Sequence record: MT150133.1 | Direction: 5' to 3' (one strand) | Source of the DNA: Enterobacteria phage vB_EcoM_IME540 | DNA: 64,000 nt | In this document: positions 1-64,000 of the stretch, piece by piece | How the letters are laid out: every line of letters begins with the position of its first letter | Position numbering within the stretch: the stretch's first letter is position 1 | Program-made: the position numbers and the translations under genes | The notes under the pieces: model-generated | The model's input: only the letters and a program-made list of their open reading frames with translations | What the model was told of the DNA's origin: nothing | The model's database searches: none

Positions 1-364
1 CACGTTTAGCTTTAATTAGTTGCCATTCCTTTTCTTCTTTACGTAAATCATACCAGGACCATAAATTCATTAGGCCATACATTAAACCAACGGCTACCGC
101 TAGAATAAGAGCCAGTGTAACCAGTCCTAAAATAAAACCTAAACTTAAACCAACAGGAGTACTCAATACAAAGAACTGCTCCAATATACCGGCACCTGCA
201 ACAGTTAAGCCGAAAATAGTACTACCTGCAAGCACAGAACATATAAAGCACACCCAAACCATTTTCCAGAAGTAAGCACACAAAGAGTGTGGTCGAGAAT
301 GACGGTCATAAAAACGGTCATGAAGTTTAGCGTGCCAAGAGTTTGCATTGATAATCATAATCAT
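1..364 (-). CDS. hypothetical multi-pass membrane protein (N-terminal part; C-terminus lies beyond window start)
   Basis: Hand translation of reverse strand from ATG at 364 is open to position 1 (MIMIINANSWHAKLHDRFYDRHS... followed by long hydrophobic stretches); not in ORF track because truncated. Confidence 0.4.
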   Translation of the reverse strand, partial: MIMIINANSWHAKLHDRFYDRHSRPHSLCAYFWKMVWVCFICSVLAGSTIFGLTVAGAGILEQFFVLSTPVGLSLGFILGLVTLALILAVAVGLMYGLMNLWSWYDLRKEEKEWQLIKAKR

Positions 365-374
365 AATATTTTCC

Positions 375-935
375 TTAAGAGTTCATAGTTGGGATAACAG
401 AGTTCAGATAAGAGACTAAAACTTTTAGTTCGTCTTTAGTAAATACCACTTCACTTTCACCATCGTGTCTTTGGGTCAAGGATAGCAAATCACGACCCTG
501 ATATTGATACACGGTTAATTCAGTATCATAATCCAGTTCTTCTTCGTCGCCTTCAAATGTTTCACTAGAGCGAATTACAGCATCTTGGCCAGGGACTTTC
601 CATTCGACTTCTGGCTTGCATTCTTCCTGGAACAGTTTGAAAATACAATCAAAGAATTTATCAGAATCGCTGATGCTCAGACATTCAATACCATTTTCCA
701 GATTAAACCCAGTTTCATTTTTATAGATATAGGCAAACACATCATCATTGATATCGATAGGAGCCCTATGTCGACCGTTAAGATAATCATGTCTATCTAA
801 AACCATTAAATCATAAAGCGGTTTAATATCAGCGATAGTCAGTACGATTTTATCGTCTTCTTGTGAAAGCTCAATTGCGTTATTAACTACTTCAGCGGAC
901 AGTTCGCCAAACAATTCAGTTGTTTCAATAATCAT
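375..935 (-). CDS. hypothetical acidic protein (186 aa)
   Basis: ORF track; tightly packed in minus-strand early gene array; no recognisable motif. Confidence 0.45.
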   Translation of the reverse strand: MIIETTELFGELSAEVVNNAIELSQEDDKIVLTIADIKPLYDLMVLDRHDYLNGRHRAPIDINDDVFAYIYKNETGFNLENGIECLSISDSDKFFDCIFKLFQEECKPEVEWKVPGQDAVIRSSETFEGDEEELDYDTELTVYQYQGRDLLSLTQRHDGESEVVFTKDELKVLVSYLNSVIPTMNS

Positions 936-945
936 TTTCTATTCC

Positions 946-1212
946 TCAACGGTTATGTTTTAAAATACTATAAAGCTCTTCGACTTGGTCTGCATTCAGA
1001 CAAATCATATCATTTTCTTGTTGGAGCGTAATTCCACCTTTTTCTTCCCAATCTTTAACAAAGACGTCATCGTCAGATTCTTCAACATCTGCTAAAAGGA
1101 CAATCACACCATCTTCAGAACAACCATTTGGGTCATATAACATTACAGTTTCCTCGCTAACCATGAAAAGAATAAACCAATTAAAACAGGCCCTACAGCC
1201 ATTGTTAACCAA
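946..1212 (-). CDS. hypothetical small protein (true start may be an internal ATG)
   Basis: ORF track; same strand and packing as neighbours. Confidence 0.35.
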   Translation of the reverse strand: MVNNGCRACFNWFILFMVSEETVMLYDPNGCSEDGVIVLLADVEESDDDVFVKDWEEKGGITLQQENDMICLNADQVEELYSILKHNR

Positions 1213-1262
1213 GCCCAGGGTTCTAAGTAATAAATCATCTCATACTCCTGTGCCAATAGCCA

Positions 1263-1445
1263 TTATGCTTTCAACTCATTAAGATACTCAACCAATGCCG
1301 CTTTAGAGTTATCCAAATCTCGTTTACACTGCTCTATTGCGGAATATGAATAGCCTTCACAATGTTCTACTGCACTATCATAAGAATCACGTTCAATAGC
1401 AGTAGCCAGCTTAAGGATTTGTTCAATCTGTTCAGTAGTTAACAT
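1263..1445 (-). CDS. hypothetical small protein (60 aa)
   Basis: ORF track; 4-nt gap to upstream gene. Confidence 0.35.
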   Translation of the reverse strand: MLTTEQIEQILKLATAIERDSYDSAVEHCEGYSYSAIEQCKRDLDNSKAALVEYLNELKA

Positions 1446-1449
1446 ATTA

Positions 1450-1686
1450 TCACCAGTATTTGTTGATGGTAGAAATCAATTCTTGGGCTTGAGTAGTCTT
1501 CAGCTTACACCCACAACCCTTTAATGTATCTTTAAGGAGCCATGGTTCCTTGAGCTCGTCCTTTTCTAGGCGAATTCTGTATCCTCGATAATCGACAAAG
1601 ATGCTTCGGTCGTCGAATATCTTAACCTCAAGAAGGCGGTTATTAATTTCATATTCTAATGAAACCGTAGTACTTGTAAGTTTCAT
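1450..1686 (-). CDS. hypothetical small protein (78 aa)
   Basis: ORF track; ATG at 1684-1686 preceded on minus strand by AGGAG and the conserved early-promoter cassette (core 1704-1743). Confidence 0.55.
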   Translation of the reverse strand: MKLTSTTVSLEYEINNRLLEVKIFDDRSIFVDYRGYRIRLEKDELKEPWLLKDTLKGCGCKLKTTQAQELISTINKYW

Positions 1687-1703
1687 TTTGTTCTCCTCAT
1701 TAG

Positions 1704-1743
1704 TTGATAGGTCTATAGTATCACGTTCCTAGAGGATGTAAAC
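1704..1743 (-). promoter_or_regulatory. early promoter cassette (PeSL-like) copy 1
   Basis: Minus strand reads GTTTACA-N16-TACTATAGACCTATCAA; shared ~40-nt core with 7 other copies. Confidence 0.6.
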
Positions 1744-1752
1744 ACCTAAACG

Positions 1753-1779
1753 AAAAAAGGTCCCACCGAAGTGAGACCT
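1753..1779 (-). terminator. intrinsic terminator (hairpin + U-run)
   Basis: Minus strand GGTCTCAC-TTCG-GTGGGACC followed by TTTTTT. Confidence 0.6.
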
Positions 1780-1783
1780 TTGA

Positions 1784-2167
1784 TTATTCTAACGTTAGCA
1801 AATACTTAGTCTGGTAAAAGACCCCAGTGATATCGTCCAAAGTCGACTGGATGGCCTTAGGAAGGGTATCATAGATTTTATCAGATGCTTTAAGAAGCTC
1901 GTCAAGAAAATCTACCGGGTCCTTAGGCAAGTCTGAAGCAGACGGTAATGATGCTTTATATTCTTTGCCACTGAACCCGAGATATTGCTCGCTAAATTGG
2001 TCCAGCGGTCCTTGAACTTCTACATAATAGAAGTCATATGCTTTGTGTCTTGCATAGCTTTTGGTTTCTAAATGGGCTGACTTAAAATAGGCTAAAGAAA
2101 CCAGTAGCCAACCAATATAAGAATCCACTTCAGACCCTCGACCGGGTACGAAATCATTGAACTTCAT
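1784..2167 (-). CDS. hypothetical protein (127 aa)
   Basis: ORF track; followed downstream by hairpin+T-run terminator at 1753-1779. Confidence 0.5.
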   Translation of the reverse strand: MKFNDFVPGRGSEVDSYIGWLLVSLAYFKSAHLETKSYARHKAYDFYYVEVQGPLDQFSEQYLGFSGKEYKASLPSASDLPKDPVDFLDELLKASDKIYDTLPKAIQSTLDDITGVFYQTKYLLTLE

Positions 2168-2447
2168 CTTCCACCTTCATTAGTTTTGCATAACGCTCTC
2201 CGATGGCGCGACCTTCAATTGAGCACGCTTCTATAGTCCGACAACTTGAAATCTTCCAAGAAGCCGTAACATAGGCCCAATAGTCTTCGGAGGCTTTTAC
2301 GCTGGGTCTACTCATTTGCGCATAAACAGGCATCGCACTACTAGCAAATGCATCCATCAATTTATCGTTGGTACCATTTGCTAGTGAAACTGTAGGGCTT
2401 AAACATCCCGCCATAAGGATACAAGCCGCTGTACGGAAAATATCCAT
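2154..2447 (-). CDS. putative secreted protein/lipoprotein (97 aa)
   Basis: N-terminal hydrophobic segment ending ...ILMAGC (lipobox-like), then hydrophilic body. Confidence 0.4.
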   Translation of the reverse strand: MDIFRTAACILMAGCLSPTVSLANGTNDKLMDAFASSAMPVYAQMSRPSVKASEDYWAYVTASWKISSCRTIEACSIEGRAIGERYAKLMKVEDEVQ

Positions 2448-2693
2448 ACAAAAGTCCTTTGTTGTTTTATACTATTTGCCTTTCGGCCTTAACCGATAGC
2501 GATTACCAAAAGCTAAAGCTCTACGGTTAGTATTATTATTTATAGCTTTTTAAGCTTACGACAATAAGAATAGAACACGTCGTTAAAATTATGCTCAACC
2601 CAATTCCTCTGTATAGGCGAGGTAATGGAAAGCATATAATGCGCTTTAATTAAATCCATCCCATTTTTATTAGGACACTCTTTATTATTAGCA

Positions 2694-2819
2694 TTATACG
2701 TCGCTGCTACAACCTTCTATCTCTCTTTTGTAAGCCACATCATCCATGATAGGCGAAAGAACAATATAAGAAATAGCCACAGCGAACGCTAGAATTAAAA
2801 TCTTTGAATTTAGGTCCAT
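2694..2819 (-). CDS. small hydrophobic peptide (~41 aa), speculative
   Basis: Hand translation: ATG 2817-2819 preceded by GAGGG; MDLNSKILILAFAVAISYIVLSPIMDD...; below ORF-track size cutoff. Confidence 0.25.
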   Translation of the reverse strand: MDLNSKILILAFAVAISYIVLSPIMDDVAYKREIEGCSSDV

Positions 2820-2826
2820 AGTACCC

Positions 2827-3399
2827 TCAACTCGTTATTTCTATCCAGTGCTTCCTGCACAATGACACGTAAGAATCGTTGCCACCTATAGAAACTTGGG
2901 CTCCGTCCTTAATTGCGATACCATCTTGGATACGAGCCGTCATAGTAGCTTTACGGCCGCAATGGCACACACCTTTGTACTCAACGAGTTTATCTGCCGT
3001 AGCGAGTAATTCAGCAGAGCCAGGAAACAGTTTACCCTGAAAATCAGTTCTTAGCCCATAACACATAACTGGAACATTATAATTGTCTACTATCTTCGCC
3101 AGTTGTTTTATCTGTGCAGGTTCTAAGAACTGTGCTTCATCCACAAATACACAGTGGATATCTTTTTGAGATTCAGCCCAACGATAGAACTCGTATAGGT
3201 CCATATCCGGAGTCACGGCATTAGCCTCTTGACTAATCCCTATACGAGACGAAATGCTATGGCTTGATTCTCTATTGTCTACCGCGGGCTTTAAAAGGAG
3301 TACGCCCATACCACGTTCTTTGTAGTTATGAGCTGCCGTTAGCAATGAAGCGGTTTTCCCGGAATTCATCGCCGCATAGTGAAACATCAAGCTTGCCAT
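2827..3399 (-). CDS. tk: thymidine kinase
   Basis: 190 aa; P-loop AAMNSGKTASLL, C-terminal CHCG...SLCRKHW zinc motif; close match to T4 Tk as recalled. Confidence 0.92.
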   Translation of the reverse strand: MASLMFHYAAMNSGKTASLLTAAHNYKERGMGVLLLKPAVDNRESSHSISSRIGISQEANAVTPDMDLYEFYRWAESQKDIHCVFVDEAQFLEPAQIKQLAKIVDNYNVPVMCYGLRTDFQGKLFPGSAELLATADKLVEYKGVCHCGRKATMTARIQDGIAIKDGAQVSIGGNDSYVSLCRKHWIEITS

Positions 3400-4124
3400 T
3401 TAAATACAACTCCTCTATAAGAGCAATTAGGATAACCTTTGCTTATAGCTATCTTTTTAAACATATATGCTGAAGGCTTATTGGATTCTTCCCATAAGAG
3501 TTTTAATTCATCGTAAAATTTCCAAGATTCGTTTCTTATAGGAGAAGGTTTTCCTGCCATAGCGCCCTTTTTACCGTACATGGGATTCTTTTTGCCCTTT
3601 TTGGCGTTACTCATATTTTCTATGGTTTCAGCGCTATGTTTAAATCCTTTTAATTTTTTAGAGGCTAATCCTATTTTAGCTTTATGCTCATCACTAAATC
3701 CTATTCTATTGGAATAATGGTTTAAACCTTTATTAGAAGTGGTGAATTTAGAAGCTTCTATTCTGGCTTTGCTCCATTTAACTCCTTTTCTAGACCTAGA
3801 CATTTTCTGTTTAGTTAAATTAGATAATTTGGTTCCTTTCTTTTTACCTCTTCCGCCATCAGCAAAATTTAAAGAATGCTTACCATATTTTAATTTAGCC
3901 TTTTCAACTAAAGGAATTTCGGCGGCATACGCCTCTTCTTCAGATTCGAAGAATTCTAATATACGAGTTTTATAAGGATGCTTTTTACAAATATTTTTAA
4001 CTACCGTACCACTTCCATAATACCCGTCTGAAAGATTATCAGTGGAGTGTTTACCTACATAGTAATAATTTGCCTTATGGGTTTTTATTACAGTCAAGTA
4101 ATTATAATGGAATTCCTTTGCCAT
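3387..4124 (-). CDS. GIY-YIG-family homing endonuclease-like protein (seg-like)
   Basis: N-terminal YLTVIK...YYYVGKHST...GYYGSG (GIY-YIG variant); basic region with repeated K/G-rich NPMYGKKG (NUMOD3-like) motifs. Confidence 0.65.
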   Translation of the reverse strand: MAKEFHYNYLTVIKTHKANYYYVGKHSTDNLSDGYYGSGTVVKNICKKHPYKTRILEFFESEEEAYAAEIPLVEKAKLKYGKHSLNFADGGRGKKKGTKLSNLTKQKMSRSRKGVKWSKARIEASKFTTSNKGLNHYSNRIGFSDEHKAKIGLASKKLKGFKHSAETIENMSNAKKGKKNPMYGKKGAMAGKPSPIRNESWKFYDELKLLWEESNKPSAYMFKKIAISKGYPNCSYRGVVFKWQA

Positions 4125-4133
4125 ATTACCTTC

Positions 4134-4340
4134 TTAAAGCGTATTCACATAAGCTATTAATTCGTTTTCTTTCTCATCAAATCGATTGACAAATTCTTCC
4201 TGATGTTCGGGAGATAGCGGGCCATATTCATCATAAAAAGAATTTGCTTCTGCATGCTCATCTAGAAGTTCATGGATAAGCTCAAACAATTTATCTTTCT
4301 GTTCTTTACTCAGACTCATAACCATTGTACCTTTAAGCAA
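4134..4340 (-). CDS. hypothetical small protein (68 aa)
   Basis: ORF track. Confidence 0.4.
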   Translation of the reverse strand: MLKGTMVMSLSKEQKDKLFELIHELLDEHAEANSFYDEYGPLSPEHQEEFVNRFDEKENELIAYVNTL

Positions 4341-4528
4341 TATTCTTCTACATGCTGCTTACGTTTATTTTTATCTATAAAAGTATATTCAACATATTCA
4401 CCGATATACCATTTATCGGTGTTGTGTTGACTTTTTATAGGGCATTTAGTTACTCGGGTTTCGGACCAGTGTCGAATAATTTCCGCTTTATTTTTAGGGT
4501 CAAACGGATGCGGGTAATGGGCTTTCAT
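4316..4528 (-). CDS. hypothetical small protein (70 aa)
   Basis: ORF track; overlaps neighbours, start uncertain. Confidence 0.3.
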   Translation of the reverse strand: MKAHYPHPFDPKNKAEIIRHWSETRVTKCPIKSQHNTDKWYIGEYVEYTFIDKNKRKQHVEEYCLKVQWL

Positions 4529-4967
4529 AATCTACCACCACTAAATTAATATCAGGAGTAAACAAATTAATCAATTGGTAAACCTTGTCCCAATCACCAC
4601 CAGCAATACCACAACCGATGCGAGGAATATAAATTCTTGGTTTAAACAAAAGACCTTTTGCTTGTTGATTTAATTCTATCATACAGTTTACTAAAGCACC
4701 GTAATCAAGATTAGGGCCTGGTTCGTATTGGGTGTATAAATTATAGCAAATTTGGCCCTTATTACCTGTGGCTTGAGTAAACGTGCCAAGTTTTTCCAAA
4801 TGGCCTAAATAAGTGGTTTTATCGATAGCGAGAATAGGCGGATAAGCCTTAGCCAATTGCCCAGCTACACCTGAACCCATTGTGTGGAAACAGTTACACC
4901 CGTGTGCAACATTATTACCTTGAAGAAATAGGGCGACAATATCGCCCTTAATATAATCAATAATCAT
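4500..4967 (-). CDS. macro-domain-like protein (putative ADP-ribose binding/hydrolase)
   Basis: 155 aa; motifs GDIVALF...N...GSGVAGQ and C-terminal IPRIGCGIAGGDW resemble macro-domain glycine-rich loops; assignment from motif recognition only. Confidence 0.45.
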   Translation of the reverse strand: MIIDYIKGDIVALFLQGNNVAHGCNCFHTMGSGVAGQLAKAYPPILAIDKTTYLGHLEKLGTFTQATGNKGQICYNLYTQYEPGPNLDYGALVNCMIELNQQAKGLLFKPRIYIPRIGCGIAGGDWDKVYQLINLFTPDINLVVVDYESPLPASV

Positions 4968-5320
4968 TTAGAGTTTAATCCTCGATTGTATGAATCAACG
5001 AGTCTGTCTACCATAGACGCGCACATTTCTTTGTACTTTTTATCAGATGGAATACATTCAGTAACGTTTAGACGTTGCTCGTATCTTTTAGAAAGAGTTT
5101 TCTCTTTCATTCGACGATGCTCTACGTCGTTCTGCCCATCTTTAAAAGCAGCCGTGATTTTTGAACTGAATTCGATAATGCATTCAGTATTACTCGGATG
5201 ACAATAATCTTTTGCTGTACGGGTAGCATACTCGACAATTGAATTATTACTATCATAAACTTGTGACGCTAATACTCCCGGAGCAATCAACATAAGCGCT
5301 ATAGTCATCTGCTTAATCAT
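4964..5320 (-). CDS. putative secreted/periplasmic Cys-containing protein (118 aa)
   Basis: N-terminal signal-peptide-like MIKQMTIALMLIAPGVLASQ; four Cys in mature part. Confidence 0.45.
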   Translation of the reverse strand: MIKQMTIALMLIAPGVLASQVYDSNNSIVEYATRTAKDYCHPSNTECIIEFSSKITAAFKDGQNDVEHRRMKEKTLSKRYEQRLNVTECIPSDKKYKEMCASMVDRLVDSYNRGLNSK

Positions 5321-5884
5321 TTAATATACCGCCTCAAACATCTTTTTAGATTTTAGATAATTGGCCTTTTCTAGAACTTCAGAAGCATATTTACTGCCTG
5401 CTTCGACGTTCCAGCCCGCATTATAAGAAGCAATCGCTTTTCTCAGGTCACCTTTGTGAACATCAATCCAATAAGACAGTTCAATGTAGGCCCAAGAGGC
5501 ACTGTTCTGTCGTTTTTGGACCATACGAATTATTTCTTTGTCTGACATCTTCCAACCTACCTGTTGAACACGACTTCTTAACGTAGGCAAGTAATTTTGG
5601 AACATGCCATAAGCATGGTGCTTATCTTTATTTAAACCCTGATTAATTCCGGCAGATGATTCCTGCCATAGTAATCCGGCCATAATATATCCTAATCCTT
5701 TTTGATTAGGGGTTTCTTTGAACTTTCCCGACTTTTGGTATTGTTCACCGAAAGCATACGCATAATGTAAATTATCGAGCTGGGTTTCTGTAAATACGGG
5801 TTCTGCTGCACTTACAGAAAACGAACCACACATAATAGCCGCTATTAAAGAATATTTAAGTTTTTTTAGAAAAATCATAATCAA
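5321..5884 (-). CDS. putative secreted lytic transglycosylase (SLT-domain-like)
   Basis: Signal-peptide-like N-terminus; motifs LLWQESS ... AYGMFQ ... ASYNAGW match the E-S / GLMQ / AYNxG pattern of SLT domains. Confidence 0.5.
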   Translation of the reverse strand: MIMIFLKKLKYSLIAAIMCGSFSVSAAEPVFTETQLDNLHYAYAFGEQYQKSGKFKETPNQKGLGYIMAGLLWQESSAGINQGLNKDKHHAYGMFQNYLPTLRSRVQQVGWKMSDKEIIRMVQKRQNSASWAYIELSYWIDVHKGDLRKAIASYNAGWNVEAGSKYASEVLEKANYLKSKKMFEAVY

Positions 5885-6590
5885 TAAGTCCTCGGTAATC
5901 TACATTAGGGAAGCCGTTCTTAATTGCGATTTTACTAAATCTTCCACACTTGAGCTTATTATTATCTACCCATAATTTATATAATTGTGAATACATCGGT
6001 TCATGCCATATAGGGGATTTACGCAAAGAGGCTTTTTTCCTTTCTATAGTTTCTTTAGAATTTTGTATGGCTTTAAATTTTTGTCTATTTTCAGGATTTT
6101 CAAAATACTTAACCCGTTTTTCAGACATTTTAGCTTTTACTTTTGGCGAATTTAAAATTTCTTTGAGCCGTTCTTTAGAGCCTTCCTTTTCAAAATACTT
6201 TATTAAAGCCATTGAATGAGCAGCCCTATTTTCCTTTTTAGAGAAAAATAAAATTTTATTAATAGATTGCAATTTTGAAAATGATTCTTTAGCCAACTTA
6301 TAATTTTCAGAATCTACAAAATAAGACCTTTGTTTTGAATTTGAAGTAGAGCTCATATTTAACCAGGCAAAATTCAACCCATAGTGGTTTGGATTAGCTT
6401 TGGCTAGATACATATGGGCCAAATAATGTTCATCAGCATAAAGCTCAACTAAATTGTCTTGAGTGTCAGGACCACCAACACAACTCGGAATTATATGATG
6501 CTTTTCTGTATAGGCGTCATTAGGTGTATCCCTAGATAAGGCCGCATTTATTATTTTATAGTAGTCATATGGATATTTTATAGTTTCCAT
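5856..6590 (-). CDS. HNH-family homing endonuclease-like protein (mob-like)
   Basis: N-terminal EKHHIIPSCVGGPDTQDNLVELYADEH (HNH motif); basic C-terminal region; C-terminal KIAIKNGFPNVDYRG module shared with the ORF at 3387-4124. Confidence 0.65.
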   Translation of the reverse strand: METIKYPYDYYKIINAALSRDTPNDAYTEKHHIIPSCVGGPDTQDNLVELYADEHYLAHMYLAKANPNHYGLNFAWLNMSSTSNSKQRSYFVDSENYKLAKESFSKLQSINKILFFSKKENRAAHSMALIKYFEKEGSKERLKEILNSPKVKAKMSEKRVKYFENPENRQKFKAIQNSKETIERKKASLRKSPIWHEPMYSQLYKLWVDNNKLKCGRFSKIAIKNGFPNVDYRGLIDYDFSKKT

Positions 6591-6597
6591 ACTGTCC

Positions 6598-7056
6598 TCA
6601 CAAGTAAATTACTTTCGTGCTGGTTTTACCTTCTAAACGTTTAGAGTTAACAAATGCCATACGACATTTAAGGGAATATCCTTTATCAGGATGTTTACGG
6701 TCTACTGTCATACCTAGCCATAAGGTTTTATCGGTAATTTCGAGACGCAATGGCCGATACACTTTACCAGGGACAATTTCGGATTCTACATCAGGCAGAG
6801 GTTCCTGGATTAAGAATTCATGGATTTCTTTAACATGGTTATGGAGTTGCTTGAATAAAGCAAAAACGTATTTTTCGTCGATTTCACGTTGGATAGCACG
6901 GTCCAACAAGTGGTTAGAGTACTTAATAAAGAAGGCTGGGACTCCGCTCTTAATGGCGGCTTTTTTGATGGACGTATTCAGTTCACGGAATTCGGTTTCG
7001 AACTGACGACGTAATTTATTGCGGCGGATGAATACTTCTGAATTAATTTCTGACAT
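6598..7056 (-). CDS. regB: RegB-like endoribonuclease
   Basis: 152 aa; EVFIRRNKLRR...HLLDRAIQREIDE...LEITD..LWLG resemble T4 RegB as recalled; position between tk and denV as in T4. Confidence 0.6.
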   Translation of the reverse strand: MSEINSEVFIRRNKLRRQFETEFRELNTSIKKAAIKSGVPAFFIKYSNHLLDRAIQREIDEKYVFALFKQLHNHVKEIHEFLIQEPLPDVESEIVPGKVYRPLRLEITDKTLWLGMTVDRKHPDKGYSLKCRMAFVNSKRLEGKTSTKVIYL

Positions 7057-7073
7057 TTTGTAATCTCCTGTAG

Positions 7074-7113
7074 TTGATAGGTCTATAGTACCACGTCTAC
7101 AGGAGATGTAAAC
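7074..7113 (-). promoter_or_regulatory. early promoter cassette (PeSL-like) copy 2, upstream of regB
   Basis: Same core; flanked by inverted repeat CTCCTGTAG / CTACAGGAG. Confidence 0.6.
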
Positions 7114-7117
7114 TGCT

Positions 7118-7327
7118 TTATTCTTGGAATGGGGTAAGTTTTCCAGCAGCTGAACAAATTTCTACCAGTACAGGGTAAAACTCTTTCACTTGTTCAAGGC
7201 GTTGGGCTGCATACTGTACTTCACCTTCTTCGAGACAAGCCATTTGGTCGTCAAGCAAGTATTTGTGGTAGCCAGTACAGGCTTCACCGATGATACGCTG
7301 GAAATCTTGTAAACTTTCAATTTTCAT
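7118..7327 (-). CDS. hypothetical small protein (start taken at ATG overlapping upstream stop, ATGA)
   Basis: ORF track 7118-7369; internal ATG at 7327 gives translational coupling with upstream ORF. Confidence 0.4.
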   Translation of the reverse strand: MKIESLQDFQRIIGEACTGYHKYLLDDQMACLEEGEVQYAAQRLEQVKEFYPVLVEICSAAGKLTPFQE

Positions 7328-7605
7328 CAGTATTTTTCCTCGGGTTGGAAAACGGAACGACACGCCCACATACTTGCTTCTTTCAGACGGTCAATTGCAT
7401 TACGAATCTGGGTGATGCGTTCATGAGCCTGGTCTAGTTCTTGTTCAGAAACCTCTTCGGTATCTAAGTTCATATAATGAGTAACATGTTCTTCTTCCAG
7501 AGCTTTAAACATTAACCCAAGACGAACTTCAGCATCTTTGATAGCGTTTACTTTACCGATTTTATCGTCGGTATGCGGCTTATAACCCTTGATATCTTCA
7601 ATCAT
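7327..7605 (-). CDS. hypothetical small protein (92 aa)
   Basis: ORF track; position in regB-denV interval. Confidence 0.45.
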   Translation of the reverse strand: MIEDIKGYKPHTDDKIGKVNAIKDAEVRLGLMFKALEEEHVTHYMNLDTEEVSEQELDQAHERITQIRNAIDRLKEASMWACRSVFQPEEKY

Positions 7606-7820
7606 TTCACTTCCTCGCCAGTTGCGATATCATATTCTACCAAACGAAGGCCTTCAGTCCAACCTTGCACGGAGATATAGGTAGTCGGGTAAATCATTTC
7701 TTTACCATTCCACCGACCGCCATCCCAGACTTCCAGAAAGTCTTGTTCACCTGGTCCATTAAGCCATTCAACAAATCTTTTCAGAGCTTCTTCAGAACCT
7801 TCAATTGTCAATTTAGACAT
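7602..7820 (-). CDS. hypothetical small protein (72 aa)
   Basis: ORF track; 4-nt overlap with neighbour. Confidence 0.45.
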   Translation of the reverse strand: MSKLTIEGSEEALKRFVEWLNGPGEQDFLEVWDGGRWNGKEMIYPTTYISVQGWTEGLRLVEYDIATGEEVK

Positions 7821-8109
7821 ATTTTTTCCAATCAGAAATCATATGAATCTCTTGGTCATAAGTCAAGAGACTACGAGCAATAATACCCTTACAAGGCCCT
7901 GAGATGAACTCGAGAGTGAAGTAAGGAACCTGTTTCATTAATCGGATACTAGGAGCATGACATCTAAAACGAGAGCCCTTAAAGGGCCCTGTCATGAATA
8001 CATATTCCAATGGGTAGAAATAAGCATATTCGAAATTTGCAGTAAGGTCCTCTCTTCGAACCTTACGTGAGAAATAACAGAACTCAAAAAGTTCTTCATC
8101 AGTCATCAT
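7813..8109 (-). CDS. hypothetical protein (start at internal ATG overlapping upstream stop)
   Basis: ORF track 7813-8157; ATG ATG at 8109/8106 coupled to stop of 8106-8633. Confidence 0.4.
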   Translation of the reverse strand: MMTDEELFEFCYFSRKVRREDLTANFEYAYFYPLEYVFMTGPFKGSRFRCHAPSIRLMKQVPYFTLEFISGPCKGIIARSLLTYDQEIHMISDWKKYV

Positions 8110-8633
8110 TGCATTCCTATCACAAAGAACAGAGGCAAAGGCTTGTCGCCTTGGCACATAAATTTATTAATCATTACCTGGTAAGCTTCATAGAACTTAT
8201 CCATCGCTGGAAGGCGCATTGGCTCTTCGATAATAATCAATAATCGAGTAACAGATAGTCCACGATACTTATGGAAATTGTCTTCATCAAGGAAACTGCG
8301 CACAGTATCATAGACAACAAAACCAGGACCTTCGACTTGGAGATGTGGGTGTGCCTTAGAAACCTGTTTTATTACATTACAAATTTCTCGCGAGCGATGC
8401 GAAGAACTCGACATAACAATCACATCATTACCCTTGGAAACCCAATCAGCGGCGAACTGAGCAAGGGCACTTGTTTTACCTGTTTGGCGTCCGCCATCAA
8501 GTCGAAGAGTACCAAACTCTTGCATTCTTGAAGCAGGTTCATACCATGTGTATTGGTCTGAGTCTAAACGTTCAATGGCGCGTTCAGCGAAGGCGTGCAT
8601 TAAGGTTAGATAAATGGGAGTTAAAAATTTCAT
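8106..8633 (-). CDS. P-loop NTPase-like protein
   Basis: 175 aa; Walker A GGRQTGKTS and Walker-B-like LLIIIEEP. Confidence 0.5.
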   Translation of the reverse strand: MKFLTPIYLTLMHAFAERAIERLDSDQYTWYEPASRMQEFGTLRLDGGRQTGKTSALAQFAADWVSKGNDVIVMSSSSHRSREICNVIKQVSKAHPHLQVEGPGFVVYDTVRSFLDEDNFHKYRGLSVTRLLIIIEEPMRLPAMDKFYEAYQVMINKFMCQGDKPLPLFFVIGMQ

Positions 8634-8793
8634 AGTAGTCTCTTAGTGGTGGGGCCATTCCTTGGCACATAATTCGTCCATGTATCCGTATGTAAACCCT
8701 TTACCGCACTTGGGCTCGACCTTATTACAGGTAGGGAAAGGTCCATCACTCAGAGGACGCGACGTTCATGAGGAGAGGGCCGGCTTGCCTTTA

Positions 8794-9093
8794 TTAGAAA
8801 GAACCAGAACCTCTAATTGTGTTCTGGCGACCTTTATTTTCTAATTCGGAGTGGTCGATTTCATATGCTTGTGCTACGCCAAAGGCCTTTTTAACTTTAG
8901 CTAAAGAACCTTTAGATGTAACAATATTAAAAGTATTACCTTTGGTAAAATCAACAAAATCGACTTGTACGCCCTGTTTACCGAGGCTTGCTACAATAGC
9001 ATCAACATATTCTTGGTCTAAATTGCCTTGAACTCCAATTTGAAATGCTTTAGGAGCTTTGGCTTCTGTGATAAATTCTTGATAAGTTTTCAT
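8794..9093 (-). CDS. internal-protein-like (capsid-targeted) protein, ipII position
   Basis: N-terminus MKTYQEFITEAK matches the T4 IP capsid-targeting sequence MKTYQEFIAE; adjacent to denV as ipII is in T4. Confidence 0.6.
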   Translation of the reverse strand: MKTYQEFITEAKAPKAFQIGVQGNLDQEYVDAIVASLGKQGVQVDFVDFTKGNTFNIVTSKGSLAKVKKAFGVAQAYEIDHSELENKGRQNTIRGSGSF

Positions 9094-9136
9094 TGTTATT
9101 CCTTAAGTTGATAGAAGTATTCTATCACGGATTTAA

Positions 9137-9553
9137 TTAAGCGTAAATAGCCTTGCCATAATGTTTGTACCAGGTAGGACGCTGTGCAATTTTTTCATCC
9201 AAACGGGTCTGAGATATAGCAATAGAAGCTTCGTGTGGAGTATAGTCACCACGGAATTCCTGAGGAATGCCACTAATGTCCTGGACAGTAGTATCCTTGA
9301 TATTAAAACCACGTTTTAAACATTCGGCTATAAGCTCAATTTGTCGCTTACGTAAAAATTCAAGCTTATCGTAAAAGAATGTAACATGGCCTGTGCCAAG
9401 GATAAAAGTAGGACTGATTTTGAAATCACGGACACGTTTACCATTAGCAACATGCTTACGAACTGCACCGAAAACACGTGGTAATTCACGATATTCAGCC
9501 ATTAAGTGTTGGTCGGCCAATTCAGATACTAAGGTAAGGTTGATACGAGTCAT
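9137..9553 (-). CDS. denV: endonuclease V (pyrimidine dimer DNA glycosylase)
   Basis: 138 aa, near-identical to T4 DenV as recalled ([34 protein letters not shown]...). Confidence 0.93.
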
Positions 9554-9570
9554 TTTTTAATCTCCTGTAG

Positions 9571-9610
9571 TTGATAGGTCTATAGTATCATGCCTACAGG
9601 AGATGTAAAC
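9571..9610 (-). promoter_or_regulatory. early promoter cassette (PeSL-like) copy 3, upstream of denV
   Basis: Same core; flanked by inverted repeat CTCCTGTAG / CTACAGGAG. Confidence 0.6.
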
Positions 9611-10009
9611 TTATTTATAGGTTTTCATCCAATTCTTGAACAAAGCTGCGACGTCTTTCTCTTTAACGTTCAGTTTAACGTCCAACATTTTACCACCGGC
9701 AGCACGTGTCTGACGAATCTTAGCAGTACCGGTTTCGCCATTCCACTCAACATAATACTGTCCGGTGTTCATTGCAATACCGTCGCCGTAGTCTTCATTT
9801 TTAGAAGTGGTGAATGCCAGCTTCATAGTCTTAGATACACGAGCCTGCATGCCTGTCTGAAGGGCATTACGAACGCGAATAACCTGAGGAGTGGCCTGGG
9901 TCAGGTTTTCATTCAGTTCTTCAGTGAACTCTTCAGATTCAAACATCGCCAAAAGTTCTTTAGATGCAGGAATTACATTCTCTGCGATAAATTCATTATA
10001 AGTTTTCAT
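9611..10009 (-). CDS. internal-protein-like (capsid-targeted) protein, ipIII position
   Basis: N-terminus [11 protein letters not shown] (capsid-targeting-like); between denV and e. Confidence 0.6.
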
Positions 10010-10490
10010 ATGCTTTCCAAGTACCTGTTTTAAATGTGGAAATCACGCGCTTAGCACGATTAGGAGTTTGTTTATACCAACGGGATTGAGCCAGGTTAAC
10101 TGCTGCATCATCCCAACGTTTTTGCTGAAGCATACGCAGAGAGTTAGTGAACCCTGCTACGCCTGCTTCACCCATTTGGAAGACCATGTTAATTAAAGCA
10201 CAACGACGAACTTCGTCCAGTACATCATAAACAGGTTTCAATTTAGGATTACGCAGAATAGCTCTACGAGCATTTTCAACCGACCGGTTAAAGAGTTGTT
10301 CGGCTTCAGCCATAGTAATACGACCATTGCAAACTCGACCCATAAGCTTATCAAGTTCAGCCCGAGCAACATCTTTAGAAGGATTCTTAGTAATCAATTG
10401 GCCAATACCAATAGTATAGTATCCCTCAGTATCCTTATATAAGTCTAATTTACAGCCTTCATCAAGGCGTAACATATCAAAAATATCCAT
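9996..10490 (-). CDS. e: lysozyme (endolysin, T4 e)
   Basis: 164 aa; [12 protein letters not shown]...[15 protein letters not shown]... closely matches T4 lysozyme incl. catalytic Glu/Asp/Thr context. Confidence 0.95.
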
Positions 10491-10494
10491 AATA

Positions 10495-10520
10495 CCTCCT
10501 GAGTATAGGAGGTATTTATA
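10495..10520 (-). promoter_or_regulatory. lysozyme e late promoter plus SD-sequestering hairpin
   Basis: Minus strand TATAAATA (10513-10520) followed by CCTCC-TATACTC-AGGAGG hairpin (10495-10512) that pairs the e SD. Confidence 0.6.
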
Positions 10521-10970
10521 TCAAAAGAGCGAGTCTAAAACCTTAAACATCGACGGGCCCATGACATATTCCCATTGAGGTCGTTTAATCAAGGCGAACG
10601 CATCGAATTCAGGAATAGTACGACCCTCAGGGAATGTATGGTAAGCCGTACATTTGCAATCCTTGAACTGCTCGTGTTCCACAGGCACCGTATATAAGAA
10701 CAGATGTAGATTCTTATTGCTTGAATATTTGAACTCACCTAGGTCTTTCAGGAATGCAGGATCGTATGCTGTGAATCCAATCTCTTCTTCGGTTTCGCGC
10801 ATTGCCGCTTGAATAGGCTCTTCGCCTGGTTCGACATGACCTTTAGGAATGTCCCATTTATGACGCATATTCTCTGGATTACGAGAGCCTGTTACACGAC
10901 CCATGACCAGTTCTTTATCAACGGTCATGAATAAAATACCTGCCGATAATTCCTTAGCTTTCTTACTCAT
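10521..10970 (-). CDS. nudE: Nudix hydrolase (NudE / e.1)
   Basis: Nudix box GHVEPGEEPIQAAMRETEEEIG; start placed at ATG 10968-10970 (MSKKAKEL...) rather than track start 11075. Confidence 0.8.
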   Translation of the reverse strand: MSKKAKELSAGILFMTVDKELVMGRVTGSRNPENMRHKWDIPKGHVEPGEEPIQAAMRETEEEIGFTAYDPAFLKDLGEFKYSSNKNLHLFLYTVPVEHEQFKDCKCTAYHTFPEGRTIPEFDAFALIKRPQWEYVMGPSMFKVLDSLF

Positions 10971-11199
10971 CGTCTCGTTCCCATGATTGTTTAAAAATAT
11001 CTTGCATAATAATTTGAAGTCTATTTTCTGTTGATGGACTTTCACTATCAGACACTTGAAGCATATAGTCACCAATAGGACAGAACATATCCAAGTCGCT
11101 TTCTAAATCTTCTTTGATTTTCTCTTCTGACGTTCCGGTATCATAGGAATACAGATAAGAATCACATGACTCGGATTTAATATAAATCGCAATACTCAT
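10963..11199 (-). CDS. hypothetical small acidic protein
   Basis: ORF track. Confidence 0.35.
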   Translation of the reverse strand: MSIAIYIKSESCDSYLYSYDTGTSEEKIKEDLESDLDMFCPIGDYMLQVSDSESPSTENRLQIIMQDIFKQSWERDDE

Positions 11200-11789
11200 T
11201 TACGGCATTCCTCAATAAACTCATTTAAATTCCGTTTGATTTTACCTTCGTCGTAAAGACGTTGTTGACGACGTAAACGCCATGGCATTTCAATAGCCAA
11301 GCACCAAATACTTAAAGCAGCGCCAGCTGTGAAAAGGTTCATTAATCCAGCACCAATAATAGTTCGTTCTAGCGCATCATTCCAGTTAGCATCGATTAAA
11401 AATGAACTCAACACTAACATTGGAAGTAAAGTAATAAAATATGCTACAACATATCGTCTGAACGTAAGCCATTCAGTATCGATGAGCTTAGCCTTTCCAT
11501 CTTGGAGACAAATATACTTATCGTCAGTGCGGGTGATTTTCTTTACTGGTTGCCAGCCGTTTACGATATAGCCCATTTTATATTCCTCAATTAAAAGCTG
11601 TTTCATTTCGGCAGTACAACCTGACCAATCTATTGTACTGGCTGAAATTCCTTCATCACCGTCATCGATATTTCGCCAGGACTTTTTAATAATCATATGT
11701 TCACCACTTGGGATAATAATTCCAGCATTTTCCGACCGACGGATGAAGTTTGTATCAATACCCATACAACCGGGTTCATAAAGGGCCAT
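11196..11789 (-). CDS. hypothetical membrane protein with C-terminal NEFIEECRK motif
   Basis: 197 aa; two hydrophobic segments near C-terminus, then basic tail. Confidence 0.5.
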   Translation of the reverse strand: MALYEPGCMGIDTNFIRRSENAGIIIPSGEHMIIKKSWRNIDDGDEGISASTIDWSGCTAEMKQLLIEEYKMGYIVNGWQPVKKITRTDDKYICLQDGKAKLIDTEWLTFRRYVVAYFITLLPMLVLSSFLIDANWNDALERTIIGAGLMNLFTAGAALSIWCLAIEMPWRLRRQQRLYDEGKIKRNLNEFIEECRK

Positions 11790-12478
11790 TACCAGCCCTC
11801 CATAGGGAATTCCAGATATACTTGAGCATTAACGCGGATTTCATTAGTAATCTTTTTAACTCGGTCGGTATTACGAGACACACGACCAAACCAGCGCCAA
11901 CCGTTACTTACTGCACGAGAACCTGTATGCCATGTCTGCCAATCAAACTGGAGCAACGTGCGGTCGGGGGCATCCCACTTGGTTAATTCATTAGACTCAA
12001 TTTTTTCCAGAACTTCTTTATGCCACTGGCGATAGATAAGTTCGCCTTCAGGAATCTGACTGAATTGTGCAGTTCCGGTTGCAAAATGAGTAGGACACAC
12101 ATCAGCGTTAACAAGACCAAGAATATGTTCAGAATGGTATCGAGGATTATCATAATCAGGTTGCCCTGCGGTAATAAAGTGTTGACCCACCGGAATATCC
12201 GGGCGTGGTACATCATCATGGTGGAAGCCTGGAATTGCAGGGTACCAGCCAGGCATTAACATGTGTACACGGGAATCAAATACAATATCAGGGCCACATT
12301 GCCAATCTTCAGGCAGGTTTTCAATAAAGCTACGAGTAATAGGACCGCCATGTTTATGAGCAAAATAAGCATCGCAATTAAAGAACATAGGCTCATTTTT
12401 AATCATATCATTACTGATATCTTGAGCAAAACCACCTACTGCACGAGCTTTAGAATTAAAAATTTTTGGACCGTTCAT
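11789..12478 (-). CDS. hypothetical protein (229 aa)
   Basis: ORF track; long ORF on gene strand. Confidence 0.5.
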   Translation of the reverse strand: MNGPKIFNSKARAVGGFAQDISNDMIKNEPMFFNCDAYFAHKHGGPITRSFIENLPEDWQCGPDIVFDSRVHMLMPGWYPAIPGFHHDDVPRPDIPVGQHFITAGQPDYDNPRYHSEHILGLVNADVCPTHFATGTAQFSQIPEGELIYRQWHKEVLEKIESNELTKWDAPDRTLLQFDWQTWHTGSRAVSNGWRWFGRVSRNTDRVKKITNEIRVNAQVYLEFPMEGW

Positions 12479-12492
12479 AATATTTTCCTCAC

Positions 12493-12705
12493 TTACTTTT
12501 TGTTGAAAAAGTACATTTTACCTTTAGGGGATAAGGATACACGAAGTGCGTTACCAATACCAACTGAACATTTAACCAGGTCAGCAGATTTCAATTCACC
12601 AAATGCTTGACGAAGGTCACCGTCACGAGTGTTAACCATCAGGCATTTAGCACCAGCTGCACGAACTTCGTTTAACATGTTGATTGCTTGGTTAGAAAGT
12701 TTCAT
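12493..12705 (-). CDS. hypothetical small protein (start at ATG 12705)
   Basis: Track ORF begins with TTG at 12783 inside the promoter cassette; ATG at 12703-12705 is preceded by GGAG and the leader AGTGAAATGGAGAATAAAATG. Confidence 0.45.
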   Translation of the reverse strand: MKLSNQAINMLNEVRAAGAKCLMVNTRDGDLRQAFGELKSADLVKCSVGIGNALRVSLSPKGKMYFFNKK

Positions 12706-12731
12706 TTTATTCTCCATTTCACTCTGTTGTT

Positions 12732-12771
12732 TTGATAGGTCTATAGTATCACACCTATAGACCTTGTACAC
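12732..12771 (-). promoter_or_regulatory. early promoter cassette (PeSL-like) copy 4
   Basis: Same core with GTGTACA -35 variant; inverted repeat AGGTCTATAG / CTATAGACCT. Confidence 0.55.
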
Positions 12772-12783
12772 TGTTTTGTGCAA

Positions 12784-13743
12784 TTATTTTTCGAAAGGAC
12801 GAATTAAATGTTGGTTACGCTTAAACCGTTCAATGTAGTCGTTTTCACCTAAAGTCTTGTACATATTAACCACAGCTTGGTAGTTTTCCCATGCATAAGT
12901 GCGGAACCAACCTGAAGTGATTGAGGTGCACACTTTCTCAAGGGCCATATAGAAACTTAATGATGGTGAAATATTGAAGTCATTAGGAACCTGTGAACGT
13001 TCTAGTGCCAGGACACAAGTTTCTTCATACACACCAGCCAGTTTAATAGCTTCAGGCAAAGCCTCGAACTTCTCACGAGAGGTCATGACTTCAGAACCTT
13101 CCTTCATATAAAAGGTATATGCAGGGCGCCCTGCCAATGCCACTGCTTCATGGATAGAGTCGTGGTCCAGAGTATAAATGGGATCATTAAAGAACGATGA
13201 TTTGTTTACATCCAATTTAGGGTGGGAATAGCTCAACGTTTCTTTTTGACGTTGCAACATAATTTCCTGGAGTTCTTCGTTAAGGGTGATACCTTTATTA
13301 CGAAGGTATTTGATGTGGGACATGGTTTTCAAGAAGAACGGATTATTCTTCAAGAAACGATGGGAGGTTTTGATAGCCAGACAGATATCAGGGGTTGCCC
13401 AATAGAAACCTGTAAGACGGTCCTTTTTAATATGATTTTCGGCATATTTCAGGAGACGATAACTTGAGGTGAAATCTTCGTCTTGAAGCTCACCGGTAAT
13501 TTCTCGTACGTTAGTCAGGGCACGAACGATATAAGCTTCAAAATAGGTTTCTTTACCATTGTACATGCATTTAAAAGCCTGGACATCAGGGTTATCCACA
13601 GGAACATGGGCACCAAACATCCGAGCTTTAAAGTGATTCCATGAGCCTTGGTCGGCAATGAAATCCCAATCAGAATTTTCGATATGCTTACTTTCAATCA
13701 GACCAGCGTGGTGCAGTGCACGAGAACCAATAACTAACATCAT
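12784..13743 (-). CDS. hypothetical protein (319 aa) with nucleotidyltransferase-like GS...DxD signature
   Basis: Start set at MM (13743/13740) with GAGGA SD; N-terminal LVIGSRALHHAG...SDWDF resembles pol-beta-type NTase motif; weak. Confidence 0.45.
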   Translation of the reverse strand: MMLVIGSRALHHAGLIESKHIENSDWDFIADQGSWNHFKARMFGAHVPVDNPDVQAFKCMYNGKETYFEAYIVRALTNVREITGELQDEDFTSSYRLLKYAENHIKKDRLTGFYWATPDICLAIKTSHRFLKNNPFFLKTMSHIKYLRNKGITLNEELQEIMLQRQKETLSYSHPKLDVNKSSFFNDPIYTLDHDSIHEAVALAGRPAYTFYMKEGSEVMTSREKFEALPEAIKLAGVYEETCVLALERSQVPNDFNISPSLSFYMALEKVCTSITSGWFRTYAWENYQAVVNMYKTLGENDYIERFKRNQHLIRPFEK

Positions 13744-13762
13744 AATATTTTCCTCAGTAAAC

Positions 13763-14002
13763 TTAAATTTCAGCGACGTAATCGTTATGCAATTCCCACA
13801 TATCATCAGAATTATTCTTAATGATAGGAATTATCTCATTAGAGATTTCTTCAGCATAAGGGTCATTGATACAGTGGGCATCTTCAAAACGAACACCGTA
13901 ATCAGACTTCTTATAAGAGAAGCCATAAATCTTTTTAAACTTGGCGCGAGTAATGCGTACCGGTTCATTAGACTTATCGGACATCGGAGCGTAATACCAC
14001 AT
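13763..14002 (-). CDS. hypothetical small protein (79 aa)
   Basis: ORF track. Confidence 0.4.
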   Translation of the reverse strand: MWYYAPMSDKSNEPVRITRAKFKKIYGFSYKKSDYGVRFEDAHCINDPYAEEISNEIIPIIKNNSDDMWELHNDYVAEI

Positions 14003-14045
14003 ATGTTCTCCTCATGTTTGTGTAGGGTAATAGTAACATGATTTT

Positions 14046-14396
14046 CTAGAGTTGTACATCACTTCTGCAATATTCTAAAAATAATTTATCATTGTCTACT
14101 GTATCCCAACGACGCCAAGACGGGTTCCAGACCAAAGCGTTGTCACCACAATCATTGAGCTTAAAATGGTCGTAGTACATAGCTATGTGTCTAGTCTCGT
14201 CACCAGAGAACCCCAGTATAGGCTCACCGTGGGTGTGATACATATGATGGTGCATTGAGAGGTCGCATTTGTAAAACATCTCACGTTTACCACGAACGAA
14301 CAAGAAGGCCTGTCCATTCATATAGAATTCTTTATTTGTTTTCAAAAGATATTTGAATACTGAATCTTTATGCATAAGTCCTCCTACCACATCCAT
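14046..14396 (-). CDS. hypothetical protein (116 aa), His/Cys-rich
   Basis: ORF track. Confidence 0.45.
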   Translation of the reverse strand: MDVVGGLMHKDSVFKYLLKTNKEFYMNGQAFLFVRGKREMFYKCDLSMHHHMYHTHGEPILGFSGDETRHIAMYYDHFKLNDCGDNALVWNPSWRRWDTVDNDKLFLEYCRSDVQL

Positions 14397-14405
14397 GTGG
14401 TTAAA

Positions 14406-14633
14406 TTATTTTCCTAACGAAATACGAGTAGGTTTTTTACCGAAATAGTCTTCATAAGAACCATCTAAACGACCTGCTTTAGACCGACAATATGAATCGT
14501 ACTTTTTGTAATAAGTCATCTCAGTATTATAACGCGGGTGTCTATCAGCCATAATAATACTTAACGGCCAACCTTTGGCATAATCGCGAAGACCATTTAT
14601 TTTACGAATGTATCTTTTCTTTAATTTTAGCAT
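14406..14633 (-). CDS. hypothetical small basic protein (75 aa)
   Basis: ORF track. Confidence 0.4.
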   Translation of the reverse strand: MLKLKKRYIRKINGLRDYAKGWPLSIIMADRHPRYNTEMTYYKKYDSYCRSKAGRLDGSYEDYFGKKPTRISLGK

Positions 14634-14851
14634 GAGCTCGGATACCAGATTTTACCATCGGCCTGAGCAACGAAGGTGCGTCCAGCTTCTTCACCATAAC
14701 AAGAGCTATTCAGCCAATCTTCGAGACGAACTTCACCGTCATAATCGTCGAGCTCAACACCAAAACTTTGAGCAGAAGCCATATCTTTTACTTTCTTATA
14801 CAGTGCAGCCAGTTCAAGTGCGGCTTTTTCTAATTCATTAATATCAGTCAT
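14627..14851 (-). CDS. small acidic protein, member D of C-terminal-Cys paralog family
   Basis: Start at ATG 14849-14851 (MTDINELEK...), ends ...GKIWYPSSC; junction TAAGG-N-ATG to upstream paralog. Confidence 0.5.
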   Translation of the reverse strand: MTDINELEKAALELAALYKKVKDMASAQSFGVELDDYDGEVRLEDWLNSSCYGEEAGRTFVAQADGKIWYPSSC

Positions 14852-14861
14852 TTTTATCACC

Positions 14862-15074
14862 TTAGCAAGACATAGAGGATGTAAACCAGAAACCTTCACC
14901 ATCTGGGATACCGTAATCATCACGGGCCCATTCATAATCATCATATTCCGGATTCTTTGGAGAAATGTATTGTCCACGACCAGAAACATGGAACTCTTCA
15001 CCCGTTTCGTCAGCCACGGCCTGGCCTTTACGTACTAATTCGCGGATTTGTTTTTCAATTTCATCAATAGTCAT
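14862..15074 (-). CDS. small acidic protein, member C of C-terminal-Cys paralog family
   Basis: MTIDEIEKQ... ends ...GFWFTSSMSC. Confidence 0.55.
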   Translation of the reverse strand: MTIDEIEKQIRELVRKGQAVADETGEEFHVSGRGQYISPKNPEYDDYEWARDDYGIPDGEGFWFTSSMSC

Positions 15075-15083
15075 TTTATTTCC

Positions 15084-15365
15084 TTAACATTCAGAAGAAG
15101 AGGACACCCAACCGCCATTTTCTAGGCTGGTGGTGTAATCATGCTGGTTTACAATAGCATACTGGGCTTCACCGTATTCTTCCCAGTGGGCAAGGTCGGC
15201 TTTCAAGGCGCCAGGAGAATAATAGTCACCGCCCATACCGCGAGCAGGGTATATATTAAAATGAGTCTCATATTTGTTAGCAATTTCCTCGGCACGACGA
15301 ATAGCTTTATGGATATCATTTACTGCGTCAGCCAGCTCTTTATTTTTACGGTAATCATTCATCAT
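15084..15365 (-). CDS. small acidic protein, member B of C-terminal-Cys paralog family
   Basis: ends ...ENGGWVSSSSEC; Gly/Tyr-rich middle. Confidence 0.55.
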   Translation of the reverse strand: MMNDYRKNKELADAVNDIHKAIRRAEEIANKYETHFNIYPARGMGGDYYSPGALKADLAHWEEYGEAQYAIVNQHDYTTSLENGGWVSSSSEC

Positions 15366-15374
15366 AGCGTTTCC

Positions 15375-15665
15375 TTAGCACATTGCCGAAGAGGAGACCC
15401 AAGCACCAACTGTAACGACACCGTTTTCAACTTCACCGCCATTGTTTTCAATTTCATCTTTAAACCATTGGGAGCATTCATAACCGACAGGATAATATGT
15501 ACGGCCTGAACCATAACCACCGGTACTGAATTCAATACCATATTCATCTGCGATTTCTTCACATTTGGATTCGATGGTGCCTACTTTACCCAGCAGGTCA
15601 TAGATAGCCTTTTCTGCGGACAGCGCGCTGTTGTATTCAGGGATTTCAATTTCAATTTTATTCAT
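15375..15665 (-). CDS. small acidic protein, member A of C-terminal-Cys paralog family
   Basis: ends ...VGAWVSSSAMC; Gly/Tyr-rich middle GGYGSGRTYYPVGYE. Confidence 0.55.
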   Translation of the reverse strand: MNKIEIEIPEYNSALSAEKAIYDLLGKVGTIESKCEEIADEYGIEFSTGGYGSGRTYYPVGYECSQWFKDEIENNGGEVENGVVTVGAWVSSSAMC

Positions 15666-16015
15666 GATTTACATTCCTTAATAAAGGTTTCAAGGTCATT
15701 ACGTTTAGTTTGTTTTACATACTCATTATAATTAACCATAGCTAAAGCATATCTCTTTTTACGCGGCTTGTTTATTTTATTAGTTTGGGCAATATCAAAG
15801 ACCCATGGGATAAAAAATCCTATTAAAGCCGGAACCCAAATCCATGCAAGGCTCATATCTTCAAACGGATGGCGAGGCATACCATTAATAATCCCACCGA
15901 CAAGAAATCCAATTATCCCTGCAGTCATACTAGTAGCAATGCCGAGGAATAAGGAAATAGCTATATCATAATCTGCTAATGCGTAACCAGGGTCGGTTTT
16001 ACTAGGCTTATGCAT
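15662..16015 (-). CDS. hypothetical 3-TM membrane protein with C-terminal LETFIKECKS motif
   Basis: Start at ATG 16013-16015 (MHKPSK...); three hydrophobic segments; stop overlaps start of downstream paralog A. Confidence 0.5.
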   Translation of the reverse strand: MHKPSKTDPGYALADYDIAISLFLGIATSMTAGIIGFLVGGIINGMPRHPFEDMSLAWIWVPALIGFFIPWVFDIAQTNKINKPRKKRYALAMVNYNEYVKQTKRNDLETFIKECKS

Positions 16016-16544
16016 TTTGAACCTCTTTAGCGTATTCGCGACATTCAGTAATAAAACGATTAAGTTTACGTTGTTGTTTACGAATCTCTGATGTATACTC
16101 ATTGGCTAAAATAATAAGCTCATCTTTATCGTAATTTTTAATATCCGAATAACTCGGGCGGCGGTCGACCATACCAAAGTGGTCACCATTTTCTAACATC
16201 AAATAGCATACTAAATGGTAATCATCGTCGGCATCAACAAGCTGTTTATAATCGCTTGGTTCATTTAAAGAGTATACTGAATAGCGTAGCCCAGCGAATT
16301 CCACTCGTTGAATAGCCAGATTTACGTCAATAATTTCTAAAGCATCTGCAAAAGAAAGGTCCTCAGCTAAAGCAAAGATAAAGGGTAATTTGGTAGTATG
16401 CCCACGGCTAGATGTTCTGCTTAAGAAATCGTTTGAATAACCTAGGTCTTGGCGAATTCTATAAAGAACTGCATTAGTTTCATGTGAAAGACCACTATGT
16501 TTAAACCAATCAATATTTGATATCAGGTCGTCGTATAAACTCAT
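16008..16544 (-). CDS. hypothetical protein (178 aa) with C-terminal NRFITECREY motif
   Basis: ORF track. Confidence 0.5.
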   Translation of the reverse strand: MSLYDDLISNIDWFKHSGLSHETNAVLYRIRQDLGYSNDFLSRTSSRGHTTKLPFIFALAEDLSFADALEIIDVNLAIQRVEFAGLRYSVYSLNEPSDYKQLVDADDDYHLVCYLMLENGDHFGMVDRRPSYSDIKNYDKDELIILANEYTSEIRKQQRKLNRFITECREYAKEVQNA

Positions 16545-16592
16545 AATATTCTCCTCTCCTCCAAATAGGGAGACCGAAGTCTCCCGGTAACA

Positions 16593-17186
16593 TTACTTAA
16601 GTGAATTAATGTAGTCTTCGATATCAGCAGAAGTCGTATCCATTCCAACTTGCGGGCCTTTAAACGTTTCTACGCGCATCAGGGTGTCTTCGATATCAAT
16701 CTTGGTCAGTGCAGCAATTTCAACAACATCGTCGGCAGTAGCAATACCAAGGGCAGCCATATTACGAGTTTCACGGATGTACTCGAGCTTAACAGCCAGT
16801 TCCTGACGAGAGTCATCAAGTTCCTTAACCTTCAGTTTAATTTCATTACGCATTTCGATATAATCATCGGCTTTCTTACGAAGCTGAGTAGCTGTACGAC
16901 GATAAAGGAGACCGAGTTTAGCATGTACCTGGACATCAGAGCCTTCGGCAATCAGTTTACGAATTTCACGTTCTTTAGAAGCAGCGAGCTGGTCTTTTTC
17001 ATTAGCCAAAGCACGAATACGTTTTTCTTCATTCACAGACTTAACATGAGCAGTCTGGAGTTCAGTGATTTTATCAATCAGAGTAGAAGCAGCTTTGGTG
17101 TATTGGTCTTCGATTGACAGGTTCTGAGCCATTGCGGTGCCCAGTTTAGAACGAATGAATTCAACGATTTTCTTTAAAGTGTTCAT
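16593..17186 (-). CDS. coiled-coil protein, possibly PspA/IM30-like
   Basis: Start at ATG 17184-17186 with GAAGGA SD; predicted long helical/coiled-coil protein with N-terminal amphipathic FxxIVxxI pattern; assignment tentative. Confidence 0.35.
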
Positions 17187-17262
17187 AGTATTTCCTTCAG
17201 TTGGTTGATATTTTGTAATCCATGAGGACATTATACCCTGTCCTCTGAGGTTTGTAAACATT

Positions 17263-17661
17263 TTATTTCATTTTTGCGAGGCAGATTTCATTGGCTTCCC
17301 ATTGAGCTTGCTTAATAATAGCTTTGGATACAGGAGCCCTTTGCCCATAAGTTTTTGACGTTGAGAGAACAATACATTTGTTTGCTTCATTATGCCAGCC
17401 CCATGATTTTTCGCCATGAGTACCTTTAACTACAGCTGACACCTCAACAGAGCAACCGCCATCAGAAATCTTGGTTTCGACAACCCATTCATTTCTCTCA
17501 GCAGCTTCAATTTCTAATCTAGTTTTTTCTTCATACATCGCGGCCCAATCAGTTTTTGCCAAGTTGAAAGTAAGAGCTTTCTCTAATTCTTTGGCATATT
17601 TTTGTTGTTCAGGTGTTAATGAATTATACAACTCTTGCATTTCTTTATCTTCGATATTCAT
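17263..17661 (-). CDS. hypothetical protein (132 aa)
   Basis: ORF track. Confidence 0.5.
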
Positions 17662-17719
17662 TATGTTCTCCTCAAATTATGGGCTCATAATATCTTAATC
17701 ATGAGCCCATGTAAACGTT

Positions 17720-17983
17720 TTATTTCATATTATTGAAATAATTTTCTGCATCAAAATCATTACCATGGTAAACTTTGGTAGACGATTTGGCGTAACCTTC
17801 AGCTGAGAACATATTAATCACAACTTTAATTGTATACCACTGTCCATCTTCATTACCCATTACTGCATAGGTTTCATACACCGGGTGTTCAGGACCGATA
17901 ACCTTAATATCGTTAACTGTGGCACCAAATTCTTCCGGAACGCATTTCATAAAGAAATTAAACACTTCACCATAATTATCCAT
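17720..17983 (-). CDS. hypothetical small protein (start at ATG 17983)
   Basis: Track start is GTG at 17998; ATG 17981-17983 preceded by GAAGGAG; promoter cassette immediately upstream. Confidence 0.5.
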   Translation of the reverse strand: MDNYGEVFNFFMKCVPEEFGATVNDIKVIGPEHPVYETYAVMGNEDGQWYTIKVVINMFSAEGYAKSSTKVYHGNDFDAENYFNNMK

Positions 17984-18007
17984 TTTACTCTCCTTCACTC
18001 TGTTGTT

Positions 18008-18047
18008 TTGATAGGTCTATAGTATCATGTTTAAAGGAGGTGTAAAC
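18008..18047 (-). promoter_or_regulatory. early promoter cassette (PeSL-like) copy 5
   Basis: Same core; lies between terminator 18069-18099 and gene start 17983. Confidence 0.6.
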
Positions 18048-18068
18048 ATCTTTTTTAAACTTTTAGAA

Positions 18069-18099
18069 ACAAAAAAGGCCCAACCTTTCGGAAGGGCCG
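18069..18099 (-). terminator. intrinsic terminator
   Basis: Minus strand GGCCCTTCCGAAAGGTTGGGCC followed by TTTTTT; downstream of ORF 18104-18658. Confidence 0.6.
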
Positions 18100-18103
18100 T
18101 GAA

Positions 18104-18658
18104 TCAGTTCTTGTAGAACCGGAACGGGTTTATGTGGAAGGCTAACATAGCCTTAGGGATTTTACGAGACAAAAGACTCTTAAGTTTCCAACCACAGTAC
18201 ACGCGAAGGTAAAAGGTAATTCCACCTACTTTAAGATACGGAACCGAAGCAAAGACTCCCCATGCTTCATCATTCCACATCCATAACCAACCATGGTGAG
18301 CTTTATCAGGAGAACCAGATTCTACATCAGGATTACCGCGATAATGGAATTCTGAACTACAATCACGTCCTAGTTTATGATAAGCAAAGTTATAAGCTTT
18401 ATTTCGCCATAGCCAAGCTACTCTCTGGAGGTAAACACCACCAGGCATTTTCCTGATTTTAGCCCAACGTTTAATATGACCTTTGTCGCCATCAATTGGA
18501 TTATCGTATGTCATCATCCAATCAAAGCCATAAGGCAATTTACCGGTCTTTTTATTGTAGAAAGGAACTACAAAAGGCGCAAGGATAACGGCTAGAACCA
18601 TAGAGATAAAATCCAGCGGGACCAACAGAATCCAACTCAAATATTTTAAAAGTTTCAT
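18104..18658 (-). CDS. hypothetical membrane-anchored protein (184 aa), Trp-rich
   Basis: N-terminal hydrophobic segment; followed downstream by terminator 18069-18099. Confidence 0.5.
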   Translation of the reverse strand: MKLLKYLSWILLVPLDFISMVLAVILAPFVVPFYNKKTGKLPYGFDWMMTYDNPIDGDKGHIKRWAKIRKMPGGVYLQRVAWLWRNKAYNFAYHKLGRDCSSEFHYRGNPDVESGSPDKAHHGWLWMWNDEAWGVFASVPYLKVGGITFYLRVYCGWKLKSLLSRKIPKAMLAFHINPFRFYKN

Positions 18659-18691
18659 ATTATTTCCTAAGTTAGTTTACTACATATTTAT

Positions 18692-18722
18692 ACAAAAAAG
18701 GCCCAACCTTTCGGAAGGGCCT
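18692..18722 (-). terminator. intrinsic terminator (same hairpin as 18069-18099)
   Basis: Identical 22-nt hairpin followed by TTTTTT on minus strand; downstream of tRNA/small-RNA region. Confidence 0.6.
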
Positions 18723-18952
18723 TTAACCTAGGGTAACCTTGTCGGGGTTCCACCTGCTAGGCAAGTGTTCGGTGCGCCGTTTCAGCTGTGATAGTAAAGA
18801 GCCAGAACACAGTAAAACTGTGGGAGGAACTATACTCCAGGGAACATCAGTCCGACGACTTACCGGTAGCGACCCGGTTTCTTGTTTGGTGCGCCGGTGA
18901 ATGCTGGTAATCAGTCTTCATACGACGGCTTGACTATATAATAGTCTTCATT

Positions 18953-19027
18953 TGGTATCCCGCCCTGGGATCGAACCAGGACCGCAAACTTAGAAGGATC
19001 GTATGCTATCCATTACACCAGCGGGAC
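18953..19027 (-). tRNA. tRNA-Arg (anticodon UCU), CCA encoded
   Basis: Reverse complement GTCCCGC...GATCCTTCTAAGTTTG...CCTGGTTCGATCCCAGG GCGGGAT ACCA folds as cloverleaf: 7-bp acceptor, T-arm with TTCGATC loop, anticodon loop CTTCTAA; one T-T mismatch in anticodon stem. Confidence 0.7.
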
Positions 19028-19032
19028 GTAAT

Positions 19033-19698
19033 TCAAAATTTTATTTTACGGCCTTTATTCCAACCTTCAGGAATAATATCCGTTTTGTTAATACGTTTAG
19101 AAACTTTTTCTTCTAAAGAATGAATCCACATTTTTCCATATCCGGAATTATTTTCACCTTGTTGGTGTTTATTTCTGGCGTGAGATTCTTTCATTTTATT
19201 TTTGGTTTCATCTGAATGGGTCTTACCCAAGAAAGATTTAGTATTTGAAAATTTCTCTCTATACTTAGGATTATCCCAAAGTTGTTTAAACCTTTCCGAA
19301 CCCATTTTACGATATTTTTCTTTAAGGTCTGGGTCGTTCTCAAATCTGGTTTTAAAAGCGGCAACTCCTTTTAAGGAAGCTTCTTTCTTTTTATCTAAAT
19401 ATTCTTCAGTGTTTAAATGGTCCCAACCACCTTCACCACCTAATTTCAAATTATAAACATCAGGGCGCTTTAAAAACTCTTCAGTCACAATATTCTTTTC
19501 TGACTCAAACATAGAGGTTTTATCGTCAAAGAACTCTAATATTTCTTTAGAGAAATTTTCTATACCGTATTTGACCTGGGCCCTTTTTAAGAGTTTACCA
19601 GAACCAAAATATGCATCATTCAAATTTTCGGTTGAATGGGCGCCTATATAGATTTTATTATTAATTTTGTTTGTTATTTTATAAGTGTAATGGAACAT
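19033..19698 (-). CDS. GIY-YIG homing endonuclease-like protein (segB-like, within tRNA cluster)
   Basis: N-terminus YTYKITNKINNKIYIGAHST...YFGSG; sits between two tRNA genes as segB does in T4. Confidence 0.7.
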   Translation of the reverse strand: MFHYTYKITNKINNKIYIGAHSTENLNDAYFGSGKLLKRAQVKYGIENFSKEILEFFDDKTSMFESEKNIVTEEFLKRPDVYNLKLGGEGGWDHLNTEEYLDKKKEASLKGVAAFKTRFENDPDLKEKYRKMGSERFKQLWDNPKYREKFSNTKSFLGKTHSDETKNKMKESHARNKHQQGENNSGYGKMWIHSLEEKVSKRINKTDIIPEGWNKGRKIKF

Positions 19699-19739
19699 AA
19701 ATATCTCCTATTTCTAAGAGTATTTATGTTCTCAAAATA

Positions 19740-19810
19740 TGGCCCTGGGTGGAATCGAACCACCATCCAGCGATTATGAGTCGCTCGCTTGACCGTCCAG
19801 CTACAGGGCC
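19740..19810 (-). tRNA. tRNA with anticodon CAU (Ile2-type or Met); CCA not encoded
   Basis: Reverse complement GGCCCTG TA GCTGGACGGTCAAGC G AGCGA CTCATAA TCGCT GGATG GGTGG TTCGATT CCACC CAGGGCC A; perfect anticodon and T stems. Confidence 0.75.
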
Positions 19811-19815
19811 TTAAA

Positions 19816-20088
19816 TCAAACTACAAATCCAGCAGGAGCATTATCATCTTTAGCCATGTGCTGAATTGTATGATAAGTCATTTCTTCAGGAGCAACCAGA
19901 TAAGCCGCAGCGTTAACTAGTGGAATTATTTTTGGTTTAGCGAATGTGCTATCGGCAATTGCCATAAAGGGCTCGCCATCAGTCTCAACTTCGCCAAATT
20001 GACATTCATATGAAATAGAACAACGTTTGGTAGTTGTTGTCTTGGTTTCTGGGTCGTAAAAAGCTAATTTTAATACTAACATAAACAC
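19816..20088 (-). CDS. hypothetical small protein (90 aa)
   Basis: ORF track. Confidence 0.4.
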   Translation of the reverse strand: MFMLVLKLAFYDPETKTTTTKRCSISYECQFGEVETDGEPFMAIADSTFAKPKIIPLVNAAAYLVAPEEMTYHTIQHMAKDDNAPAGFVV

Positions 20089-20256
20089 CTCAAATAAAAT
20101 TAAGTAAAGTAAGTTTGATTAATAGACCTTGTCTATTATGAAAGGTTCTTTGAGGGAAGAACCTTTGGTAATAGAGGGTATTAATGATAGAGTAATAATA
20201 ACACATTACTCTTAAAGCATATTACTATTTTTAGGAATAGTCTGGTCAAATTTGAT

Positions 20257-20547
20257 TCATTGTGGCCACATATTAATGTAATCAAGTTTAATAGAAGCAA
20301 TCTTCAAAGGATTTTTAAAGATGTCGTATTCGATCAATCCGTTTTCAGTTGCGGTGTAGAAAGTAAAGTTAACAGAATTATAACGGCGACCATTAACTTT
20401 TAGTTTAACGTCGCTTGAACTACGACCAATATTAACCTGTTGGACATCAAGCACAGCACCTTTGCCAAAGTTGCGAATCAGTAGCTCTGCTGCAACCTGG
20501 TCTGAATTATAGCCATTCTCTGGATTAGTAACCTTAACGTATAGCAT
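20257..20547 (-). CDS. hypothetical protein (96 aa)
   Basis: ORF track. Confidence 0.45.
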   Translation of the reverse strand: MLYVKVTNPENGYNSDQVAAELLIRNFGKGAVLDVQQVNIGRSSSDVKLKVNGRRYNSVNFTFYTATENGLIEYDIFKNPLKIASIKLDYINMWPQ

Positions 20548-20955
20548 TTAACCCTCGTCTACAATAGTATGGGTATTAGCATTAACAATCTGCCACCAGT
20601 CACAGTCAAAACGATTAGAACCGTAACGAGGCTTTTTCTCATTTTCGTTAATAATATCACGTAGTTCGTCTTCAGAAAATGCTTTAGCGATTAAATCGGT
20701 ATAGCCGCCACGTGGATAATAGTTATCACCTGCGAACAGAAGGAAATTTACTTTACCAGAAGGAACATATGCTTCCTTAGGATACTTGTTTCCTGCTTGG
20801 TCTACCACTTCAATATAACGGTAAGGAATATCGGTACTTTCAACCCATTGCCAAGCTGCAGCAGGGGATTCAAAAGCATCTACACCTAAACGGTTATCTT
20901 CATCTTTAGACGGATTATTTTCATAATCCGCATATACATAATATTCAATGTTCAT
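20548..20955 (-). CDS. hypothetical protein (135 aa)
   Basis: ORF track; adjacent stop/start with neighbours. Confidence 0.5.
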   Translation of the reverse strand: MNIEYYVYADYENNPSKDEDNRLGVDAFESPAAAWQWVESTDIPYRYIEVVDQAGNKYPKEAYVPSGKVNFLLFAGDNYYPRGGYTDLIAKAFSEDELRDIINENEKKPRYGSNRFDCDWWQIVNANTHTIVDEG

Positions 20956-21140
20956 TATTCACCTTTAGAGATTTTATCCATAACGAAAGAAATTGAACCA
21001 ATTAAGAATGCCACTACTAAAGAGATTATATTCTCGGAAGTTGAAAGCATATCGAGCATGAATCCTGCAAACATACTAAAGCCAAAAGCAGTAACAGCGG
21101 CCAGTGCAGTAACATTTCTAATTAATTCACAAGGTTTCAT
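20955..21140 (-). CDS. small membrane protein (~61 aa)
   Basis: Start at ATG 21138-21140 with leader GGAGAATAAAATG identical to that at 12705; two hydrophobic helices. Confidence 0.45.
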   Translation of the reverse strand: MKPCELIRNVTALAAVTAFGFSMFAGFMLDMLSTSENIISLVVAFLIGSISFVMDKISKGE

Positions 21141-21165
21141 TTTATTCTCCAATCACTCATTTGTT

Positions 21166-21206
21166 TTGATAGGGCTATAGTACCATCACTAAAGCCCGTT
21201 GTAAAC
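21166..21206 (-). promoter_or_regulatory. early promoter cassette (PeSL-like) copy 6
   Basis: Variant core TTGATAGGGCTATAGTACCA with inverted repeat GGGCT / AGCCC. Confidence 0.55.
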
Positions 21207-21208
21207 AA

Positions 21209-21481
21209 TTATTTTAAATAAATTGCATATTTTTTATAACCAGCCGTCTCGTGGCGCAGCCCTTTTTCATTAGCAAAACGTTCAATATTGTTAATTTGAT
21301 TCTGGTCGAGTTCTGAAGTATCAAATACAAAAAAGTTTCGCTTATTGCCTAAAGTTACGTGATTAGTCAAATCGATGTTATAGAGATGATTTATATTATC
21401 AATCATGGTCTTAACAGATTTGTTAATTTTTACTTCTTCATTAAGAATAGATTCAGCGATAAATTCTTGGTATGATTTCAT
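21209..21481 (-). CDS. internal-protein-like (capsid-targeted) protein
   Basis: N-terminus MKSYQEFIAES (capsid-targeting-like). Confidence 0.55.
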   Translation of the reverse strand: MKSYQEFIAESILNEEVKINKSVKTMIDNINHLYNIDLTNHVTLGNKRNFFVFDTSELDQNQINNIERFANEKGLRHETAGYKKYAIYLK

Positions 21482-21482
21482 T

Positions 21483-21707
21483 TTATTCAGCGCCAGCAGC
21501 TTTCAAAAGTTTTTTAAGATTGGCTATGCCGCCAGCAGAAAACGTGACCTTGCCACCTTTTTCATTGATAGAGCCAGTCAATTTAGCAAGCTTATCACTA
21601 GGGACTTTTTTAAAATCAGCCAGTGTGCCATCAAAGGTTTTTGTAACAATTGGCAGTTCATCTTCATGTCTTTTAGCTTCGGTGATAAATTCTTGATAAG
21701 TTTTCAT
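21483..21707 (-). CDS. internal-protein-like (capsid-targeted) protein, ipI position
   Basis: N-terminus MKTYQEFITEAK; located next to 57B as ipI in T4; promoter cassette upstream. Confidence 0.6.
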   Translation of the reverse strand: MKTYQEFITEAKRHEDELPIVTKTFDGTLADFKKVPSDKLAKLTGSINEKGGKVTFSAGGIANLKKLLKAAGAE

Positions 21708-21733
21708 TTTGATTTCCGTTTGGTTAGTTTGTT

Positions 21734-21773
21734 TTGATAGGTCTATAGTATCATGCCTATAGACCTTGTAAAC
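21734..21773 (-). promoter_or_regulatory. early promoter cassette (PeSL-like) copy 7, upstream of ipI-like gene
   Basis: Same core; inverted repeat AGGTCTATAG / CTATAGACCT. Confidence 0.6.
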
Positions 21774-21784
21774 AACTTTTTAAA

Positions 21785-22477
<693 letters not shown>

Positions 22478-22485
<8 letters not shown>

Positions 22486-23239
22486 TTTTATTTCCTAATA
22501 ATTTATCAATAGTGGTGTATAGTTCAGAAAGAGTGCCGTTATTTTCAACAACAACGTCACCAGGTAAAATTGGTAGACCCGCTTCAGTGATGTGCGAGTC
22601 TTGTACTTGACCGGTTTCAGCGCGAACTACATGAATAATCGTAGCACCCATCGCTCTGAGCGAATCAATTTCGTGTGTTTGACGAACATCAGGTACGACA
22701 TAGTATTTCGCATCAGAGTATATTTTATCAAAATAGTCTAAAGCGAACAACTTAACCCAATACATCTTATCAAATTGGTTAACAATAATATCAGTCCCAA
22801 GGGTCTGCATGAGACGACGTACTGACCAATTGTTATTTTTATTTATTACTTCAAACAGTTGGTCTTTTGTTTCTTCAGACAGATACTGGACTGCGGTAAG
22901 ACCATAATGATATGCGGTACGAACATCCATTCCTGGAATAGGAAGGATATTATTCAGTTTGACAATAGCATTTTCAAAGATATCAATCACATCATATGGT
23001 TTTAAAGGAATGATTTCTTCACGGTCGTAACCGATACCTTCAAAACAGTTAAAATCTAGTTTAGGCATGTAACTACGGTCGAATACAGGGTCATCAGAGA
23101 TGTATTCATAGGCTTCAGCCAGATACTTTTTAATAGGACCTGCGAGCTGAAATTTTACCGAATCCATATTTTCGATTACATAGTTAGCAACGGTATCCTT
23201 ACCGCTACGTTTGATTCCTACAATTGATATTAGTTTCAT
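22478..23239 (-). CDS. 1: deoxynucleoside monophosphate kinase (gp1)
   Basis: 253 aa; P-loop GIKRSGKDT; synteny. Confidence 0.85.
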
Positions 23240-23829
23240 TATTTTCTCATAGATGGATGCATAGACATACGAGCCACTCGTTGTTCGGCATACGAATCAA
23301 TTTGTGGACGACCTGTAACTATTGTACCATCTATTTCTACAGCAAACGATTTGAAGTTGAATGTTGCTGTAGCGATTATCGCTGGGTCAGAATCCTCTTT
23401 ATAAGAGTACTGGATTTCCGAGAGGTCAGATGGCCAACCACCGTAGTAATGAATGCTCATTACGATTTTTTGTTTGTTGTTATCAAGGATGTGGAGGGTG
23501 ATAGCTTCCGGTTGTCCTTTAGGGTGCCAGGCTTCTGAATCATGGGTTACATAGTTGTTTAATGACAACATCCACTTATAAACACCAAGCCATGATTTCA
23601 ATTCACGGTCTACAAGAAAGTTCACAATCAATGGATCGAATTCTACCGTAGAACCTGGCAGCTTAGCACGATGTATGCCCTGGGTCGATCCCGGGACGTC
23701 TGAGACCGGAATATGGATACCCGGTAGTGTTACATCTTGTACGTTCAATTTGAATGCCTGCGTCATTCCTGCGTCACTAACCTCTAAGATAAAGTTAGTA
23801 GTGTTAGTTTGGTTAAATAAACCGTTCAT
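23239..23829 (-). CDS. 3: gp3 tail completion/tube terminator protein
   Basis: Synteny between genes 1 and 2; start set at ATG 23827-23829 to avoid overlap with gene 2 (track start 23964). Confidence 0.65.
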   Translation of the reverse strand: MNGLFNQTNTTNFILEVSDAGMTQAFKLNVQDVTLPGIHIPVSDVPGSTQGIHRAKLPGSTVEFDPLIVNFLVDRELKSWLGVYKWMLSLNNYVTHDSEAWHPKGQPEAITLHILDNNKQKIVMSIHYYGGWPSDLSEIQYSYKEDSDPAIIATATFNFKSFAVEIDGTIVTGRPQIDSYAEQRVARMSMHPSMRK

Positions 23830-23911
23830 AGGGTTCCTATATTGCTTAAGTCCCAGACAGTGTATAATGGTCCTAGGTCTGTTCCATTCAATAACTGGCT
23901 GGGATAATAGA

Positions 23912-24748
23912 TTAAGAATTCTTCCATACTTTCTGAGCTGAGTAACGCTTACCTTTCGATACAAATTGCTGAAGCGGTAATCCTATTACATTAGCCCAAT
24001 CAGACGGTTTTATCTCTACTAAAGGTCCCTTGATATTTCCAGGGATATAAGCTTTAATCATCACGTCGGCGCCAGCGAATCCTTTTACCTTACTCCAATC
24101 GATTTTTAATTTAGTCGAGTTCGTAATGGTAGGCGTACTCGCGTATTGCTTCAGCAATTCTTCCAGAAATTGTTGACGTGCTTTAGGTGGAATATAGTGT
24201 AAGTTCAGTCCGTACATTAAATTATGCTTACCTAACCCAAGATAAATTATTAAAGGATATTTGTCCCAGTATGGTAGGGTATCCTTATGTTTGGCATCAT
24301 AGATATAAGCATAAAGCTTACCAGGAGACGGTTTAGATACCTGGTGTCCACGAATTCCTTTCTTTAATGTTTCTGTAAACCATTTAGCTGATTTATTGTT
24401 TATGGCAGCGCCTTCGTTAGCAATCTTATCGCGAATACTCTTTCTAAAACTATTCACCAAAATTAATTGACGTTCTGCTTTGGTTAATTTATTGCCAGGT
24501 TTCTTCTGAAGTTTTTCAACCTGTACAGCAGTTTTAATTCGACTCGAGTATCGAGACATCGCAGATGTAAAGCTAGAATACTTGATGCCTTTATCTTCAG
24601 CGAATTTCTTAGCCGAAACACCTTTAGCCTTAGCGTTGGCATATTCAACGCCTAAAGTTATCCATTGTTGTTCTGAACGAGTAGGCTTGGAACCTTTTGT
24701 AGTTTCAGTAGCCTCGTTGATGTAAGAAAATATACTCATCCTTTCCAT
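23912..24748 (-). CDS. 2: gp2 DNA end-protector protein
   Basis: 278 aa; synteny between 3 and 4; size matches T4 gp2. Confidence 0.75.
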
Positions 24749-25185
24749 CCTAATTTTTTCAGTGAGTTTTCGGTAATCAATCTGAAATTAATTCCCATTT
24801 TATCTGCTGTAGCTTTAGCAGCTTTCCATTTATCTTTATTTACACTCCATGTATAATGTTCGTTGATATATCTCTTTTTAGCAGCTGTAGTCATTTTAGC
24901 AGGCGCCGCTGGAGGATGGGTCTCTTTAAAAGGTTTGACTTCGAAAAAGAATTGTTGACCATTGTCGAACTTCACCCAGAAGTCCATAAAATACCGACGT
25001 TTCTTTCCATCAGCGTTACTAAAATATGGAATCACAACCTCTTCCGAGTTCCACTGGACGACATTAGGATGGTTATCAAGCCAACGCATAAGCCATGCTT
25101 CCCAAGAGGAACGATATTGGATTTTCTTCCAATCACCTTTATATTTTTGTAAGTTTGTAGGTTTAAATTTCCCTGAGTAGGCCAT
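24736..25185 (-). CDS. 4: gp4 head completion protein
   Basis: 149 aa; size/synteny; divergent from gene 53 across palindromic late promoter region. Confidence 0.85.
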
Positions 25186-25195
25186 AGTGCCTCCT

Positions 25196-25203
25196 TATAA
25201 ATA
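25196..25203 (+). promoter_or_regulatory. late promoter (TATAAATA) for gene 53
   Basis: Exact TATAAATA 28 nt upstream of ATG. Confidence 0.6.
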
Positions 25204-25210
25204 TTAATAT

Positions 25211-25218
25211 TATTTATA
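25211..25218 (-). promoter_or_regulatory. late promoter (TATAAATA) for gene 4
   Basis: Exact TATAAATA on minus strand 26 nt upstream of gene 4 ATG. Confidence 0.6.
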
Positions 25219-25230
25219 CTCGGAGGCACT

Positions 25231-25833
25231 ATGCTCTTCTCATTTTTCGATCCCATCGATTACGAATCAAAAACAGTCAAGCCAGATTCCGGCTCATTAA
25301 CTGATGCCGATGTACTGAGCGTACCGATGACTGATATATTTAGAAACTATAAAGAATATTTTGATAAAGTGGCTAAAAATTATACACTTAAAACATATTA
25401 TATCAGTGGGGCCCCTCGTCCAGAAGAATTAGCCCATCAACTTTATGGTAACGTGCAATTATATTGGGTCCTTTTAATGTGTAACAATATCTATGACCCT
25501 TATTACGGCTGGATTACAGGCCAAGAATCTGCGTATCAAGCAGCTATTCAACGTTATGCTACTGCAGGCGGAAACCAAGTCCTTTATCATGTCAATGAAA
25601 AGGGTGAGAAATTCTGGAATCTAGTAAATACTCCGGAAAATCCTTATACTTGGTACGATAAAGGTGATACAGAAAAACGTTATCCTCAATATGAAGGTCC
25701 TTTGGCTGCAGTAGATATTTACGAGGACGCCATTCGTAAAAATGAATATAAGCGCGAAATAAAGATTATAGACCCTAATGACATCGAGTCCTTTGTTTCC
25801 GCTTTAATTAGAGAAATGGAGAAGTCACTCTAA
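25231..25833 (+). CDS. 53: gp53 baseplate wedge protein
   Basis: 200 aa; MLFSFFDPIDYESKTV...PMTDIFRNYKEYF...YYISGAPRPEELA... close to T4 gp53. Confidence 0.9.
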   Translation: MLFSFFDPIDYESKTVKPDSGSLTDADVLSVPMTDIFRNYKEYFDKVAKNYTLKTYYISGAPRPEELAHQLYGNVQLYWVLLMCNNIYDPYYGWITGQESAYQAAIQRYATAGGNQVLYHVNEKGEKFWNLVNTPENPYTWYDKGDTEKRYPQYEGPLAAVDIYEDAIRKNEYKREIKIIDPNDIESFVSALIREMEKSL

Positions 25834-26468
25834 TGTTTTATTACGTCTATAAAATAACCAATATAATTAATGGTAAATTTTATATCGGTGCTCATAGTAC
25901 ATCAAATATGGATGACGGTTATATGGGCTCAGGTAAATTAATTAAACGCGCTATACTAAAATATGGCATTGAAAATTTCAAAAAAGAAATATTAAAATTT
26001 GTTGATTCTAAAAAAGAAATGTATGAACTCGAAAAAGAACTTGTTGTCCTTACTGAAAATTCATACAATTTAAAACCGGGCGGTTCCGGTGGGTTTTTAA
26101 AACATGATAACTTTAAAGGCAGGTCCCATAGTCAGAAAACCAAAGATATTATGAGCGCTAATAACTCAGGCAAAAACAATCCTATGTATGGTAGAAAACG
26201 AGACCAACACGGAGAAAAAGCACCTAATTATGGTAAAAAGTGCTCTGAGGCTAAAAGAAAATTACTTTCTGAAAAATCTAAATCCTATTTTGAAAACCTT
26301 CAAACCATAACTAAAAATCTCGGCTTTGGTCCTACATCGGTTGAAACTAGATATGTATCAAGACATATTAAAAAGCTAGGATTAGATTTTTATAAATTTA
26401 ATCGTGATATAACAGAAACTAATGTTTCCATAGTTAGAAATATTTTAGAACAAAGGAAAGCGCTATGA
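25833..26468 (+). CDS. GIY-YIG homing endonuclease-like protein inserted between genes 53 and 5
   Basis: N-terminus YVYKITNIINGKFYIGAHST...YMGSG, paralogous to 19033-19698; NPMYG motif. Confidence 0.7.
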   Translation: MFYYVYKITNIINGKFYIGAHSTSNMDDGYMGSGKLIKRAILKYGIENFKKEILKFVDSKKEMYELEKELVVLTENSYNLKPGGSGGFLKHDNFKGRSHSQKTKDIMSANNSGKNNPMYGRKRDQHGEKAPNYGKKCSEAKRKLLSEKSKSYFENLQTITKNLGFGPTSVETRYVSRHIKKLGLDFYKFNRDITETNVSIVRNILEQRKAL

Positions 26469-28207
26469 TTAACATGTCTGATAATGTAAGTTGGTTCGTC
26501 GGTGTGGTTGAAGACCGTATGGACCCACTCCAACAAGGACGCGTTCGAGTTCGTGTCTGGGGCCTGCATCCTTACGAAAAGGTCCAAGGTCCTGTAAAAG
26601 GCCTTCGTACAGAGGATTTACCGTGGATGTCCGTATTAATGCCTACATCTTCTGCCTCTGTTTCTGGTATCCAAACCGCTATGACTGGTATGGTTCCAGG
26701 TACTCAGGTTTATGGGCACTTTCTTGATAAGTGGAAATTAAACGGGCTTGTCCTCGGTACATATGGTTCCGCTTCAAGACAAAAGGCTAATCCTAATGAA
26801 GGTTTTAGTGACCCGACAGGTCAATACCCACTTTATTTGGGTAATGATGCTGCAGCACTAAACCGAGGTGGTGAAGTTGGATACGATGCCACTTCTAACG
26901 TAATACAAGATGCAAACACCGATGTAGGTATTAACCCAGACGGTTTGGATTTGAGCCAAGTCAAGCCTGATGATAATCCTAATTTCACAATAGAAAACAT
27001 GCTTCATCGTGATGAAGGGCTTAGACTGAAGGTATATTGGGATACCGAAGGTTATCCTACTATAGGTATAGGCCACCTTATCACACCACAACCTATTAGA
27101 GATATGAATCGAATAAACAAAATATTATCTAATCAGGTAGGACGAGAAGTTAAAGGTAACCCTGGTGCAATATCAATGGATGAGGCTTCTAAATTATTCC
27201 AAGAAGACCTTAAAAAAGTCCAAAACGATATAGGTCGGCATAGTGTTGTAGGTCCTGTTTACAATAAAGAAAACCGTTCAAGACAAATGGCTCTTGAAAA
27301 CATGGCTTTCCAAATGGGATTAGGTGGATTGGCTAAATTCCGTGGAATGCTTAGTGCAATGCTAATAGGCGATTATAAAAAGGCATTTGAGGAAGCTCGT
27401 AATTCAGTATGGTTTAACCAAACTAAAGGTCGCGCATCAAGGGTGTCAATGATTATCCTCACAGGTAACATGGAATCATATGGTATTATGGCCCCTAAAG
27501 AAAGGTCATTTAATGGCCGTTCGTATAGAATGATTCAAACCTTTGTGGCCCCTACAAATTCAGACCCTGCCGACCCGTGGACTCCAGAAGACACAAGGAT
27601 TCTTTTTAAAGAACCTGATTCTAGTTATAAAGGCGAATATCCATATGTCCAAACCATGCAAACTGAAGGCGGGCATATCCAAGAATTCGATAATACCCCA
27701 GGGCAAGAACGATACCGTTTAATCCATCCTACCGGTAGTTATGAAGAAGTTGCTCCTGACGGACGTAAAACTTCTAAGACGGTAGCCGATGGTTATTATA
27801 TGACCCAAGGCGATTCAAATACTTATGTTGGTGGTAATAATAAGGTCAATATAGGCGGCGATGAAACCTATTATAATATGGCAAACGTTCGTCGTCAAAC
27901 TGACGGGTCTGAAAGCATCCATATTCGTGGTAATGAAACTAAAACAGTAGAAGGTGACGGAACCCTTATTGTTAAAGGAAACGTAACAATTCTTGTCGAG
28001 GGTAGTGCTGATATAACTGTTAAGGGCGATGCTAAAACATTAGTTGAAGGCAATCATGACTATACCGTAAATGGAAACGTTAAATGGTCTGTAAATGGAA
28101 ACGTTGATATGACTGTTGCAGGTAATTGGTCTGAAACTATGTCAACTATGAGTTCTATTGCATCAGGTCAATATACTATTGATGGTTCGAGGATTGACAT
28201 TGGCTAA
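26465..28207 (+). CDS. 5: gp5 baseplate hub/tail lysozyme (cell-puncturing device)
   Basis: 580 aa; internal lysozyme domain (YWDTEGYPTIGIGHLI) and C-terminal beta-helix VxGxxxxx repeats. Confidence 0.92.
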   Translation: MINMSDNVSWFVGVVEDRMDPLQQGRVRVRVWGLHPYEKVQGPVKGLRTEDLPWMSVLMPTSSASVSGIQTAMTGMVPGTQVYGHFLDKWKLNGLVLGTYGSASRQKANPNEGFSDPTGQYPLYLGNDAAALNRGGEVGYDATSNVIQDANTDVGINPDGLDLSQVKPDDNPNFTIENMLHRDEGLRLKVYWDTEGYPTIGIGHLITPQPIRDMNRINKILSNQVGREVKGNPGAISMDEASKLFQEDLKKVQNDIGRHSVVGPVYNKENRSRQMALENMAFQMGLGGLAKFRGMLSAMLIGDYKKAFEEARNSVWFNQTKGRASRVSMIILTGNMESYGIMAPKERSFNGRSYRMIQTFVAPTNSDPADPWTPEDTRILFKEPDSSYKGEYPYVQTMQTEGGHIQEFDNTPGQERYRLIHPTGSYEEVAPDGRKTSKTVADGYYMTQGDSNTYVGGNNKVNIGGDETYYNMANVRRQTDGSESIHIRGNETKTVEGDGTLIVKGNVTILVEGSADITVKGDAKTLVEGNHDYTVNGNVKWSVNGNVDMTVAGNWSETMSTMSSIASGQYTIDGSRIDIG

Positions 28208-28241
28208 TATCCTACCGATGAGCACTGATTTAGGAGATTCC

Positions 28242-28739
28242 ATGGAAGGAAGCTCTATCGATGTTACGTTTACCGCTCAACTAGAAACAAACGAAACATT
28301 AGTCGAAATAAATATAACAGAATATGAGCCAACAGAAGGCATCACAGTTGATGGAGCTCATTTATATGGAACCTACGAATCGGTATTTGGATTCTCTGAG
28401 GATGCATTAAAATACCGATTAGGTGACGAATTTAAAACTGCTGGTTCATGGAAAGATTTACCGGAGGACGAGAGCACCCAATTATACCTCTGGAAAGCCC
28501 CTAGTAATCTCCAGAAGACTTTTTCTTATACGGTCACATTAATCTATGACTTTCAGGAAGAGACGTCAGGAGGTGATACAGGGAACTCAGGAGGTAGTAA
28601 TTCCAGAGCCGGTAACGAAACCGATCCGCCTCCTGCTCCAATAAGAAAAACCCTTACTAAGGTTTATACCAAGGTTATAGTGGGTAATTGGAGTCGCTGG
28701 GGAGACCAATTAAGAGAATATGTATATGCGAGGCCATAA
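28242..28739 (+). CDS. gp5.1-like hypothetical protein
   Basis: Start at ATG 28242 preceded by AGGAG; position between 5 and 5.4. Confidence 0.5.
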
Positions 28740-29032
28740 TGTCGGGCTTAAGTTATAACCAATGCGTAACCGCAGGTCATGAAGCATGGCCTCCTACAGT
28801 AATAAACGCCACCCAAGGTAAAGTATTTACGGGTGGTATTCCTGTATTAGTAGATGGTGACCCTATTACAGAACACACCGAAATTAAAAAACCATATGAA
28901 ACCCATGGTGGGGTAACCCAACCTAGAACATCAAAGGTATATGTTACAGGCAAAAAGGCCGTCCAGATGGCAGACCCTATTTCGTGCGGAGATACAGTCG
29001 CACAAGCCTCATCTAAAGTATTCATAAAATAG
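28739..29032 (+). CDS. 5.4: gp5.4 PAAR-repeat spike tip protein
   Basis: 97 aa from ATG 28739; Cys/His/Gly-rich PAAR-like sequence; T4 gp5.4 is also 97 aa. Confidence 0.75.
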
Positions 29033-29040
29033 GAATTAAA

Positions 29041-30999
29041 ATGGCTACTCCTACGAATTACCAATTAACAAGAACCGTTAACGCTATCCCAAAAGTATTT
29101 GTGGGAGCTACGTTTGAAGAGATTAAAAAGAATATTATCGATTGGCTTTCTAGTCAGAAAGAATTCCAGGATTATGATTTCGTAGGTTCGCGAATGAATA
29201 TCCTGATTGACATGTTAGCTTACAATACCCTGTATATGCAGCAATTTGCTAACACTGCTGTATATGAATCATTTATTGGCACAGCTAACTTGCGTTCCTC
29301 TGTAGTCCAGGCTGCACAGGATAATGGCTACCTTCCTAGTTCTAAATCAGCAGCAAAAACAAGTATCATGTTGACCTGTACCCAGGCTCTTAATGAAAAG
29401 AATATTCGTATCCCACGTGGTACTAAATTCTTGGCTTATGCCCGTGATACTTCGGCCGACCCGTATGCTTTTGTTACCACGGAAAACGTTATTGCCGTAC
29501 GTGATGTTAACAACCAATATCTTCCTATTGTATCTTTAGCACAGGGTCGTATTATCCGTACCGAACTCAAGTATGACCCTAAAACTCCTATTCTTATTCG
29601 CGACCCGGATATCGACCGTCAAGAAGTTAAGCTTTATGTTGATGGTGCAGAATGGATTAACTGGACTAATAAATCAATGGTTCACGCTGGTAGCACATCT
29701 ACCATTTATTATATGCGCGAAACCGTAGATGGTAATACAGAATTCTTCTTTGGTGAGGGTGAAGCTGAGAAATCTGTTGCTGGTGGAGTATTGGAAGCTA
29801 ATTATATTGGTGGTCTAAAACCGGTTAAAGATTCTACCATTGTTATAGAATACCTTCGAACAGATGGTGAAGTTGCAAACGGTGCAGTTGACTTTAGTTA
29901 TGCTGACTCCTTAGCATATATTACGGTAGAAAAAATTACTGAAAACTACAACAACGACCCTGATTATGTGGGTGCTGATGGTGGTGGTGACCCTGAAGAT
30001 ATTGAACGTATTCGTGAATTGGCTGTAGTTAAGCGCGAAGCCCAGATGCGTGCTGTAACTGGTACAGATTATGATACATTCGTTTCGGAACGATTTGGGT
30101 CTATTGTACAAGCAGTACAAACCTTTACCGATTCAAATAAACCAGGTTATGCTTTTGTTACTATTAAGCCTAAATCCGGATTATATTTGACGGCGGTACA
30201 ACGCGAAGATATCCAAAATTATCTTTCAGAATTTAACTTGGCACCTATTACTCCTTCGGTTATTTCTCCTGACTACTTGTTCTTGAAGCATAAAATTAAG
30301 GTTTCATATGCACTGAACAAATTACAGGAATCTGAACAGTGGTTGTCAGCCCAAATCCTTTCCCAAATAGACCGTTATTATATTAACGAAGTTGAGATAT
30401 TCAACCATGGGTTCGCTAAGTCTAAAATGTTGTCTTATATTGATAATGCCGACCATAGTATCCTTGGTTCTTCTGCTACGGTGACCATGGTTCGCGAGGT
30501 ATTGAACTTTTTCAAAACACCTGAATCAGGTATTAAATACTATAATCAATACACCAACCGTTCTGTAGCTTCTAGTGAATTTGAGTTCGTCCCAACAAAC
30601 GTATCTGATGATATTAAATCTTATAACGTGCGTATTGTTGCTACAGATAAAGACGAACGGGGCGATGGTAAAATGGTTATAGGTCCTTTCCGACCTGGTG
30701 ATGTAATTGAAAACCAATACATCCAACCTTATACCGGAGATGACTTCGATAAAATGGCAGCGCCTGCAGACCAATCAGTTTACTATGTTATTGGCGAAAT
30801 TGATTATTACTCAGACTTTATTTTCTGGGATATCGCCGCAATAGGCCTTACTTCAGATCGTTTTGAAGTCCAGTCTATTGAACTTTATGCAGGGCCAGAC
30901 CAAGACAACATCTTTACCAAAGACGGTTCTTTAATCGTATTTGAAGATGACCTTCGCCCTCAGTACACAACTATAGAGTTGGAACCCATTACAATATAA
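29041..30999 (+). CDS. 6: gp6 baseplate wedge protein
   Basis: 652 aa; size and synteny. Confidence 0.88.
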   Translation: MATPTNYQLTRTVNAIPKVFVGATFEEIKKNIIDWLSSQKEFQDYDFVGSRMNILIDMLAYNTLYMQQFANTAVYESFIGTANLRSSVVQAAQDNGYLPSSKSAAKTSIMLTCTQALNEKNIRIPRGTKFLAYARDTSADPYAFVTTENVIAVRDVNNQYLPIVSLAQGRIIRTELKYDPKTPILIRDPDIDRQEVKLYVDGAEWINWTNKSMVHAGSTSTIYYMRETVDGNTEFFFGEGEAEKSVAGGVLEANYIGGLKPVKDSTIVIEYLRTDGEVANGAVDFSYADSLAYITVEKITENYNNDPDYVGADGGGDPEDIERIRELAVVKREAQMRAVTGTDYDTFVSERFGSIVQAVQTFTDSNKPGYAFVTIKPKSGLYLTAVQREDIQNYLSEFNLAPITPSVISPDYLFLKHKIKVSYALNKLQESEQWLSAQILSQIDRYYINEVEIFNHGFAKSKMLSYIDNADHSILGSSATVTMVREVLNFFKTPESGIKYYNQYTNRSVASSEFEFVPTNVSDDIKSYNVRIVATDKDERGDGKMVIGPFRPGDVIENQYIQPYTGDDFDKMAAPADQSVYYVIGEIDYYSDFIFWDIAAIGLTSDRFEVQSIELYAGPDQDNIFTKDGSLIVFEDDLRPQYTTIELEPITI

Positions 31000-31026
31000 G
31001 CCTCTTCGGAGGTTTAAGGAGATTTA

Positions 31027-34000
31027 ATGTCTGTACAAGCGCCTTATGTTACTAGTCTGAGAATTGATAAACTCTCGGCTAACCATGTGAGCATTCTTTG
31101 GGATGACGTAGGCGCCAACTTCTATTATTTTGTAGAACTGGCCCAAACGAAGGATGCGGGTGTAGAAATTCCCGACGATAGATTATTTTGGAGAAATTTA
31201 GGTTACACCCCTAACAACGAATGGTTTGAAGAGGCATTCATTTCTCCTAATTCGTTTTATAAAATGCGAGTTGCGGTGGCAGCCCAGGGGTTTGAGCAGT
31301 CTGAATGGGTTTATACTGAAGAATTTGAAACTTTCTCTACCAACGCATATACATTTGAGCATATGCGTGAATTCACTTTGTCTAATAAGTTTATTGAAGA
31401 AAAATTCACAAACAATAACCAGAATTATGTGAACTTTAATACTGACGCCATTATGGCTTCTTTGATGAGTGAAGATTTTAACTTTACCCCTGCATATTCG
31501 CATTTGTCATCTATATCGAATTATGTTTTAAAAGCCGATCGTTTCCATGAAATCCAAGGAAGCATCCAAGCTGTTTGTAAAGACCCTAAACGTTCTATTT
31601 TAATGGAACTTGGTGGTGTACTTTACCTTTTAGAAAGATTCCAAAGCACCGCTAAGGTTTCTAATGATAAAGGGCAGAACTGGCATTATATCCGTTTGTT
31701 TAATGACCGGGTAGGTAATCCTGTTTCACGTACGGTACATTACCAAACCGACACGACCACTTATGTTCTAGGTTATGACCAAATATTTTACGGGCGTAAA
31801 TCAAGTGATATTCGTTGGTCTGCTGATGATGTTAGATTTAGTTCCCAAGATGTAACATTTGCTAAAATCGGTAGTGATATTGACCTTCCATTTGAAATCG
31901 AGATATTTGGTTCTTATGCGAAACTTCCTTTGCCTATTTCCACTATTGCTGAAGCTATGTGTGCTTCGGACGATTTCATTTATGTTGCAGGTAGAGACAG
32001 GGTTTATAAAGCAAAAACATCTGAGGCCCCTATCGACACGGACCCTAGTTCTCCGACTTACGGGGAGAAGATATTTGAAAGCGGTTATTCAACCATCACA
32101 GGGAACCCTAAAGCTGTTTGTTATAAATTAGATTCGATTCAAGGAAATACCTTTGCTTTAATTACAGGTGAAGTTAAAGAAGAGAAAATGGACCCTACAG
32201 TCGAATCCAATGTTATTGATTCTGAATCTAAAGGTGTTTATTGGTTAGACACTTCAACCGATACATGGACCCGTGTATTTGGAAACACCGAAGAAGAACG
32301 TCGTCGTATAGAACACGGATATACTAGCATGTCTACCGACGGAGAGGAATTATTTTTCAGTTCAAGCAACTTTAGATATGAAGTAGAGGTTGATTCTGAA
32401 CTTCCTTTGGAATATCCTGAAATTGTTACCTCAGCCGTTAAATATGTTAAAGACGAACAATGGATTCATGATAAGCATTATTTGATGATGAGTTTTAGGT
32501 CCAACTCTAAATCAGATTTTAAAGAATTTAAACCAGGGCGTATGGCTTATTATGCCGAACCATTCTTTAGTTGGTCCCGTCGTGATGGAACCCGTTCGTG
32601 GATTACTACTAGCGACCATGCGATGGTTGTTTATAATGATGCTTTATATCAGAAAATTATCGACCTGAACAGTGGTTCTTCACCTGAACGTATTGTTCAT
32701 GAGATTTGGAATAAAGGTTTTTGTAAAGTCACATCTCCTAATATAGAGTTTAATGGCTTTAAGAAATATTCTTCAGGAATGATGATTCATAAATCGACAG
32801 GTGAATTGGTTGGATATTTTGAATTCGACTATCGTGTACGTGATGAAGTTCGCGTCATTTGGAAGCCTAAAGAAATTATGTTTACGGCCGAATTACAAAA
32901 CCAGGAACATGAAATCCCATGGAAACCTAAAGAGGAAGTTGGTGAGCAGGACCCAGACCTCCAGCCTTTACTGGTTAAAATGATTCCAGATAGTTATTTG
33001 CTTCAAGATTCTAACTTTGAAAAATTCTGCGAATACTATCTCCAATTTATTAGTGATGGTTCCGGTACACACTATAATAATTTGTTGAATCTTATTCGTA
33101 ACCAATACCCACGTGAAGAAGATTCATGGGAATATTTGTGGTCAGAAATCTATAAGCGTAATATCTATTTGTCGAAGGAAAAACGTGATGAAGTTGTTCG
33201 TTTTTTCCAGGCACGCCAAAGCGATTTTTGGTCTACTAAAGGTACCGAAGCTTCTTATAAGTTCCTGTTTAAATTGCTTTATAACGAAGATGTTGAAATT
33301 GATATCGAGTCCAAGAACTCTATTGAATACGATATCATCGTAGAATCTGATAATATCAGTGAAGATATTGTCGGCCAAACCATTTATACTCCTACAGGAC
33401 GTAGTAATGTTACTTATATTGAACGTAACTATAAACAAGGTAAACTGCAATGGCGTTTAACCATTCATAACCTTTTGGGTCGTTTTATAGTCGGCCAGGA
33501 AATTAAATCTGAACGTACTTCGTTCAAGGGTATGATTGTGCGTGGTGTACGTGGTAAAGAACTTTTAAGTAACAATATAGACTATATCAACCGTAACCGC
33601 TCTTATTACGTGATGACTATTAAATCTAATCTCCCTACCTCTCGTTATCGCAACGATGTTTTGAGATTTGTCCATCCGGTAGGTTTCGGCTTTGTAGGTA
33701 TAACTTTGCTTTCTATGTTTGTTAACGTTGGTTTAACGCTAAAACATACAGAAACTATTATTAATGTCCTTAAGAACTACAAATGGGACTCTGGTTTGCC
33801 ATCTGAATGGTATGATAGAGTTGCTGTAATAGGTTTTGATGGTAATATAGAACGAGACCCTCGTACAGGTGCTCCGATGTACAACGTCGGCCCTAAAGCA
33901 GGTGAACCGTTTGATATTCCTGCCGATTATGATGCAGAAAACGATTTCTCTGTATTCCAAGGTCAATTACCACACGAACGTATTAAAAAGCATAGTCCAT

Positions 34001-34122
34001 TGTTTGACCAAAGTGCTGTGACCTTTGCCAATTGGCGTGCACTGGTTGATAAACGTCTTAAAGACGATATTGGAAATCCTAGAGACCCTAAAGTTCCAAC
34101 TCAGGTAAAAATTAATGATTAA
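31027..34122 (+). CDS. 7: gp7 baseplate wedge initiator
   Basis: 1031 aa (T4 gp7 1032 aa); synteny. Confidence 0.88.
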   Translation: MSVQAPYVTSLRIDKLSANHVSILWDDVGANFYYFVELAQTKDAGVEIPDDRLFWRNLGYTPNNEWFEEAFISPNSFYKMRVAVAAQGFEQSEWVYTEEFETFSTNAYTFEHMREFTLSNKFIEEKFTNNNQNYVNFNTDAIMASLMSEDFNFTPAYSHLSSISNYVLKADRFHEIQGSIQAVCKDPKRSILMELGGVLYLLERFQSTAKVSNDKGQNWHYIRLFNDRVGNPVSRTVHYQTDTTTYVLGYDQIFYGRKSSDIRWSADDVRFSSQDVTFAKIGSDIDLPFEIEIFGSYAKLPLPISTIAEAMCASDDFIYVAGRDRVYKAKTSEAPIDTDPSSPTYGEKIFESGYSTITGNPKAVCYKLDSIQGNTFALITGEVKEEKMDPTVESNVIDSESKGVYWLDTSTDTWTRVFGNTEEERRRIEHGYTSMSTDGEELFFSSSNFRYEVEVDSELPLEYPEIVTSAVKYVKDEQWIHDKHYLMMSFRSNSKSDFKEFKPGRMAYYAEPFFSWSRRDGTRSWITTSDHAMVVYNDALYQKIIDLNSGSSPERIVHEIWNKGFCKVTSPNIEFNGFKKYSSGMMIHKSTGELVGYFEFDYRVRDEVRVIWKPKEIMFTAELQNQEHEIPWKPKEEVGEQDPDLQPLLVKMIPDSYLLQDSNFEKFCEYYLQFISDGSGTHYNNLLNLIRNQYPREEDSWEYLWSEIYKRNIYLSKEKRDEVVRFFQARQSDFWSTKGTEASYKFLFKLLYNEDVEIDIESKNSIEYDIIVESDNISEDIVGQTIYTPTGRSNVTYIERNYKQGKLQWRLTIHNLLGRFIVGQEIKSERTSFKGMIVRGVRGKELLSNNIDYINRNRSYYVMTIKSNLPTSRYRNDVLRFVHPVGFGFVGITLLSMFVNVGLTLKHTETIINVLKNYKWDSGLPSEWYDRVAVIGFDGNIERDPRTGAPMYNVGPKAGEPFDIPADYDAENDFSVFQGQLPHERIKKHSPLFDQSAVTFANWRALVDKRLKDDIGNPRDPKVPTQVKIND

Positions 34123-35119
34123 TTCTACAGTAGTTTACCGTTCTATTGTTACTTCAAAATTTAGAACGGAAAAAATGTACAACTTTTACAGAACAATAGG
34201 TGATGGTGAAGATCAGAACACTATGTATGTATCTTTCGGAAGGGCCCGACCATGGGCCGATAACGAAAATGACCCAGGTTTTGCACCACCATATCCTGTA
34301 GATGATTCTGAAGGCGTAGAAGACGTCTGGACCAACATGATGGGTTGTGTTAAGGTTTATAAGAGTATGCTGGATTGTGTTGTCCCTCGCAAAGACTGGG
34401 GTGACACCTCTTATCCTAACCCGTTTACTTTCCAGATTGGTGAAATTGTAGTGGCGAACAGCCAGCCGCAAAACCGTACTGATGTCGGCGCTGGATGGAT
34501 GGTTTATCGTTGTGTAGATATTCCTGAATCGGGTACATGTTCTATTTTGTCCCTTGATAATAAAACCGAGTGTATTAAACTTGGTGGTAAATGGACTTCA
34601 AATGTACAGTCGGTTAAAGCCCCTGCAGGACAAGGCGATACGGAAGGTATGGTTGATACAGGAGATGGTTATCTCTGGGAATATTTGTATGAGATTCCAC
34701 CTGATGTAAGTATCAACCGTTGCACTAATGAATATATTGTGGTTCCATGGCCAGAAGAAATTGCTGAAGACCCAGAACGTTGGGGATACGAGAATAACCT
34801 TACTTGGCAGCAAGACGATTATGGATTGATTTATCGTATTAAAGGCAATACCATTCGTTTTAAAGCATTCTTAGATTCAGTTTACTTCCCTGAATTTAGT
34901 CTTCCCGGTAACAAAGGATTTAGACAGCTTTCGATAATTTCTAATCCATTAGAAGCTAAAGCTCACCCATCCGATCCGATCATTAAAGCCGAAAAAGAGT
35001 ACTATGATGTTATAGACCTCTCCCGCCATTCAGGTGAAATGATTTATATGGAAAACCGTCCTCCGGTTATTCGTTCCATGGACCAAACAGAAGAAATTAA
35101 CATTATCTTCGAATTCTAA
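34115..35119 (+). CDS. 8: gp8 baseplate wedge protein
   Basis: 334 aa (identical length to T4 gp8); ATGA overlap with gene 7. Confidence 0.88.
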   Translation: MINSTVVYRSIVTSKFRTEKMYNFYRTIGDGEDQNTMYVSFGRARPWADNENDPGFAPPYPVDDSEGVEDVWTNMMGCVKVYKSMLDCVVPRKDWGDTSYPNPFTFQIGEIVVANSQPQNRTDVGAGWMVYRCVDIPESGTCSILSLDNKTECIKLGGKWTSNVQSVKAPAGQGDTEGMVDTGDGYLWEYLYEIPPDVSINRCTNEYIVVPWPEEIAEDPERWGYENNLTWQQDDYGLIYRIKGNTIRFKAFLDSVYFPEFSLPGNKGFRQLSIISNPLEAKAHPSDPIIKAEKEYYDVIDLSRHSGEMIYMENRPPVIRSMDQTEEINIIFEF

Positions 35120-35120
35120 T

Positions 35121-35140
35121 AAGGGCCGCAAGGCCCTTTC
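35121..35140 (+). terminator. intrinsic terminator after gene 8
   Basis: GGGCC-GCAA-GGCCC followed by TTTC. Confidence 0.55.
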
Positions 35141-35181
35141 GGGGTTTAATAAATACAGTATATCAATAATGAGGCATACCT

Positions 35182-36042
35182 ATGATTAAGCAAACTGGTA
35201 AAGAACTAATTGACGTCGGTGAAATTGGTAATGCCAGCACCGGCGACATTCTTTATGACGGCGGTGTTAAACTGAACACTGACTTAAACAACATCTATAA
35301 TACTTTTGGCGACCAACGTAAAACTGCTTTAACCGGCGAATTAACAGGTCAGAAATTACACGCTACAGGCTACTATCAAAAATTTGGTGATACCGACCAA
35401 GCAAGTTCAGTTGATTTAGGCTCCTTGGTAGATATCGATGCTTCTACCGGTTCTATCGTATTAACCACTGTAAAAGGTGCAGTCGGTGAAGGAATCGAGA
35501 TTATCAACTCTAATGGAAGTATTTCTTCCACTAATTATCTTGAAATCCGTATATTGGATACTTTTGCAAGCCATTCAACTTCGACTTTGCGCATCGTAAC
35601 ACCTTATACACGAGTTCTTTTATGGTGTGTATCGGATACAAACGGCGTTGCGGTATGGGATTATTCAATTGAAAGTATGTTTGGCGATAAACGAGTTCCA
35701 TTAAATAAGACATATAATATATCTTCTGTCGCTCGTGATATCCCGGTGGTTTATTCCGGCCAGTACTCATTGCTCAAACTTTTAGTTACGGCAGTGAATG
35801 CTAATGAAACCATTTACAAAGCTTCAGAATATCTTGTGTTTATCGACAACCAAGCTAAAAAGATTTATTCCACTGAATACGGTGTTATTAAACGTGGACA
35901 AACTTCAGATGATGACGAAATTTATTCTCTAGATTTTAAATTCGATACATCAAACTATATTATCGCGACCGCTTCTTCTGTCAACCCTATGAGGCTTGCA
36001 ATTAAGGTCGTAGAAACCCAAACTATTGGAGTTCCAGTATAA
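35182..36042 (+). CDS. 9: gp9 baseplate protein (long tail fibre socket)
   Basis: 286 aa; synteny. Confidence 0.85.
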   Translation: MIKQTGKELIDVGEIGNASTGDILYDGGVKLNTDLNNIYNTFGDQRKTALTGELTGQKLHATGYYQKFGDTDQASSVDLGSLVDIDASTGSIVLTTVKGAVGEGIEIINSNGSISSTNYLEIRILDTFASHSTSTLRIVTPYTRVLLWCVSDTNGVAVWDYSIESMFGDKRVPLNKTYNISSVARDIPVVYSGQYSLLKLLVTAVNANETIYKASEYLVFIDNQAKKIYSTEYGVIKRGQTSDDDEIYSLDFKFDTSNYIIATASSVNPMRLAIKVVETQTIGVPV

Positions 36043-37853
36043 TGAAACAAGACTTAAAAGTAGGTTCCGCTGTTGATGACGGGTCCGGTGATTACCTGCG
36101 CGCAGGTGGTCTTAAAATTAATAACAACTTCAATGAGCTTTATTACCAATTAGGCGATGGCAATAACCCGCATGCAGCAGGTGCTTGGAAACAACATTCT
36201 ACTGAAGATGGTGCTTTGTTGAACGCCGTAATGGGTCATAGCTATACCCTGAATACCCAAGGCGGACGTATTAACGTTCAGCTTCCTAAAGGCTCCCCTG
36301 AAGAATATAACTTTGTTATCCGTGTACGTGACGTGTATTCTTCATGGCAAGCTAACCCGGTGACCCTAATCCCTGCCACAGGTGATACCATTAAGGGTTC
36401 AGCTACTCAAGTAGAAATTGCTCGCAACTTCTCTGACCTTGAATTAGTTTATTGTGCCCCAGGACGTTGGGAATATGTTGAAAATAAGCAAGTAAACCGT
36501 ATTCCAAATAACGACCTTGCTACTGTAGCAACCAAGCAGTTTATTGCCACCGAAGGTCAAACAGATTTTCTAGATGTTTTCCCAGGTCTTTCTTATAACG
36601 TAGCAAGTTTAAGCGTTTCACAACGTGGTAACAATTTGTTCTACGGTATTGATGATATTTTTGATGCGGCTACTGCAGAGTTCGGTTCCCCAGGTGCTCA
36701 ACCAGGTGAATTGGTTGCCTTGAATGGTAAGGACATCCGTTTAAAATATCCTTGTGAAGCAGGTGATACTGTTATTATCAAATCGTATAATGACGGGCTT
36801 GCTCAATGGCGTAGTTCTTATAACCGTCGTGATATAACAATCCAAAGTTCAGAATTGACTAAAAATGTTTCTGTTCCTGGTTCTTCTTTCGTCGGAGATT
36901 TGAATACTTCACATGTTATATCGGCCGCAGATTTGAATATTTCTGTTAATAGTCCTATCAACCCAAATGCTTGCCAAGTTATGCTGAATAGCACATTACT
37001 TCATCAAGCTGGTACGGCAGGACTTCCTTCGTTTTATTGTGAAGGCGCTGATGGTCGTACTGCTACCGAGTGTTTTAATGCTGGTGGCCAATGGACCCGA
37101 TCTAAATCTGATTATATTTTTAATTTGACTCCTGAAGATAAGATTGAATCCATCGAATTTGGACGTAACTTCGAACATGGCGATATTCTTACAGTAATTT
37201 GGTACAATAATGATATCGGTACTACCATGGAAATTGATGAGATTTTGGATTATACCAACAACATCTATATTTCTAAAGGTCCATCTATTGATATAACAGG
37301 CCAGGTTCGTATTACTGATGTAGATAATCCTTTTGCACCTAACGTTGAGCCGGTTGCCTCGTCTAATATTACAATAGACACAGCAGCAACATTTTTTGAT
37401 TTAATTTACCCTATAGGAACTATCTACGAGAACACCGTGAATCCTAATAACCCTAAAACTTATATGGGCTTTGGGTCATGGAAGCGTTTATCTGATGTGT
37501 TCTTGGTAGGTTGGTCTCCTGACGCGGCTTCTTTGTTTAATGCAAATAATAACGATCTGGATTCTGCTGGTATTCCACAGTCAACTGCAGGTGGTACTGG
37601 TGGTGCTCATGTGGCTAATTTGAAATATGAGAATATCCCTGAACTTAATACTGATGATAAAGTCCTTATTGCTGATAACGATGGCCCTATTTTTGTAGGT
37701 GGATGTTTAGTTGACCCTGATTCACAAGGACCGGCTTATACAAAATATCGTGAAGATAAAGCCAGTATTAATAAGGCTCAAGGAACCACTCCTATCCCGG
37801 TTAATACTCTACCACCATACTTAACTGTTCATCGCTGGATGAGGATTGCATAA
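36042..37853 (+). CDS. 10: gp10 baseplate wedge protein
   Basis: 603 aa; synteny. Confidence 0.85.
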   Translation: MKQDLKVGSAVDDGSGDYLRAGGLKINNNFNELYYQLGDGNNPHAAGAWKQHSTEDGALLNAVMGHSYTLNTQGGRINVQLPKGSPEEYNFVIRVRDVYSSWQANPVTLIPATGDTIKGSATQVEIARNFSDLELVYCAPGRWEYVENKQVNRIPNNDLATVATKQFIATEGQTDFLDVFPGLSYNVASLSVSQRGNNLFYGIDDIFDAATAEFGSPGAQPGELVALNGKDIRLKYPCEAGDTVIIKSYNDGLAQWRSSYNRRDITIQSSELTKNVSVPGSSFVGDLNTSHVISAADLNISVNSPINPNACQVMLNSTLLHQAGTAGLPSFYCEGADGRTATECFNAGGQWTRSKSDYIFNLTPEDKIESIEFGRNFEHGDILTVIWYNNDIGTTMEIDEILDYTNNIYISKGPSIDITGQVRITDVDNPFAPNVEPVASSNITIDTAATFFDLIYPIGTIYENTVNPNNPKTYMGFGSWKRLSDVFLVGWSPDAASLFNANNNDLDSAGIPQSTAGGTGGAHVANLKYENIPELNTDDKVLIADNDGPIFVGGCLVDPDSQGPAYTKYREDKASINKAQGTTPIPVNTLPPYLTVHRWMRIA

Positions 37854-38518
37854 TGACTTTAACTGAAATGAAAAGCGGGTTAAAATCCCGCTTAGCTGAT
37901 TATTTGGAATTATCTTATACCAGTGACAAGCCTACTGCTGTCGCTGACCAACGACCTATTGGTGGCCCTTCTGCAAACCAAACCCAGAAGGGTGTTTATT
38001 TTCCTACGGTCCAAAGTGCAATAGATGATATTGCATTTAGAGCAGAGCTTCCTGTGAACTCTGTTATTGTTACTACGGAAAATAGAGCCCCCGGATTTAT
38101 TCAGCAATCTGATAAAATTACATTTACTGGTTCTATTTCTTCGGGTGGTGAACTTGGCGACCCGGTTATTATTAAAGTGTTTGGACTTCCTGTAGAGGTC
38201 TTAGTTGGTGATTCATCCGTATTGGTTGCATCTAAAGTAAATGATGTGTTTTTAGACGCTATTGCTAATAGCTATATTTTGGCCGAAACTGCTATTGATG
38301 CCTTAGACCAATCTACCTTGAATATTAAATACAATGACTATCAGAATCATATTTTTTCACCATATAAACAATCGGGTTGTACAATTTCCCATACCATAGT
38401 CCAACAGCCGAGGGCTGGATACGGCAAGTGGGAATACTTAGGTAACTCTACCCAATCGTTAGCAGGTGGTACAGTTAACGGCACGATTCCTTTATATTAC
38501 TATAAGAGATTATATTAA
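37853..38518 (+). CDS. 11: gp11 baseplate wedge protein (short tail fibre attachment)
   Basis: 221 aa; synteny. Confidence 0.85.
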   Translation: MTLTEMKSGLKSRLADYLELSYTSDKPTAVADQRPIGGPSANQTQKGVYFPTVQSAIDDIAFRAELPVNSVIVTTENRAPGFIQQSDKITFTGSISSGGELGDPVIIKVFGLPVEVLVGDSSVLVASKVNDVFLDAIANSYILAETAIDALDQSTLNIKYNDYQNHIFSPYKQSGCTISHTIVQQPRAGYGKWEYLGNSTQSLAGGTVNGTIPLYYYKRLY

Positions 38519-40044
38519 TGTCAACAAACACACTAAAACACATTAGTGATAAATCGGAATTCAAATCATTCGACCCTACTGGGTCGAATTTCCCACCTGA
38601 TATTACTAATGTTCAAGAAGCATTGGCAACTATTTCATTAATCGGTGTCACAGGTAATGTTCCTTCAGCCACAGAAACATCCCAAGGTATTATTCGTCTG
38701 GCCACAACACAAGAAGTAATGGATGGATTGGATGCTTATAGTGCAGTGACCCCAGCAACTTTAAAAGCCCGTTTAGATATTCCTACTCAGGCAACAGAAA
38801 CTTATGTAGGTATCACCCGTTACGCTACTAACGCTGAAGCTATAGCAGGCACAGAGCCCCAGGCTGCAATCGTAGCAACCTCTTTGAAAGCGGTAATGGA
38901 TTATACATTTGAGAACCGTTTATCAACAGAGAACGCCACAGGCGTTATCAAGATTTCAACTACACCTGCTGCATTAGCTGGTACCGATGATACCACAGCG
39001 ATGTCCCCACTTAAAGTATCGCAAGCAATTGGTGCAGCGACAGCAGCTTTACCGGTTTATTCTACGGCAACGACTACAAATGAAGGTTTAGTTCGTTTAG
39101 CGACTAATGCTGAAGTTGGTAATGGAAATCTTTCTGTAGGTATCGCTATTTCTCCAGCAGGATTAGCCACATTAACTTCCACCGAAGAACGAAGCGGTAT
39201 TATTAAACTCGCTGGTTGGGATATGGTATCTAATGGTACTGACCACACCGCCGCTGTTACACCTGCTTCTTTGTTAGCTCGTACAGGTAATACCGGACGC
39301 ATTGGATTGGTTCGATTATCTACTACCGTAGGTCAAGGCGACGGTAATACAGCACTGGCTTATAATGCTAACGTTATTTCTACTTCAGGCGGTGAAATAT
39401 GGGGTACTTTAAACGTTAATGGCGCATTACGCCGTAATGGTGTTGATGTTGTTACCCACGACCAATTATCAGATAGCGTCCCGGTAGGTACTATTTGTAT
39501 GTGGGGTGGCCATGAAGGTAATATACCTGGTAAATGGCGTGCTTGTGTAGGTGGGACTTACACCGGTGGAGCATATTTAAATGCTGTTGGTGGACGTTGG
39601 GGATGGTGGGGTGCTATTCCGGATTTCCGTGGATTATATCCTCGTGGCGCTAACATGGTTGGCGGATATTCTGAAGGCGAAGTTAACCCACATATTGCCG
39701 GTAACCGAGGAGAAGACGGTAAAGGTAAAGCCCGTTTAGGTAATGGTGTTGGTTCGTTCCCACAATCTTCCGTTCAAGCCCAAGCATTACGTTATCATAA
39801 ACATGCTGGTGGTTTTGGTGAACACGATAACTATGGCGCTTTTGGTAACACCGCTAACTCCGGATATGTTGGTACTCGTAAAGGACTTGACTGGGATAAC
39901 CGTAGTTATTTTACTAACGAAGGGTTTGAAACCACCGATCCTTGGAACCGTGATGGCCATAGCACACTGAATAGTGAAGGACTTATTGCAAATGAAACAC
40001 GTCCTTGGACAATGTCCGTTCTTTTTATTATTAAAGTAGAATAA
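38518..40044 (+). CDS. 12: gp12 short tail fibre
   Basis: 508 aa; repeated beta-rich N-terminal units; C-terminal receptor-binding region; synteny. Confidence 0.85.
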   Translation: MSTNTLKHISDKSEFKSFDPTGSNFPPDITNVQEALATISLIGVTGNVPSATETSQGIIRLATTQEVMDGLDAYSAVTPATLKARLDIPTQATETYVGITRYATNAEAIAGTEPQAAIVATSLKAVMDYTFENRLSTENATGVIKISTTPAALAGTDDTTAMSPLKVSQAIGAATAALPVYSTATTTNEGLVRLATNAEVGNGNLSVGIAISPAGLATLTSTEERSGIIKLAGWDMVSNGTDHTAAVTPASLLARTGNTGRIGLVRLSTTVGQGDGNTALAYNANVISTSGGEIWGTLNVNGALRRNGVDVVTHDQLSDSVPVGTICMWGGHEGNIPGKWRACVGGTYTGGAYLNAVGGRWGWWGAIPDFRGLYPRGANMVGGYSEGEVNPHIAGNRGEDGKGKARLGNGVGSFPQSSVQAQALRYHKHAGGFGEHDNYGAFGNTANSGYVGTRKGLDWDNRSYFTNEGFETTDPWNRDGHSTLNSEGLIANETRPWTMSVLFIIKVE

Positions 40045-40053
40045 GGGTAAAAA

Positions 40054-42216
40054 ATGATTAACAAATTGGAACTTAGTGAGTTACCATTTGTTGACGGCGT
40101 ACCTGATGCTCCTCAAAAGCGTATCCAATGGATACGCGAGGGTGATTGTATGTCTGCAGCAAAAACAAAATACGGCAATGAAGGTAATTTGAACGCTGCT
40201 GCTTTAGGAGTTCAGAAAAACGTTGAAGCTCTTGATGCGAATGATTTGAAAACAGCAGATAAAGTTAACGAACTGGTAGAAAACGTTAATAATATCAATG
40301 ATGCCTTAGAAATGGCTACTGATATTTCCGTCATCCAGCAAATTGAGAAAAACCGTGTTGATATCGTGGACCTTAAAAAGGTTACTTCAGAAACAACAGG
40401 AAAATTGGATGAGTTAACCACCAATTTTGATTACTTGCGTGAAGACGTTGGTTACCATGACCCTTTACAAGACGGCCCATATTTAACTGTACGTGAAAAT
40501 ATTGTTCTTCTTAAAACCGAAATAGGTCATTATGAAAACCAGGATATAAATGGCAATCCATTGCCTCCGGGTGAAACCAATGAAGCCACTGGTATGAAAC
40601 GTCGCATCATTGATAATACCACTCAATTGGTCGACCATCGTCTTCGCATTGATACCCTTGAAAGGAATTATGAAGATTCTGACGTCGGGCAACTAGGTAT
40701 TAAATTAAATGAAATTCGTGCTGAACTTGGCCCTCATTCTGATACTGTAGGTAAACAACCGGCTTATACCCGAATTTCTGTATTAGAAACGGCTGCAATT
40801 AATTTCAATACATCTATCGACGAAATTAAGACTAATATTGATTTCTCCGGTATGCCTATAAAGGACCGAGTAACTACTTTAGAAAGCAAAACTCTTACCC
40901 TAGAAAATTCAGTCAACGTTGATTTAAAACCTCGTGTAACATCAATTGAAACCCAAATAGGATCCGAATCAACTCCTACTTCTATTAATGGGCGTTTGAG
41001 CGGTCTTCGCACCGATGTAAATGACCTTAAAACCATAGTAGGTGTTAGTTCAAGTGATGGCTTACGTTTCCAAGTTACTGATATCAACCGCCGTTTAGGT
41101 GGTGAAGTATCTCCGGCAGCTGGGACCATTAATAAGCGTTTAAATGACGTTATTATCCAAGCAAACCAATCTACTTCATCTATCCAGGATATTCAAGTAG
41201 AAATTGGAAATAACCAATCCGGTATTAAGGGTACTTTACTTAAACTCACCAATAAGGTTGACGGGACAAACCCTAACGGTGCTACTGTAGAAGAACGTGG
41301 TCTTATTAACGCGGTTACTTCTTTAGAAACCCAGATGTTAGGTAAGTTGAATGATGCCCCTTCCGATGGTAAACTTTATGCTCGTCGTAATGCTACATGG
41401 ACCGAAGTTCCTAACGTTTCTACTGAAATAGAATCTGTTAAGGATGATTTAGTTGTTACCGATGGTAAAGTGGCAGCTTTAACTTCTAGAGTCGATGGTA
41501 ATGATACCTCAATTTCTTCTCTTGATACTCGCACCGGTGCATTAAACACTTCGGTTGGTGAGATTAAAGCAGATATCGTTACTATAAAGGCTAAAGACCT
41601 TGAACAGGACAGTCGTTTAACAGCACTTGAATCTAGTGATGTTACTGTTAATGGAAAAATAACGGCACTTGAATCTAAAACCGATACCACCGATTCTGAT
41701 GTTACCGCTTTGGCCTTAGATGTGAGTTCTATAGAATCACAATTAATTCCTATTAAAGCTGATATAACTAAGAACAAAGGCGATATAGTTACTTTAACCG
41801 GACGAGTAGCTGCTAATGAAGGTGAAATTGCCGATATTAAATTAGACACCGCTAAAATAGCTCCTTTGGCTACTCGAGTCACTACTGCTGAAGGTAAAAT
41901 TACCACCTTAGAAACAGGTTTGGCAGCAGTTAAAGTTGAATCCGATAAAGTTGCAGGAATCAATACCCGTTTAGGTACGGTAGAAGGTAAAGTTGGTACT
42001 CTTGAAACAGGTTTAGCAGCGGTTAAAGTTGAATCTGATAAAGTTGCTGATTTAGGAACCCGTTTAACTGCGGCTGAAGGTAAAATCACTGCACTAGAAA
42101 CTGAGTTGGCCAAACGCCCTCCTGTTGCTCCTGTTGCTGATGGACTTCCATATGTTCTTGTTGATAATGCGTGGGTGCTATTGTCAGATTTTGTGACTTT
42201 AAACCCAGCACCATAA
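40054..42216 (+). CDS. wac: fibritin (whisker antigen control), extended
   Basis: 720 aa coiled-coil; N-terminus ELSELPFVDGVPDA; C-terminal foldon-like ...DGLPYVLVDNAWVLLSDFV; internal 93-bp tandem repeat. Confidence 0.88.
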   Translation: MINKLELSELPFVDGVPDAPQKRIQWIREGDCMSAAKTKYGNEGNLNAAALGVQKNVEALDANDLKTADKVNELVENVNNINDALEMATDISVIQQIEKNRVDIVDLKKVTSETTGKLDELTTNFDYLREDVGYHDPLQDGPYLTVRENIVLLKTEIGHYENQDINGNPLPPGETNEATGMKRRIIDNTTQLVDHRLRIDTLERNYEDSDVGQLGIKLNEIRAELGPHSDTVGKQPAYTRISVLETAAINFNTSIDEIKTNIDFSGMPIKDRVTTLESKTLTLENSVNVDLKPRVTSIETQIGSESTPTSINGRLSGLRTDVNDLKTIVGVSSSDGLRFQVTDINRRLGGEVSPAAGTINKRLNDVIIQANQSTSSIQDIQVEIGNNQSGIKGTLLKLTNKVDGTNPNGATVEERGLINAVTSLETQMLGKLNDAPSDGKLYARRNATWTEVPNVSTEIESVKDDLVVTDGKVAALTSRVDGNDTSISSLDTRTGALNTSVGEIKADIVTIKAKDLEQDSRLTALESSDVTVNGKITALESKTDTTDSDVTALALDVSSIESQLIPIKADITKNKGDIVTLTGRVAANEGEIADIKLDTAKIAPLATRVTTAEGKITTLETGLAAVKVESDKVAGINTRLGTVEGKVGTLETGLAAVKVESDKVADLGTRLTAAEGKITALETELAKRPPVAPVADGLPYVLVDNAWVLLSDFVTLNPAP
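41890..42110 (+). repeat. in-frame 93-bp tandem repeat (~2.4 units) inside wac
   Basis: GAAGGTAAA(A/G)T... units start at 41890, 41983 and 42076; encode repeated TLETGLAAVKVESDKVA segments. Confidence 0.7.
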
Positions 42217-42239
42217 TAAAAGGGCTTCGGCCCTTTTTT
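42217..42239 (+). terminator. intrinsic terminator after wac
   Basis: GGGC-TTCG-GCCC followed by TTTTTT. Confidence 0.6.
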
Positions 42240-42241
42240 GC

Positions 42242-42249
42242 TATAAATA
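42242..42249 (+). promoter_or_regulatory. late promoter (TATAAATA) for gene 13
   Basis: Exact TATAAATA 22 nt upstream of ATG. Confidence 0.6.
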
Positions 42250-42270
42250 CGGTTATTAGAGGAATAAACC

Positions 42271-43206
42271 ATGGCAAGTGAATCATATAACCCTAAGCAA
42301 CTCAAGGACGCAATCCTGCGCCGCCTGGGTGCACCGATTACGAATATTGAAGTAACTACAGACCAAGTATACGATTGCATCCAGCGCGCCCTGGAGCTCT
42401 ACGGTGAGTATCATTATAACGGCTATAACAAAGGTTATCAGGCTTTTTATATAGGCCATGATGACGAAGAAAAATTCCGTAACGGCGTATTTGACCTTAA
42501 AGGCCGTAATATATTTGCGGTAACACAAATTTTAAGAACTAATGTAGGTTCTTTAACATCTATGGATGGCCAAGCGACTTATCCATGGTTTACTGATTTT
42601 GTATTAGGCCTAGCTGGTATTAATGGCGGTCTTGGAACTTCTTGTAACAGCTTTGGGCCTAATGCCTTTGGTGCTGACCTCGGGTATTTTACACAATTAA
42701 TGCAATATCGTTCTATGATGCAGGACCTTTTGGTTCCATTGCCTGATTATTGGTATAACGATGCCACTGAACAGTTGAAGGTAATGGGTAACTTTGTTAA
42801 AGGCGATTTTATTGTAATTGAAGTTTATACTCGCTCTTTTAATGGGGTCGATTCTATGGTAGGAAATACCGCAGGATATGGATATGCCTCTGGTGGGTGC
42901 GACGAAAATGAATGGAGCCCCGGAGCTATTTGGGATAACCCGGCTCGTCGTATTTCAGGTATGAGGGCAGGTGAAGACCTTGGTTTGCAAGATGGTTCAT
43001 ATAATAACCGTTGGGTCAAAGATTATGCGACGGCATTGGTTAAAGAAGTCAATGGTAATATTTTGGCCAAACACCAAGGCATGCAACTTGCGGGTGGAAC
43101 CACTGTAGATGGTATTCGATTGATTGAAGAAGCTCGTTTAGAAAAAGAACGCCTTCGCGAAGAATTAGATTTACTCGACCCACCAACACCTATTTTAATT
43201 GGATAA
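42271..43206 (+). CDS. 13: gp13 neck protein
   Basis: 311 aa; synteny; TATAAATA upstream. Confidence 0.85.
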
Positions 43207-43208
43207 TT

Positions 43209-43982
43209 ATGGCTACTTTCGATTCGAGTTTATTTGCCAAGCTGGAAAATAATACTGGCTATGCTAACACGAACGAAACTGAAATAATGAATCCGTTCGT
43301 CAACTTCTACAAGCATGAGAATACCCAAACATTGGCTGATGCTTTAGTTGCTGAGTCTATTCAAATGCGTGGTATTGAGCTTTATTATATACCACGTGAA
43401 TACGTTAATCCAGACCAGATATTTGGCGAAGACCTTCAGAACAAATTTACTAAAGCCTGGAAATTTGCAGGTTATTTGGATTCCTTTGAAGGTTATTCCG
43501 GTGACAATACTTATTTCAGTAAGTTCGGTATGATGGTTAATGATGAAGTAACAATCACAATTAACCCTAACCTTTTTAAACATCAATGCAATGGCACTGA
43601 ACCTGTTTCAGGTGATTTGATTTATTTCCCTATGGATAACAGCCTATTCGAAATTAACTGGGTGCAACCTTATGACCCGTTCTATCAAGTGGGTGCTAAT
43701 GTCCAGCGTCGAATCACTGCTACCAAGTTCATTTACAATGGTGAAGAACTTCGTCCTGAATTACAGAGAAATGAAGGTATTAATATTCCTGAGTTTAGTG
43801 AGCTTGATTTAATGCCTGTTAAGAATATCGACGGATTGGCTGATATCTCCGACATTCAATATGAAGAGGTCAATGAGATTAATGCTGAAGCGGCGGAATT
43901 CGTACATCCTTATGTTGTAATTAATGGACGAGGAGAAGATGCTCCTCCTACAGCATTCGATGATGCTTTTTTAGATGATTAA
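43209..43982 (+). CDS. 14: gp14 neck protein
   Basis: 257 aa; synteny. Confidence 0.85.
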
Positions 43983-43989
43983 ATAATAC

Positions 43990-44012
43990 ATGGCGCATGG
44001 TGCGCCATTTTA
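43990..44012 (+). terminator. intrinsic terminator after gene 14
   Basis: TGGCGCA-TGG-TGCGCCA followed by TTTT. Confidence 0.55.
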
Positions 44013-44018
44013 GGAGGT

Positions 44019-44884
44019 TTGATGTTTGGACATTGGTATAATAGTTCGCTACGTCGCTATATTGTTTTGATGGGTGATTTATTTTCCCATGTTCAAGTAG
44101 CACGTCAAAGAGAAGATACAGGGCTTAAATTTATTAAAGTTCCTATTACGTATGCTTCTAAAGAAAGATTTATGGCAAATTTGGGTAAATGGACGGCAGT
44201 ACAGAATATTCCAAATCCTAATATGACAGCTAAAGAACGGGCCGAACAAAAAGCTAAAGTGGAAACAGTTCTTCCGCGTATGAACCTCCAAATGGTTGAT
44301 ATGCTTTACAACTCACAATATAAAACAGCCCTTCAAAACAGAACACAAATTCAATTTGAGAATGGCGACCCACGTAAGCGTGTCAGCCAATATTCTCCTA
44401 CTCCGGTTAAAATGATTTTCGAACTGGGTATTTACACTAGAACCCAAGATGATATGTTCCAAATTGTAGAACAGATTATGCCTTATTTCCAACCTCACTT
44501 CAATACAACTATCACTGAACTCTATACAAACGAAATTAAATTTGACCGTGATATCCGTATTGTGTTCCAATCTATAGCAATGGATGAACAATTAGAAGGT
44601 GATACCACTTCTAGACGTCGCTTAGAGTGGTCTATGATGTTTGAGGTTAATGGTTGGTTATATCCTCCTGTGAAGGAAATGGAAGGCGAAATTAAAACCA
44701 TTTATCTTGATTTCTTTGCCAACTCAAAGGAACTCGCTCCTGAAGGTAATTTCGAATCGGTTGATAGCGAAGTGGTTCCTAGAGGTGTAGAAGAAAAAGA
44801 ATGGGACGGTAAGTCCATTCAAACATATTCACAAGATATTCCAGTGCCTGTCGAGCCAGCGCCTCCAGCACCAAGGAGAAACCC

Positions 44885-44888
<4 letters not shown>
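44019..44888 (+). CDS. 15: gp15 tail sheath stabiliser/terminator
   Basis: 289 aa; synteny between 14 and 16. Confidence 0.82.
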
Positions 44889-47198
<2,310 letters not shown>

Positions 47199-47227
47199 AC
47201 AATAAAGCATAACCAAGAGGATTCAAA

Positions 47228-49210
47228 ATGGCTTTATTATCACCGGGCATTGAGCTCAAAGAAACGTCCGTACAGAGTACTGTCGTTCGTAACGCAACGG
47301 GTCGTGCAGCGCTGGTTGGTAAATTCCAGTGGGGCCCTGCTTTCCAGGTAACTCAAATTACTAACGAAGTTGAACTGGTGGATTTGTTTGGAGGTCCTAA
47401 TAACGAAGTTGCTGATTACTTCATGTCGGGTATGAACTTCCTCCAGTATGGTAACGACCTTCGTACTGTTCGTGTTGTTAACCGTGAATTCGCTAAAAAC
47501 GCGTCTCCGGTAGCGGGTAACGTCCAAACCACTATTACTACTGCAGGTTCTAACTATGCGGTAGGCGATAAAATTAATATCAAATATAACCAGACTGTTG
47601 TTGAATCTGAAGGTCGTGTAACTTCGGTCGATACAGACGGTAAAATTCTATCAGTGTTTATTCCTACCGGCAAGATTATTTCTTATGCTCGTTCTGTTAA
47701 CCAGTATCCGAACCTAGGCCCTGCGTGGACTGCTGAAGTTACTTCTGCCTCTTCCGGTGTTTCTGGTACTATTACTGTCGGTAAAATTGTAACCGATTCC
47801 GGTATTCTGTTGACTGAAGCAGAGAACAGTGAAGAAGCTATTACTTCCCTGGAGTTCCAAGCATCTCTTAAACAGTTTGGTATGCCTGGTGTGGTCGCCC
47901 TTTATCCTGGTGAAATTGGTAGTACTCTAGAAGTTGAAATTGTTTCTAAAGCGGCTTATGATGCTGGTTCTACTAAAATGTTGGATATTTATCCAAACGG
48001 TGGTACTCGTGCTTCTGTAGCTAAAGCGGTATTCAACTACGGCCCTCAGTCCGATAACCAGTATGCTATTATTGTTCGTCGTGATGGTGCAATCGTAGAA
48101 TCCGTCGTACTTTCTACCAAAGAAGGCGAAAAAGACGTTTACGGTAATAACATCTATCTGGATGATTATTTCGCTAAAGGCACTTCGAACTATATCTTCG
48201 CTACCTCTCTGAACTGGCCGGCCGGTTTTAGTGGTATCATCAATCTTATGGGTGGTGTATCTGCTAACGATCAGGTTACTGCGAGTGATTTGATGCAGGG
48301 TTGGGATTTGTTTGCCGACCGTGAAGCACTCCATATTAACCTTTTGATTGCTGGTGCCGTTGCCGGTGAAGGTGATGAAGTTGCTTCTACCGTCCAGAAA
48401 CACGTTGTTAGTATTGCTGATGAACGTCAGGATTGCTTGGCATTTATTTCTCCTCCTAAAGGACTGTTGGTTAACGTTCCATTGACTCGTGCAGTAGATA
48501 ATCTTATCGACTGGCGTACCGGTGCAGGTACTTTCGATACCAACAACATGAACATTAGCACCACTTATGCTGCTATTGATGGTAACTATAAATATCAGTA
48601 TGACAAATATAATGACGTAAACCGTTGGGTGCCTCTGGCCGCTGATATGGCTGGTTTGTGTGCACGTACTGATGATGTTTCTCAGCCTTGGATGTCTCCG
48701 GCAGGTTATAACCGTGGCCAGATTCTTAACGTTCTGAAATTGGCAATTGAACCACGTCAAGCACAACGTGACCGCATGTACCAGGAAGCTATTAACCCAG
48801 TTGTTGGTTTTGCTGGCGGTGATGGTTTCGTATTGTTTGGTGATAAGACTGCAACTAAAGTTCCATCTCCGATGGACCACATTAACGTTCGCCGTCTGTT
48901 CAACATGCTTAAGAAAAATATCGGTGATGCCTCTAAATATAAACTGTTTGAATTGAACGACAACTTCACTCGTTCAAGCTTCCGTATGGAAGTTTCTCAG
49001 TACTTAGATGGTATTAAGGCACTTGGTGGGATTTATGAAGGACGCGTGGTTTGTGATACTACAGTGAACACCCCTGCGGTTATCGACCGTAATGAGTTTA
49101 TTGCTAATATCTACGTTAAACCGGCCCGTTCTATTAACTACATCACGTTGAACTTCGTTGCAACGAGCACTGGTGCTGATTTTGATGAATTGATTGGACC
49201 TTTAGTATAA
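47228..49210 (+). CDS. 18: tail sheath protein gp18
   Basis: 660 aa; MALLSPGIELKET... ; synteny. Confidence 0.92.
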   Translation: MALLSPGIELKETSVQSTVVRNATGRAALVGKFQWGPAFQVTQITNEVELVDLFGGPNNEVADYFMSGMNFLQYGNDLRTVRVVNREFAKNASPVAGNVQTTITTAGSNYAVGDKINIKYNQTVVESEGRVTSVDTDGKILSVFIPTGKIISYARSVNQYPNLGPAWTAEVTSASSGVSGTITVGKIVTDSGILLTEAENSEEAITSLEFQASLKQFGMPGVVALYPGEIGSTLEVEIVSKAAYDAGSTKMLDIYPNGGTRASVAKAVFNYGPQSDNQYAIIVRRDGAIVESVVLSTKEGEKDVYGNNIYLDDYFAKGTSNYIFATSLNWPAGFSGIINLMGGVSANDQVTASDLMQGWDLFADREALHINLLIAGAVAGEGDEVASTVQKHVVSIADERQDCLAFISPPKGLLVNVPLTRAVDNLIDWRTGAGTFDTNNMNISTTYAAIDGNYKYQYDKYNDVNRWVPLAADMAGLCARTDDVSQPWMSPAGYNRGQILNVLKLAIEPRQAQRDRMYQEAINPVVGFAGGDGFVLFGDKTATKVPSPMDHINVRRLFNMLKKNIGDASKYKLFELNDNFTRSSFRMEVSQYLDGIKALGGIYEGRVVCDTTVNTPAVIDRNEFIANIYVKPARSINYITLNFVATSTGADFDELIGPLV

Positions 49211-49347
49211 TCTATTATCCCAGGCTGTAATATAAAGAACCTAAAACCATTATACCATGTGTTTGGTTACAGCGTACATCACGTAGAATTGCGCCTGGGA
49301 TTGATTATTCTCTTGGAATATGATTTATCAACTGTATAACTAAAAAC

Positions 49348-49375
49348 GTCGCAGGCGCAATCCTGCGACTTTCTG
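49348..49375 (+). terminator. hairpin/terminator after gene 18
   Basis: GTCGCAGG-CGCAAT-CCTGCGAC followed by TTTCT. Confidence 0.45.
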
Positions 49376-49378
49376 GTA

Positions 49379-49386
49379 TATAAATA
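49379..49386 (+). promoter_or_regulatory. TATAAATA motif upstream of HNH gene (function uncertain)
   Basis: Exact TATAAATA only 5 nt upstream of ATG 49392; too close for a normal leader. Confidence 0.3.
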
Positions 49387-49391
49387 TAAGT

Positions 49392-50075
49392 ATGATTACT
49401 AATACTCTATTTGAAATACCTATAACAAATCGTAACGTTTCTGCTTTTAAAAATCTTGGGTATCAAGTTAAAAGTGGGAGCTCCCATTTAATAAAATTAG
49501 AAGACTGCCCTGGAAAAATTGCTGTTACGTGTAAATGTGATAAATGTGGCACTTATTATACTGTAACAAAAGGGCGACTTAATGAAACCAATTCTAAGTT
49601 CTGTAAAGAGCATCGTTGGGAAGTCTATTCAGAAACAAGAAAAGAATATTGGAATTCTGATGAAGGCATAAAAATCCGTAAAACCAAAGGGCCTAAAATT
49701 TCTAAGTCTAAAAAAGGTATAAAGATTGAAGCTTGTTCAGGACCTAAAAACGGAAGATGGAATCCTAACAAATCTGAACGTAATAAATATTATTATTCAG
49801 TGAGGTCTTTTACTAATAAGACTTTTAAAGAAGAAGTTGATAATCTACCAAATAGACATCTAAGCGGGATATGTGGTGTTAAAGGAGCTTATCAATTAGA
49901 CCATAGGGTATCTATCAAATATGGATTTGAAAATGGCGTCCCTCCCGAAATAATAGGACACATTTGCAATCTAGAAATGATTCCTTGGGAAAAGAATCGA
50001 AGTAAAGATTCTAAAAATAGTATAGATTTAGATATGCTATTCCATTTAATTGAAGAATATGATAGGAAACACTAA
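49392..50075 (+). CDS. HNH homing endonuclease-like protein inserted between genes 18 and 19
   Basis: 227 aa; Cys-rich N-terminal zinc-finger-like CKCDKCG...CKEH; C-terminal HNH-like LDHRVSIKYGFENG...NLEMIPWEKNRSK. Confidence 0.6.
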   Translation: MITNTLFEIPITNRNVSAFKNLGYQVKSGSSHLIKLEDCPGKIAVTCKCDKCGTYYTVTKGRLNETNSKFCKEHRWEVYSETRKEYWNSDEGIKIRKTKGPKISKSKKGIKIEACSGPKNGRWNPNKSERNKYYYSVRSFTNKTFKEEVDNLPNRHLSGICGVKGAYQLDHRVSIKYGFENGVPPEIIGHICNLEMIPWEKNRSKDSKNSIDLDMLFHLIEEYDRKH

Positions 50076-50078
50076 CTT

Positions 50079-50570
50079 ATGGAACTTACGGATATCACTA
50101 GGGCCTTCGAGTCAGGTGACTTTGCACGCCCTAACCTTTTCGAAGTGGAAATTCCATTTCTGGGTAAAAACTTTAGCTTTAAATGTAAAGCAGCACCTAT
50201 GCCGGCAGGCATTGTAGAAAAAGTACCGGTTGGCTACATGAACCGTAAAATTAACGTAGCCGGTGACCGTACGTTTGATGATTGGACCATTACCATTTAT
50301 AACGATGATGCACATGACACCCGTCAAGCAATTGTCGATTGGCAGAATCTCTGTCACGGTATGACCAATGAAATTACCGGTGCAGCACCTGCAGAATATA
50401 AGAAACAAGCAGTAGTTCGCCAGTTCCATCGTGACGGCAAGACTGTGACCAAAGAAGTTACAATTTACGGCTTATGGCCTACTAACGTTGGTGAAGTCCA
50501 GATGGACTGGGACTCGAATAACGAGGTAGAAACATTTGAAAGCACATTTGCTATTGACTGGTGGGAATAA
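50079..50570 (+). CDS. 19: tail tube protein gp19
   Basis: 163 aa (same as T4 gp19); synteny. Confidence 0.9.
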   Translation: MELTDITRAFESGDFARPNLFEVEIPFLGKNFSFKCKAAPMPAGIVEKVPVGYMNRKINVAGDRTFDDWTITIYNDDAHDTRQAIVDWQNLCHGMTNEITGAAPAEYKKQAVVRQFHRDGKTVTKEVTIYGLWPTNVGEVQMDWDSNNEVETFESTFAIDWWE

Positions 50571-50599
50571 GTTTTTACTTTTATAGCAAATTATGATAG

Positions 50600-50607
50600 T
50601 ATAAATA
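50600..50607 (+). promoter_or_regulatory. late promoter (TATAAATA) upstream of GIY-YIG-like gene
   Basis: Exact TATAAATA 30 nt upstream of ATG 50638. Confidence 0.5.
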
Positions 50608-50637
50608 CATTCAAACAATGAAGTCAAGGAGTTTAGA

Positions 50638-51219
50638 ATGTATTGTACTTACTTAACCATATACACGGGGTCTAAACTACCCCGTCGTTATATTGGCTCA
50701 ACATACGTTGAAAGGATTCTCAAAGAAGGATATAATGGTTCTGTATTATCCCAAGCATATAAAAAGATTTGGAATCTAGAACGTAAAGAAAATCCGCACC
50801 TTTTCAAAACCAGAATTTTATCTTTATTTGAAACCGATAAAGAAGCTCGTATAGCTGAGAAAGAGCTTCAAATAAAGTATAATGTAGTTAAATCTAAAAA
50901 CTATATAAATATGTCATTAGCTCAGCCTGACGGGTTCTTTGGAATGTCTCGTAAAGGGATTCCAATGAGTGAACATGCCAAACAGCTACAAAGAGATTGT
51001 AGGTTAGGTAAAAAGAGGCCTGAACATTCTAAAGCTCTAAAAGGACGTAAGCGACCAGACCAAGCCAAAGCTATGTCTGGTGAAGGTAATCCGATGTTTG
51101 GTAAAGAACATCCGGCTAAAGGCAAAAAGATTAATCAGCCAAGGATGATTTGCCCTATCTGTGGTGTTGAATCAACTCGTTCGGCTATAACACGTTATCA
51201 CAAACATGAAAATGAATGA
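50638..51219 (+). CDS. GIY-YIG-like homing endonuclease-like protein inserted between genes 19 and 20
   Basis: N-terminus YLTIYTGSKLPRRYIGST; basic C-terminus with NPMFGKEHP motif and CPICG. Confidence 0.55.
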   Translation: MYCTYLTIYTGSKLPRRYIGSTYVERILKEGYNGSVLSQAYKKIWNLERKENPHLFKTRILSLFETDKEARIAEKELQIKYNVVKSKNYINMSLAQPDGFFGMSRKGIPMSEHAKQLQRDCRLGKKRPEHSKALKGRKRPDQAKAMSGEGNPMFGKEHPAKGKKINQPRMICPICGVESTRSAITRYHKHENE

Positions 51220-51220
51220 G

Positions 51221-51228
51221 TATAAATA
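51221..51228 (+). promoter_or_regulatory. late promoter (TATAAATA) for gene 20
   Basis: Exact TATAAATA; followed by 5' hairpin AAGGAGC-TTCG-GCTCCTT (51237-51254) and GGAG SD. Confidence 0.6.
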
Positions 51229-51276
51229 GAATTATCAAGGAGCTTCGGCTCCTTATCCCATTCATCGGAGACTCTA

Positions 51277-52851
51277 ATGGCAAACTTTAATACAATATTA
51301 AGTTTTCTTAAGCCATGGGCTAATGAAGACGAAAAAGAATATAAACAACAAATTAATAACAATTTAGAGTCTGTCACCGCACCTAAGCTTGATGATGGCG
51401 CTCGCGAAATTGAGACACAAGAGCAAAATATTCCTTATAATGCTCTTATGCAACAGATGTTTGGTAGTAATGAGCCTGAAGTTAAAAATACCAGGGAACT
51501 TATTGATACCTACCGTAATTTAATGAACAACTATGAAGTCGACAATGCCGTACAGGAAATTGTGTCTGACGCTATTGTCTATGAGGATGATAAAGAAGTA
51601 GTTGCATTGAATTTAGACGGGACAGAATTTAGTCAAGCAATTAAAGATAAAATCTTGGCCGAATTCAGTGAAGTTTTAAACCTTTTAAATTTCCAACGTA
51701 AAGGTACTGACCATTTCCAACGCTGGTATGTAGACTCAAGAATTTTCTTTCATAAAATTATAAACCCTAAAAAAATGAAAGATGGCGTACAAGAGCTTCG
51801 TCGCTTAGACCCACGCCAAGTCCAATATATTCGTGAAATCGTTACACGTATGGAAGATGGCGTTAAAGTTGTAGACGGATATCGCGAGTTTTTCGTTTAT
51901 GATACAGGCCATGAAAGTTATTGCGCTGATGGACGCATTTATTCAGCCGGGACTAAAGTTAAAATTCCTCGTGCTGCAGTGGTTTATGCTCATTCTGGAT
52001 TATTAGATTGTTGTGGTAAAAACATCATTGGCTATTTGCAACGTGCTATTAAGCCTGCAAACCAGCTTAAATTGATGGAAGACGCAATGGTCATCTACCG
52101 TATTACACGTGCTCCTGACCGTCGTGTGTTTTATATCGATACAGGTAATATGCCTTCACGTAAGGCTGCAGCACAAATGCAACATATCATGAACACGATG
52201 AAAAACCGTGTGGTGTATGATGCTTCGACAGGTAAAATTAAAAACCAACAACACAATATGTCCATGACTGAAGACTATTGGTTGCAACGTCGTGATGGTA
52301 AAGCGGTAACAGAAGTTGATACAATGCCAGGTGCTACTGGTATGAGTGATATGGATGACGTTCTTTATTTCCGCACAGCACTTTACCGTGCGTTGCGTGT
52401 TCCTGAATCACGTATCCCTAGCGAGTCTAATTCTGGTGTTATGTTTGATGCCGGTACAGCAATCACTCGTGACGAATTAAAATTCTCTAAATGGATTCGT
52501 CAACTACAAAACAAATTTGAAGAAATTTTCCTAGACCCGTTAAAAACAAACCTCATTCTTAAAAAGATTATTACAGAAGATGAGTGGGAAAAGGAAATAA
52601 ATAATATTAAAGTTACGTTTAACCGTGATAGCTATTTCAGTGAAATGAAAGATGCTGAAATCATGGAACGCAGAATCAATATGCTAACGATGGCTGAACC
52701 ATTTATTGGTAAGTATATTTCACATCAAACGGCTATGAAAGATTTCCTCCAAATGACCGACGAAGAAATTAATCAAGAAGCTAAGCAAATTGAAGAAGAG
52801 TCTAAAGAGGCTCGTTTCCAAAACCCAGATGAAGAAGAAGAGGATTTCTAA
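51277..52851 (+). CDS. 20: portal protein gp20
   Basis: 524 aa (same as T4 gp20); synteny. Confidence 0.92.
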
Positions 52852-53096
52852 TGGAAGATTTAATCGAAGCTATTAAATCAAACGACCTCGTAGCAGTTCG
52901 TAAAGCAGCAGCCCCGCTTATCGAATCTCGAGTAACCGCTTTGATTGAAGCCCGTAAAGCAGAAATTGCTCGCTCCGTTATGATTGAAGGCGAAGAAGCT
53001 GACGAAGATGACGAAGACGACGAAAAATCCGATAAAGCAGATAAGAAAGACAAAAAAGAATCTGACGATGCGGATGATGACGAGGACGACGAATAA
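52851..53096 (+). CDS. 67: prohead core protein gp67
   Basis: 81 aa; highly acidic C-terminus (DEDDEDDE...). Confidence 0.85.
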
Positions 53097-53524
53097 TGTT
53101 CCTTATCCCTGATGATTACGAATTAACTCTAGAAAGCGTAGAGGCCAAAATTCCAGAAGCACAGGGACGTTTTGCTGCTCTTTCTGAAGCGCTCGAGAAA
53201 AGCGATATAAATAATCTTGTAGAGAACATGATTGCTGAAGGCGATATCGAATGTGCTATCGCTCTTGGTTCTTTAAATGAATCAATGGCTCTTAACGAAT
53301 TTATAGTTAAACACGTTTCCTCTAAAGGTGAGCTTACTCGTACTAAAGATATTAAAACCCGTCAACGTAATGCGTTCCAAACGACAGGTTTATCTAAAGC
53401 AAAACGCCGTCAGATTGCTCGTAAAGCATCTAAAACCAAACGTGCTAATCCGTCTACTCAAGTACGTGCCGAACGTAAGCGTAAGAAAGCCCGTTCTAAA
53501 CGTAAAGCTTTTGGACTCAACTAA
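53096..53524 (+). CDS. 68: prohead core protein gp68
   Basis: 142 aa; basic C-terminus; synteny. Confidence 0.85.
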
Positions 53525-54159
53525 TGAAACCTGAATTGCTCATCGAACATTGGGGACAACCAGGTGAAATTATCGATGGGGTTCCTATGTTGGAATCTCA
53601 TGATGGAAAAAATTCTGGGCTTGCTCCCGGCCTTTATATAGAAGGCATTTTCATGCAAGCAGAGGTAGTTAACCGTAATAAACGCCTTTACCCAAAACCT
53701 ATTTTGGAAAAAGCCGTTGCCGATTATATGGCAGAACAGGTTGCTACTAAACAAGCTTTAGGAGAATTAAACCACCCACCTCGTGCTAACGTTGACCCTA
53801 TGCAAGCTGCTATCATTATTGAAGATATGTGGTGGAAAGGTAATGATGTTTATGGACGTGCACGTATCATCGAAGGTGACCATGGCCCTGGTGATAAACT
53901 AGCTGCAAATATCCGAGCTGGCTGGGTTCCTGGTGTTAGTTCTCGCGGTCTTGGTTCTTTAACTGAAACCAATAAAGGATATAAGCGTGTAAACGAAGGT
54001 TATAAATTAACCGTCGGTGTTGATGCAGTATGGGGACCATCTGCTCCTGATGCTTATGTAACTCCGAAGCAAATTACAGAATCACAAACGGTAGAAACCG
54101 ATACCAGTGCCGATGACGCCTTTATGGCTCTCGCAGAGGCCATGAAAAAAGCGTTATAA
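53524..54159 (+). CDS. 21: prohead core protease gp21
   Basis: 211 aa; synteny. Confidence 0.88.
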   Translation: MKPELLIEHWGQPGEIIDGVPMLESHDGKNSGLAPGLYIEGIFMQAEVVNRNKRLYPKPILEKAVADYMAEQVATKQALGELNHPPRANVDPMQAAIIIEDMWWKGNDVYGRARIIEGDHGPGDKLAANIRAGWVPGVSSRGLGSLTETNKGYKRVNEGYKLTVGVDAVWGPSAPDAYVTPKQITESQTVETDTSADDAFMALAEAMKKAL

Positions 54160-54162
54160 ATA
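54155..54162 (+). promoter_or_regulatory. late promoter (TATAAATA) for gene 22
   Basis: Exact TATAAATA 27 nt upstream of ATG. Confidence 0.6.
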
Positions 54163-54189
54163 TTATTATCTAAACAACAGGACTACAAA

Positions 54190-55005
54190 ATGCTTAAAGA
54201 ACAACTGATCGCCGAAGCACAGAATATTGATGCTTCCGTTGCTCTTGACAGTATTTTCGAATCAGTTAATATTTCTCCGGAAGCAAAAGAAACTTTCGGC
54301 ACTGTATTCGAAGCTACCGTCAAGCAACACGCCGTGAAACTGGCTGAATCTCACATCGCTAAAATCGCTGAAAAAGCGGAAGAAGAAGTCGAGAAAAATA
54401 AAGAAGAAGCTGAAGAAAAAGCCGATAAGAAAATCCAAGAAGCTGCCGGTCGTTTCCTTGACCACGTTGCTAAAGAATGGATGGCTGAAAACCAGCTGGC
54501 TGTTGATAAAGGTATTAAAGCCGAACTGTTCGAATCCATGTTGATGGGTATGAAAGAACTGTTTGTTGAACACAATGTGGTTGTTCCAGAAGAAGCAGTA
54601 GATGTTGTTGCTGAAATGGAAGAAGAACTCCAAGAGCAGAAAGATGAAACCGCTCGTCTGTTCGAAGAAGTTGGTAAGCGCGACGCGTATATTAATTACG
54701 TACAGCGTGAAGTTGCTGTTACGGAAGCAACTAAAGACCTGACTGAATCCCAAAAAGAAAAAGTTAGTTCTCTGGTAGAAGGCATGGATTATTCCGATGC
54801 ATTCGGTAAAAAAATTGGCGCTATTGTTGAAATGGTTAAAGGTCAATCTGACGTTGAAAACCCAATCACCGAAGCCGCTATAAATAAAAATGTAGACGAT
54901 GCTGCGGCACTGAATTACATTTCAGAAGCAGTTGAAGAAAAAGGCGCTAAGCCTACCCTGTCCTTCGCGGACCTGTCTGCAATCGCAGCATCACGAATTT
55001 CTTAA
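54190..55005 (+). CDS. 22: prohead core scaffold protein gp22
   Basis: 271 aa, Glu/Lys-rich helical; TATAAATA at 54155-54162 upstream. Confidence 0.88.
   Translation: MLKEQLIAEAQNIDASVALDSIFESVNISPEAKETFGTVFEATVKQHAVKLAESHIAKIAEKAEEEVEKNKEEAEEKADKKIQEAAGRFLDHVAKEWMAENQLAVDKGIKAELFESMLMGMKELFVEHNVVVPEEAVDVVAEMEEELQEQKDETARLFEEVGKRDAYINYVQREVAVTEATKDLTESQKEKVSSLVEGMDYSDAFGKKIGAIVEMVKGQSDVENPITEAAINKNVDDAAALNYISEAVEEKGAKPTLSFADLSAIAASRIS
54889..54896 (+). promoter_or_regulatory. late promoter (TATAAATA) for gene 23, inside 3' end of gene 22
   Basis: Exact TATAAATA ~130 nt upstream of gene 23 ATG. Confidence 0.5.
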
Positions 55006-55026
55006 TTTAATAAGGTTATACAACAC

Positions 55027-56586
55027 ATGAAAAAGAATGCATTAGTTCAAAAATGGTCCGCTCTGCTGGAAAACGAAGCCCTTCCTGAAATCGTGGGTGC
55101 TTCTAAACAAGCTATCATTGCTAAAATTTTCGAAAACCAGGAACAAGATATTCTGACCGCTCCTGAATACCGTGACGAAAAAATCTCCGAAGCATTTGGT
55201 TCTTTCCTGACCGAAGCTGAAATTGGCGGTGACCACGGTTATGATGCTACCAATATCGCAGCTGGCCAGACTTCTGGTGCTGTAACTCAGATTGGGCCGG
55301 CAGTAATGGGTATGGTTCGTCGTGCTATTCCTCATCTGATTGCTTTTGATATTTGTGGTGTTCAGCCTCTGAATAACCCTACCGGCCAGGTATTTGCCCT
55401 TCGTGCAGTTTATGGTAAAGACCCTATCGCTGCTGGCGCTAAAGAAGCTTTCCATCCGATGTATTCTCCGGACGCTATGTTCTCTGGTCAGGGCGCTGCT
55501 GAAACTTTCGAAGCACTGGCTGCAAGCAAAGTTCTGGAAGTTGGTAAAATTTATTCTCACTTCTTCGAAGCTACCGGTGCTGCACACTTCCAGGCTGTTG
55601 AAGCCGTAACCGTTGATGCTGCTGCTACTGATGCCGCTAAACTGGATGCTGCTATTACCGCTTTGATTGAAGCTGGTAAGTTGGCTGAATTGGCTGAAGG
55701 TATGGCTACTTCTATCGCTGAACTTCAGGAAGGCTTTAACGGTTCCCAGGACAACCCGTGGAACGAAATGGGCTTCCGCATCGACAAACAAGTTATCGAA
55801 GCTAAATCCCGTCAGCTGAAAGCAAGCTATTCTATCGAACTGGCACAGGACCTTCGTGCAGTACACGGTATGGATGCAGATGCTGAACTGTCCGGTATCC
55901 TTGCTACCGAAATTATGCTCGAAATCAACCGTGAAGTTATCGATTGGATTAACTACTCTGCACAGGTTGGTAAATCTGGTATGACCAACACCGTTGGCGC
56001 TAAAGCTGGTGTGTTTGACTTCCAGGACCCGATTGATATCCGTGGTGCTCGTTGGGCCGGTGAGAGCTTTAAAGCCCTTCTGTTCCAGATTGATAAAGAA
56101 GCAGCCGAAATCGCTCGTCAGACCGGTCGTGGTGCTGGTAACTTCATCATCGCTTCCCGTAACGTAGTTAACGTACTGGCTGCAGTTGATACTTCTGTAA
56201 GTTATGCAGCTCAAGGTCTGGGTCAAGGTTTCAACGTTGACACAACCAAAGCAGTATTTGCCGGTGTTCTTGGTGGTAAATATCGCGTTTACATCGACCA
56301 GTATGCACGTTCCGATTACTTCACCATCGGTTATAAAGGCGCTAACGAAATGGACGCAGGTATCTACTATGCTCCGTACGTTGCACTGACCCCGCTGCGT
56401 GGTTCCGATCCGAAGAACTTCCAACCGGTAATGGGCTTCAAAACTCGTTACGGTATCGGTATCAACCCGTTCGCTGACCCGTCTGCACAGGCTCCTACCA
56501 AACGTATTCAGAGCGGTATGCCTGACATCGTTAACAGCCTTGGTCTGAATGGTTACTTCCGTCGCGTATATGTTAAAGGTATCTAA
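55027..56586 (+). CDS. 23: major capsid protein gp23
   Basis: 519 aa; synteny; late promoter within 3' end of gene 22. Confidence 0.95.
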   Translation: MKKNALVQKWSALLENEALPEIVGASKQAIIAKIFENQEQDILTAPEYRDEKISEAFGSFLTEAEIGGDHGYDATNIAAGQTSGAVTQIGPAVMGMVRRAIPHLIAFDICGVQPLNNPTGQVFALRAVYGKDPIAAGAKEAFHPMYSPDAMFSGQGAAETFEALAASKVLEVGKIYSHFFEATGAAHFQAVEAVTVDAAATDAAKLDAAITALIEAGKLAELAEGMATSIAELQEGFNGSQDNPWNEMGFRIDKQVIEAKSRQLKASYSIELAQDLRAVHGMDADAELSGILATEIMLEINREVIDWINYSAQVGKSGMTNTVGAKAGVFDFQDPIDIRGARWAGESFKALLFQIDKEAAEIARQTGRGAGNFIIASRNVVNVLAAVDTSVSYAAQGLGQGFNVDTTKAVFAGVLGGKYRVYIDQYARSDYFTIGYKGANEMDAGIYYAPYVALTPLRGSDPKNFQPVMGFKTRYGIGINPFADPSAQAPTKRIQSGMPDIVNSLGLNGYFRRVYVKGI

Positions 56587-56602
56587 GATATAACCTTATT
56601 AT

Positions 56603-56630
56603 GGGAGACTTCGGTCTCCCATTCTTGTTT
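56603..56630. terminator. bidirectional terminator hairpin between gene 23 (+) and small ORF (-)
   Basis: GGGAGAC-TTCG-GTCTCCC then ATTCTTGTTT; same 18-nt hairpin also at 16568-16585. Confidence 0.55.
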
Positions 56631-56635
56631 CTGTA

Positions 56636-56902
56636 TTATGCAATCTTAACTCGGCGGTTGATGATATCACGGAAGTCAATACGATTTTCTTGGATTTTCA
56701 GCCAGTTACCAGATTTGTCTTTGGTATGGGTAGAGTATTCACCGTTCCACCAGAAGTCGGTAGCATAAGCCATGGCTTCGTATTTCTTAACTAAGGCATT
56801 CACTGCATTACCATTAGGATTGTTACCGAATTTTTCTACCAGAGCTTTGATGTCTTTATCAAGAGCGGAAAGAGTAGTACGAATAAAGTTTAACTTGTTC
56901 AT
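56636..56902 (-). CDS. small hypothetical early protein antisense to capsid module
   Basis: Start at ATG 56900-56902 preceded by GAGGAG; early-promoter cassette (core 56921-56961) immediately upstream. Confidence 0.5.
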   Translation of the reverse strand: MNKLNFIRTTLSALDKDIKALVEKFGNNPNGNAVNALVKKYEAMAYATDFWWNGEYSTHTKDKSGNWLKIQENRIDFRDIINRRVKIA

Positions 56903-56920
56903 TTTTAATCTCCTCATGTT

Positions 56921-56961
56921 TTGATAGGTCTATAGTAACATGTGAGAATCTTGCTGTAAAC
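56921..56961 (-). promoter_or_regulatory. early promoter cassette (PeSL-like) copy 8, in late region
   Basis: Same core upstream of small ORF 56636-56902; back-to-back with gp24 late promoter. Confidence 0.55.
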
Positions 56962-56967
56962 AACTTT

Positions 56968-56975
56968 TATAAATA
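56968..56975 (+). promoter_or_regulatory. late promoter (TATAAATA) for gene 24
   Basis: Exact TATAAATA 28 nt upstream of ATG. Confidence 0.6.
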
Positions 56976-57003
56976 AACATATACCCTCAATAAGGAAAGC
57001 GCA

Positions 57004-58287
57004 ATGGCAAAGATTAACGAATTACTGCGCGAGTCAACAACTACTTCCAGCAACTCATTGGGTCGCCCTAATCTTGTTGCTTTGACCCGTGCTACAACCA
57101 AATTGATTTACCGTGATATTATCGCCGAACAACGTACTAGCCAGCCTATTGCTGCACTGTATGGTGTCAAATATCTTACCCCTGATAATGAATTTAGTTT
57201 CCAGACAGGTGCCTCTTATGGTGGTGAAGTTGGTTCTAAAGACCGTGAAACTATCCCAGAACTCACAGATAAGGCCCAGGCGATTGCTCAGGGTGAATAT
57301 TTCAAGTACCAGAATGTGGTTTATAAGGCTCTTAAAGCAAGCCCACTCGCGTCCACTAGCGCCACAGAATTGGCTGATGCTCTTCAAGAAGGTTTAGTGT
57401 CATTAACATGTCGTCTGGTTCCTGATGCTGCCCATACCACTAAATTTGAAGCGAGTGATGTAGAAATCTCTGATGCTGTATTCCAGGTTAATAAATGGAA
57501 TGCTCCGGTTAAGACCCGTAAATTGAAGACGGCTTTGACTGTAGAATTAGCGCAGGATATGGAATCAAATGGCTTTGACGCGCCGGCGTTCTTAGAAGAC
57601 CTCTTGGCTACAGTAATGGCAGATGAAATTAATAAAGACGTTCTGCAATCTCTAATAACCGTATCCAAACGTTATAAAGTTACTGGTGTATCTGATAACG
57701 GCATCATCGATTTGTCTTATGACAGTGCTCCTGAATCTGCACGTAAACTTTATGAACTCGTTTGTGAGATGAATTCTGAAATCCAGAAAACTACTTCTTA
57801 TTCTGGCACGTTTGTTGTGGCTTCAAGTCGTGTGGCTGCAATGCTTGCAGGTTCTGGCTGGTTAAAACATAAACCCGAAGATAATAATTGGCTTCCGGAA
57901 ACTGCATACGGATATTTGTTGAATGGTCTGCCTCTGTTTTGTGACGTTAACAGTCCATTAGATTATGTTACCGTTGGTGTTAAAGAGAATTACGGCGGTA
58001 ATGAAGTTGTCGGTTCTATTTTCTACGCTCCCTATACCGAAGGCTTAGATTTAGATGACCAAGAACACGTCGGTGCTTATAAGGTTATTGTTGACCCGGA
58101 TTCATTACAACCTTCTATTTCTCTGATGGTTCGTTATGCACTATCAGCTAACCCGTACACCGTGGCTAAAGACGATAAAGAAGCTCGTGTTATCGATGCA
58201 ACCAATATGGATTTAATGGCTGGACAGAGCAATATGTCTTATCTGGTTGGCGTTAAACTTCCGGCAATTATTTACGAGGCTGATTAA
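57004..58287 (+). CDS. 24: capsid vertex protein gp24
   Basis: 427 aa (same length as T4 gp24); TATAAATA at 56968-56975. Confidence 0.88.
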   Translation: MAKINELLRESTTTSSNSLGRPNLVALTRATTKLIYRDIIAEQRTSQPIAALYGVKYLTPDNEFSFQTGASYGGEVGSKDRETIPELTDKAQAIAQGEYFKYQNVVYKALKASPLASTSATELADALQEGLVSLTCRLVPDAAHTTKFEASDVEISDAVFQVNKWNAPVKTRKLKTALTVELAQDMESNGFDAPAFLEDLLATVMADEINKDVLQSLITVSKRYKVTGVSDNGIIDLSYDSAPESARKLYELVCEMNSEIQKTTSYSGTFVVASSRVAAMLAGSGWLKHKPEDNNWLPETAYGYLLNGLPLFCDVNSPLDYVTVGVKENYGGNEVVGSIFYAPYTEGLDLDDQEHVGAYKVIVDPDSLQPSISLMVRYALSANPYTVAKDDKEARVIDATNMDLMAGQSNMSYLVGVKLPAIIYEAD

Positions 58288-59567
58288 TGTCTAAGATTGT
58301 AGACCTAATTAAAGAATCCACATTGACGGCTGCCAGCTCGGTTGGCCGTCCTGCTCTTCTTTCATACACCCAAGCAACTAATAAACGAATCTTTAAAGCC
58401 CTAGTTGCTGAACAAAAAACAAATCAACCGGTTGCTGCTCTGTATGGGGTACGTGTACTGAATCCTGACGACAAAATGACTTATCTTGGTGGAGCAACAT
58501 TTGCGGGCCAGATTGGTATGACGGAACGTGAAAATATTCCAGAATTTACTGATTCATCTACAGCTTATGCGGTCGGTGATATGTTCCAGTTTGAAAGCGT
58601 AGTGTTTAAAGTTCTAGAAGCATCTCCTTTCGCCGGAACCACAGAAACCAACCTCAGCGAAGTTATTTCTGAAGCAGTGGCAGCCGGCCATATCCGTATG
58701 GCGTCGGATGCTGCTATTACTTCTAAATTTGAACAAGGCCATCCTGAAATTGCTGAAACCGGATTCCGTATCGACAAATGGCAATCTGAAGTTAAATCGC
58801 GTAAACTGAAAACTTCATTGACAGTCGAATTAGCCCAAGACCTAGAATCTAACGGGTTTAATGCTCCTAATTTCGTTGAAAATCTGCTAGGCATTCAAAT
58901 GGCAGAAGAAATTAATAAGGATGTATTACAGTCATTAATTACCGTGAGCTCTCGTTTTAAAGTCCAGGGTGTTTCTGAAAAGGGTGTATTAGACCTTACC
59001 AACCCTCGCTACGATAATGCCCAGGACCGTGCTCGCACATTATATTATTATATGTGTGAGATGAACTCTGCCGTCCAACGACAGACTTCTTTTGCCGGGA
59101 CTTATGCAGTAGCTAGTTCTCGTTGTGCTGCTATTCTCGCCGCCTCTGGTTGGGTTGAGAAAAAGGAAGACCAGGACGAATTGGCTTATGGTATATTAAA
59201 GAATGGCCTACCACTTTATGCTGATATGAATAGTCCATGTGATTATGTTATTGTTGGTGTAAATGCCCAGATGGGTGAAGGACAGACGGTCGCATCTTTA
59301 TATTATGCGCCTTATACGGAAGGTTTGAATGTGGTTGACGAAGAAGGTGATACTTCAGTTGGTGAATTTAAGGTTATTGTTGACCCGGAAAGCTTACAAC
59401 CTACAGTAGCATTGCTTGCTCGTTATGCATTGACTGCAAACCCTTATACCGTCGCTAAGGACGATAAAGAAGCCCGCATTATTGATGGTTCTGATATGGA
59501 CAAAATGGCTAATCAAAGTCAATTGAGTTCTTATCTCGGCGTAAAATTACCGCCTTTAGAAAAATAA
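58287..59567 (+). CDS. capsid vertex protein gp24 paralog (second copy)
   Basis: 426 aa, alignable along full length with the upstream gp24 copy, roughly half identical by eye; ATGA-coupled. Confidence 0.8.
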   Translation: MSKIVDLIKESTLTAASSVGRPALLSYTQATNKRIFKALVAEQKTNQPVAALYGVRVLNPDDKMTYLGGATFAGQIGMTERENIPEFTDSSTAYAVGDMFQFESVVFKVLEASPFAGTTETNLSEVISEAVAAGHIRMASDAAITSKFEQGHPEIAETGFRIDKWQSEVKSRKLKTSLTVELAQDLESNGFNAPNFVENLLGIQMAEEINKDVLQSLITVSSRFKVQGVSEKGVLDLTNPRYDNAQDRARTLYYYMCEMNSAVQRQTSFAGTYAVASSRCAAILAASGWVEKKEDQDELAYGILKNGLPLYADMNSPCDYVIVGVNAQMGEGQTVASLYYAPYTEGLNVVDEEGDTSVGEFKVIVDPESLQPTVALLARYALTANPYTVAKDDKEARIIDGSDMDKMANQSQLSSYLGVKLPPLEK

Positions 59568-59590
59568 AAGGGACCTTGCGGCCCTTTATC
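59567..59590. terminator. bidirectional terminator between gp24 paralog (+) and rnlB (-)
   Basis: A-run, GGGACC-TTGC-GGCCC hairpin, T-run. Confidence 0.55.
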
Positions 59591-59592
59591 AT

Positions 59593-60600
59593 TTATTTGG
59601 ATACTAGTTCAATCCATACGGCTCGTAGGGTATCTTTTACACACTCAACGAGCTGCTTTTTAACTTCAACAGGATTTTCTGCATCAGTTAATTCTAATTC
59701 TTCACGGGCAGCTTCTTCTAAGATATCTTGGACTGCCAAGCCCATTACCTTTCCAAAATCCTTCGGCGATACTTCGCCAATCTTACTGATAACGTTGTTA
59801 ATACGGTTAACAGTCACATAATCAGTGAATTGCCACATCAAATCCATATCGTCTTGGGACAAAACTACAGCCGCCTTAATAGGCTTATCAGACTTTTTCT
59901 TCTCGCTGAATTTAGAGTTCTTACATTTAATCGCCACGCGATTTCCATTAGGAAGCCAGATAGGAATATCGGGTTTAAGTACAAAGCCTTCAGCCGTGAA
60001 TACTTTACCTTCTACCTTAGGAATAAAGTCTGTAGAGTTTGCAATAGTTAGGCCTGCGTTATCAACCGCAAAATTATAATCAGGAATAACTGAATCAAAG
60101 TCATTAGGTAATTTAATAAGGTCTTCAAAGCTACCAGTAGCCAGACATGGCGCGACCTTAAACTTATGGATAATACAGAAGGCTTCCATCAATGTATCGG
60201 TTAGAACAGATTCTGAACCATCTTCTTTAGTAACTCGGATATCGAACACATAAAAGTCTTTATCGCCGTAGTCCACATTCTTCTGGATGCCTGTCCCAGC
60301 GAATTCGCCATAAATCTGGTATGACTGATAATTAATCGATTCAATTAGATGTTGAACTGATTTAATAGAATCAGCGTAGTTCTTAAGTACAATTTCATAA
60401 CCATAGAAATCTTCAGCAGGGAGGATAGGGCCAGTGCGCTTGGCGCATGTGACTGCGTCACGTTCTATGATTAAACTAAAGTTGGTTCCATGAATCTTCT
60501 CACGTGCTACCCATTCACCACCAGTCAAACCGTTAGTACGGAGTTTTTCGATAAACTTACTGTTGTAGTGGTTTTCGAGACTGCTATATTTCTTGAACAT
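59593..60600 (-). CDS. rnlB: RNA ligase 2
   Basis: 335 aa; [20 protein letters not shown]...[16 protein letters not shown]... near-identical N-terminus to T4 Rnl2 incl. ligase motif I KxHGxN. Confidence 0.93.
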
Positions 60601-60714
60601 AAATCACCATAATAAATATAATTAAATAGAAGAGCTAGTAGTCTTCTGTCACCAAGCCAAATGGGTTAACGGAAGGACCTAGACCCATTATATCACACCT
60701 AAATTTAAAGCATA

Positions 60715-60963
60715 TTACTTTGAACTAGAACGCGCTTTGCGCCGAACCTTGTTGTTCAATCTTTTACGATAAACAACCTTTTCTTTCGCTTTAAATTTGG
60801 CCTTGGCTTGTTCTACATCAACCCATGCTTTGGCCATGTCCTTAGCGGTCCCACCCATTTTTTTAGCAATTTCTATAAAATTCAACCCAGATTCGTGTAA
60901 AAAATGTACTTTAACCTTATCCATAACAATTCTCTCGTTGAGTTGGTAAACCCATCTTAACAT
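60715..60963 (-). CDS. hypothetical small basic protein (possible HTH), start uncertain
   Basis: ORF track; basic C-terminal tail. Confidence 0.4.
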   Translation of the reverse strand: MLRWVYQLNERIVMDKVKVHFLHESGLNFIEIAKKMGGTAKDMAKAWVDVEQAKAKFKAKEKVVYRKRLNNKVRRKARSSSK

Positions 60964-61002
60964 AGAATTTTTAACTTGTAAACAGGAATTTTGTACTTTA
61001 AC

Positions 61003-61026
61003 GCAAAATGGGCCTTGCGGCCCATT
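61003..61026 (-). terminator. intrinsic terminator after hoc
   Basis: Minus strand ATGGGCC-GCAA-GGCCCAT followed by TTTTG. Confidence 0.55.
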
Positions 61027-61027
61027 A

Positions 61028-61876
61028 TTAATAAATGTAATCGTATATAATACCAGCTTCTAAAGCGGTGCGATGAATAATTCGACCATTACGAGATTCT
61101 TGTACATCAACCTCTGAATAGTCGGTAATCATTTTTTGAAGTGTATATCGGTGCAAATAATACGGGCTATCCGGGTCATCTGTTTTCCAGTCTTTGCCTT
61201 CAAGAGTCATTTTCTGGATTTCATCCATAACCCACCAACCAACCCAAATATATGCTGAATTACGAACAGGGAGTGGATGAACGTAAGGTAATTCGCCATC
61301 CGGAACCGGTGCGACTTTAGCCGTGACTGTTACATTACCGGTTTTTGTGACAGTCGCCGGGTTATAATCAGTCGCCGAAACCACAACAGAAACTTCAATA
61401 ACCTGCGAACCTTCAGTGCTTGTATCGATTGCTAGAGTATCCGTGGTGCCAACTACAGGAGAACCGTCTTTCTTCCAAGAATAGGCAAAAGTAGCACCAG
61501 CAGGAGCGCCGACCACATCCGCTTTAAAAGAAGCTGGAGTGCCTTCCGGAACATTAATCGAAGCTGGGGTTAATGTCACAGAAACACCGGAAATGGTTTT
61601 ATTCTGGATAGTTAAAGTTGTTTCAGCTTCAGCTGTTTCTGGTTCGCCGTCCGCCGGTGTAGTTGTTGCAACAACTTTAATAGTCTTGCTGCCTGCCGGG
61701 CCAACAGCAACATAATCCATTGCAGCAGTCACAGAAGATTGAGGAACGCCATCAACGGTCCAGACAAATGATTCGGTACCTTCAGCTGCAGCACCGGAAC
61801 CGGTCGCAGTGAAATTGGTTGTTGCTCCAATAACGGCCGTAGCCGCCAAAGGAGCCATATCTACGGTATAAGCCAT
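61028..61876 (-). CDS. hoc: highly immunogenic outer capsid protein Hoc (shortened)
   Basis: C-terminal ~100 aa (TVTKTGNVTVTAKVAPVPDGELPYVHPLP...WVMDEIQKMT...) match T4 Hoc; Ig-like N-terminal repeats; 282 aa vs ~376 aa in T4. Confidence 0.88.
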   Translation of the reverse strand: MAYTVDMAPLAATAVIGATTNFTATGSGAAAEGTESFVWTVDGVPQSSVTAAMDYVAVGPAGSKTIKVVATTTPADGEPETAEAETTLTIQNKTISGVSVTLTPASINVPEGTPASFKADVVGAPAGATFAYSWKKDGSPVVGTTDTLAIDTSTEGSQVIEVSVVVSATDYNPATVTKTGNVTVTAKVAPVPDGELPYVHPLPVRNSAYIWVGWWVMDEIQKMTLEGKDWKTDDPDSPYYLHRYTLQKMITDYSEVDVQESRNGRIIHRTALEAGIIYDYIY

Positions 61877-61885
61877 AATAAACCC

Positions 61886-62557
61886 TTATTTTAAAGTGAC
61901 AAAAGATGAGTTACGAGTTTCACGTACTAATACTGAACCATTACGATTAATGTAATAAATCAGACTAAATAATGTTTGGTGGGCAGAAGGATGTTGGAAA
62001 GCAGTTGGACGTTCTTTCCAATCCGGAGTCTCAGAAATCCATTGGTAAATCCACCAAGGAACGGTGCAATAACCTGGGTTCTTACCGATAAGCAAAAGAT
62101 TAGGACTGAAGTTTTCAGGTAAAGAGAATACAGGTTTTTCAGATTCAACAACCTTGGCTATAGCCCCTTTGAATTTCTCTTCGTCAAATGGAACATCCTC
62201 TTCGATAATCTCTACCTTAGGAAGTTCGGCTACCTCAACGACTTCTACTGCAGCCTCAGGGGCATCGAACAACAGGGTGGCTTCTTCTTTAGCTGGTTCA
62301 GCACCATCAACAAATTCGTTAGCACCTGTAAGTTCGTCGGCAGCATCAATCAAATCAGAAATGGACAACCCTTCGGTTTCTGGAAGTGGTTCGTCAGCCA
62401 AGGCTTTAAAGCCTTCAGAGATATCGATAATCAAATTATCAAACGAACGGGTTTTCTTAAGTTTTAAACCGAACTGTTCGCCGTATTCGATTAACTTAGC
62501 TTTAGCTTCTTTTTTATCTTCGAGTGCACGAAGCTCTTCAATATATTGAGTATCCAT
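61886..62557 (-). CDS. inh: prohead protease inhibitor Inh-like
   Basis: 223 aa; position between hoc and uvsW as in T4. Confidence 0.7.
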   Translation of the reverse strand: MDTQYIEELRALEDKKEAKAKLIEYGEQFGLKLKKTRSFDNLIIDISEGFKALADEPLPETEGLSISDLIDAADELTGANEFVDGAEPAKEEATLLFDAPEAAVEVVEVAELPKVEIIEEDVPFDEEKFKGAIAKVVESEKPVFSLPENFSPNLLLIGKNPGYCTVPWWIYQWISETPDWKERPTAFQHPSAHQTLFSLIYYINRNGSVLVRETRNSSFVTLK

Positions 62558-62576
62558 AATTAGTCTCTTGTTGGTG

Positions 62577-62584
62577 TATAAATA
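62577..62584 (+). promoter_or_regulatory. late promoter (TATAAATA) for uvsW
   Basis: Exact TATAAATA 28 nt upstream of ATG 62613. Confidence 0.55.
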
Positions 62585-62590
62585 TAACTA

Positions 62591-62598
62591 TATTTATA
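62591..62598 (-). promoter_or_regulatory. late promoter (TATAAATA) for inh
   Basis: Exact TATAAATA on minus strand 33 nt upstream of inh ATG. Confidence 0.55.
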
Positions 62599-62612
62599 AC
62601 TGAGAATTACTT

Positions 62613-64000
62613 ATGCAAATTCAAGTACATTTTGATAATTTTAGTCATGTCCGTATTGAATGCGATGAATCTACATTCTACGAACTCAGAGACTATTTTA
62701 GCTTTGAAGCTGATGGATATAAATTCAACCCTAAATTTCGTTATGGCCAATGGGACGGACGTATTCGCCTTCTGGATTACAACCGTAAACTTCCTTATGG
62801 ATTGGTCCCTCAAATTAAAAAGTTCGCTGAACAATTTGAATACTCTCTGTGGATTGACCCACGTATTCTTGAACAGGAAGATATTTCTCGTGAAGATTTT
62901 GATTCATGGGTAGCTTCTCAAGAAATTTATTCAGGGTCTACCAAGATTGAGCCTCATTGGTATCAGAATGAAGCCGTATACAACGGCCTGACAAAACGTC
63001 GTGCAATTCTGAATTTACCTACATCCGCAGGTAAATCATTAATCCAGGCGCTCCTGAGTCGATATTACGTTGAGAACTATGAAGGTAAAATCCTCATCTT
63101 AGTTCCTACTACTGCACTTGTCGACCAGATGATTAATGACTTCATCGATTATCGATTGTTCCCTAAAGCAGCAATGCTTGGTATTCGTTCAGGTACTGCT
63201 CGTGATTCCGATGCAATGATTTATGTTTCAACTTATCAAACCGCTATCAAGCAACCTAAAGAATGGTTTGCTCAGTTCGGTATGTTTATGAACGACGAAT
63301 GCCATTTGGCTACAGGTAAATCTATTTCTACTATCATCGAAGGCCTAACCAACTGTATGTTTAAATTCGGTTTGTCGGGTTCTTTAAAAGATGGTAAAGC
63401 TAATTTAATGCAATATATGGGCTTGTTTGGTGATGTGTTTAAGCCAGTATCCACCTCCCAATTAATGGAAGAAGGACAGGTTACTGACCTTAAAATCAAC
63501 AGTATTTTCCTTCGATACCCAGACGAATTCACGGTTAAAATGAAAGGTAAAGATTACCAATCAGAAATCAAGGTCATTACTAAGGCTACTCGTCGTAATA
63601 AATGGGTTGCTAATTTAGCTGTTAAACTCGCTAAGAAAGAAGAGAACGTATTCCTGATGTTTAAAAACATCGAACACGGTAAAACTCTTTTTGAAATGGT
63701 TAAAGAGCAACATAAAGAAGTTTATTACGTATCAGGTGAAGTTAATACCGAAACGCGTAATGCTCTGAAGGTAATGGCGGAAAATGGTAAGGGTATTATT
63801 GTTGTGGCAAGTTATGGTGTGTTCTCTACAGGTATTTCCGTTAAGAACCTTCACCACGTTGTATTTGCCCATCCAGTAAAATCTAAAATCATTGTACTCC
63901 AGACAATTGGTCGTGTACTCCGTAAACATGCCTCTAAATCAACAGCACAGGTGTGGGATATCATCGACGACATGGGTGTTAAGCCTAAATCAGCTACGGC
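62613..64000 (+). CDS. uvsW: UvsW DNA helicase (5' partial, continues past window end)
   Basis: Hand translation from ATG 62613: MQIQVHFDNF...; helicase motif I LPTSAGKS, motif II MNDECH; not in ORF track because no stop in window. Confidence 0.85.
   Translation, partial: MQIQVHFDNFSHVRIECDESTFYELRDYFSFEADGYKFNPKFRYGQWDGRIRLLDYNRKLPYGLVPQIKKFAEQFEYSLWIDPRILEQEDISREDFDSWVASQEIYSGSTKIEPHWYQNEAVYNGLTKRRAILNLPTSAGKSLIQALLSRYYVENYEGKILILVPTTALVDQMINDFIDYRLFPKAAMLGIRSGTARDSDAMIYVSTYQTAIKQPKEWFAQFGMFMNDECHLATGKSISTIIEGLTNCMFKFGLSGSLKDGKANLMQYMGLFGDVFKPVSTSQLMEEGQVTDLKINSIFLRYPDEFTVKMKGKDYQSEIKVITKATRRNKWVANLAVKLAKKEENVFLMFKNIEHGKTLFEMVKEQHKEVYYVSGEVNTETRNALKVMAENGKGIIVVASYGVFSTGISVKNLHHVVFAHPVKSKIIVLQTIGRVLRKHASKSTAQVWDIIDDMGVKPKSAT

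Follow-up and report, generated by a model that had tools for sequence, protein, structure and literature searches.

The closest described relatives of the protein considered here are the fibritins of the JS98 type. In the passages of Letarov & Krisch (2013; PMC3797505) that deal with them, citing Latypov et al. (2007), each of these fibritins has a pair of T4-like foldon motifs, separated by a spacer that shows a coiled-coil pattern and differs in length between proteins. The same passages relate, from a biochemical report, that the JS98-type protein trimerises by itself, with no dedicated chaperone gene, and their authors leave open both whether all fibritin variants share the two roles of the T4 protein and whether some have additional functions (PMC3797505). 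Variable spacer length is mentioned in this part of the paper, which makes no mention of the 31-residue unit described below. Our literature search found nothing on Dhakavirus fibritin by name, and two-foldon fibritins were described in Letarov & Krisch (2013) only. The architecture is thus already known, since it is published for the JS98 type and the gene itself is annotated, and the new detail is minor.

We analysed a stretch of 64,000 nucleotides from Enterobacteria phage vB_EcoM_IME540 (record MT150133.1), referred to below as the window. One of its open reading frames very probably encodes a Dhakavirus fibritin of the known JS98-type layout, in which the 233 residues present in excess of T4 Wac correspond to a distal module of spacer and foldon.

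Results

The wac gene occupies positions 40054..42216 of the window (+ strand) and encodes a JS98-type fibritin, or neck whisker protein, of 720 residues plus stop. Its frame begins with ATG, ends at a single stop and is open throughout. The original prediction had named the gene as wac, and this identity is borne out by matches to PHROG 1056 (fibritin; E 1.2e-194 over aa 1-604), to Pfam PF07921 (Fibritin_C; 95.9 bits over aa 371-454, gathering cut-off 21) and to T4 Wac itself, with 35% identity over aa 7-449 (443 residues; BLASTP, E 4e-84). The PDB fibritin chains 2bsg and 3j2o were matched by phmmer at E ~2e-74, and the NCBI fibritin of vB_EcoM_IME540 (cluster P0005), labelled 'fibritin neck whiskers protein', is the same over all 720 residues. 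With 720 residues against 487, the protein exceeds T4 Wac by 233, in agreement with an initial estimate of about 230. The surroundings are also those of T4: the upstream ORF corresponds to PHROG 910 (tail collar fibre) and is gp12-like, the downstream ORF corresponds to PHROG 211 (head-tail adaptor Ad2) and is gp13-like, and the order 12 – wac – 13 matches. The 54 bp gap between wac and gene 13 contains no additional ORF, which agrees with trimerisation that needs no dedicated chaperone; it holds only a terminator-like hairpin, GGGCTTCGGCCC with a T-run (42221..42239, +), read from the sequence directly after the TAATAA stops, and a T4-type late promoter, TATAAATA (42242..42249, +), located upstream of gene 13 by pattern search and reading of the sequence.

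The T4 and window proteins were compared by MAFFT alignment and BLASTP. The whole of T4 Wac, including its foldon, aligns to aa 1-453 of the window protein, such that W476 of T4 corresponds to W449. At the N-terminus, matches (phmmer) of the fibritin N-terminal constructs PDB 1ox3 and 2ibl to aa 6-68 point to a neck-attachment domain (~aa 1-68; 40054..40257, +), whose invariant columns in an alignment of 58 sequences include P17, Q21, R23, W26, T38, G44 and N47. The shaft that follows (~aa 69-428; 40258..41337, +) is colinear with T4 Wac 66-431. When AF2 was supplied with the alignment, it predicted a series of loop-broken helices for this region (45-88, 91-132, 146-157, 180-225 and onward to 417-428), consistent with a segmented α-helical coiled-coil shaft. 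Overall, the T4-like part lacks ~27 residues relative to T4, and a gap right before the foldon accounts for 26 of them.

As in JS98-type fibritins, two T4-like foldon motifs are present, recognised by alignment and predicted as hairpins by AF2. Foldon 1 is internal (aa 429-453, LGKLNDAPSDGKLYARRNATWTEVP; 41338..41412, +); T4 foldon residues 457-477 align with it in both MAFFT and BLASTP, and the Fibritin_C match ends there. In the alignment-based monomer model it folds as a β-hairpin (442-445/448-451, pLDDT ~57-66), so that foldon 1 would be a β-hairpin motif standing at the place of the T4 C-terminus, although the T4 foldon has a WVLLSTFL tail where foldon 1 has TWTEVPN. Across 58 fibritins, conservation reaches 90% or more at A435, P436, D438, Y442 and W449 and is complete at R444, and the motif keeps the same position, aa 429-453, in 16/16 long-spacer Dhakavirus genes. 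Foldon 2, the terminal core (aa 696-714, DGLPYVLVDNAWVLLSDFV; 42139..42195, +), is preceded by a Pro-rich linker, KRPPVAPVA (aa 687-695; 42112..42138, +), which every Dhakavirus and Gaprivervirus sequence compared retains and which AF2 predicts to be non-helical. For foldon 2, a secondary BLASTP alignment ends on the T4 foldon (E 3e-8), the last 52 residues of the protein match PDB 1avy, fibritin M (E 0.0027), together with many foldon-tagged constructs, and AF2 with the alignment predicts a hairpin (700-703/706-709) and a short helix (710-712). We also considered whether the T4 foldon joins the first half of foldon 1 to the second half of foldon 2, the product expected from one deletion between them. 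A visual count gave its first half about as many matches to foldon 1 as to foldon 2 (7 and 8 of 16 positions, respectively), which speaks neither for nor against such a chimera.

The 720-residue AF2 monomer model is an extended single chain (pTM 0.22) in which both foldon hairpins have modest pLDDT (~57-70). With a single sequence as input (aa 395-720), the spacer was helical at pLDDT 70-94 and the foldons were returned as helix or coil at pLDDT <50. A foldon-like C-terminus had been predicted to be retained; such a motif is indeed present at aa 696-714, and its role in trimerisation would be that of the T4 foldon, but a second motif, at aa 429-453 and within the Fibritin_C match, had been missed.

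It could be argued that foldon 1 is a non-functional relic of a duplication, forming a loop or kink, that the terminal foldon alone nucleates trimers and that the spacer is neutral, length-tolerant filler. The lack of the C-terminal hydrophobic WVLLSTFL segment, the change of the turn DG to DT or DN in Gaprivervirus and the modest AF2 confidence at foldon 1 would agree with this, and a spacer that varies from ~36 to ~325 residues without a matching change in the tail-fibre proteins fits weak constraint on the distal part. Against it, the foldon 1 signature is at least 90% conserved or invariant in the 58 fibritins, internal cases included, the motif is fixed in every long-spacer Dhakavirus gene, and it is kept even beside unrelated C-terminal domains in a class of 593-aa proteins. 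Since this conservation, fixed position and retention form the pattern of purifying selection and not that of a relic, we consider a relic unlikely.

The region between the foldons, together with the linker (aa 454-695), has no counterpart in T4 Wac. Its non-repeated part (aa 454-610; 41413..41883, +) is a predicted coiled-coil spacer: in a heptad scan, windows with starts at aa 440-592 share one register, with a brief exception at 509-513, and AF2 places helices at 456-593 and, after a break at 594-598, at 599-686. Both the coiled-coil pattern, from heptad scan and model, and the variable length of this region suggest a spacer of the JS98 type. At its distal end sits a tandem repeat array of 93 bp (31 residues) units (41884..42108, +), detected by Tandem Repeats Finder, HMM and a shuffle test. 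On the + strand it comprises unit 1 (aa 611-641; 41884-41976), unit 2 (aa 642-672; 41977-42069) and a partial unit 3 of 13 residues (aa 673-685; 42070-42108). Tandem Repeats Finder reported 41881-42101 with period 93, 2.4 copies, 73% matches and a score of 258. Units 1 and 2 are identical at 24/31 residues and 70/93 bases, which is far above chance because 200 shuffles gave at best 12 matching residues for a 31-residue self-match in the whole protein and 13 in the spacer alone. The in-frame repeat of 2.4 copies in the original prediction is therefore real, and the unit starts given for it (41890, 41983 and 42076) lie within the array at the correct spacing, the choice of phase in a tandem repeat being arbitrary. 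As 31 equals 4x7+3, each unit moves the heptad register by +3. At the textbook coiled-coil rise of 0.148 nm per residue, each unit of 31 residues would add ~4.6 nm if it adopted the canonical form, and the full spacer would measure ~34 nm if straight.

We then asked how much of the extension the repeat accounts for. An HMM of the 31-residue unit was significant on the array copies only (E 1e-24, 1e-22 and 1e-5); in a search of Wac for older, degenerate units it gave only non-significant traces, at aa 531-541 and 589-609 (E 0.017-0.03), so the spacer as a whole cannot be regarded as an expansion of this unit. These results bear on the proposal that the protein is a fibritin of the T4 type, with one foldon at its end and a shaft lengthened by ~230 residues through expansion of the 93-bp repeat. 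That the repeat is real, in frame and variable in copy number between isolates speaks for the proposal. However, two full units supply just 62 of the 233 extra residues and the whole array ~75, the unit HMM gives no other significant copies, and a unit-free form with the full spacer would still be ~170 residues longer than T4. Moreover, the T4-homologous part is ~27 residues shorter than that of T4, the remaining excess being unique spacer past the internal foldon, and even the unit-free QL01-type and C6-type proteins exceed T4 by 27-42 residues because they keep two foldons. Alignment with T4 rules out a single-foldon, repeat-expanded shaft, and we regard the proposal as highly improbable. 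The repeat does not lie in the T4-homologous shaft, where it had been placed, but in the distal spacer after the internal foldon, T4 Wac ending at aa 453. What holds of the predicted whisker lengthening is that copy number would alter fibre length; the source of the ~230 extra residues is a different one.

A second concern is that the repeat, or the entire extension, is an artefact of assembly or annotation, arising by expansion of the repeat or by fusion of two genes through a sequencing error. An assembly artefact had been named at the outset as what would refute the repeat, and tandem repeats carry a general risk in short-read assemblies, but we found no specific support for one here. An assembler could not mistake one unit for the other, since they differ at 23/93 bases (codon changes: 7 synonymous, 7 non-synonymous), and the reading frame runs without interruption into a conserved terminal foldon. 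In addition, the same two-unit, 720-residue layout recurs in ABTNLsp5, MX01, LHE83, ABTNLS3 and dhabil, which are independent genomes from various laboratories and countries, and in the metagenome clusters P0006 and P0017 (35 members). An artefact is scarcely credible in the face of these data, and the differences in wac length within Dhakavirus are real copy-number and deletion variants, not assembly errors.

Beyond the anatomy and homology of wac, its copy-number variation and mosaicism were also shown. Since a search with aa 430-720 gave four weak matches, with coiled-coil words saturating, relatives were taken from a search with aa 1-470. A comparison of repeat number among related isolates, suggested along with the original prediction, revealed that the 16 long-spacer genes of Dhakavirus carry 0-4 full units, with part-units of 14 or 17 and also 21 residues (0, 1, 2, 2+14 aa, 2+17 aa, 3, 3+17, 3+21 and 4+17). 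The number varies within each Dhakavirus clade, and nearest neighbours on a tree of the conserved part differ, QL01 having none, PSD2002 one and ABTNLS3 two. JS10 is an example with four. Because unit number differs between isolates, fibre length would change with it. The distance from the foldon 1 Trp to the foldon 2 DG ranges from 55 to 325 residues in the 16 long-spacer genes and is smaller in C6 and JS98-C3; within the genus, Wac spans 514-799 residues. The sizes of the tail-fibre proteins gp34, gp35 and gp36 did not follow Wac length in a comparison of two phages. Between the window protein and that of IME341, the shaft is 69% identical, the repeat 98% and foldon 2 93%. The far closer match of repeat and foldon 2 indicates recombination, by which the distal module has been exchanged between lineages.

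Other arrangements were seen among the fibritins collected. That of CHI14 has stacked foldons, and a class of 593 residues combines foldon 1 with unrelated C-terminal domains. Several JS98-type wac genes have been deposited under wrong names, namely 'hypothetical protein', 'phospholipase' or 'Zn-ribbon protein'.

Discussion

In the layout that we favour, the window protein would comprise, from N- to C-terminus, a neck-binding domain, a T4-like shaft, foldon 1, a spacer (aa 454-686), the Pro-rich linker and foldon 2. By analogy with T4, it would trimerise via its foldon motifs, help to attach the long tail fibres and hold them retracted, and its physical length would follow from the canonical coiled-coil rise. 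Slippage or unequal recombination between units probably alters their number, and recombination swaps entire distal modules between lineages, giving rise to proteins of such different length in one genus. The gene is an unremarkable representative of a fibritin type that has already been described, and the main value of the analysis lies in its correct annotation.

A further possibility is that the distal module of spacer and foldon 2 serves a separate purpose, additional to the roles known from T4, such as sensing of the environment or contact with the cell surface, the repeat number tuning its reach. Recurrent change of unit number within clades, swapping of the module between deep lineages and a module length that is uncoupled from gp34, gp35 and gp36 sizes (in two phages) are compatible with such a function, as is the amplification of other spacer segments (VR26, 3 x 24 aa) or the stacking of foldons (CHI14) in other lineages, and additional functions are left open in the relevant passages of the 2013 paper (PMC3797505). 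Nevertheless, a domain search of the spacer gave coiled-coil matches only and no recognisable binding domain, and the same patterns are equally expected from a weakly constrained, recombination-prone repeat. We therefore think an independent function quite unlikely. In a stricter form of the idea, which we judge to be very unlikely, the spacer and 31-residue array would be a fast-evolving, recombination-driven length cassette projecting a distal foldon head with a role absent from T4 whiskers (for example environmental or cell-surface contact), unit number being under diversifying selection and not drift; if this were true, the head would reach beyond the point where T4 whiskers end. The natural series of whiskers, with 0-4 units and foldon gaps of ~36-325 residues in near-isogenic backgrounds, can be used to probe the role of the distal half.

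Returning to the JS98-type layout as the preferred reading, the differences from known fibritins lie mainly in the distal part. T4 fibritin (NP_049771.1; PDB 1aa0, 1avy, 2bsg and 3j2o) is homologous in N-terminal domain, shaft, foldon and gene position, but it has 26 additional coiled-coil residues just before the foldon, missing in the window, and stops 11 residues past the foldon Trp, whereas the window protein runs 271 residues further through spacer, repeat and second foldon. The short two-foldon fibritins (Bp7/QL01 type, 529 aa; JS98-C3/C6, 514-515 aa; Gaprivervirus VR7/VR25, 528 aa) share with the window both foldons and the KRPPVAP linker, and their N-terminal 470 residues are up to 96% identical, but their spacer is cut to ~36-55 residues and has no 31-residue units. 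In QL01 a 191-residue deletion fuses ...LTSRV to TTAE..., and most of the non-repeated spacer is gone in QL01/Bp7-type genes. The fibritin of Gaprivervirus VR26 (722 aa) is a long two-foldon form with a spacer homologous to that of the window (56% identity over aa 431-718). It has no 31-residue units; instead, three 24-residue units of EGEITAIKLDTAKIAPL... are amplified, a segment that the window protein has only once, at aa 589-612. Gaprivervirus proteins also differ at foldon 1, where DT or DN replaces the turn DG. JS98 Wac (AAU29287.1, 751 aa; P0013) has two foldons and a coiled-coil spacer as in the window, shows 93% identity over aa 1-470 and is likewise encoded between genes 12 and 13; with three full 31-residue units where the window has two, it is 31 residues longer.

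The window wac gene encodes a JS98-type fibritin

The wac ORF (40054-42216, + strand) is intact and encodes 720 residues that are 100% identical over their full length to the NCBI fibritin entry of vB_EcoM_IME540. T4 Wac, foldon included, is colinear with window residues 1-453 (MAFFT and BLASTP). The T4 foldon segment aligns with GKLNDAPSDGKLYARRNATW, an internal motif at aa 429-453 (foldon 1), T4 W476 corresponding to window W449, and the match to the Pfam Fibritin_C model, of which the foldon is part, lies mid-protein (aa 371-454). Counted to the foldon 1 Trp, the protein has ~27 fewer residues than T4 Wac, a 26-aa gap immediately N-terminal to the foldon forming part of this shortfall. Past this Trp, 11 residues follow in T4 and 271 in the window protein. 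These 271 residues comprise a spacer (aa 454-686), the Pro-rich linker KRPPVAPVA and a terminal foldon 2, DGLPYVLVDNAWVLLSDFV (aa 696-714), together termed the distal module. Foldon 2 gives a secondary BLASTP alignment to the T4 foldon (E 3e-8) and has further matches to fibritin M (1avy) and to many PDB constructs that carry a foldon tag. The original prediction, that wac is about 230 residues longer than in T4 and retains a foldon-like C-terminus, was therefore borne out; the excess over the 487-aa T4 protein is 233.

The JS98 type of fibritin is defined by Letarov & Krisch (Ecol Evol 2013, PMC3797505) as having two T4-like foldon motifs; with reference to Latypov et al. 2007, they describe the spacer that separates these as variable in length and coiled-coil in pattern. 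JS98 Wac is 93% identical to the window protein over aa 1-470. The window wac is a known, annotated JS98-type fibritin. Elsewhere, JS98-type wac genes are misannotated as ‘phospholipase’ (ESCO10, OM386655.1) or ‘predicted nucleic acid-binding Zn-ribbon protein’ (a JGI record, protein cluster P0020), or labelled ‘hypothetical protein’ (OQ561750.1, LHE83; OK335775.1, PSD2002; OL770107.1, CLB_P2).

A gp12-like short-tail-fibre gene lies 9 bp upstream of wac and a gp13-like neck gene downstream. The tandem stops TAATAA (within 42214-42270) are directly followed by a hairpin, GGGCTTCGGCCC, with T6 (42221-42239), and by a T4-type late promoter, TATAAATA (42242-42249), 22 bp upstream of the gene 13 ATG. 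There are 20 occurrences of TATAAATA in the window against 7.6 expected, most of them on the + strand beyond 42 kb. Gene 13 is annotated as two CDS in the vB_EcoM_005 record (locus L010, 3469-4413), which is only 155 kb, probably reflecting a frameshift or assembly problem. An antisense ORF of 334 aa (41376-42380, − strand) covers the wac spacer and repeat and extends into the beginning of gene 13; rather than a gene, this is most probably a stop-free frame opposite a compositionally biased coiled-coil coding region.

The 93-bp repeat accounts for part of the extra length

Tandem Repeats Finder confirmed the predicted in-frame repeat (period 93 bp at 41881-42101, 2.4 copies, 73% matches). The array (41884-42108) consists of two complete 31-aa units (aa 611-641 and 642-672) and, at aa 673-685, the initial 13 residues of a third. 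The two complete units agree at 24 of 31 residues and 70 of 93 bases, compared with a top 31-residue self-match of 12-13 in shuffled controls (n=200). A search with an HMM of the unit gave no significant further copies beyond the array. Since 31 = 4×7+3, a +3 shift of the heptad register is expected for each unit, and a simple heptad scan showed this shift once per unit; for scan windows starting at aa 440-592 the register was constant, except for a short blip at 509-513. An assembly artefact as the source of the repeat was ruled out because the units differ at 23 of 93 bases and the two-unit arrangement recurs in independently sequenced genomes and metagenome clusters. Synonymous and non-synonymous codon changes between the two units are equal in number.

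Expansion of this repeat in the shaft had been proposed to lengthen the whiskers. This is partly right: unit number varies with Wac length, but the array lies in the distal spacer and its two complete units account for only 62 of the 233 extra residues (~75 for the whole array), the remainder being other distal module sequence.

Unit number and distal module vary among relatives

Comparison of 16 Dhakavirus wac genes from annotated genomes, the window included, revealed 0 to 4 complete units, with foldon 1 at aa 429-453 in every case. QL01 has none (Wac 529 aa), PSD2002 and dhaeg one (689 aa), and the window, ABTNLsp5, MX01, ABTNLS3 and dhabil two (720 aa). UP19 (734 aa) and vB_EcoM_005 (737 aa) have two plus 14 and 17 aa, respectively. 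Three units are present in JS98 and NC-G (751 aa), with a further 17 aa in VR5 (768 aa) and 21 aa in CLB_P2 (772 aa), and four plus 17 aa in JS10 and IME341 (799 aa). The 14-aa and 17-aa part-units are the two halves of one unit. In the QL01/Bp7 class, a deletion of 191 aa has also removed most of the unique spacer, bringing ...LTSRV next to TTAE....

In a neighbour-joining tree of wac codons 1-428, nearest neighbours differ in unit number (QL01 0, PSD2002 1 and ABTNLS3 2; dhaeg 1, dhabil 2 and CLB_P2 3+), and gain and loss of units are therefore recurrent. The nearest genome in the phage collection, Salmonella phage ABTNLsp5 (97.8% DNA identity), likewise has a 2163-bp wac. Region by region, DNA identity between the window and IME341 is mosaic: shaft 69%, foldon 1 61%, unique spacer 85%, repeat 98% and foldon 2 93%. 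Judged from sequence, the distal module has evidently been swapped between deep sublineages.

Predicted structure and distal length

For aa 395-720, single-sequence AF2 modelled the spacer confidently as helix (pLDDT 70-94) and was uninformative for both foldons. With an alignment of 58 fibritin sequences, AF2 predicted segmented helices along the T4-like shaft, a β-hairpin at foldon 1 (442-445/448-451), long spacer helices (456-593 and 599-686) and a foldon 2 hairpin (700-703/706-709) followed by a short helix, the pLDDT of the hairpins being modest (~57-70). In the same alignment, foldon 1 is strongly conserved: R444 does not vary (58/58), and A435, P436, D438, Y442 and W449 each show conservation of at least 90%. 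At the coiled-coil rise of ~0.148 nm per residue, the length contributed would be ~4.6 nm for each unit and ~34 nm for both spacer helices together.

This analysis established the domain order, homology, and copy-number and recombination dynamics of wac. Since the structure predictions come from a monomer model, we can only infer that the window Wac would form a trimer. The T4 and JS98 fibritins are described as trimerising via small foldon motifs without a chaperone, and by analogy with T4 the trimer would be anchored at the neck by its N-terminus, trimerisation would be nucleated by the foldon motifs, and the fibre would help long-tail-fibre attachment and keep the fibres retracted (PMC3797505).

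The Wac proteins of JS10 (locus L023, 799 aa) and QL01 (L024, 529 aa) differ by 270 aa, whereas gp35 (373 aa) and gp36 (215 aa) are equal in length, gp37 has 1103 and 1107 aa, and gp34 1322 and 1350 aa, respectively; in these two genomes distal length is thus unmatched to fibre geometry. This and the constant placement of foldon 1 suggest that T4-equivalent geometry stops at foldon 1, in which case the part beyond would be weakly constrained or serve another purpose.

Comparison with other fibritins

Using window aa 1-470 as query, we recovered 96 fibritin clusters. At least two foldon-like motifs are present in 31 of these (509-799 aa), including Gaprivervirus, Enterobacter phage CIP9, Yersinia phage P8 and others; the 720-aa form is among the common length classes. 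In clusters P0045-P0049 and P0051 (593 aa; e.g. Yersinia phage MHG19), a foldon-like motif is retained at ~aa 439, and an unrelated C-terminal region of ~150 aa follows it. The T4-position foldon appears to serve as a conserved landmark, with interchangeable add-ons downstream. Four consecutive foldon-like motifs occur in the fibritin of Serratia phage CHI14 (P0042, 584 aa) and three in the P0039 fibritin (550 aa), in a C-terminal stack with ~30-aa spacing and no intervening coiled coil, a ‘foldon array’ unlike the two-foldon spacer design.

The 31-aa unit is limited in this census to Dhakavirus-type spacers. The two-foldon fibritin of Gaprivervirus VR26 (an Escherichia phage; locus L022, 920-3088; 722 aa) carries another kind of spacer repeat, in which the 24-aa unit EGEITAIKLDTAKIAPLxxRVxxx occurs three times in tandem; this segment is found as a single copy in the window Wac (aa 589-612). 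Relative to the published JS98 type, the unit-level account of spacer polymorphism is a small addition.

Follow-up and report, generated by a model that had tools for sequence, protein, structure and literature searches.

The tail tube gene of a JS98-like coliphage is probably flanked by two independent free-standing homing endonuclease genes

In T4, the tail sheath, tail tube and portal genes are contiguous: the T4 record places the sheath at 96016-97995, the tube at 98112-98603 and the portal at 98687-100261, with no annotated feature between them. In the 64,000-nt stretch of DNA analysed here (the window), which comes from a JS98-like (T4-type) coliphage, the order is gene 18, ORF1, gene 19, ORF3 and gene 20, all on the plus strand (Table 1). 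What are the two additional reading frames, and how did they come to lie on either side of a small essential gene? Free-standing homing endonuclease genes are common in T4-like phages, and we consider it very probable that gene 19 is flanked by two independent genes of this kind, long known in T4-type phages. The initial annotation, made from the sequence, had already described gene 19 as bracketed by two endonuclease-like genes at a position where T4 has none; the coordinates, the gene calls and the T4 record bear out both parts of that description.

The window belongs to a Dhakavirus and is 99.2% identical to vB_EcoM_005. T4 can be aligned across a related locus, where the extra ORF is missing. 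Gene 18 is the upstream host gene and lies outside both elements, and gene 19 is 492 bp long. Judged from their sequences, ORF1 and ORF3 are genuine genes and not chance ORFs, because they match PHROG families (5104 and 314, respectively) and have tblastn matches in 246 and 247 phage records. No paralogue of either was found elsewhere in the window, an Rfam scan of 49100-51400 returned a single chance match to a CrcZ fragment (18 bits versus a gathering score of 95), and a literature search found no paper on these specific genes.

Table 1. Features of the gene 18-gene 20 region of the window
Feature	Position	Strand	Description
Gene 18 (tail sheath)	47228..49210	+	Pfam Gp18_dom_I E=2.1e-41, Phage_sheath_1 E=1e-30; PHROG 23
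Resident 18-19 intergenic sequence	49211..49344	+	Common to phages without the endonuclease genes
ORF1 insert, left flank	49345..49391	+	Terminator-like hairpin 49348-49369, TATAAATA 49379-49386, 5 nt (TAAGT), ATG
ORF1 ('19.1' in some records)	49392..50075	+	227 aa, ATG; HNH-like free-standing homing endonuclease candidate
ORF1 C-terminal D-H...N...N (HNH-type) domain	49839..50072	+	aa 150-227
Gene 19 (tail tube)	50079..50570	+	Pfam PF06841 Phage_T4_gp19 E=2.8e-10; PHROG 45 tail tube E=1.3e-64
Gene 19 5' synonymous block	50084..50108	+	nt 6-30 of gene 19; from the variable-site table
Gene 19 3' synonymous block	50507..50569	+	nt 429-491 of gene 19; tracks ORF3 presence
ORF3 insert	50573..51221	+	649-bp indel versus JS98; imperfect 8-bp repeat GAATAAGT (50565-50572) / GAATGAGT (51214-51221)
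ORF3 late promoter and 5' UTR	50600..50630	+	TATAAATA 50600-50607; Shine-Dalgarno AAGGAG 50625-50630
ORF3	50638..51219	+	193 aa, ATG; predicted Seg-like GIY-YIG homing endonuclease
Gene 20 resident late promoter	51221..51228	+	TATAAATA directly after the ORF3 stop; surrounding sequence GAATGAGTATAAATAGAATTAT unchanged at the JS98 empty site
Gene 20 (portal), downstream host gene	51277..52851	+	Pfam Portal_T4 E=5.3e-193

ORF3 had been annotated as GIY-YIG-like, and the label survived profile and fold searches: the I-TevI catalytic domain is its best fold match, with the GIY-YIG alpha/beta fold, and PHROG 314 ('homing endonuclease') is matched at E=1e-29. The GIY-YIG domain spans residues 1-102 (nt 50638-50943) and carries Y9, Y18-I19-G20, Y32-x-G34-S35, E74 and N91; NUMOD3-like repeats (residues ~105-160) and a C-terminal zinc finger (C172/C175/H188/H190, nt 51151-51207) follow. 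Y9, Y18, E74 and N91 do not vary among 54 relatives, at least 90% of which also keep I19 and G20, and the four invariant residues align with Y6, Y17, E75 and N90 of I-TevI and with T4 SegA-E. The equivalent of I-TevI R27 is R26 in the window and R, K or another residue across the family, and T4 SegA-E have no alignable arginine at this position. Matches to curated models lie below their cut-offs (PF19835 SegE_GIY-YIG, 17.6 versus 25 bits; NUMOD3, 16.1 versus 20.4; NCBIfam grpIintron_endo TIGR01453, 14.5 versus 56), and the only PADLOC match is 'HEase' at E=1.3e-5. Blastp against T4 aligned ORF3 with SegC (29% over 156 aa, E=7e-8) and SegE (38% over 90 aa, E=4e-6), and homology to SegA was also significant.

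Like the T4 Seg family (SegA-SegG, with SegC and SegE closest), ORF3 has an N-terminal GIY-YIG domain with the motifs Y..YIG, G-Y-x-G-S, E and N, and is an intergenic, free-standing gene co-oriented with its neighbours, present or absent in close relatives and bordered by co-converted flanks; the general behaviour of Seg-type free-standing genes has been described (PMC2988022). It differs from that family in having no T4 orthologue, in its position (no listed T4 homing endonuclease gene occupies the 19/20 junction), in an identity of only ~25-38% and in its C-terminal CxxC...HxH zinc finger. I-TevI, from the T4 td intron, is set apart by the free-standing state of ORF3, by length (193 aa for ORF3 versus 245) and by the R27 equivalent, which is not invariant in the ORF3 family. 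RefSeq records routinely call ORF3 an 'HNH endonuclease', a mislabelling of a GIY-YIG protein that could be corrected.

Synteny comparison, proposed as the check on the initial annotation, found JS98 and most relatives to be without both ORFs at the exact sites. JS98, WG01, IME08, MX01 and KIT01 all lack the pair, with breakpoints at 49344/50079 and 50572/51214. Homology to JS98 stops at 49344 (window 48800-49344 corresponds to JS98 L004 1501-2046, 97.4% by blastn); 49345-49391 is absent from JS98, which has 50 bp there instead (L004 2047-2096), such that the ORF1 insert amounts to 734 bp in place of 50 bp. At the other insert, the flanking blastn segments overlap at JS98 2583-2590. The same sites are occupied in other genera. 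ORF1-type genes lie at the 18/19 junction of Winklervirus CHI14, Karamvirus Entb_43 and vB_Ent31, HMGUkp2, Serratia 4S, VR26 and WSPA, and at least six genera or lineages carry one directly 5' of gene 19. ORF3-type genes lie at the 19/20 junction of Mosugukvirus PM2, Karamvirus Entb_43 and ZX13, and Acinetobacter phage Konradin; by genus, the site is filled in Mosugukvirus, Karamvirus and Lazarusvirus. All four combinations of presence and absence occur in Karamvirus, and the two ORFs assort independently at the same sites in several genera. Recent spread of ORF3 is indicated by its 100% identity in three Dhakaviruses (005, Bp7 and QL01) whose 18-19 regions differ. The reading of both ORFs as mobile elements is supported by this presence and absence at identical sites in Dhakavirus and Karamvirus, which for each ORF goes together with co-converted flanks, and by the occupied sites of the other genera.

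A TATAAATA motif had been noted upstream of each endonuclease-like gene, and both copies were recovered, along with one at 50904-50911, within ORF3, and one before gene 20. The window contains 20 copies versus 7.6 +/- 2.7 expected, a count reached in 0 of 100 shuffles. The T4 late promoter box spans -13 to -6 (PMC1524935). Between TATAAATA and the ATG of ORF1-type genes the spacing is 5 nt at seven of nine loci and 6 nt at one more, and no Shine-Dalgarno sequence was found before the ORF1 ATG; this box-to-ATG geometry predicts a leaderless late message for ORF1. The layout is not universal: in VR26 a Shine-Dalgarno sequence is present and TATAAATA is missing. We read the box before ORF1 as the late promoter of gene 19 with the element placed behind it, and not as the element's own. 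In the empty site of CC31 the same hairpin and TATAAATA are seen as the resident gene 19 promoter, and in Karamvirus the TATAAATA before the ORF1-type gene is demonstrably the resident one. In the window, the resident gene 19 box is altered to TATAACTA, and the active box came along with the ORF1 insert. Folding of 49211-49395, a stretch that takes in the insert hairpin, showed it to be structured (z=-3.55). At ORF3, TATAAATA ends 30 nt before the ATG, and the UTR sequence CATTCAAACAATGAAGT is conserved in the Mosugukvirus and Karamvirus orthologues. We also considered an I-TevI-style operator over the ORF3 promoter; the shared part is just a duplicated (ATGA)..GTATAAATA, insufficient for such a claim.

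These signals bear on an alternative in which both ORFs entered by homing in the past and are now immobile or catalytically dead relics, kept for the expression signals of genes 19 and 20. An ATG without a Shine-Dalgarno sequence at the predicted +1 could mean that ORF1 is barely expressed or decaying, and its expression may be negligible. The only late promoter and ribosome-binding-site context now found close to gene 19 is supplied by ORF1, and selection would tend to keep the element for that (for the principle, see PMC2988022), and the variable R27 equivalent of the ORF3 family points the same way. However, many phages have both frames undamaged and at full length, their catalytic residues are invariant across diverse relatives, the identity of ORF3 in differing backgrounds speaks for recent spread, and the four Karamvirus combinations are still segregating. 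We regard relics as improbable, and favour two homing endonuclease genes.

For ORF1, that reading depends on the HNH-like character given to it initially, and profile and fold searches did not refute the assignment: HNH nucleases are the best fold matches of its C-terminal domain, none of the individual statistics being strong. The protein consists of an N-terminal beta domain, a zinc finger (C49/C52/C71/H74, nt 49536-49613), a NUMOD3-like basic linker and the C-terminal nuclease domain. In the latter, D170-H171 close a predicted beta1 (167-171), N193 stands before beta2 (194-198) and N202 lies in a helix (199-205), giving the HNH catalytic signature of a His general base after Asp, a structural Asn and a metal-binding Asn/His. 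The N-to-N spacing of 9 is that of I-HmuI and the Cas9 HNH domain. All of 19 close relatives retain D170, H171, N193 and N202, and the C-terminal domain family, which comprises 5720 clusters, shows D, H, G, N and N without exception in 93 diverse members. We take ORF1 as a candidate HNH-type enzyme with a DNA-binding N-terminus and a catalytic C-terminus, the domain order being opposite to that of ORF3.

Several known nuclease classes were compared with ORF1. The phage HNH homing endonucleases (I-HmuI, T4 MobA-E, I-TevIII) share with it a D/H-H...N...N/H signature on a predicted beta-beta-alpha element, a free-standing, intergenic location adjoining an essential gene, and NUMOD3-like basic repeats with a zinc finger for DNA binding; they differ in that the ORF1 order is reversed, with the catalytic domain C-terminal. 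Membership of the T4 Mob type was rejected, as ORF1 lacks the N-terminal HHIIPRxMGGxDDxxNLVxLTxxEH domain and has its domain at the C-terminus; blastp against T4 MobA-E gave E>0.3 with the HNH region unaligned, and tblastn found no T4 homologue. In LIMEstone1, a T4-related phage, the Hef-like F-LimVIII adjoins the tail tube gene (PMC3296691), and Hef-like endonucleases carry their catalytic domain C-terminal to NUMOD-type DNA-binding modules (PMC3239194). ORF1 resembles them in both respects, but Hef enzymes are Vsr-like with an EDxHD motif, and ORF1 has neither motif nor fold. F-CphI, a DHHRN/Endo VII-motif homing endonuclease, is likewise encoded by a free-standing gene of a T4-like phage, cyanophage S-PM2, and its beta-beta-alpha-Me-type catalytic domain is C-terminal (PMC6083498). 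The DHHRN/Endo VII class was set aside for ORF1, which reads DH(R/K/I)(V/I)(S/P) and is missing the second His of D-H-x-H; blastp found no similarity to T4 Endo VII.

The fold statistics leave some room for a second alternative, in which ORF1 ('19.1') merely resembles an HNH protein and is instead a zinc-finger protein that binds DNA or regulates, leaving ORF3 as the one mobile endonuclease gene. A Cys/His cluster at the N-terminus and a basic linker would be in keeping with such a protein, and PHROG 5104, matched by ORF1 at E=2.4e-77, is labelled 'unknown function'. No curated HNH model in Pfam or NCBIfam matched the window ORF1, and its relatives match such models weakly (HNH_4 in 8 of 90, best E=0.0014; HNH in 5; HNH_5 in 2). 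Foldseek against the PDB returned no significant match, direct sequence searches of the PDB with ORF1 and ORF3 gave noise only, the full-length ORF1 profile found zinc-finger noise only, and the domain matched the Cas9 HNH structure 7enh at E=0.11. When the domain family was aligned with the T4 MobA-E HNH domains by hhalign, D-H...N...N fell over HH...N...H in the expected register, at a non-significant E=0.74. Leucine-rich-repeat matches of the C-terminal profiles (4u08, 4u06) are spurious, as IPPEIIGHICNLEMIPWEKN mimics the LRR consensus, and a PADLOC scan placed ORF1 in no defence-system family. In our judgement a non-nuclease ORF1 is quite unlikely, and we retain the candidate endonuclease.

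Traces consistent with homing lie in gene 19 itself. The 11 Dhakaviruses compared have one and the same gp19 protein, and differences are concentrated synonymously at the two ends of the gene. Relative to PSD9, the first 30 nt have 8 differences against 1 in 398 nt (Fisher p=1.9e-9), and nt 429-492 have 15 differences in 64 nt against the same 1 in 398 (Fisher p=4e-13); between WG01 and the window, nt 31-428 show none. Across the 11 Dhakaviruses, nt 22-30 partition perfectly by the presence of an ORF1-type gene, whereas nt 6-12 are specific to the allele of the window and 005, Bp7 having other alleles there. At the 3' end, a single haplotype is found in all four phages with ORF3, and all seven phages without it differ. 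Karamvirus replicates both blocks, at nt 6-24 and nt 429-459. The blocks fit intronless homing with targets at the gene 19 ends. The 5' block would be the recognition or immunity region for ORF1, and the 3' block the recognition, cleavage or immunity region for ORF3, whose predicted cut in the empty allele lies ~30-60 bp upstream of the gene 19 stop, around AACAACGAGGTAGAAACTTTCGAA; alternatively, the blocks could be hitch-hiking donor DNA and not recognition sites. Ordinary mosaic recombination boundaries, with the ORFs brought in by illegitimate or generic homologous recombination, would suit the high mosaicism of T4-like genomes and the divergence of gene 18, which is patchy between these phages too, but we consider this account very improbable: the blocks adjoin the insertion sites, measure 25-65 nt and sort perfectly by the adjacent ORF around a shared interior, a second genus, whose ORF copies have diverged, shows the pattern at these gene 19 positions too, and a third endonuclease (HNH) type, located after gene 18, is accompanied by a block of its own at the 3' end of that gene.

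We propose that the locus took shape by intronless homing with co-conversion, within the framework of free-standing endonucleases, co-conversion and promoter displacement set out previously (PMC2988022). On co-infection with a relative lacking the genes, each enzyme would cut or nick that allele near its own end of gene 19, and recombination-dependent repair would copy the endonuclease gene from the carrier genome, along with some tens of bases of adjoining gene 19 sequence. The carrier would be protected in two ways: its site is interrupted by the insertion, and the neighbouring gene 19 codons carry synonymous changes. ORF3, just past the gene 19 stop, would be transcribed from its own copy of the late promoter and translated from a strong ribosome-binding site. 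ORF1 lies between the late-promoter box and the start codon of gene 19, and because it displaces the gene 19 leader, gene 19 would now come second on a late mRNA whose predicted first nucleotide is the A of the ORF1 ATG. The ORF1 message would be leaderless and weakly translated, and tail tube expression would be kept.

A bolder proposal, which we offer tentatively, is that the ORF1 family is a large, uncurated HNH-type homing class with a catalytic C-terminus (at least 5700 clusters), whose T4-like members insert 5 nt past the gene 19 TATAAATA such that transcription of the late tail tube mRNA starts (+1) at their AUG. If this is true, the leaderless ORF1 message is a built-in dosage limiter, with gene 19 retaining late transcription as the second cistron; to our knowledge, such fitting into host expression is undescribed for phage homing endonucleases. 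Promoter-proximal placement suggests a route by which such elements spare highly expressed structural genes. This very large domain family stands as 'hypothetical' or 'unknown function' in curated databases, an annotation that could be corrected.

ORF1 and ORF3 are elements of an ordinary kind for T4-like phages, with unusually clear traces of entry. Because the two nucleases are unrelated and border a single small essential gene with an invariant protein, the synonymous blocks predict both targets, in the first ~30 nt and the last ~65 nt of gene 19, from sequence alone. The natural empty, single and double alleles in two genera are ready substrates and crossing partners. If the reading is correct, gene 19, with ORF1, ORF3 and the third HNH type after gene 18, would be a three-way landing pad on which homing targets can be mapped from sequence.

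Across 48800-51700 the window is 99.2% identical to Escherichia phage vB_EcoM_005, a JS98-like member of the genus Dhakavirus (Straboviridae). Most Dhakaviruses, among them JS98, JS10, WG01, IME08, MX01 and KIT01, aligned as three segments that cover about 53% of the query (1569 bp versus 2901 in the query); these phages have genes 18, 19 and 20 and lack ORF1, an HNH-like gene, and ORF3, a GIY-YIG-like gene. The exact breakpoints of both inserts were obtained by blastn against JS98. The ORF1 insert comprises 734 bp (49345-50078) in place of 50 JS98 bp, and that of ORF3 is a clean insertion of 649 bp (approximately 50573-51221) with an imperfect 8-bp repeat, GAATAAGT/GAATGAGT, on both sides. 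In a T4 record, tail sheath (96016-97995), tail tube (98112-98603) and portal (98687 onward) adjoin with no gene in between, as the initial annotation had stated, and its coordinates and upstream motifs for both ORFs proved correct on gene calls and motif positions. The Bp7 record splits its portal gene (L002 4000-5573) into two CDS, 4000-4323 and 4329-5573, unlike the single 1575-bp gene of the window and other relatives, probably reflecting a frameshift or sequencing error in that entry.

Features of the gene 18-20 region in the window and the third HNH-type ORF in related phage loci
Feature	Record	Coordinates	Strand	Basis or position
Gene 18, tail sheath	window	47228-49210	+	Pfam and PHROG matches
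Intergenic element	window	49211-49344		after gene 18
Hairpin	window	49348-49369		within ORF1 insert
Late promoter box	window	49379-49386		before ORF1
ORF1, 227 aa	window	49392-50075	+	between genes 18 and 19
Gene 19, tail tube	window	50079-50570	+	Pfam and PHROG matches
Late promoter box	window	50600-50607		before ORF3
ORF3, 193 aa	window	50638-51219	+	between genes 19 and 20
Late promoter box	window	50904-50911		within ORF3
Late promoter box	window	51221-51228		directly after ORF3 stop codon
Gene 20, portal	window	51277-52851	+	Pfam and PHROG matches
Third HNH-type ORF	L003 (QL01)	1976-2596
Third HNH-type ORF	L005 (PSD9)	1976-2596
Third HNH-type ORF	L015	676-1296
Third HNH-type ORF	L009 (pSs-1)	2501-3118

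On sequence evidence, both elements are mobile, each independently of the other. ORF1-type genes lie directly 5′ of gene 19 in Bp7 (Dhakavirus), Entb_43 and vB_Ent31 (Karamvirus), CHI14 (Winklervirus), VR26 (Gaprivervirus), HMGUkp2, Serratia 4S and WSPA. Genes of the ORF3 type occupy the interval between genes 19 and 20 in Bp7 and QL01 (100% protein identity to the window), PM2 (Mosugukvirus; 83%), Entb_43 and ZX13 (Karamvirus; 63%) and Acinetobacter phage Konradin (Twarogvirinae; 52%), and remoter paralogues are found at other loci, for example upstream of gene 39 in HX01. All four presence/absence states exist within Karamvirus: both elements in Entb_43 and KMB20, ORF3 only in ZX13, ORF1 only in vB_Ent31 and EcL8g, and neither in CC31, PG7 and KaAlpha. 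The proposal that gene 19 sits between mobile elements is supported by presence/absence differences at identical sites in Dhakavirus and Karamvirus and by the filling of the same sites in other genera.

All 11 Dhakaviruses compared encode the same gp19 protein, with variation at the DNA level. At gene 19 nt 429-491 the four ORF3 carriers (window, vB_EcoM_005, Bp7 and QL01) have a single haplotype, from which 7/7 non-carriers differ at at least 8 sites, all synonymous and including the serine codon switches TCG/AGC and AGC/TCT. PSD9, otherwise almost identical to the window, departs from it at 15 positions within the final 64 nt of the gene and at 1 within the central 398 (Fisher p=4e-13). The 5′ end shows 8 differences from PSD9 in 30 nt versus 1 in 398 (p=1.9e-9); nt 22, 24, 27 and 30 split the ORF1-type carriers (window, vB_EcoM_005 and Bp7) from all other Dhakaviruses compared, and nt 6-12 split the window/vB_EcoM_005 allele from the Bp7 variant. 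WG01, without either ORF, matches the window over nt 31-428 and differs at the two ends only. The pattern is repeated in Karamvirus, where five phages encode the same gp19, with nt 429-459 sorting according to the presence of ORF3 and nt 6-24 according to that of ORF1. Two positions discriminate in both genera: at 441 carriers have T and the rest C, and at 459 carriers have A and the rest T or C. Such a flank signature is what would be predicted by intronless homing with short co-conversion tracts (framework in PMC2988022), or by selected immunity substitutions. By this signature, the likely recognition regions are the first ~30 and last ~65 nt of gene 19, and we infer that the actual cut sites fall inside these blocks.

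By homology, ORF3 is a Seg-like GIY-YIG endonuclease, its activity being predicted. It narrowly missed Pfam SegE_GIY-YIG (17.6 bits, cut-off 25 bits) and NUMOD3 (16.1 bits, cut-off 20.4), the latter carried by most of its relatives. The GIY-YIG assignment made at first reading is supported by Seg homology and by matches to PHROG 314 'homing endonuclease' (E=1e-29) and PADLOC 'HEase' (E=1.3e-5). The family profile also matched 1i3j, the DNA-binding domain of I-TevI (E=0.0076). Among T4 endonucleases SegC was the best match (29% over 156 aa, E=7e-8); SegE (38% over 90 aa, E=4e-6) and SegA were the others of the best three, and the alignment with T4 Seg proteins displays the hallmarks Y..YIG, G-Y-x-G-S, E and N. 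In a 54-sequence family alignment Y9, G11, Y18, Y32, G34, S38, E48, E74 and N91 are invariant and I19 and G20 almost so; the equivalent of I-TevI R27 varies, and is not alignable in T4 SegA-E either. A C-terminal CxxC...HxH cluster (C172, C175, H188, H190) resembles a zinc finger. The RefSeq label 'HNH endonuclease', found on orthologues in L001, L002, L003, L008 and L011 and likewise on PHROG 10820, names the wrong family.

ORF1, '19.1' in some records, is very probably an HNH-type endonuclease, most likely with reversed domain order. The protein itself had no match in Pfam, NCBIfam or PDB sequences, and matched PHROG 5104, labelled 'unknown function' (E=2.4e-77). Among 19 relatives C49 is invariant and C52 and C71 almost so, likely forming a zinc finger with H74, and D170, H171, N193, L194, N202 and K205 are invariant. 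In the AlphaFold model (pLDDT 86.1) D170-H171 end strand 167-171, N193 directly precedes strand 194-198 and N202 lies within the next helix (199-205), a modelled layout corresponding to a beta-beta-alpha-metal arrangement. Cas9 HNH domains ranked top in Foldseek, at non-significant values (E>=1.5), and the C-terminal domain profile touched Cas9 HNH domain 7enh (E=0.11). That profile pulls many small proteins, two named McrA by JGI; weak matches among 90 relatives were to HNH_4 (8), HNH (5) and HNH_5 (2). An exhaustive profile search gave 5720 cluster representatives at E<=0.001, with the domain almost always at the C-terminus. D, H, G, N and N are invariant over 93 diverse members, whose N-terminal parts differ (HTH, NUMOD3 or DUF7487 modules), a modular build typical of homing enzymes.

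Other assignments of ORF1 were ruled out: DHHRN/Endo VII type (PMC6083498), Hef-like, Hef being a Vsr-like/EDxHD endonuclease (PMC3239194), and Mob-like. T4 MobA-E place DH/HH, NL/NL and N/H in register with ORF1, not significantly (hhalign, E=0.74), and no ORF1 homologue was found in T4. Residues 183-203 (49938-50000), IPPEIIGHICNLEMIPWEKN, mimic the leucine-rich-repeat consensus, and the resulting matches (profile versus PDB; 4u08, E=1.8e-5) are spurious. GenBank names for ORF1 include 'hypothetical', 'holin', 'type II restriction endonuclease' and 'similar to head morphogenesis protein'; database names for both genes are inconsistent or wrong. The Bp7 homologue (L002 2093-2764) is a chimera, with 93-98% DNA identity to the window in its N-terminal half and just 56-70% in its C-terminal nuclease half; it also joins gene 19 differently, with GGAGG as a strong ribosome-binding site. 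These features suggest that nuclease modules have been exchanged.

Both genes are predicted to fit into late transcription. The T4-type late promoter box TATAAATA occurs 20 times in the window versus 7.6 expected (0/100 shuffles reach 20). The box before ORF1 is followed by exactly five bases (TAAGT) and the ATG; since the T4 box spans -13 to -6 (PMC1524935), the predicted +1 is the first base of the ORF1 ATG, at 49392. No Shine-Dalgarno sequence precedes ORF1. The five-base spacing recurs in 7/9 ORF1-type loci from at least five lineages; CHI14 has 6 nt, and VR26 has a Shine-Dalgarno sequence and no box. In the Karamvirus empty site (CC31, ZX13) the same hairpin and TATAAATA precede the gene 19 leader, and the element in that genus sits after the resident gene 19 box and before its ribosome-binding site. 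In the window the resident box is changed to TATAACTA, and the hairpin and new box, probably donor flank, arrived with the insert. The ORF1/gene 19 junction, TAA-CTT-ATG, is common to 5/9 loci. We read the late mRNA as beginning at the ORF1 AUG, with gene 19 as its second cistron, and predict the nuclease message to be leaderless and weakly translated. ORF3 has conventional signals (its box, AAGGAG at 50625-50630, then ATG) and a conserved leader, CATTCAAACAATGAAGT, also found in PM2 and Entb_43. As the gene 20 promoter is kept, the box is in effect duplicated either side of the cassette. The additional same-orientation TATAAATA within ORF3 may be fortuitous or may serve as an internal late promoter.

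A third HNH-type ORF, distinct from ORF1 (205-206 aa, 34-38% identical to it, with a GTG start and its own Shine-Dalgarno), directly follows the gene 18 stop codon, an insertion point other than ORF1's, in some Dhakaviruses and many Tequatroviruses (pSs-1, RB3, RB7, RB10). When gene 18 3′ ends were compared (window 49100-49210, L003, L005, L013, L015), its carriers had a common haplotype over the last ~100 nt, nearly all-synonymous with one V/I change. In IME08, where the ORF is absent, most of this haplotype is present, possibly as a footprint left by ORF loss or by co-conversion without the gene. The ~135-nt intergenic element is conserved in Dhakaviruses with and without endonuclease genes and contains a long-range stem, CCCAGGC...GCCTGGG; 49211-49395, including the insert hairpin, folds with z=-3.55 (0/200 shuffles as stable). 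The element matched no Rfam family. A weak Rfam match to a CrcZ fragment at 51200-51263, covering the hairpin in the gene 20 leader (18 bits versus a gathering score of 95, E=0.039), was taken as chance.

In T4-like phages, free-standing Seg (GIY-YIG) and Mob (HNH) genes that are patchily distributed, co-convert and interact with host promoters are textbook knowledge (PMC2988022, PMC2993671), and a Hef-like gene has been noted beside the tail tube gene of LIMEstone1. A literature search found no paper on these particular genes, and such papers may still exist. The interpretation of two endonuclease genes around gene 19 is supported, and ORF1 and ORF3 are two further cases of an already known type of element. 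Three features go beyond the routine: the synonymous-block signature, clean and replicated, at either end of a single invariant gene; the ORF1 catalytic domain family, for being so large and still uncurated; and the conserved promoter-to-ATG geometry of ORF1-type loci.

Follow-up and report, generated by a model that had tools for sequence, protein, structure and literature searches.

A conserved minus-strand gene behind a predicted early promoter between capsid genes 23 and 24 of the T4-type coliphage vB_EcoM_IME540

Genes and signals between genes 23 and 24

Enterobacteria phage vB_EcoM_IME540 (MT150133.1) is a JS98/Bp7-like T4-type coliphage of the genus Dhakavirus. The window, meaning the whole stretch of 64,000 nt that was analysed, includes a locus with the gene order g22, g23 (plus strand), an 88-aa open reading frame (minus strand, hereafter ORF88), g24a (plus), g24b (plus) and rnlB (minus). 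Over 801 bases the locus is 99.3–99.6% identical to Escherichia phages LHE83, PSD2002, Bp7 and QL01, and 96% identical to JS98. Its features are listed below, with the evidence for each in brackets.

55027–56586, plus strand: gene 23, major capsid protein, 519 aa, the upstream late gene (ORF list; gp23 annotation in JS98 and IME08)
56601–56634, plus strand: intrinsic terminator of gene 23 (terminator scan, folding, covariation)
56636–56902, minus strand: ORF88, of the JS98 orf173 / RB69ORF188c-189c / PHROG 6003 family (ORF list, profile match, dN/dS)
56910–56915, minus strand: Shine-Dalgarno sequence GAGGAG (sequence; 7 nt before the ATG at 56902)
56921–56937, minus strand: predicted -10 element TACTAT (56937–56932) and conserved start region AGACCTATCAA (repeated 17-mer, aligned cassettes)
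56955–56968, minus strand: predicted -35 element GTTTACA (56961–56955) and A-rich upstream stretch AAAAGTT (cassette alignment, seven-lineage footprint)
56968–56975, plus strand: late promoter TATAAATA of gene 24a (motif; conserved in all aligned lineages)
57004–58287, plus strand: gene 24a, vertex protein, the downstream late gene (ORF list, JS98-type annotation)
58287–59567, plus strand: gene 24b, tandem paralogue of 24a (ORF list)
59593–60600, minus strand: rnlB (gene order)

The tandem vertex-protein paralogues 24a and 24b are annotated already in JS98, IME08 and VR7. Mosigviruses have a single g24, yet carry ORF88.

ORF88 runs from an ATG at 56902 to a TAA at 56636, with the hexamer GAGGAG (56915–56910) placed 7 nt from the start codon. 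A first-pass annotation of the same DNA had described a minus-strand ORF with a strong Shine-Dalgarno sequence between g23 and g24, and was accurate on each of these points, the order g23, ORF, g24 being upheld in relatives as well. An in-frame ATG further upstream (56917) overlaps the Shine-Dalgarno sequence and is without one of its own, and the leader RNA, taken from the predicted transcription start, is unstructured (0 kcal/mol).

Purifying selection identifies ORF88 as a real protein-coding gene. Nei-Gojobori dN/dS ratios lie between 0.08 and 0.13 (JS98 0.10, IME08 0.11, VR7 about 0.1), and the protein matches the profile of PHROG 6003, a family labelled as of unknown function, from end to end (E = 6.8e-50, residues 1–88 against profile positions 1–88 of 90). 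A search for homologues, suggested in the first-pass annotation, returned an ORF88 homologue in 233 phage records by tblastn. The exact protein is deposited as "hypothetical protein" in several Dhakavirus entries; identity is 100% to the Bp7, LHE83 and QL01 proteins and 98% to JS98 orf173, falling to 64% for the VR7 homologue (VR7ORF190c) and to 33–36% for those of PhAPEC2 and EP32B. ORF88 is therefore no new entry to the databases, its annotation going back to the JS98 and RB69 genomes; a literature search under the ORF names gave no match. The antisense position between g23 and g24 is found in all Tevenvirinae examined, namely JS98, IME08, VR7, PhAPEC2, EP32B and three metagenomic lineages, and the genera that carry the gene there without exception are the Dhaka-, Gapriver- and Mosigviruses.

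Not every copy is intact. In RB69 (NC_004928, stretch 6292–6532) the gene is split by two frameshifts into ORF188c and ORF189c, one base being inserted and one deleted relative to PhAPEC2, a sign of a pseudogene or else of errors in the old sequencing. Shortened versions occur in some other phage entries (P0007 and P0014). Taken together, the truncated and frameshifted copies show that ORF88 is not needed under all conditions.

The slot between g23 and g24 is a hot spot whose content varies among relatives. PEi26, Mexia and EcS1 have nothing there. In T4 and PP01 it holds segD on the minus strand, in agreement with the homing endonuclease that the first-pass annotation had placed at this position in T4, while Yersinia phage TG1 has a 504-aa homing endonuclease on the minus strand (stretch 2202–3716) and UPEC03 a homing endonuclease on the plus strand. 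ORF88 fills the slot in Dhaka-, Gapriver- and Mosigviruses, and phages of the IME08 type have both ORF88 and segD. Measured against PEi26 and EcS1, the extra module of vB_EcoM_IME540 covers about 56635–56967, roughly 333 bp, and is made up of promoter, leader and ORF. It has the g23 terminator on one side and the g24 late promoter on the other, neither being part of it.

Two of the occupants carry further details. A promoter-like GTTTACA-N17-TAAAAT lies upstream of the TG1 endonuclease. In IME08, segD (stretch 3246–3925) sits exactly between the ORF88 stop codon and the T-tail of the g23 hairpin; its ATG, with no obvious Shine-Dalgarno sequence, follows the ORF88 TAA after 4 nt, so that segD would be co-transcribed from the ORF88 promoter and would form the second gene of an early operon. 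An apparent replacement of the ORF88 C-terminus where segD is inserted, suggested by tblastn coverage of residues 1–72 only, was rejected, as the alignment contains a full-length IME08 protein.

It could be argued that ORF88 is a spurious ORF or the remnant of a homing endonuclease with no function of its own, given that it lies in the segD slot, that the RB69 copy is frameshifted and that several database entries are truncated. We consider this barely credible. A dN/dS of about 0.1 effectively refutes it, searches of Pfam and NCBIfam gave no match above noise to a GIY-YIG or HNH nuclease domain, and ORF88 lacks the character of a free-standing homing endonuclease (seg/mob). Moreover, an intact ORF88 stands beside a full segD in IME08, and homologues are present in unrelated phages.

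Promoters and the gene 23 hairpin

Reading along the minus strand, ORF88 is preceded by the order AAAAGTT-GTTTACA-(17 nt ending in TGT)-TACTAT-AGACCTATCAA. The early-promoter cassette that had been proposed at 56921–56961, with a -35 GTTTACA, a 17-nt spacer and a -10 TACTAT, proves to be one of a family of eight. Its 17-mer TACTATAGACCTATCAA (56921–56937) occurs eight times in the 64,000-nt window, always on the minus strand, and never in 100 shuffles. Seven of these copies lie in the early region at 1.7–21.8 kb and the eighth at the g23/g24 locus; the -35 element is GTTTACA in seven cassettes and GTGTACA in one, at the same spacing, and all eight have a Shine-Dalgarno sequence and an ATG 10–25 nt downstream. 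A generic sigma-70 scan is uninformative by itself, with 12 sites against 12.6 expected.

The further copies of the cassette, GTTTACA-N16/17-TACTATAGACCTATCAA, lie on the minus strand at 1704–1720, 7074–7090, 9571–9587, 12732–12748, 18008–18024, 21166–21182 and 21734–21750. In the cassettes at 7040–7118 and 9537–9615 the spacer repeats the downstream Shine-Dalgarno region in inverted form (TCTCCTGTAG...CTACAGGAGA, about -19 kcal/mol), a pairing that would mask the Shine-Dalgarno sequence solely in transcripts reading through from upstream. The spacer of the cassettes at 12748 and 21750 pairs with the -10/start region (AGGTCTATAG...CTATAGACCT). A hairpin across the promoter sequestering the Shine-Dalgarno sequence was considered for ORF88 as well and set aside, being weak there (-11.8 kcal/mol, z = -1.2) and strong at the 7090 and 9587 cassettes.

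The promoter was also aligned across seven lineages (vB_EcoM_IME540, VR7, PhAPEC2, T4 and three metagenomic phages). Invariant in all seven are TnTACA, the G of the TG motif and positions A2, A5 and T6 of the -10 element, with no invariant column in the spacer, a footprint that marks a selected sigma-70 promoter. The site has the elements of a T4-type early promoter, GTTTAC(A), a spacer of 17±1 bp, TAnnnT with an upstream TG and an A-rich stretch around -40, in line with the consensus described previously (PMC1524935), and like other members of that family it lies 5' of a correctly oriented ORF and recurs genome-wide on the early strand. For RB69, Nolan et al. (2006; PMC1524935 supplements) predicted both promoters at the homologous site, the early one as Pe:109605 on the minus strand and the late one as Pl:109573 on the plus strand. 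No minus-strand late promoter TATAAATA was found upstream of ORF88. Transcription is predicted to start near 56925, and, judging by the promoter type, would be early.

On the other strand, the g24 late promoter TATAAATA at 56968–56975 stands back-to-back with this cassette, 6 nt from the -35 element, as the first-pass annotation had it; in the MAFFT alignment of the late promoter, T4 needs a one-base gap. The A-rich upstream stretch of the early promoter reaches as far as 56968, the base at which the late promoter begins, and the divergent early and late promoters thus occupy adjacent DNA; presumably they are used at different times. Late promoters also adjoin one another elsewhere in the window. 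At 25196–25218 and 62577–62598, pairs of TATAAATA face apart with their boxes 7–8 bp from each other (22–23 bp span), forming near-palindromes between divergent late genes.

The hairpin downstream of g23 has the core GGGAGAC-UUCG-GUCUCCC (56603–56620) within a 9-bp stem over 56601–56622, followed by the T-rich tail TCTTGTTTCTGT. It had been described as a bidirectional terminator shared by gene 23 and ORF88, a claim that does not hold up well. The terminator scan called it terminator-like on the plus strand only. Folding does give a stable stem-loop on both strands (-17.0 kcal/mol on the plus strand, z = -4.3; -14.8 kcal/mol on the minus strand; z below -4 on both); a U-tract is not present on both, the tails being UCUUGUUUCU on the plus and AUAAUAAGG on the minus strand, and the UUCG loop, like the T-tract, appears in the g23 sense only.

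Comparison across lineages leads in the same direction. Stem bases change in compensating pairs (GGGAGAC/GTCTCCC, GGGAACC/GGTTCCC, GGGACC/GGTCCC), five of six lineages and also T4 have a UUCG loop when read in the g23 direction, and the g23-side tail TTCTTGTTT is conserved while the ORF-side tail is not; among the lineages compared, VR7 alone has a U-tract on the ORF strand (UUUUUAUUU). At the homologous site of RB69, TransTerm places a terminator on the plus strand only (PMC1524935 supplements). What decides the matter is the pair PEi26 and EcS1: both lack an antisense gene and have the same 18-mer behind g23, with TATAAATA and g24 directly after it. The hairpin is accordingly the g23 terminator and not a shared bidirectional element, for which support is weak. 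A search of Rfam with 56300–57200 gave no match.

The first-pass annotation had further noted an identical hairpin in the early region. The exact copy is indeed present at 16568–16585, with none expected by chance (shuffles), and lies on the opposite strand, a point that had gone unnoticed. Among the UUCG-loop hairpins in the window with a stem of at least 5 bp, all eight have UUCG in the local sense direction, which explains the minus-strand placement of the 16568 copy; since that copy is oppositely oriented relative to early transcription, the two copies mark no shared early cassette. Hairpins of this kind are found at 1756–1781 and 16568–16585 on the minus strand and at 30997–31016, 42218–42237, 51237–51254 and 56601–56622 on the plus strand, most of them intergenic and terminator-like. 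The one at 1756–1781 lies directly upstream of an early promoter, in a PeSL-like arrangement.

These repeats invite the proposal that the locus is a mobile cassette of the PeSL type, in which recombination between promoter or hairpin repeats recently brought the ORF into the slot. The promoter repeat is common to the seven early-region copies over 17 of 17 nt, giving near-identical repeats with variable ORFs, an identical hairpin lies 40 kb away, and the cassette at 1742–1781 does have a stem-loop directly upstream of its promoter; the slot is plastic among T4-like phages, and where PeSLs occur within the conserved core, the genes they accompany are plastic and non-essential (Comeau et al., 2014; PMC4122927). 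Nevertheless, no stem-loop adjoins the ORF88 promoter. Upstream of its -35 element lies the late promoter TATAAATA, and the hairpin, about 300 bp from the promoter with the ORF in between, is in g23 orientation and occurs in phages that lack the ORF. In addition, homologues only 33–64% identical occupy the same position in three genera, which argues for an old and mostly vertical residence, and recent arrival by such recombination is therefore very unlikely.

The protein and its relatives

The ORF88 protein has 88 residues (10.2 kDa, pI 9.6) and is hydrophilic and soluble. An AlphaFold2 model built on an 11-sequence alignment (pLDDT 83.6) has helices at residues 3–25, 31–48 and 77–87; residues 49–76, which link the last two, form an extended segment. 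Across ten diverse members M1, K3, F6, G31, N32, N35 and Q71 are invariant; this set consists of an NGN helix cap and scattered core residues and includes none of catalytic type.

Similarity searches add little beyond the family itself. Pfam, NCBIfam and PADLOC returned sub-threshold noise only (DUF5380 at E = 0.11, T9SS, TatB, NsnC), a sequence profile search of the PDB nothing below E = 0.15, and Foldseek no match with E below 2 in the PDB and one family member only in BFVD. At the level of fold, the matches were to generic helical bundles only, designed mini-binders ranking first. An HMM search of 1.84 billion representatives gave 10 hits, of which about 7 look like true relatives, all of 84–90 aa and none annotated. 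Three candidates were discarded: P0017 and P0020 are long repeat proteins in which short repeated stretches had matched spuriously, and P0021, of 160 aa, contains a short near-identical ORF88 fragment and is probably an assembly chimera.

An enzymatic role or a place in the capsid is unlikely for ORF88. It probably serves as an accessory early protein whose mode of action is binding, most likely to a host or phage macromolecule; the idea of a host-factor binder draws on size, fold and context, with no support from homology. The protein is probably highly expressed early.

Beyond the T4 group, homologues share about 31–40% identity with ORF88. Those of the Vequintavirinae phage ABPH49 (3995–4261) and of a similar contig (L020, 5001–5264) belong to long arrays of small same-strand ORFs, and a third, on a siphovirus-like contig (L021, 5001–5255), lies between a GpJ-type tail-tip gene and a replication module. 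All are flanked by GAAA-loop hairpins rather than by the T4-type cassette, and their base composition differs. Copies in such a different context, which includes blocks of early or accessory genes of unrelated phages, indicate that the gene travels independently of the capsid genes and of the T4-type promoter, as would be expected of a horizontally mobile accessory gene.

Interpretation and comparison with known systems

In our reading, to which we give a probability of about 0.8, the locus contains an ordinary T4-type accessory early gene, in which a sigma-70 promoter, an unstructured leader and a strong Shine-Dalgarno sequence lead to a basic, helical binder protein. Right after infection, host RNA polymerase would initiate near 56925 on the minus strand and produce a short mRNA of about 300 nt, from which the 10-kDa protein, basic and helical, would be made. 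The transcript would reach the reverse complement of the g23 hairpin 15 nt past the stop codon, where this structure could stabilise the mRNA 3' end. As there is no U-tract in the ORF direction, termination at the hairpin would probably be inefficient, and some antisense read-through into g23 is plausible, even likely; phages with an empty slot show that such read-through is no general requirement. Expression would presumably end once early promoters are silenced and, late in infection, g23 and g24 are transcribed heavily through the locus. The protein itself may serve as a host-takeover or counter-defence factor through stoichiometric binding.

The same read-through raises the question of whether the antisense transcript might be the main product, silencing or insulating leaky g23 and g24 early in infection, with the ORF as secondary cargo. 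Several features fit: the promoter position is kept despite other cargo (segD in T4), the minus side of the hairpin is without a U-tract, the scan found no minus-strand terminator-like site inside g23, and the A-tract of the early promoter overlaps the late promoter. They are outweighed by the clear purifying selection on the ORF, with its strong Shine-Dalgarno sequence and unstructured leader, and by PEi26, EcS1 and Mexia, which do without any antisense promoter; in VR7, furthermore, a U-tract lies in the ORF direction, meaning that read-through is not conserved. An RNA-based role is hence improbable, and an early protein-coding gene remains our preferred account. The first-pass interpretation as a whole is partly supported.

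The promoter, terminator and late-promoter context was predicted for RB69 as early as 2006, and among T4-like phages such an arrangement is nothing unusual. Scattered accessory ORFs with early promoters, also within late clusters, are a known trait of T4-type phages, and the weight of the finding for genome biology is accordingly small. Its practical value lies in an early protein present in about 230 genomes of therapeutic-type coliphages and skipped by T4-homology screens. In the early-protein screen of Mosigvirus AV110, candidates were picked by homology to T4 early proteins; since T4 is without ORF88, that screen excluded it by design.

A broader combination of ideas is possible, though we hold it only tentatively: that ORF88 represents an overlooked family of early proteins that crosses phage types and neutralises a host factor or defence, and that the promoter of the slot is ancestral and active in T4. 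If true, the family would span Straboviridae, Vequintavirinae and a siphovirus-like contig, and would have been missed by functional screens because early genes were chosen by homology to T4, which lacks it. An ancestral, active slot promoter would in turn explain the early segD RNA and the detectable SegD protein of T4.

Among known systems, AsiA is an example of a small helical T4 early protein that binds host machinery. Proteins of this kind resemble ORF88 in length (about 90 aa), helical content and early sigma-70 promoter context, and the likeness is one of analogy only, there being no detectable similarity in sequence or fold. PeSL cassettes (Arbiol 2010; Comeau 2014) share with the locus a conserved, repeated early promoter joined to a plastic, non-essential ORF in the core; they differ in that the ORF88 locus has no stem-loop fused to the promoter, a hairpin that belongs to g23 and no sign of recent movement.

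Another comparison is the segD locus of T4. Slot, orientation, the UUCG-loop terminator of g23, the g24 late promoter and an alignable sigma-70-like promoter are the same, whereas the cargo is a 223-aa GIY-YIG nuclease in place of an 88-aa helical protein. Upstream of segD, on the minus strand of T4 (NC_000866, stretch 6234–6300), ATTTACA-N17-TATTAT with an upstream TGn aligns to the ORF88 promoter. In a review by Edgell et al. (2010; PMC2988022) it is stated that no promoter was found for segD and that its transcript levels are presumably vanishingly low; the alignment suggests, on the contrary, that segD has a promoter of its own. [quoted passage not shown] By analogy, segD being another cargo gene whose copy of the promoter has diverged, this lends indirect but experimental support to early firing of the antisense promoter in the g23/g24 slot.

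Closest of all are JS98 orf173, RB69ORF188c with 189c, and VR7ORF190c, which are the same gene in the same position and orientation, without material difference; where the RB69 reference copy is frameshifted, that of vB_EcoM_IME540 is intact.

Follow-up and report, generated by a model that had tools for sequence, protein, structure and literature searches.

The vertex-gene locus and its expression signals

We analyzed a 64,000-nucleotide stretch of Enterobacteria phage vB_EcoM_IME540 (GenBank accession number MT150133.1), hereafter the window, whose identity to Bp7, WG01 and QL01, all Dhakavirus coliphages, is ~99.4%. The phage that carries the gene pair described here is thus a JS98-like (Dhakavirus) coliphage. 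The locus order in the window is 20-67-68-21-22-23-(orf)-24a-24b-rnlB. It includes a prohead protease gene (53524..54159, + strand), whose product is a gp21 homolog matching Pfam family Peptidase_S77 (PF03420, E = 6e-103), and gene 23 (55027..56586, + strand), which encodes the major capsid protein (PF07068, E = 3e-122) and is annotated as gp23 in JS98. Downstream lie gene 24a (57004..58287, + strand), encoding a T4-type capsid vertex protein orthologous to T4 gp24, and gene 24b (58287..59567, + strand), encoding a divergent second vertex-protein paralog. A preliminary description had reported two full-length ORFs of 427 and 426 aa, and both are present on the + strand without internal stops. 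The conserved right-hand border of the locus is rnlB (59593..60600, - strand; RNA ligase 2, PF09414 and PF18043), which is found at this place also in T4, JS98, S16-type phages and others.

A single copy of TATAAATA, the T4-type late-promoter motif, is found between gene 23 and rnlB, at 56968..56975 (+ strand), with the start of 24a 29 nt further downstream. An exact-motif scan of the window returned 20 occurrences, against 7.6 expected by chance, and zero copies within 24a or before 24b. A hairpin after gene 23 (56601..56622, + strand), with a 9-bp stem containing 5 G-C pairs and then a T-rich tail, is terminator-like and would set gene 23 apart from the vertex-gene operon. A second hairpin, GGGACC-TTGC-GGCCC, which is rich in G+C and has A and T runs on either side (59570..59584), sits in the gap where 24b and rnlB converge. 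The scan matched it on the minus strand, the plus-strand T-rich tail being visible in the sequence, and it is probably a bidirectional terminator. Thus, 24a and 24b would be transcribed together from the one late promoter at 56968, with the transcript ending at the hairpin at 59570-59584.

Shine-Dalgarno-like sequences precede both genes: AAGGA (56992..56996, + strand), read from the sequence, for 24a, and GAGG (58276..58279, + strand) for 24b, the latter within the 3' end of 24a and 7 nt before the ATG. The two genes had been described as ATGA-coupled; the junction reads instead as TAATG (58285..58289, + strand), a 1-nt overlap between the 24a stop (58285-58287) and the 24b start (58287-58289). 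This stop/start arrangement suggests translational coupling of the two genes. The junction differs among relatives: the overlap is also 1 nt in CF-SP2, the genes abut in JS98, and the Marfavirus relative P545 has a 4-nt ATGA overlap.

The GC contents of 24a and 24b are near-equal (0.424 and 0.423) and their RSCU values are correlated (r = 0.87); with both measures matching, composition gives no sign of a foreign origin. Codon usage is nearer to that of gene 23 in 24a (r = 0.81) than in 24b (r = 0.62), and for this reason the 24b product may be made in lower quantity than that of 24a. The codon usage of 24b is nearer to genes 20 and 21 (r = 0.84) than to gene 23. This resemblance is consistent with 24b being an assembly factor that is absent from the finished virion, whether acting transiently at the vertices, in protease activation or timing, or as a scaffold partner. 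In T4, the binding of gp24 to prohead vertices is itself thought to trigger gp21 activation (T4 head review), which also fits such a role. We nevertheless consider it improbable in light of the conservation of the 24b protein described below.

Both proteins are full-length homologs of T4 gp24

The preliminary description judged the two copies to be alignable throughout and roughly half identical. Pairwise alignment bears this out: BLASTP gives 55% identity and 77% positives (E = 3e-176), and the two align collinearly across 424-428 residues. Three short indels separate 24b from 24a, at 24b residues 239-241, near 295 (a 4-residue deletion) and at 352-354. Both proteins match the Gp23 family PF07068 over their full length (24a E = 3e-98, 24b E = 2e-96), with scores far exceeding the gathering score, and both match PHROG 138; NCBIfam holds no model for either. 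Full-length identity to T4 gp24 is 70% for 24a and 56% for 24b. In a search of the PDB, 24b aligned with 1YUE over residues 1-423 (E = 2e-150) and was closer to gp24 chains (E = 1e-147 to 1e-150) than to gp23 chains (~1e-11). The window gp23 is 27% identical to 24a over ~300 aa, and gene 23, also a paralog, stands further from 24a and 24b than they do from each other. We infer that the 24a and 24b proteins are located at capsid vertices.

Among vertex proteins of this type, only T4 gp24 is represented in the PDB. The 56% identity of 24b to the solved structure (1YUE) implies an HK97-like fold with an insertion domain. An AlphaFold2 monomer of 24b, calculated from a 43-sequence alignment, was a poor model (mean pLDDT 51, pTM 0.48). 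A transient assembly protein would not be expected to keep the structural elements of a shell protein in full, yet 24b retains the entire gp24 length, the 77 invariant columns common to 43 aligned gp24 homologs and the C-terminal ANPYTVAKDxKEAR motif. Over long distances 24b is also as slow-evolving as 24a, the window-to-FBB1 branch-length distance, summed from the tree, being ~0.36 for 24b and ~0.50 for 24a. These features argue against a role confined to assembly.

The N-terminal prohead-protease site is likewise retained. The predicted cleavage site of 24a, L8-R9-E10-S11 (codons at 57025..57036, + strand), cut after E10, is identical to residues 8-11 of T4 gp24. The corresponding residues of 24b, I8-K9-E10-S11 (codons at 58308..58319, + strand), preserve the (L/I)-x-E|S motif, as do all the 24b sequences inspected, Dhakavirus through Roskildevirus and metagenome contigs included; the site is conserved throughout the orthologs compared. 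Ten residues are removed in gp24 maturation (T4 head review), and mature T4 gp24* in PDB entries 5VF3 and 8GMO begins at residue 11. The gp21-type protease of the window is expected to trim 24a and 24b alike, cutting the first 10 residues off each.

Distribution and origin of the gene pair

Comparison with related genomes revealed both one-copy and two-copy states. About 117 of roughly 1,090 T4-like phage records carry two gene-24 copies, and the two-copy isolates, among those listed, have exactly two matching places each. Their hosts are Escherichia, Salmonella, Klebsiella, Erwinia, Enterobacter, Kosakonia, Yersinia and Proteus. The gene order 23-24a-24b-rnlB is constant in the two-copy loci inspected, with 24b directly downstream of 24a in all five metagenome contigs and in every isolate locus inspected. 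In these isolate and metagenome loci, 24b was never found without 24a, and 24a-type genes are frequently solitary. T4 has, as the preliminary description stated, a single gene 24, which lies between segD and rnlB. Since T4, Karamvirus, PEi20, PM2 and EcS1 each have one gene, 24b is dispensable for construction of a T4-type head. No homing endonuclease was found between the copies; the segD of IME08 and IME341 is placed as in T4, separating gene 23 from the small ORF.

The pair is already known and is not specific to vB_EcoM_IME540. It has been annotated in Dhaka-, Gapriver-, Gelderland-, Marfa-, Roskilde- and some Kanagawaviruses, under the labels 24a/24b in JS98, JS10 and IME08 and 'capsid vertex protein I/II' in VR5, VR20 and VR26. 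The Melville genome announcement, the only explicit mention in the literature searched, noted the tandem duplication of gene 24 for Salmonella phages S16 and Melville. The pairs of these phages have the same genes, order and flanks as the window and show no essential difference from it. What is new here is the purifying selection on both genes, the retention of the protease site, the common promoter and terminator, and the observation that 24b never occurs without 24a.

In phylogenetic trees, 24a groups with T4, CC31, Merlin, PM2 and PEi20 at 99-100% bootstrap to the exclusion of 24b, which forms a monophyletic clade of its own (100% bootstrap). The window 24b carries the signature residues of that clade, for example LLSYTxATNKRIFK in the N-arm. 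It fell within the 24a/T4 clade in none of 200 bootstraps and was the exact sister of that clade in 15 of the 200; the neighbor-joining bootstrap of the nodes that define its sister group was 6-28%, and its phylogenetic signal is mosaic, switching near T4 residue 357. The 24a and 24b trees concur in setting the Roskildevirus/FBB1 group apart from all others at a deep node. A recent in-place duplication of the resident 24a is rejected by the grouping of 24a with its T4 relatives. Thus, the proposal of an old tandem duplication holds as to age and arrangement, but the second copy was not derived from the resident first copy.

Single-copy lineages, including T4, are interspersed among two-copy lineages. 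The topology places the duplication before the T4/JS98 split, and the single gene 24 of T4 therefore probably reflects loss of 24b. In the history we propose, the pair would have arisen before the T4/JS98/S16/Cronus group radiated, with later loss of 24b in several lineages, T4 among them. The pair would also have been transferred at times between genera through recombination; the cassette has moved between genera, as seen where IME523 and Kosakonia 305 differ from PEi20.

Selection on the two copies and divergence of the N-arm

Strong purifying selection acts on both copies. In the comparison of the window with JS98, 24a is 95% identical with a dN/dS of 0.061 and 24b is 91% identical with a dN/dS of 0.056; among orthologue pairs with estimable and not clearly saturated dS, the ratio ranges from about 0.04 to 0.07 for 24a and from 0.02 to 0.08 for 24b. 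The earlier claim that both copies are intact is thus upheld by selection as well as by the stop-free ORFs, and no decayed 24a or 24b was present in the 13 genomes compared. Within these 13 genomes, the identity between 24a and 24b is flat at 53-58%, which rules out recent gene conversion between the copies. Pseudogenization is ruled out by the low dN/dS and the intact copies.

The absence of 24b from several lineages is what one would expect of a redundant duplicate heading for loss, or of an annotation or assembly artefact. Against this, 24b is intact in 13 of 13 genomes, there are two full-length matches in ~117 records, dN/dS is ~0.06, and 24b has been recovered both from metagenome assemblies and from independent isolates, the sequencing of which goes back to 2007. 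We regard this explanation as very improbable, and it is effectively refuted by the selection analysis.

Thirteen substitutions are fixed only in 24b, seven of them in N-arm residues 26-68. This corresponds to 7 of 32 eligible N-arm sites compared with 6 of 164 elsewhere (Fisher p = 0.0014). The putative insertion domain, which we take to be T4 residues ~97-153 and surface-exposed, is only ~40% identical between 24a and 24b. Within-group identity in this region is 0.66 in 24b and 0.52 in 24a, making 24b the more conserved copy. According to the T4 head review, the N-arm makes inter-subunit contacts after expansion.

The divergence of the insertion domain would suit a reading in which 24a and 24b are interchangeable, either one filling all 11 vertices, with the second kept as insurance or as a variant and virions containing a variable mixture. 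We consider this rather unlikely. In its favor, one vertex protein is enough for T4-type phages and the cassette has been exchanged between genera, as IME523 and Kosakonia 305 show against PEi20. However, coupled expression from one promoter offers no choice between 24a and 24b, and a copy able to do the whole job would not be expected to be never solitary, as 24b is. Furthermore, the substitutions specific to 24b cluster in the contact-forming N-arm and not in the exposed domain, where 24b is the more conserved copy. In one form of this reading, to which we give the same low weight, the second copy might evade a host factor or defense that senses one vertex protein; we know of no defense system that senses gp24. 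In another, no more probable, it might alter the stability of the particle to acid, proteases or temperature. The latter finds some support in the report that gp24 influences how well T4 heads withstand low pH and digestive enzymes (PMC10580926).

Proposed function of two vertex proteins

Taken together, the data lead us to favor, with confidence only a little above even, a reading in which 24a and 24b are an ancient, stably kept pair of penton genes that are co-expressed, with both products in the virion and each forming its own pentamers. Both proteins would enter the prohead. The 24a protein would be the T4-type penton, which is sufficient by itself in T4, and 24b an additional subunit with a distinctive N-terminal arm, which would lock neighboring subunits after expansion. 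It is purely our inference that each assembles as homopentamers instead of mixed pentamers; in that case two kinds of penton would share the 11 non-portal vertices of the prolate head. Heterogeneous or specialized vertices are plausible, since the shared operon, the retained protease site and the diverged N-arm all fit. The searchable literature yielded no virion proteomics, no knockout and no structure for a phage with two copies. A more specific proposal, which we hold to be possible but doubtful, is that 24b pentamers occupy one class of vertex, either the apex opposite the portal or one ring of five, and that a three-protein shell is ancestral, with T4 a reduced form. If this were true, JS98-, S16- and Cronus-type capsids would have three dedicated shell proteins, not two, and the 24b N-arm would be suited to the local environment of its vertex class.

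T4 gp24 (PDB 1YUE, 5VF3, 7VS5 and 8GMO) resembles 24a and 24b in length and in the (L/I)-x-E|S site that follows residue 10. In T4 as in the window, the late head operon has gene 24 downstream of gene 23. The difference is that T4 has one gene and the window phage two; of the 13 substitutions fixed in the 24b lineage, 7 fall in the N-arm. Paralogous vertex-capping proteins encoded in one operon are also found in bacterial microcompartments, where several BMC-P pentamer paralogs contribute to one polyhedral shell. The likeness is an analogy, as the fold and the assembly pathway are unrelated and BMC-P proteins undergo no proteolytic maturation. Closer at hand, an older duplication of gene 23 into gene 24 gave T4-like phages their dedicated vertex protein, and bypass-24 mutants of gene 23 are known (reviews). 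The 24a/24b pair would be a further round of this process, yielding a shell-protein paralog specialized for a subset of capsomer positions. gp23 and gp24 are ~20-27% identical and have proven hexamer and pentamer positions, whereas 24a and 24b are 55% identical and any distinct positions for them are hypothetical.

T4 is the reference for large prolate capsids, with the rule of one hexamer protein and one pentamer protein. About 117 isolates keep a second penton gene under strong selection, and have done so since before their genera diverged. Several of these phages (S16, JS98 and Bp7 relatives) already serve in therapy and biocontrol or have been suggested for them, and the stability of the particle matters in such applications. 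If the two pentons occupy different vertices, the pair would show how a prolate shell distinguishes its non-equivalent corners, and T4 would be the reduced form.

Two intact vertex genes in tandem

The window carries two complete gp24-like genes in direct succession on the plus strand, as the preliminary description had proposed. 24a (57004-58287) encodes 427 aa and the adjoining 24b (58287-59567) encodes 426 aa, and internal stops are absent from both. The proteins align end to end with three short indels (55% identity, 77% positives, E = 3e-176), in agreement with the earlier estimate by eye of roughly half identity throughout. Both match the Pfam family PF07068 (Gp23 family) over their full length and PHROG 138. 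T4 gp24 is 70% identical to 24a, with one gap, and 56% identical to 24b. Residues 1-423 of 24b match the crystal-structure chain 1YUE (E = 2e-150), and 24b matches gp23 chains at ~1e-11 only. The coupling had been described as ATGA; the junction actually reads TAATG, in which the start of 24b (58287-58289) overlaps the stop of 24a (58285-58287).

Between gene 23 and rnlB there is a single T4-type late-promoter motif, TATAAATA (56968-56975, +), which corresponds to the T4 late promoter and lies 29 nt before 24a; a motif scan found none inside 24a. Since there is one late motif, a GAGG lies 7 nt upstream of the 24b start, and start and stop overlap, 24a and 24b are expected to be read from a single late transcript with coupled translation. 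A strong hairpin lies 3' of gene 23 (56601-56622), and a second, G+C-rich one (59570-59584) separates 24b from the convergent rnlB. Across the whole window TATAAATA occurs 20 times versus 7.6 expected, with 13 occurrences on the plus strand at 42-57 kb, ahead of head and neck genes, a distribution that fits the usual T4-type late region.

Surroundings of the locus

Between gene 23 and 24a, a 93-aa ORF on the opposite strand (56636-56917, -) matches PHROG 6003 of unknown function (E = 8e-50) and is kept at the same spot in JS98, VR5, VR26, IME08 and IME341. The homing endonuclease gene segD, found between gene 23 and the vertex gene or genes in T4, IME08 and IME341, is absent from the window. 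What lies between the last vertex gene and rnlB (59567-59593 in the window) differs among relatives. This slot is empty in the window and in T4, and holds a 'tail fiber-like protein' in IME08, a 'tail fiber protein' and a 'putative structural protein' in Cronus, 346-aa and 165-aa ORFs in metagenome contigs, and other ORFs in Roth68 and IME523 (occupied positions in the relatives' loci: L013 4359-5546; L023 4827-6342; L007 3826-4629; L021, IME523, 4847-5356; L014 4890-6427). Insertions seem to favour the end of this late operon, and this may have been the route by which 24b first arrived. Further downstream, the position annotated as hoc in JS98 holds a 282-aa ORF (61028-61876, -); T4 Hoc has 376 aa. 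A 223-aa ORF (61886-62557, -) is in the inh position by synteny with T4, P545 and EnC07. Neither ORF has a Pfam match at E <= 0.001.

Distribution of the gene pair

The pair is not confined to this genome; it is found and annotated in many relatives. The Dhakavirus coliphages vB_EcoM_FB, Bp7, WG01 and QL01 are ~99.4% identical to the 3.1-kb region of the window, and JS98 is 86% identical. GenBank labels the genes 24a and 24b in JS98, JS10 and IME08, 'Capsid vertex protein I/II' in VR5, VR20 and VR26, and 'Head vertex protein I/II' in CGG4-1. As an observation the pair is therefore already known, being annotated and mentioned in print; a full-text literature search found no study of the function of the second protein.

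The number of phage records with a gp24 homologue by tblastn varies with the E-value cut-off from ~1,090 to 1,420, and ~117 or 118 records among the matches have two full-length places. Two-copy isolates belong to Dhakavirus and Gaprivervirus (Escherichia), Gelderlandvirus (Salmonella S16, STML-198, STP4-a, Melville, CF-SP2), Marfavirus (Klebsiella P545), Roskildevirus and relatives (Erwinia Cronus, IT22, FBB1) and Kanagawavirus (Enterobacter IME523, Kosakonia 305), together with one Yersinia phage and one Proteus phage. One copy is present in T4, as stated previously, and in Karamvirus (EnC07, PG7), PEi20, PEi26, PM2, Serratia 4S, EcS1, Jiaodavirus Roth68, Krischvirus, Pseudotevenvirus, Slopekvirus and Tulanevirus. 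The order gene 23, small ORF (sometimes), 24a, 24b, rnlB region is constant in all inspected loci. In five metagenome contigs picked for lacking a visible partner gene, 24a directly precedes 24b in all five, and no 24b without 24a was seen among these contigs and the isolate loci inspected.

Two records carry additional vertex labels. The match to the single vertex gene of Klebsiella phage KPV15 (NC_055715.1 115654-116921) is split in two, and the record annotates two 'capsid vertex' features there; this may reflect a frameshift or sequencing error rather than a second gene. The IME523 record names a third ORF of ~487 aa in the hoc position (L021 7370-8272, -, cut at the locus end) 'capsid vertex protein gp24'; this label is probably wrong, since tblastn with gp24 queries gives only two places in that record.

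Evolutionary history of 24b

We calculated neighbour-joining trees from gamma-corrected distances (54 and 64 sequences, 200 bootstraps), rooted with Slopek- and Pseudotevenvirus gp24. The 24b sequences form one clade (100% bootstrap) with a long stem (~0.20). All 24a sequences group with the genes of the one-copy lineages T4, Karamvirus, Moonvirus (Merlin), PM2, PEi20, 4S and EcS1 (99-100%), and this 24a/T4 clade leaves 24b outside. 24b was therefore not copied from its present neighbour, and the event that gave rise to it is older than the radiation of the T4-containing clade. Of the old tandem duplication in the preliminary description, the age and intactness of the paralogs stand, but not the copying of the resident gene.

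The sister group of 24b has bootstrap values of 6-28% at the relevant nodes, and its phylogenetic signal is mosaic. Over T4 residues 1-357, 99 of 200 replicates place the sister of 24b within a Jiaodavirus/Tegunavirus set and 42 within an Acinetobacter-phage set; in none is it the 24a/T4 clade. Over residues 358-427, 121 of 200 replicates place 24b with the 24a/T4 clade or with part of it. Character states agree: 24b has basal-lineage states in the SEA(V/I)AA..(I/V)RM segment, SRFKV..KGVLDL and RCAA, lacks the 'KP' insertion near residue 292, as basal lineages do, and shares the derived C-terminal motif ANPYTVAKDxKEAR with 24a and T4. Two readings fit these data: duplication on the stem lineage leading to the T4 clade, followed by marked change in 24a, or capture of gp24 from a more distant T4-like phage followed by recombination of its 3' end with the resident gene.

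In the 24a tree, one-copy EcS1, the 4S, PEi20 and PM2 group, and Karamvirus, T4 and Moonvirus are nested among lineages that have both genes, the split between the Roskildevirus/FBB1 group and the rest is present in both the 24a and 24b trees, and the 24b crown is about as deep as the 24a crown. Because of this nesting and the similar depths, we consider several losses of 24b, one on the line to T4, likelier than repeated gains. Kanagawavirus, one ICTV genus, is polymorphic (PEi20 and PEi26, one copy; IME523 and Kosakonia 305, two). The 24a of IME523 and Kosakonia 305 falls in the Dhaka/Gelderland clade (100%) and not with PEi20, which suggests that the cassette has been exchanged as a unit. 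Within Dhaka- and Gaprivervirus the genes differ in history: VR26 24b groups with JS98 24b (95-96%), contrary to the 24a topology, where VR26 lies outside the Dhakavirus group. This conflict, together with dS between the window and JS98 of 1.23 for 24b versus 0.65 for 24a, suggests a recombination breakpoint near the junction.

Constraint, maturation and a model for two pentons

Both genes show strong purifying selection. Nei-Gojobori dN/dS between the window and JS98 is 0.061 for 24a and 0.056 for 24b, and ranges over ~0.04-0.07 and 0.02-0.08, respectively, among orthologue pairs with estimable, not clearly saturated dS. In each of the 13 genomes compared, 24a and 24b are 53-58% identical to each other, with neither decayed copies nor recent conversion tracts. 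That 24b is a decaying duplicate or an artefact is effectively excluded. The long-range rate of 24b is not above that of 24a (summed branch lengths from the window to FBB1, ~0.36 versus ~0.50). G+C content is 0.424 and 0.423 for 24a and 24b, their RSCU values correlate at r = 0.87, and 24a is somewhat closer than 24b to the highly expressed gene 23 in codon usage (r = 0.81 versus 0.62).

The best indirect evidence for 24b as a prohead component is its maturation site. Alignments to the PDB chains 5VF3 and 8GMO of T4 gp24* begin at query residue 11, and a review of the T4 head states that the prohead protease cuts off 10 residues, so that mature gp24* starts at residue 11. Residues 8-11 read LRE/S in 24a and IKE/S in 24b (slash, cut), and (L/I)-x-E-S is kept in every 24b orthologue from Dhakavirus to Roskildevirus. 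The protease gene (Peptidase_S77) lies inside the window (53524-54159). This cleavage site is used only inside proheads, and its retention in 24b suggests that 24b enters them.

The changes peculiar to 24b are concentrated in the N-terminal arm. Among 196 positions at which the 24a/T4 clade and basal lineages have the same residue, 24b has fixed a different one at 13, and seven of these fall in the N-terminal arm, residues 26-68 (7 of 32 eligible sites versus 6 of 164 elsewhere; Fisher p = 0.0014). The 24b signature in the arm is LLSYTxATNKRIFK, where the other sequences have LVALTRATTKLIY. The T4 head review describes how, on expansion, the N-arms of gp23* and gp24* move to the capsid exterior and bind to adjacent subunits. 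The pattern is reversed at T4 residues ~97-153, where 24a evolves faster (within-group identity 0.52 for 24a and 0.66 for 24b); we assume this region to be the exposed insertion domain. That the two proteins are interchangeable alternatives, providing robustness or variation, is possible but unlikely. A non-virion role of 24b in assembly appears distinctly improbable.

We lean, with modest confidence, towards a scheme in which both proteins would be penton subunits, co-produced in the late phase of infection, built into proheads and trimmed after Glu10. 24a would be the general T4-type penton and 24b an accessory penton with altered N-arm contacts. Two proteins cannot be arranged in a regular pattern around a ring of five, and separate homopentamers of 24a and 24b at different vertices are therefore favoured. 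A prolate T4-type head would offer three non-equivalent vertex classes for them, one apex and two rings of five.
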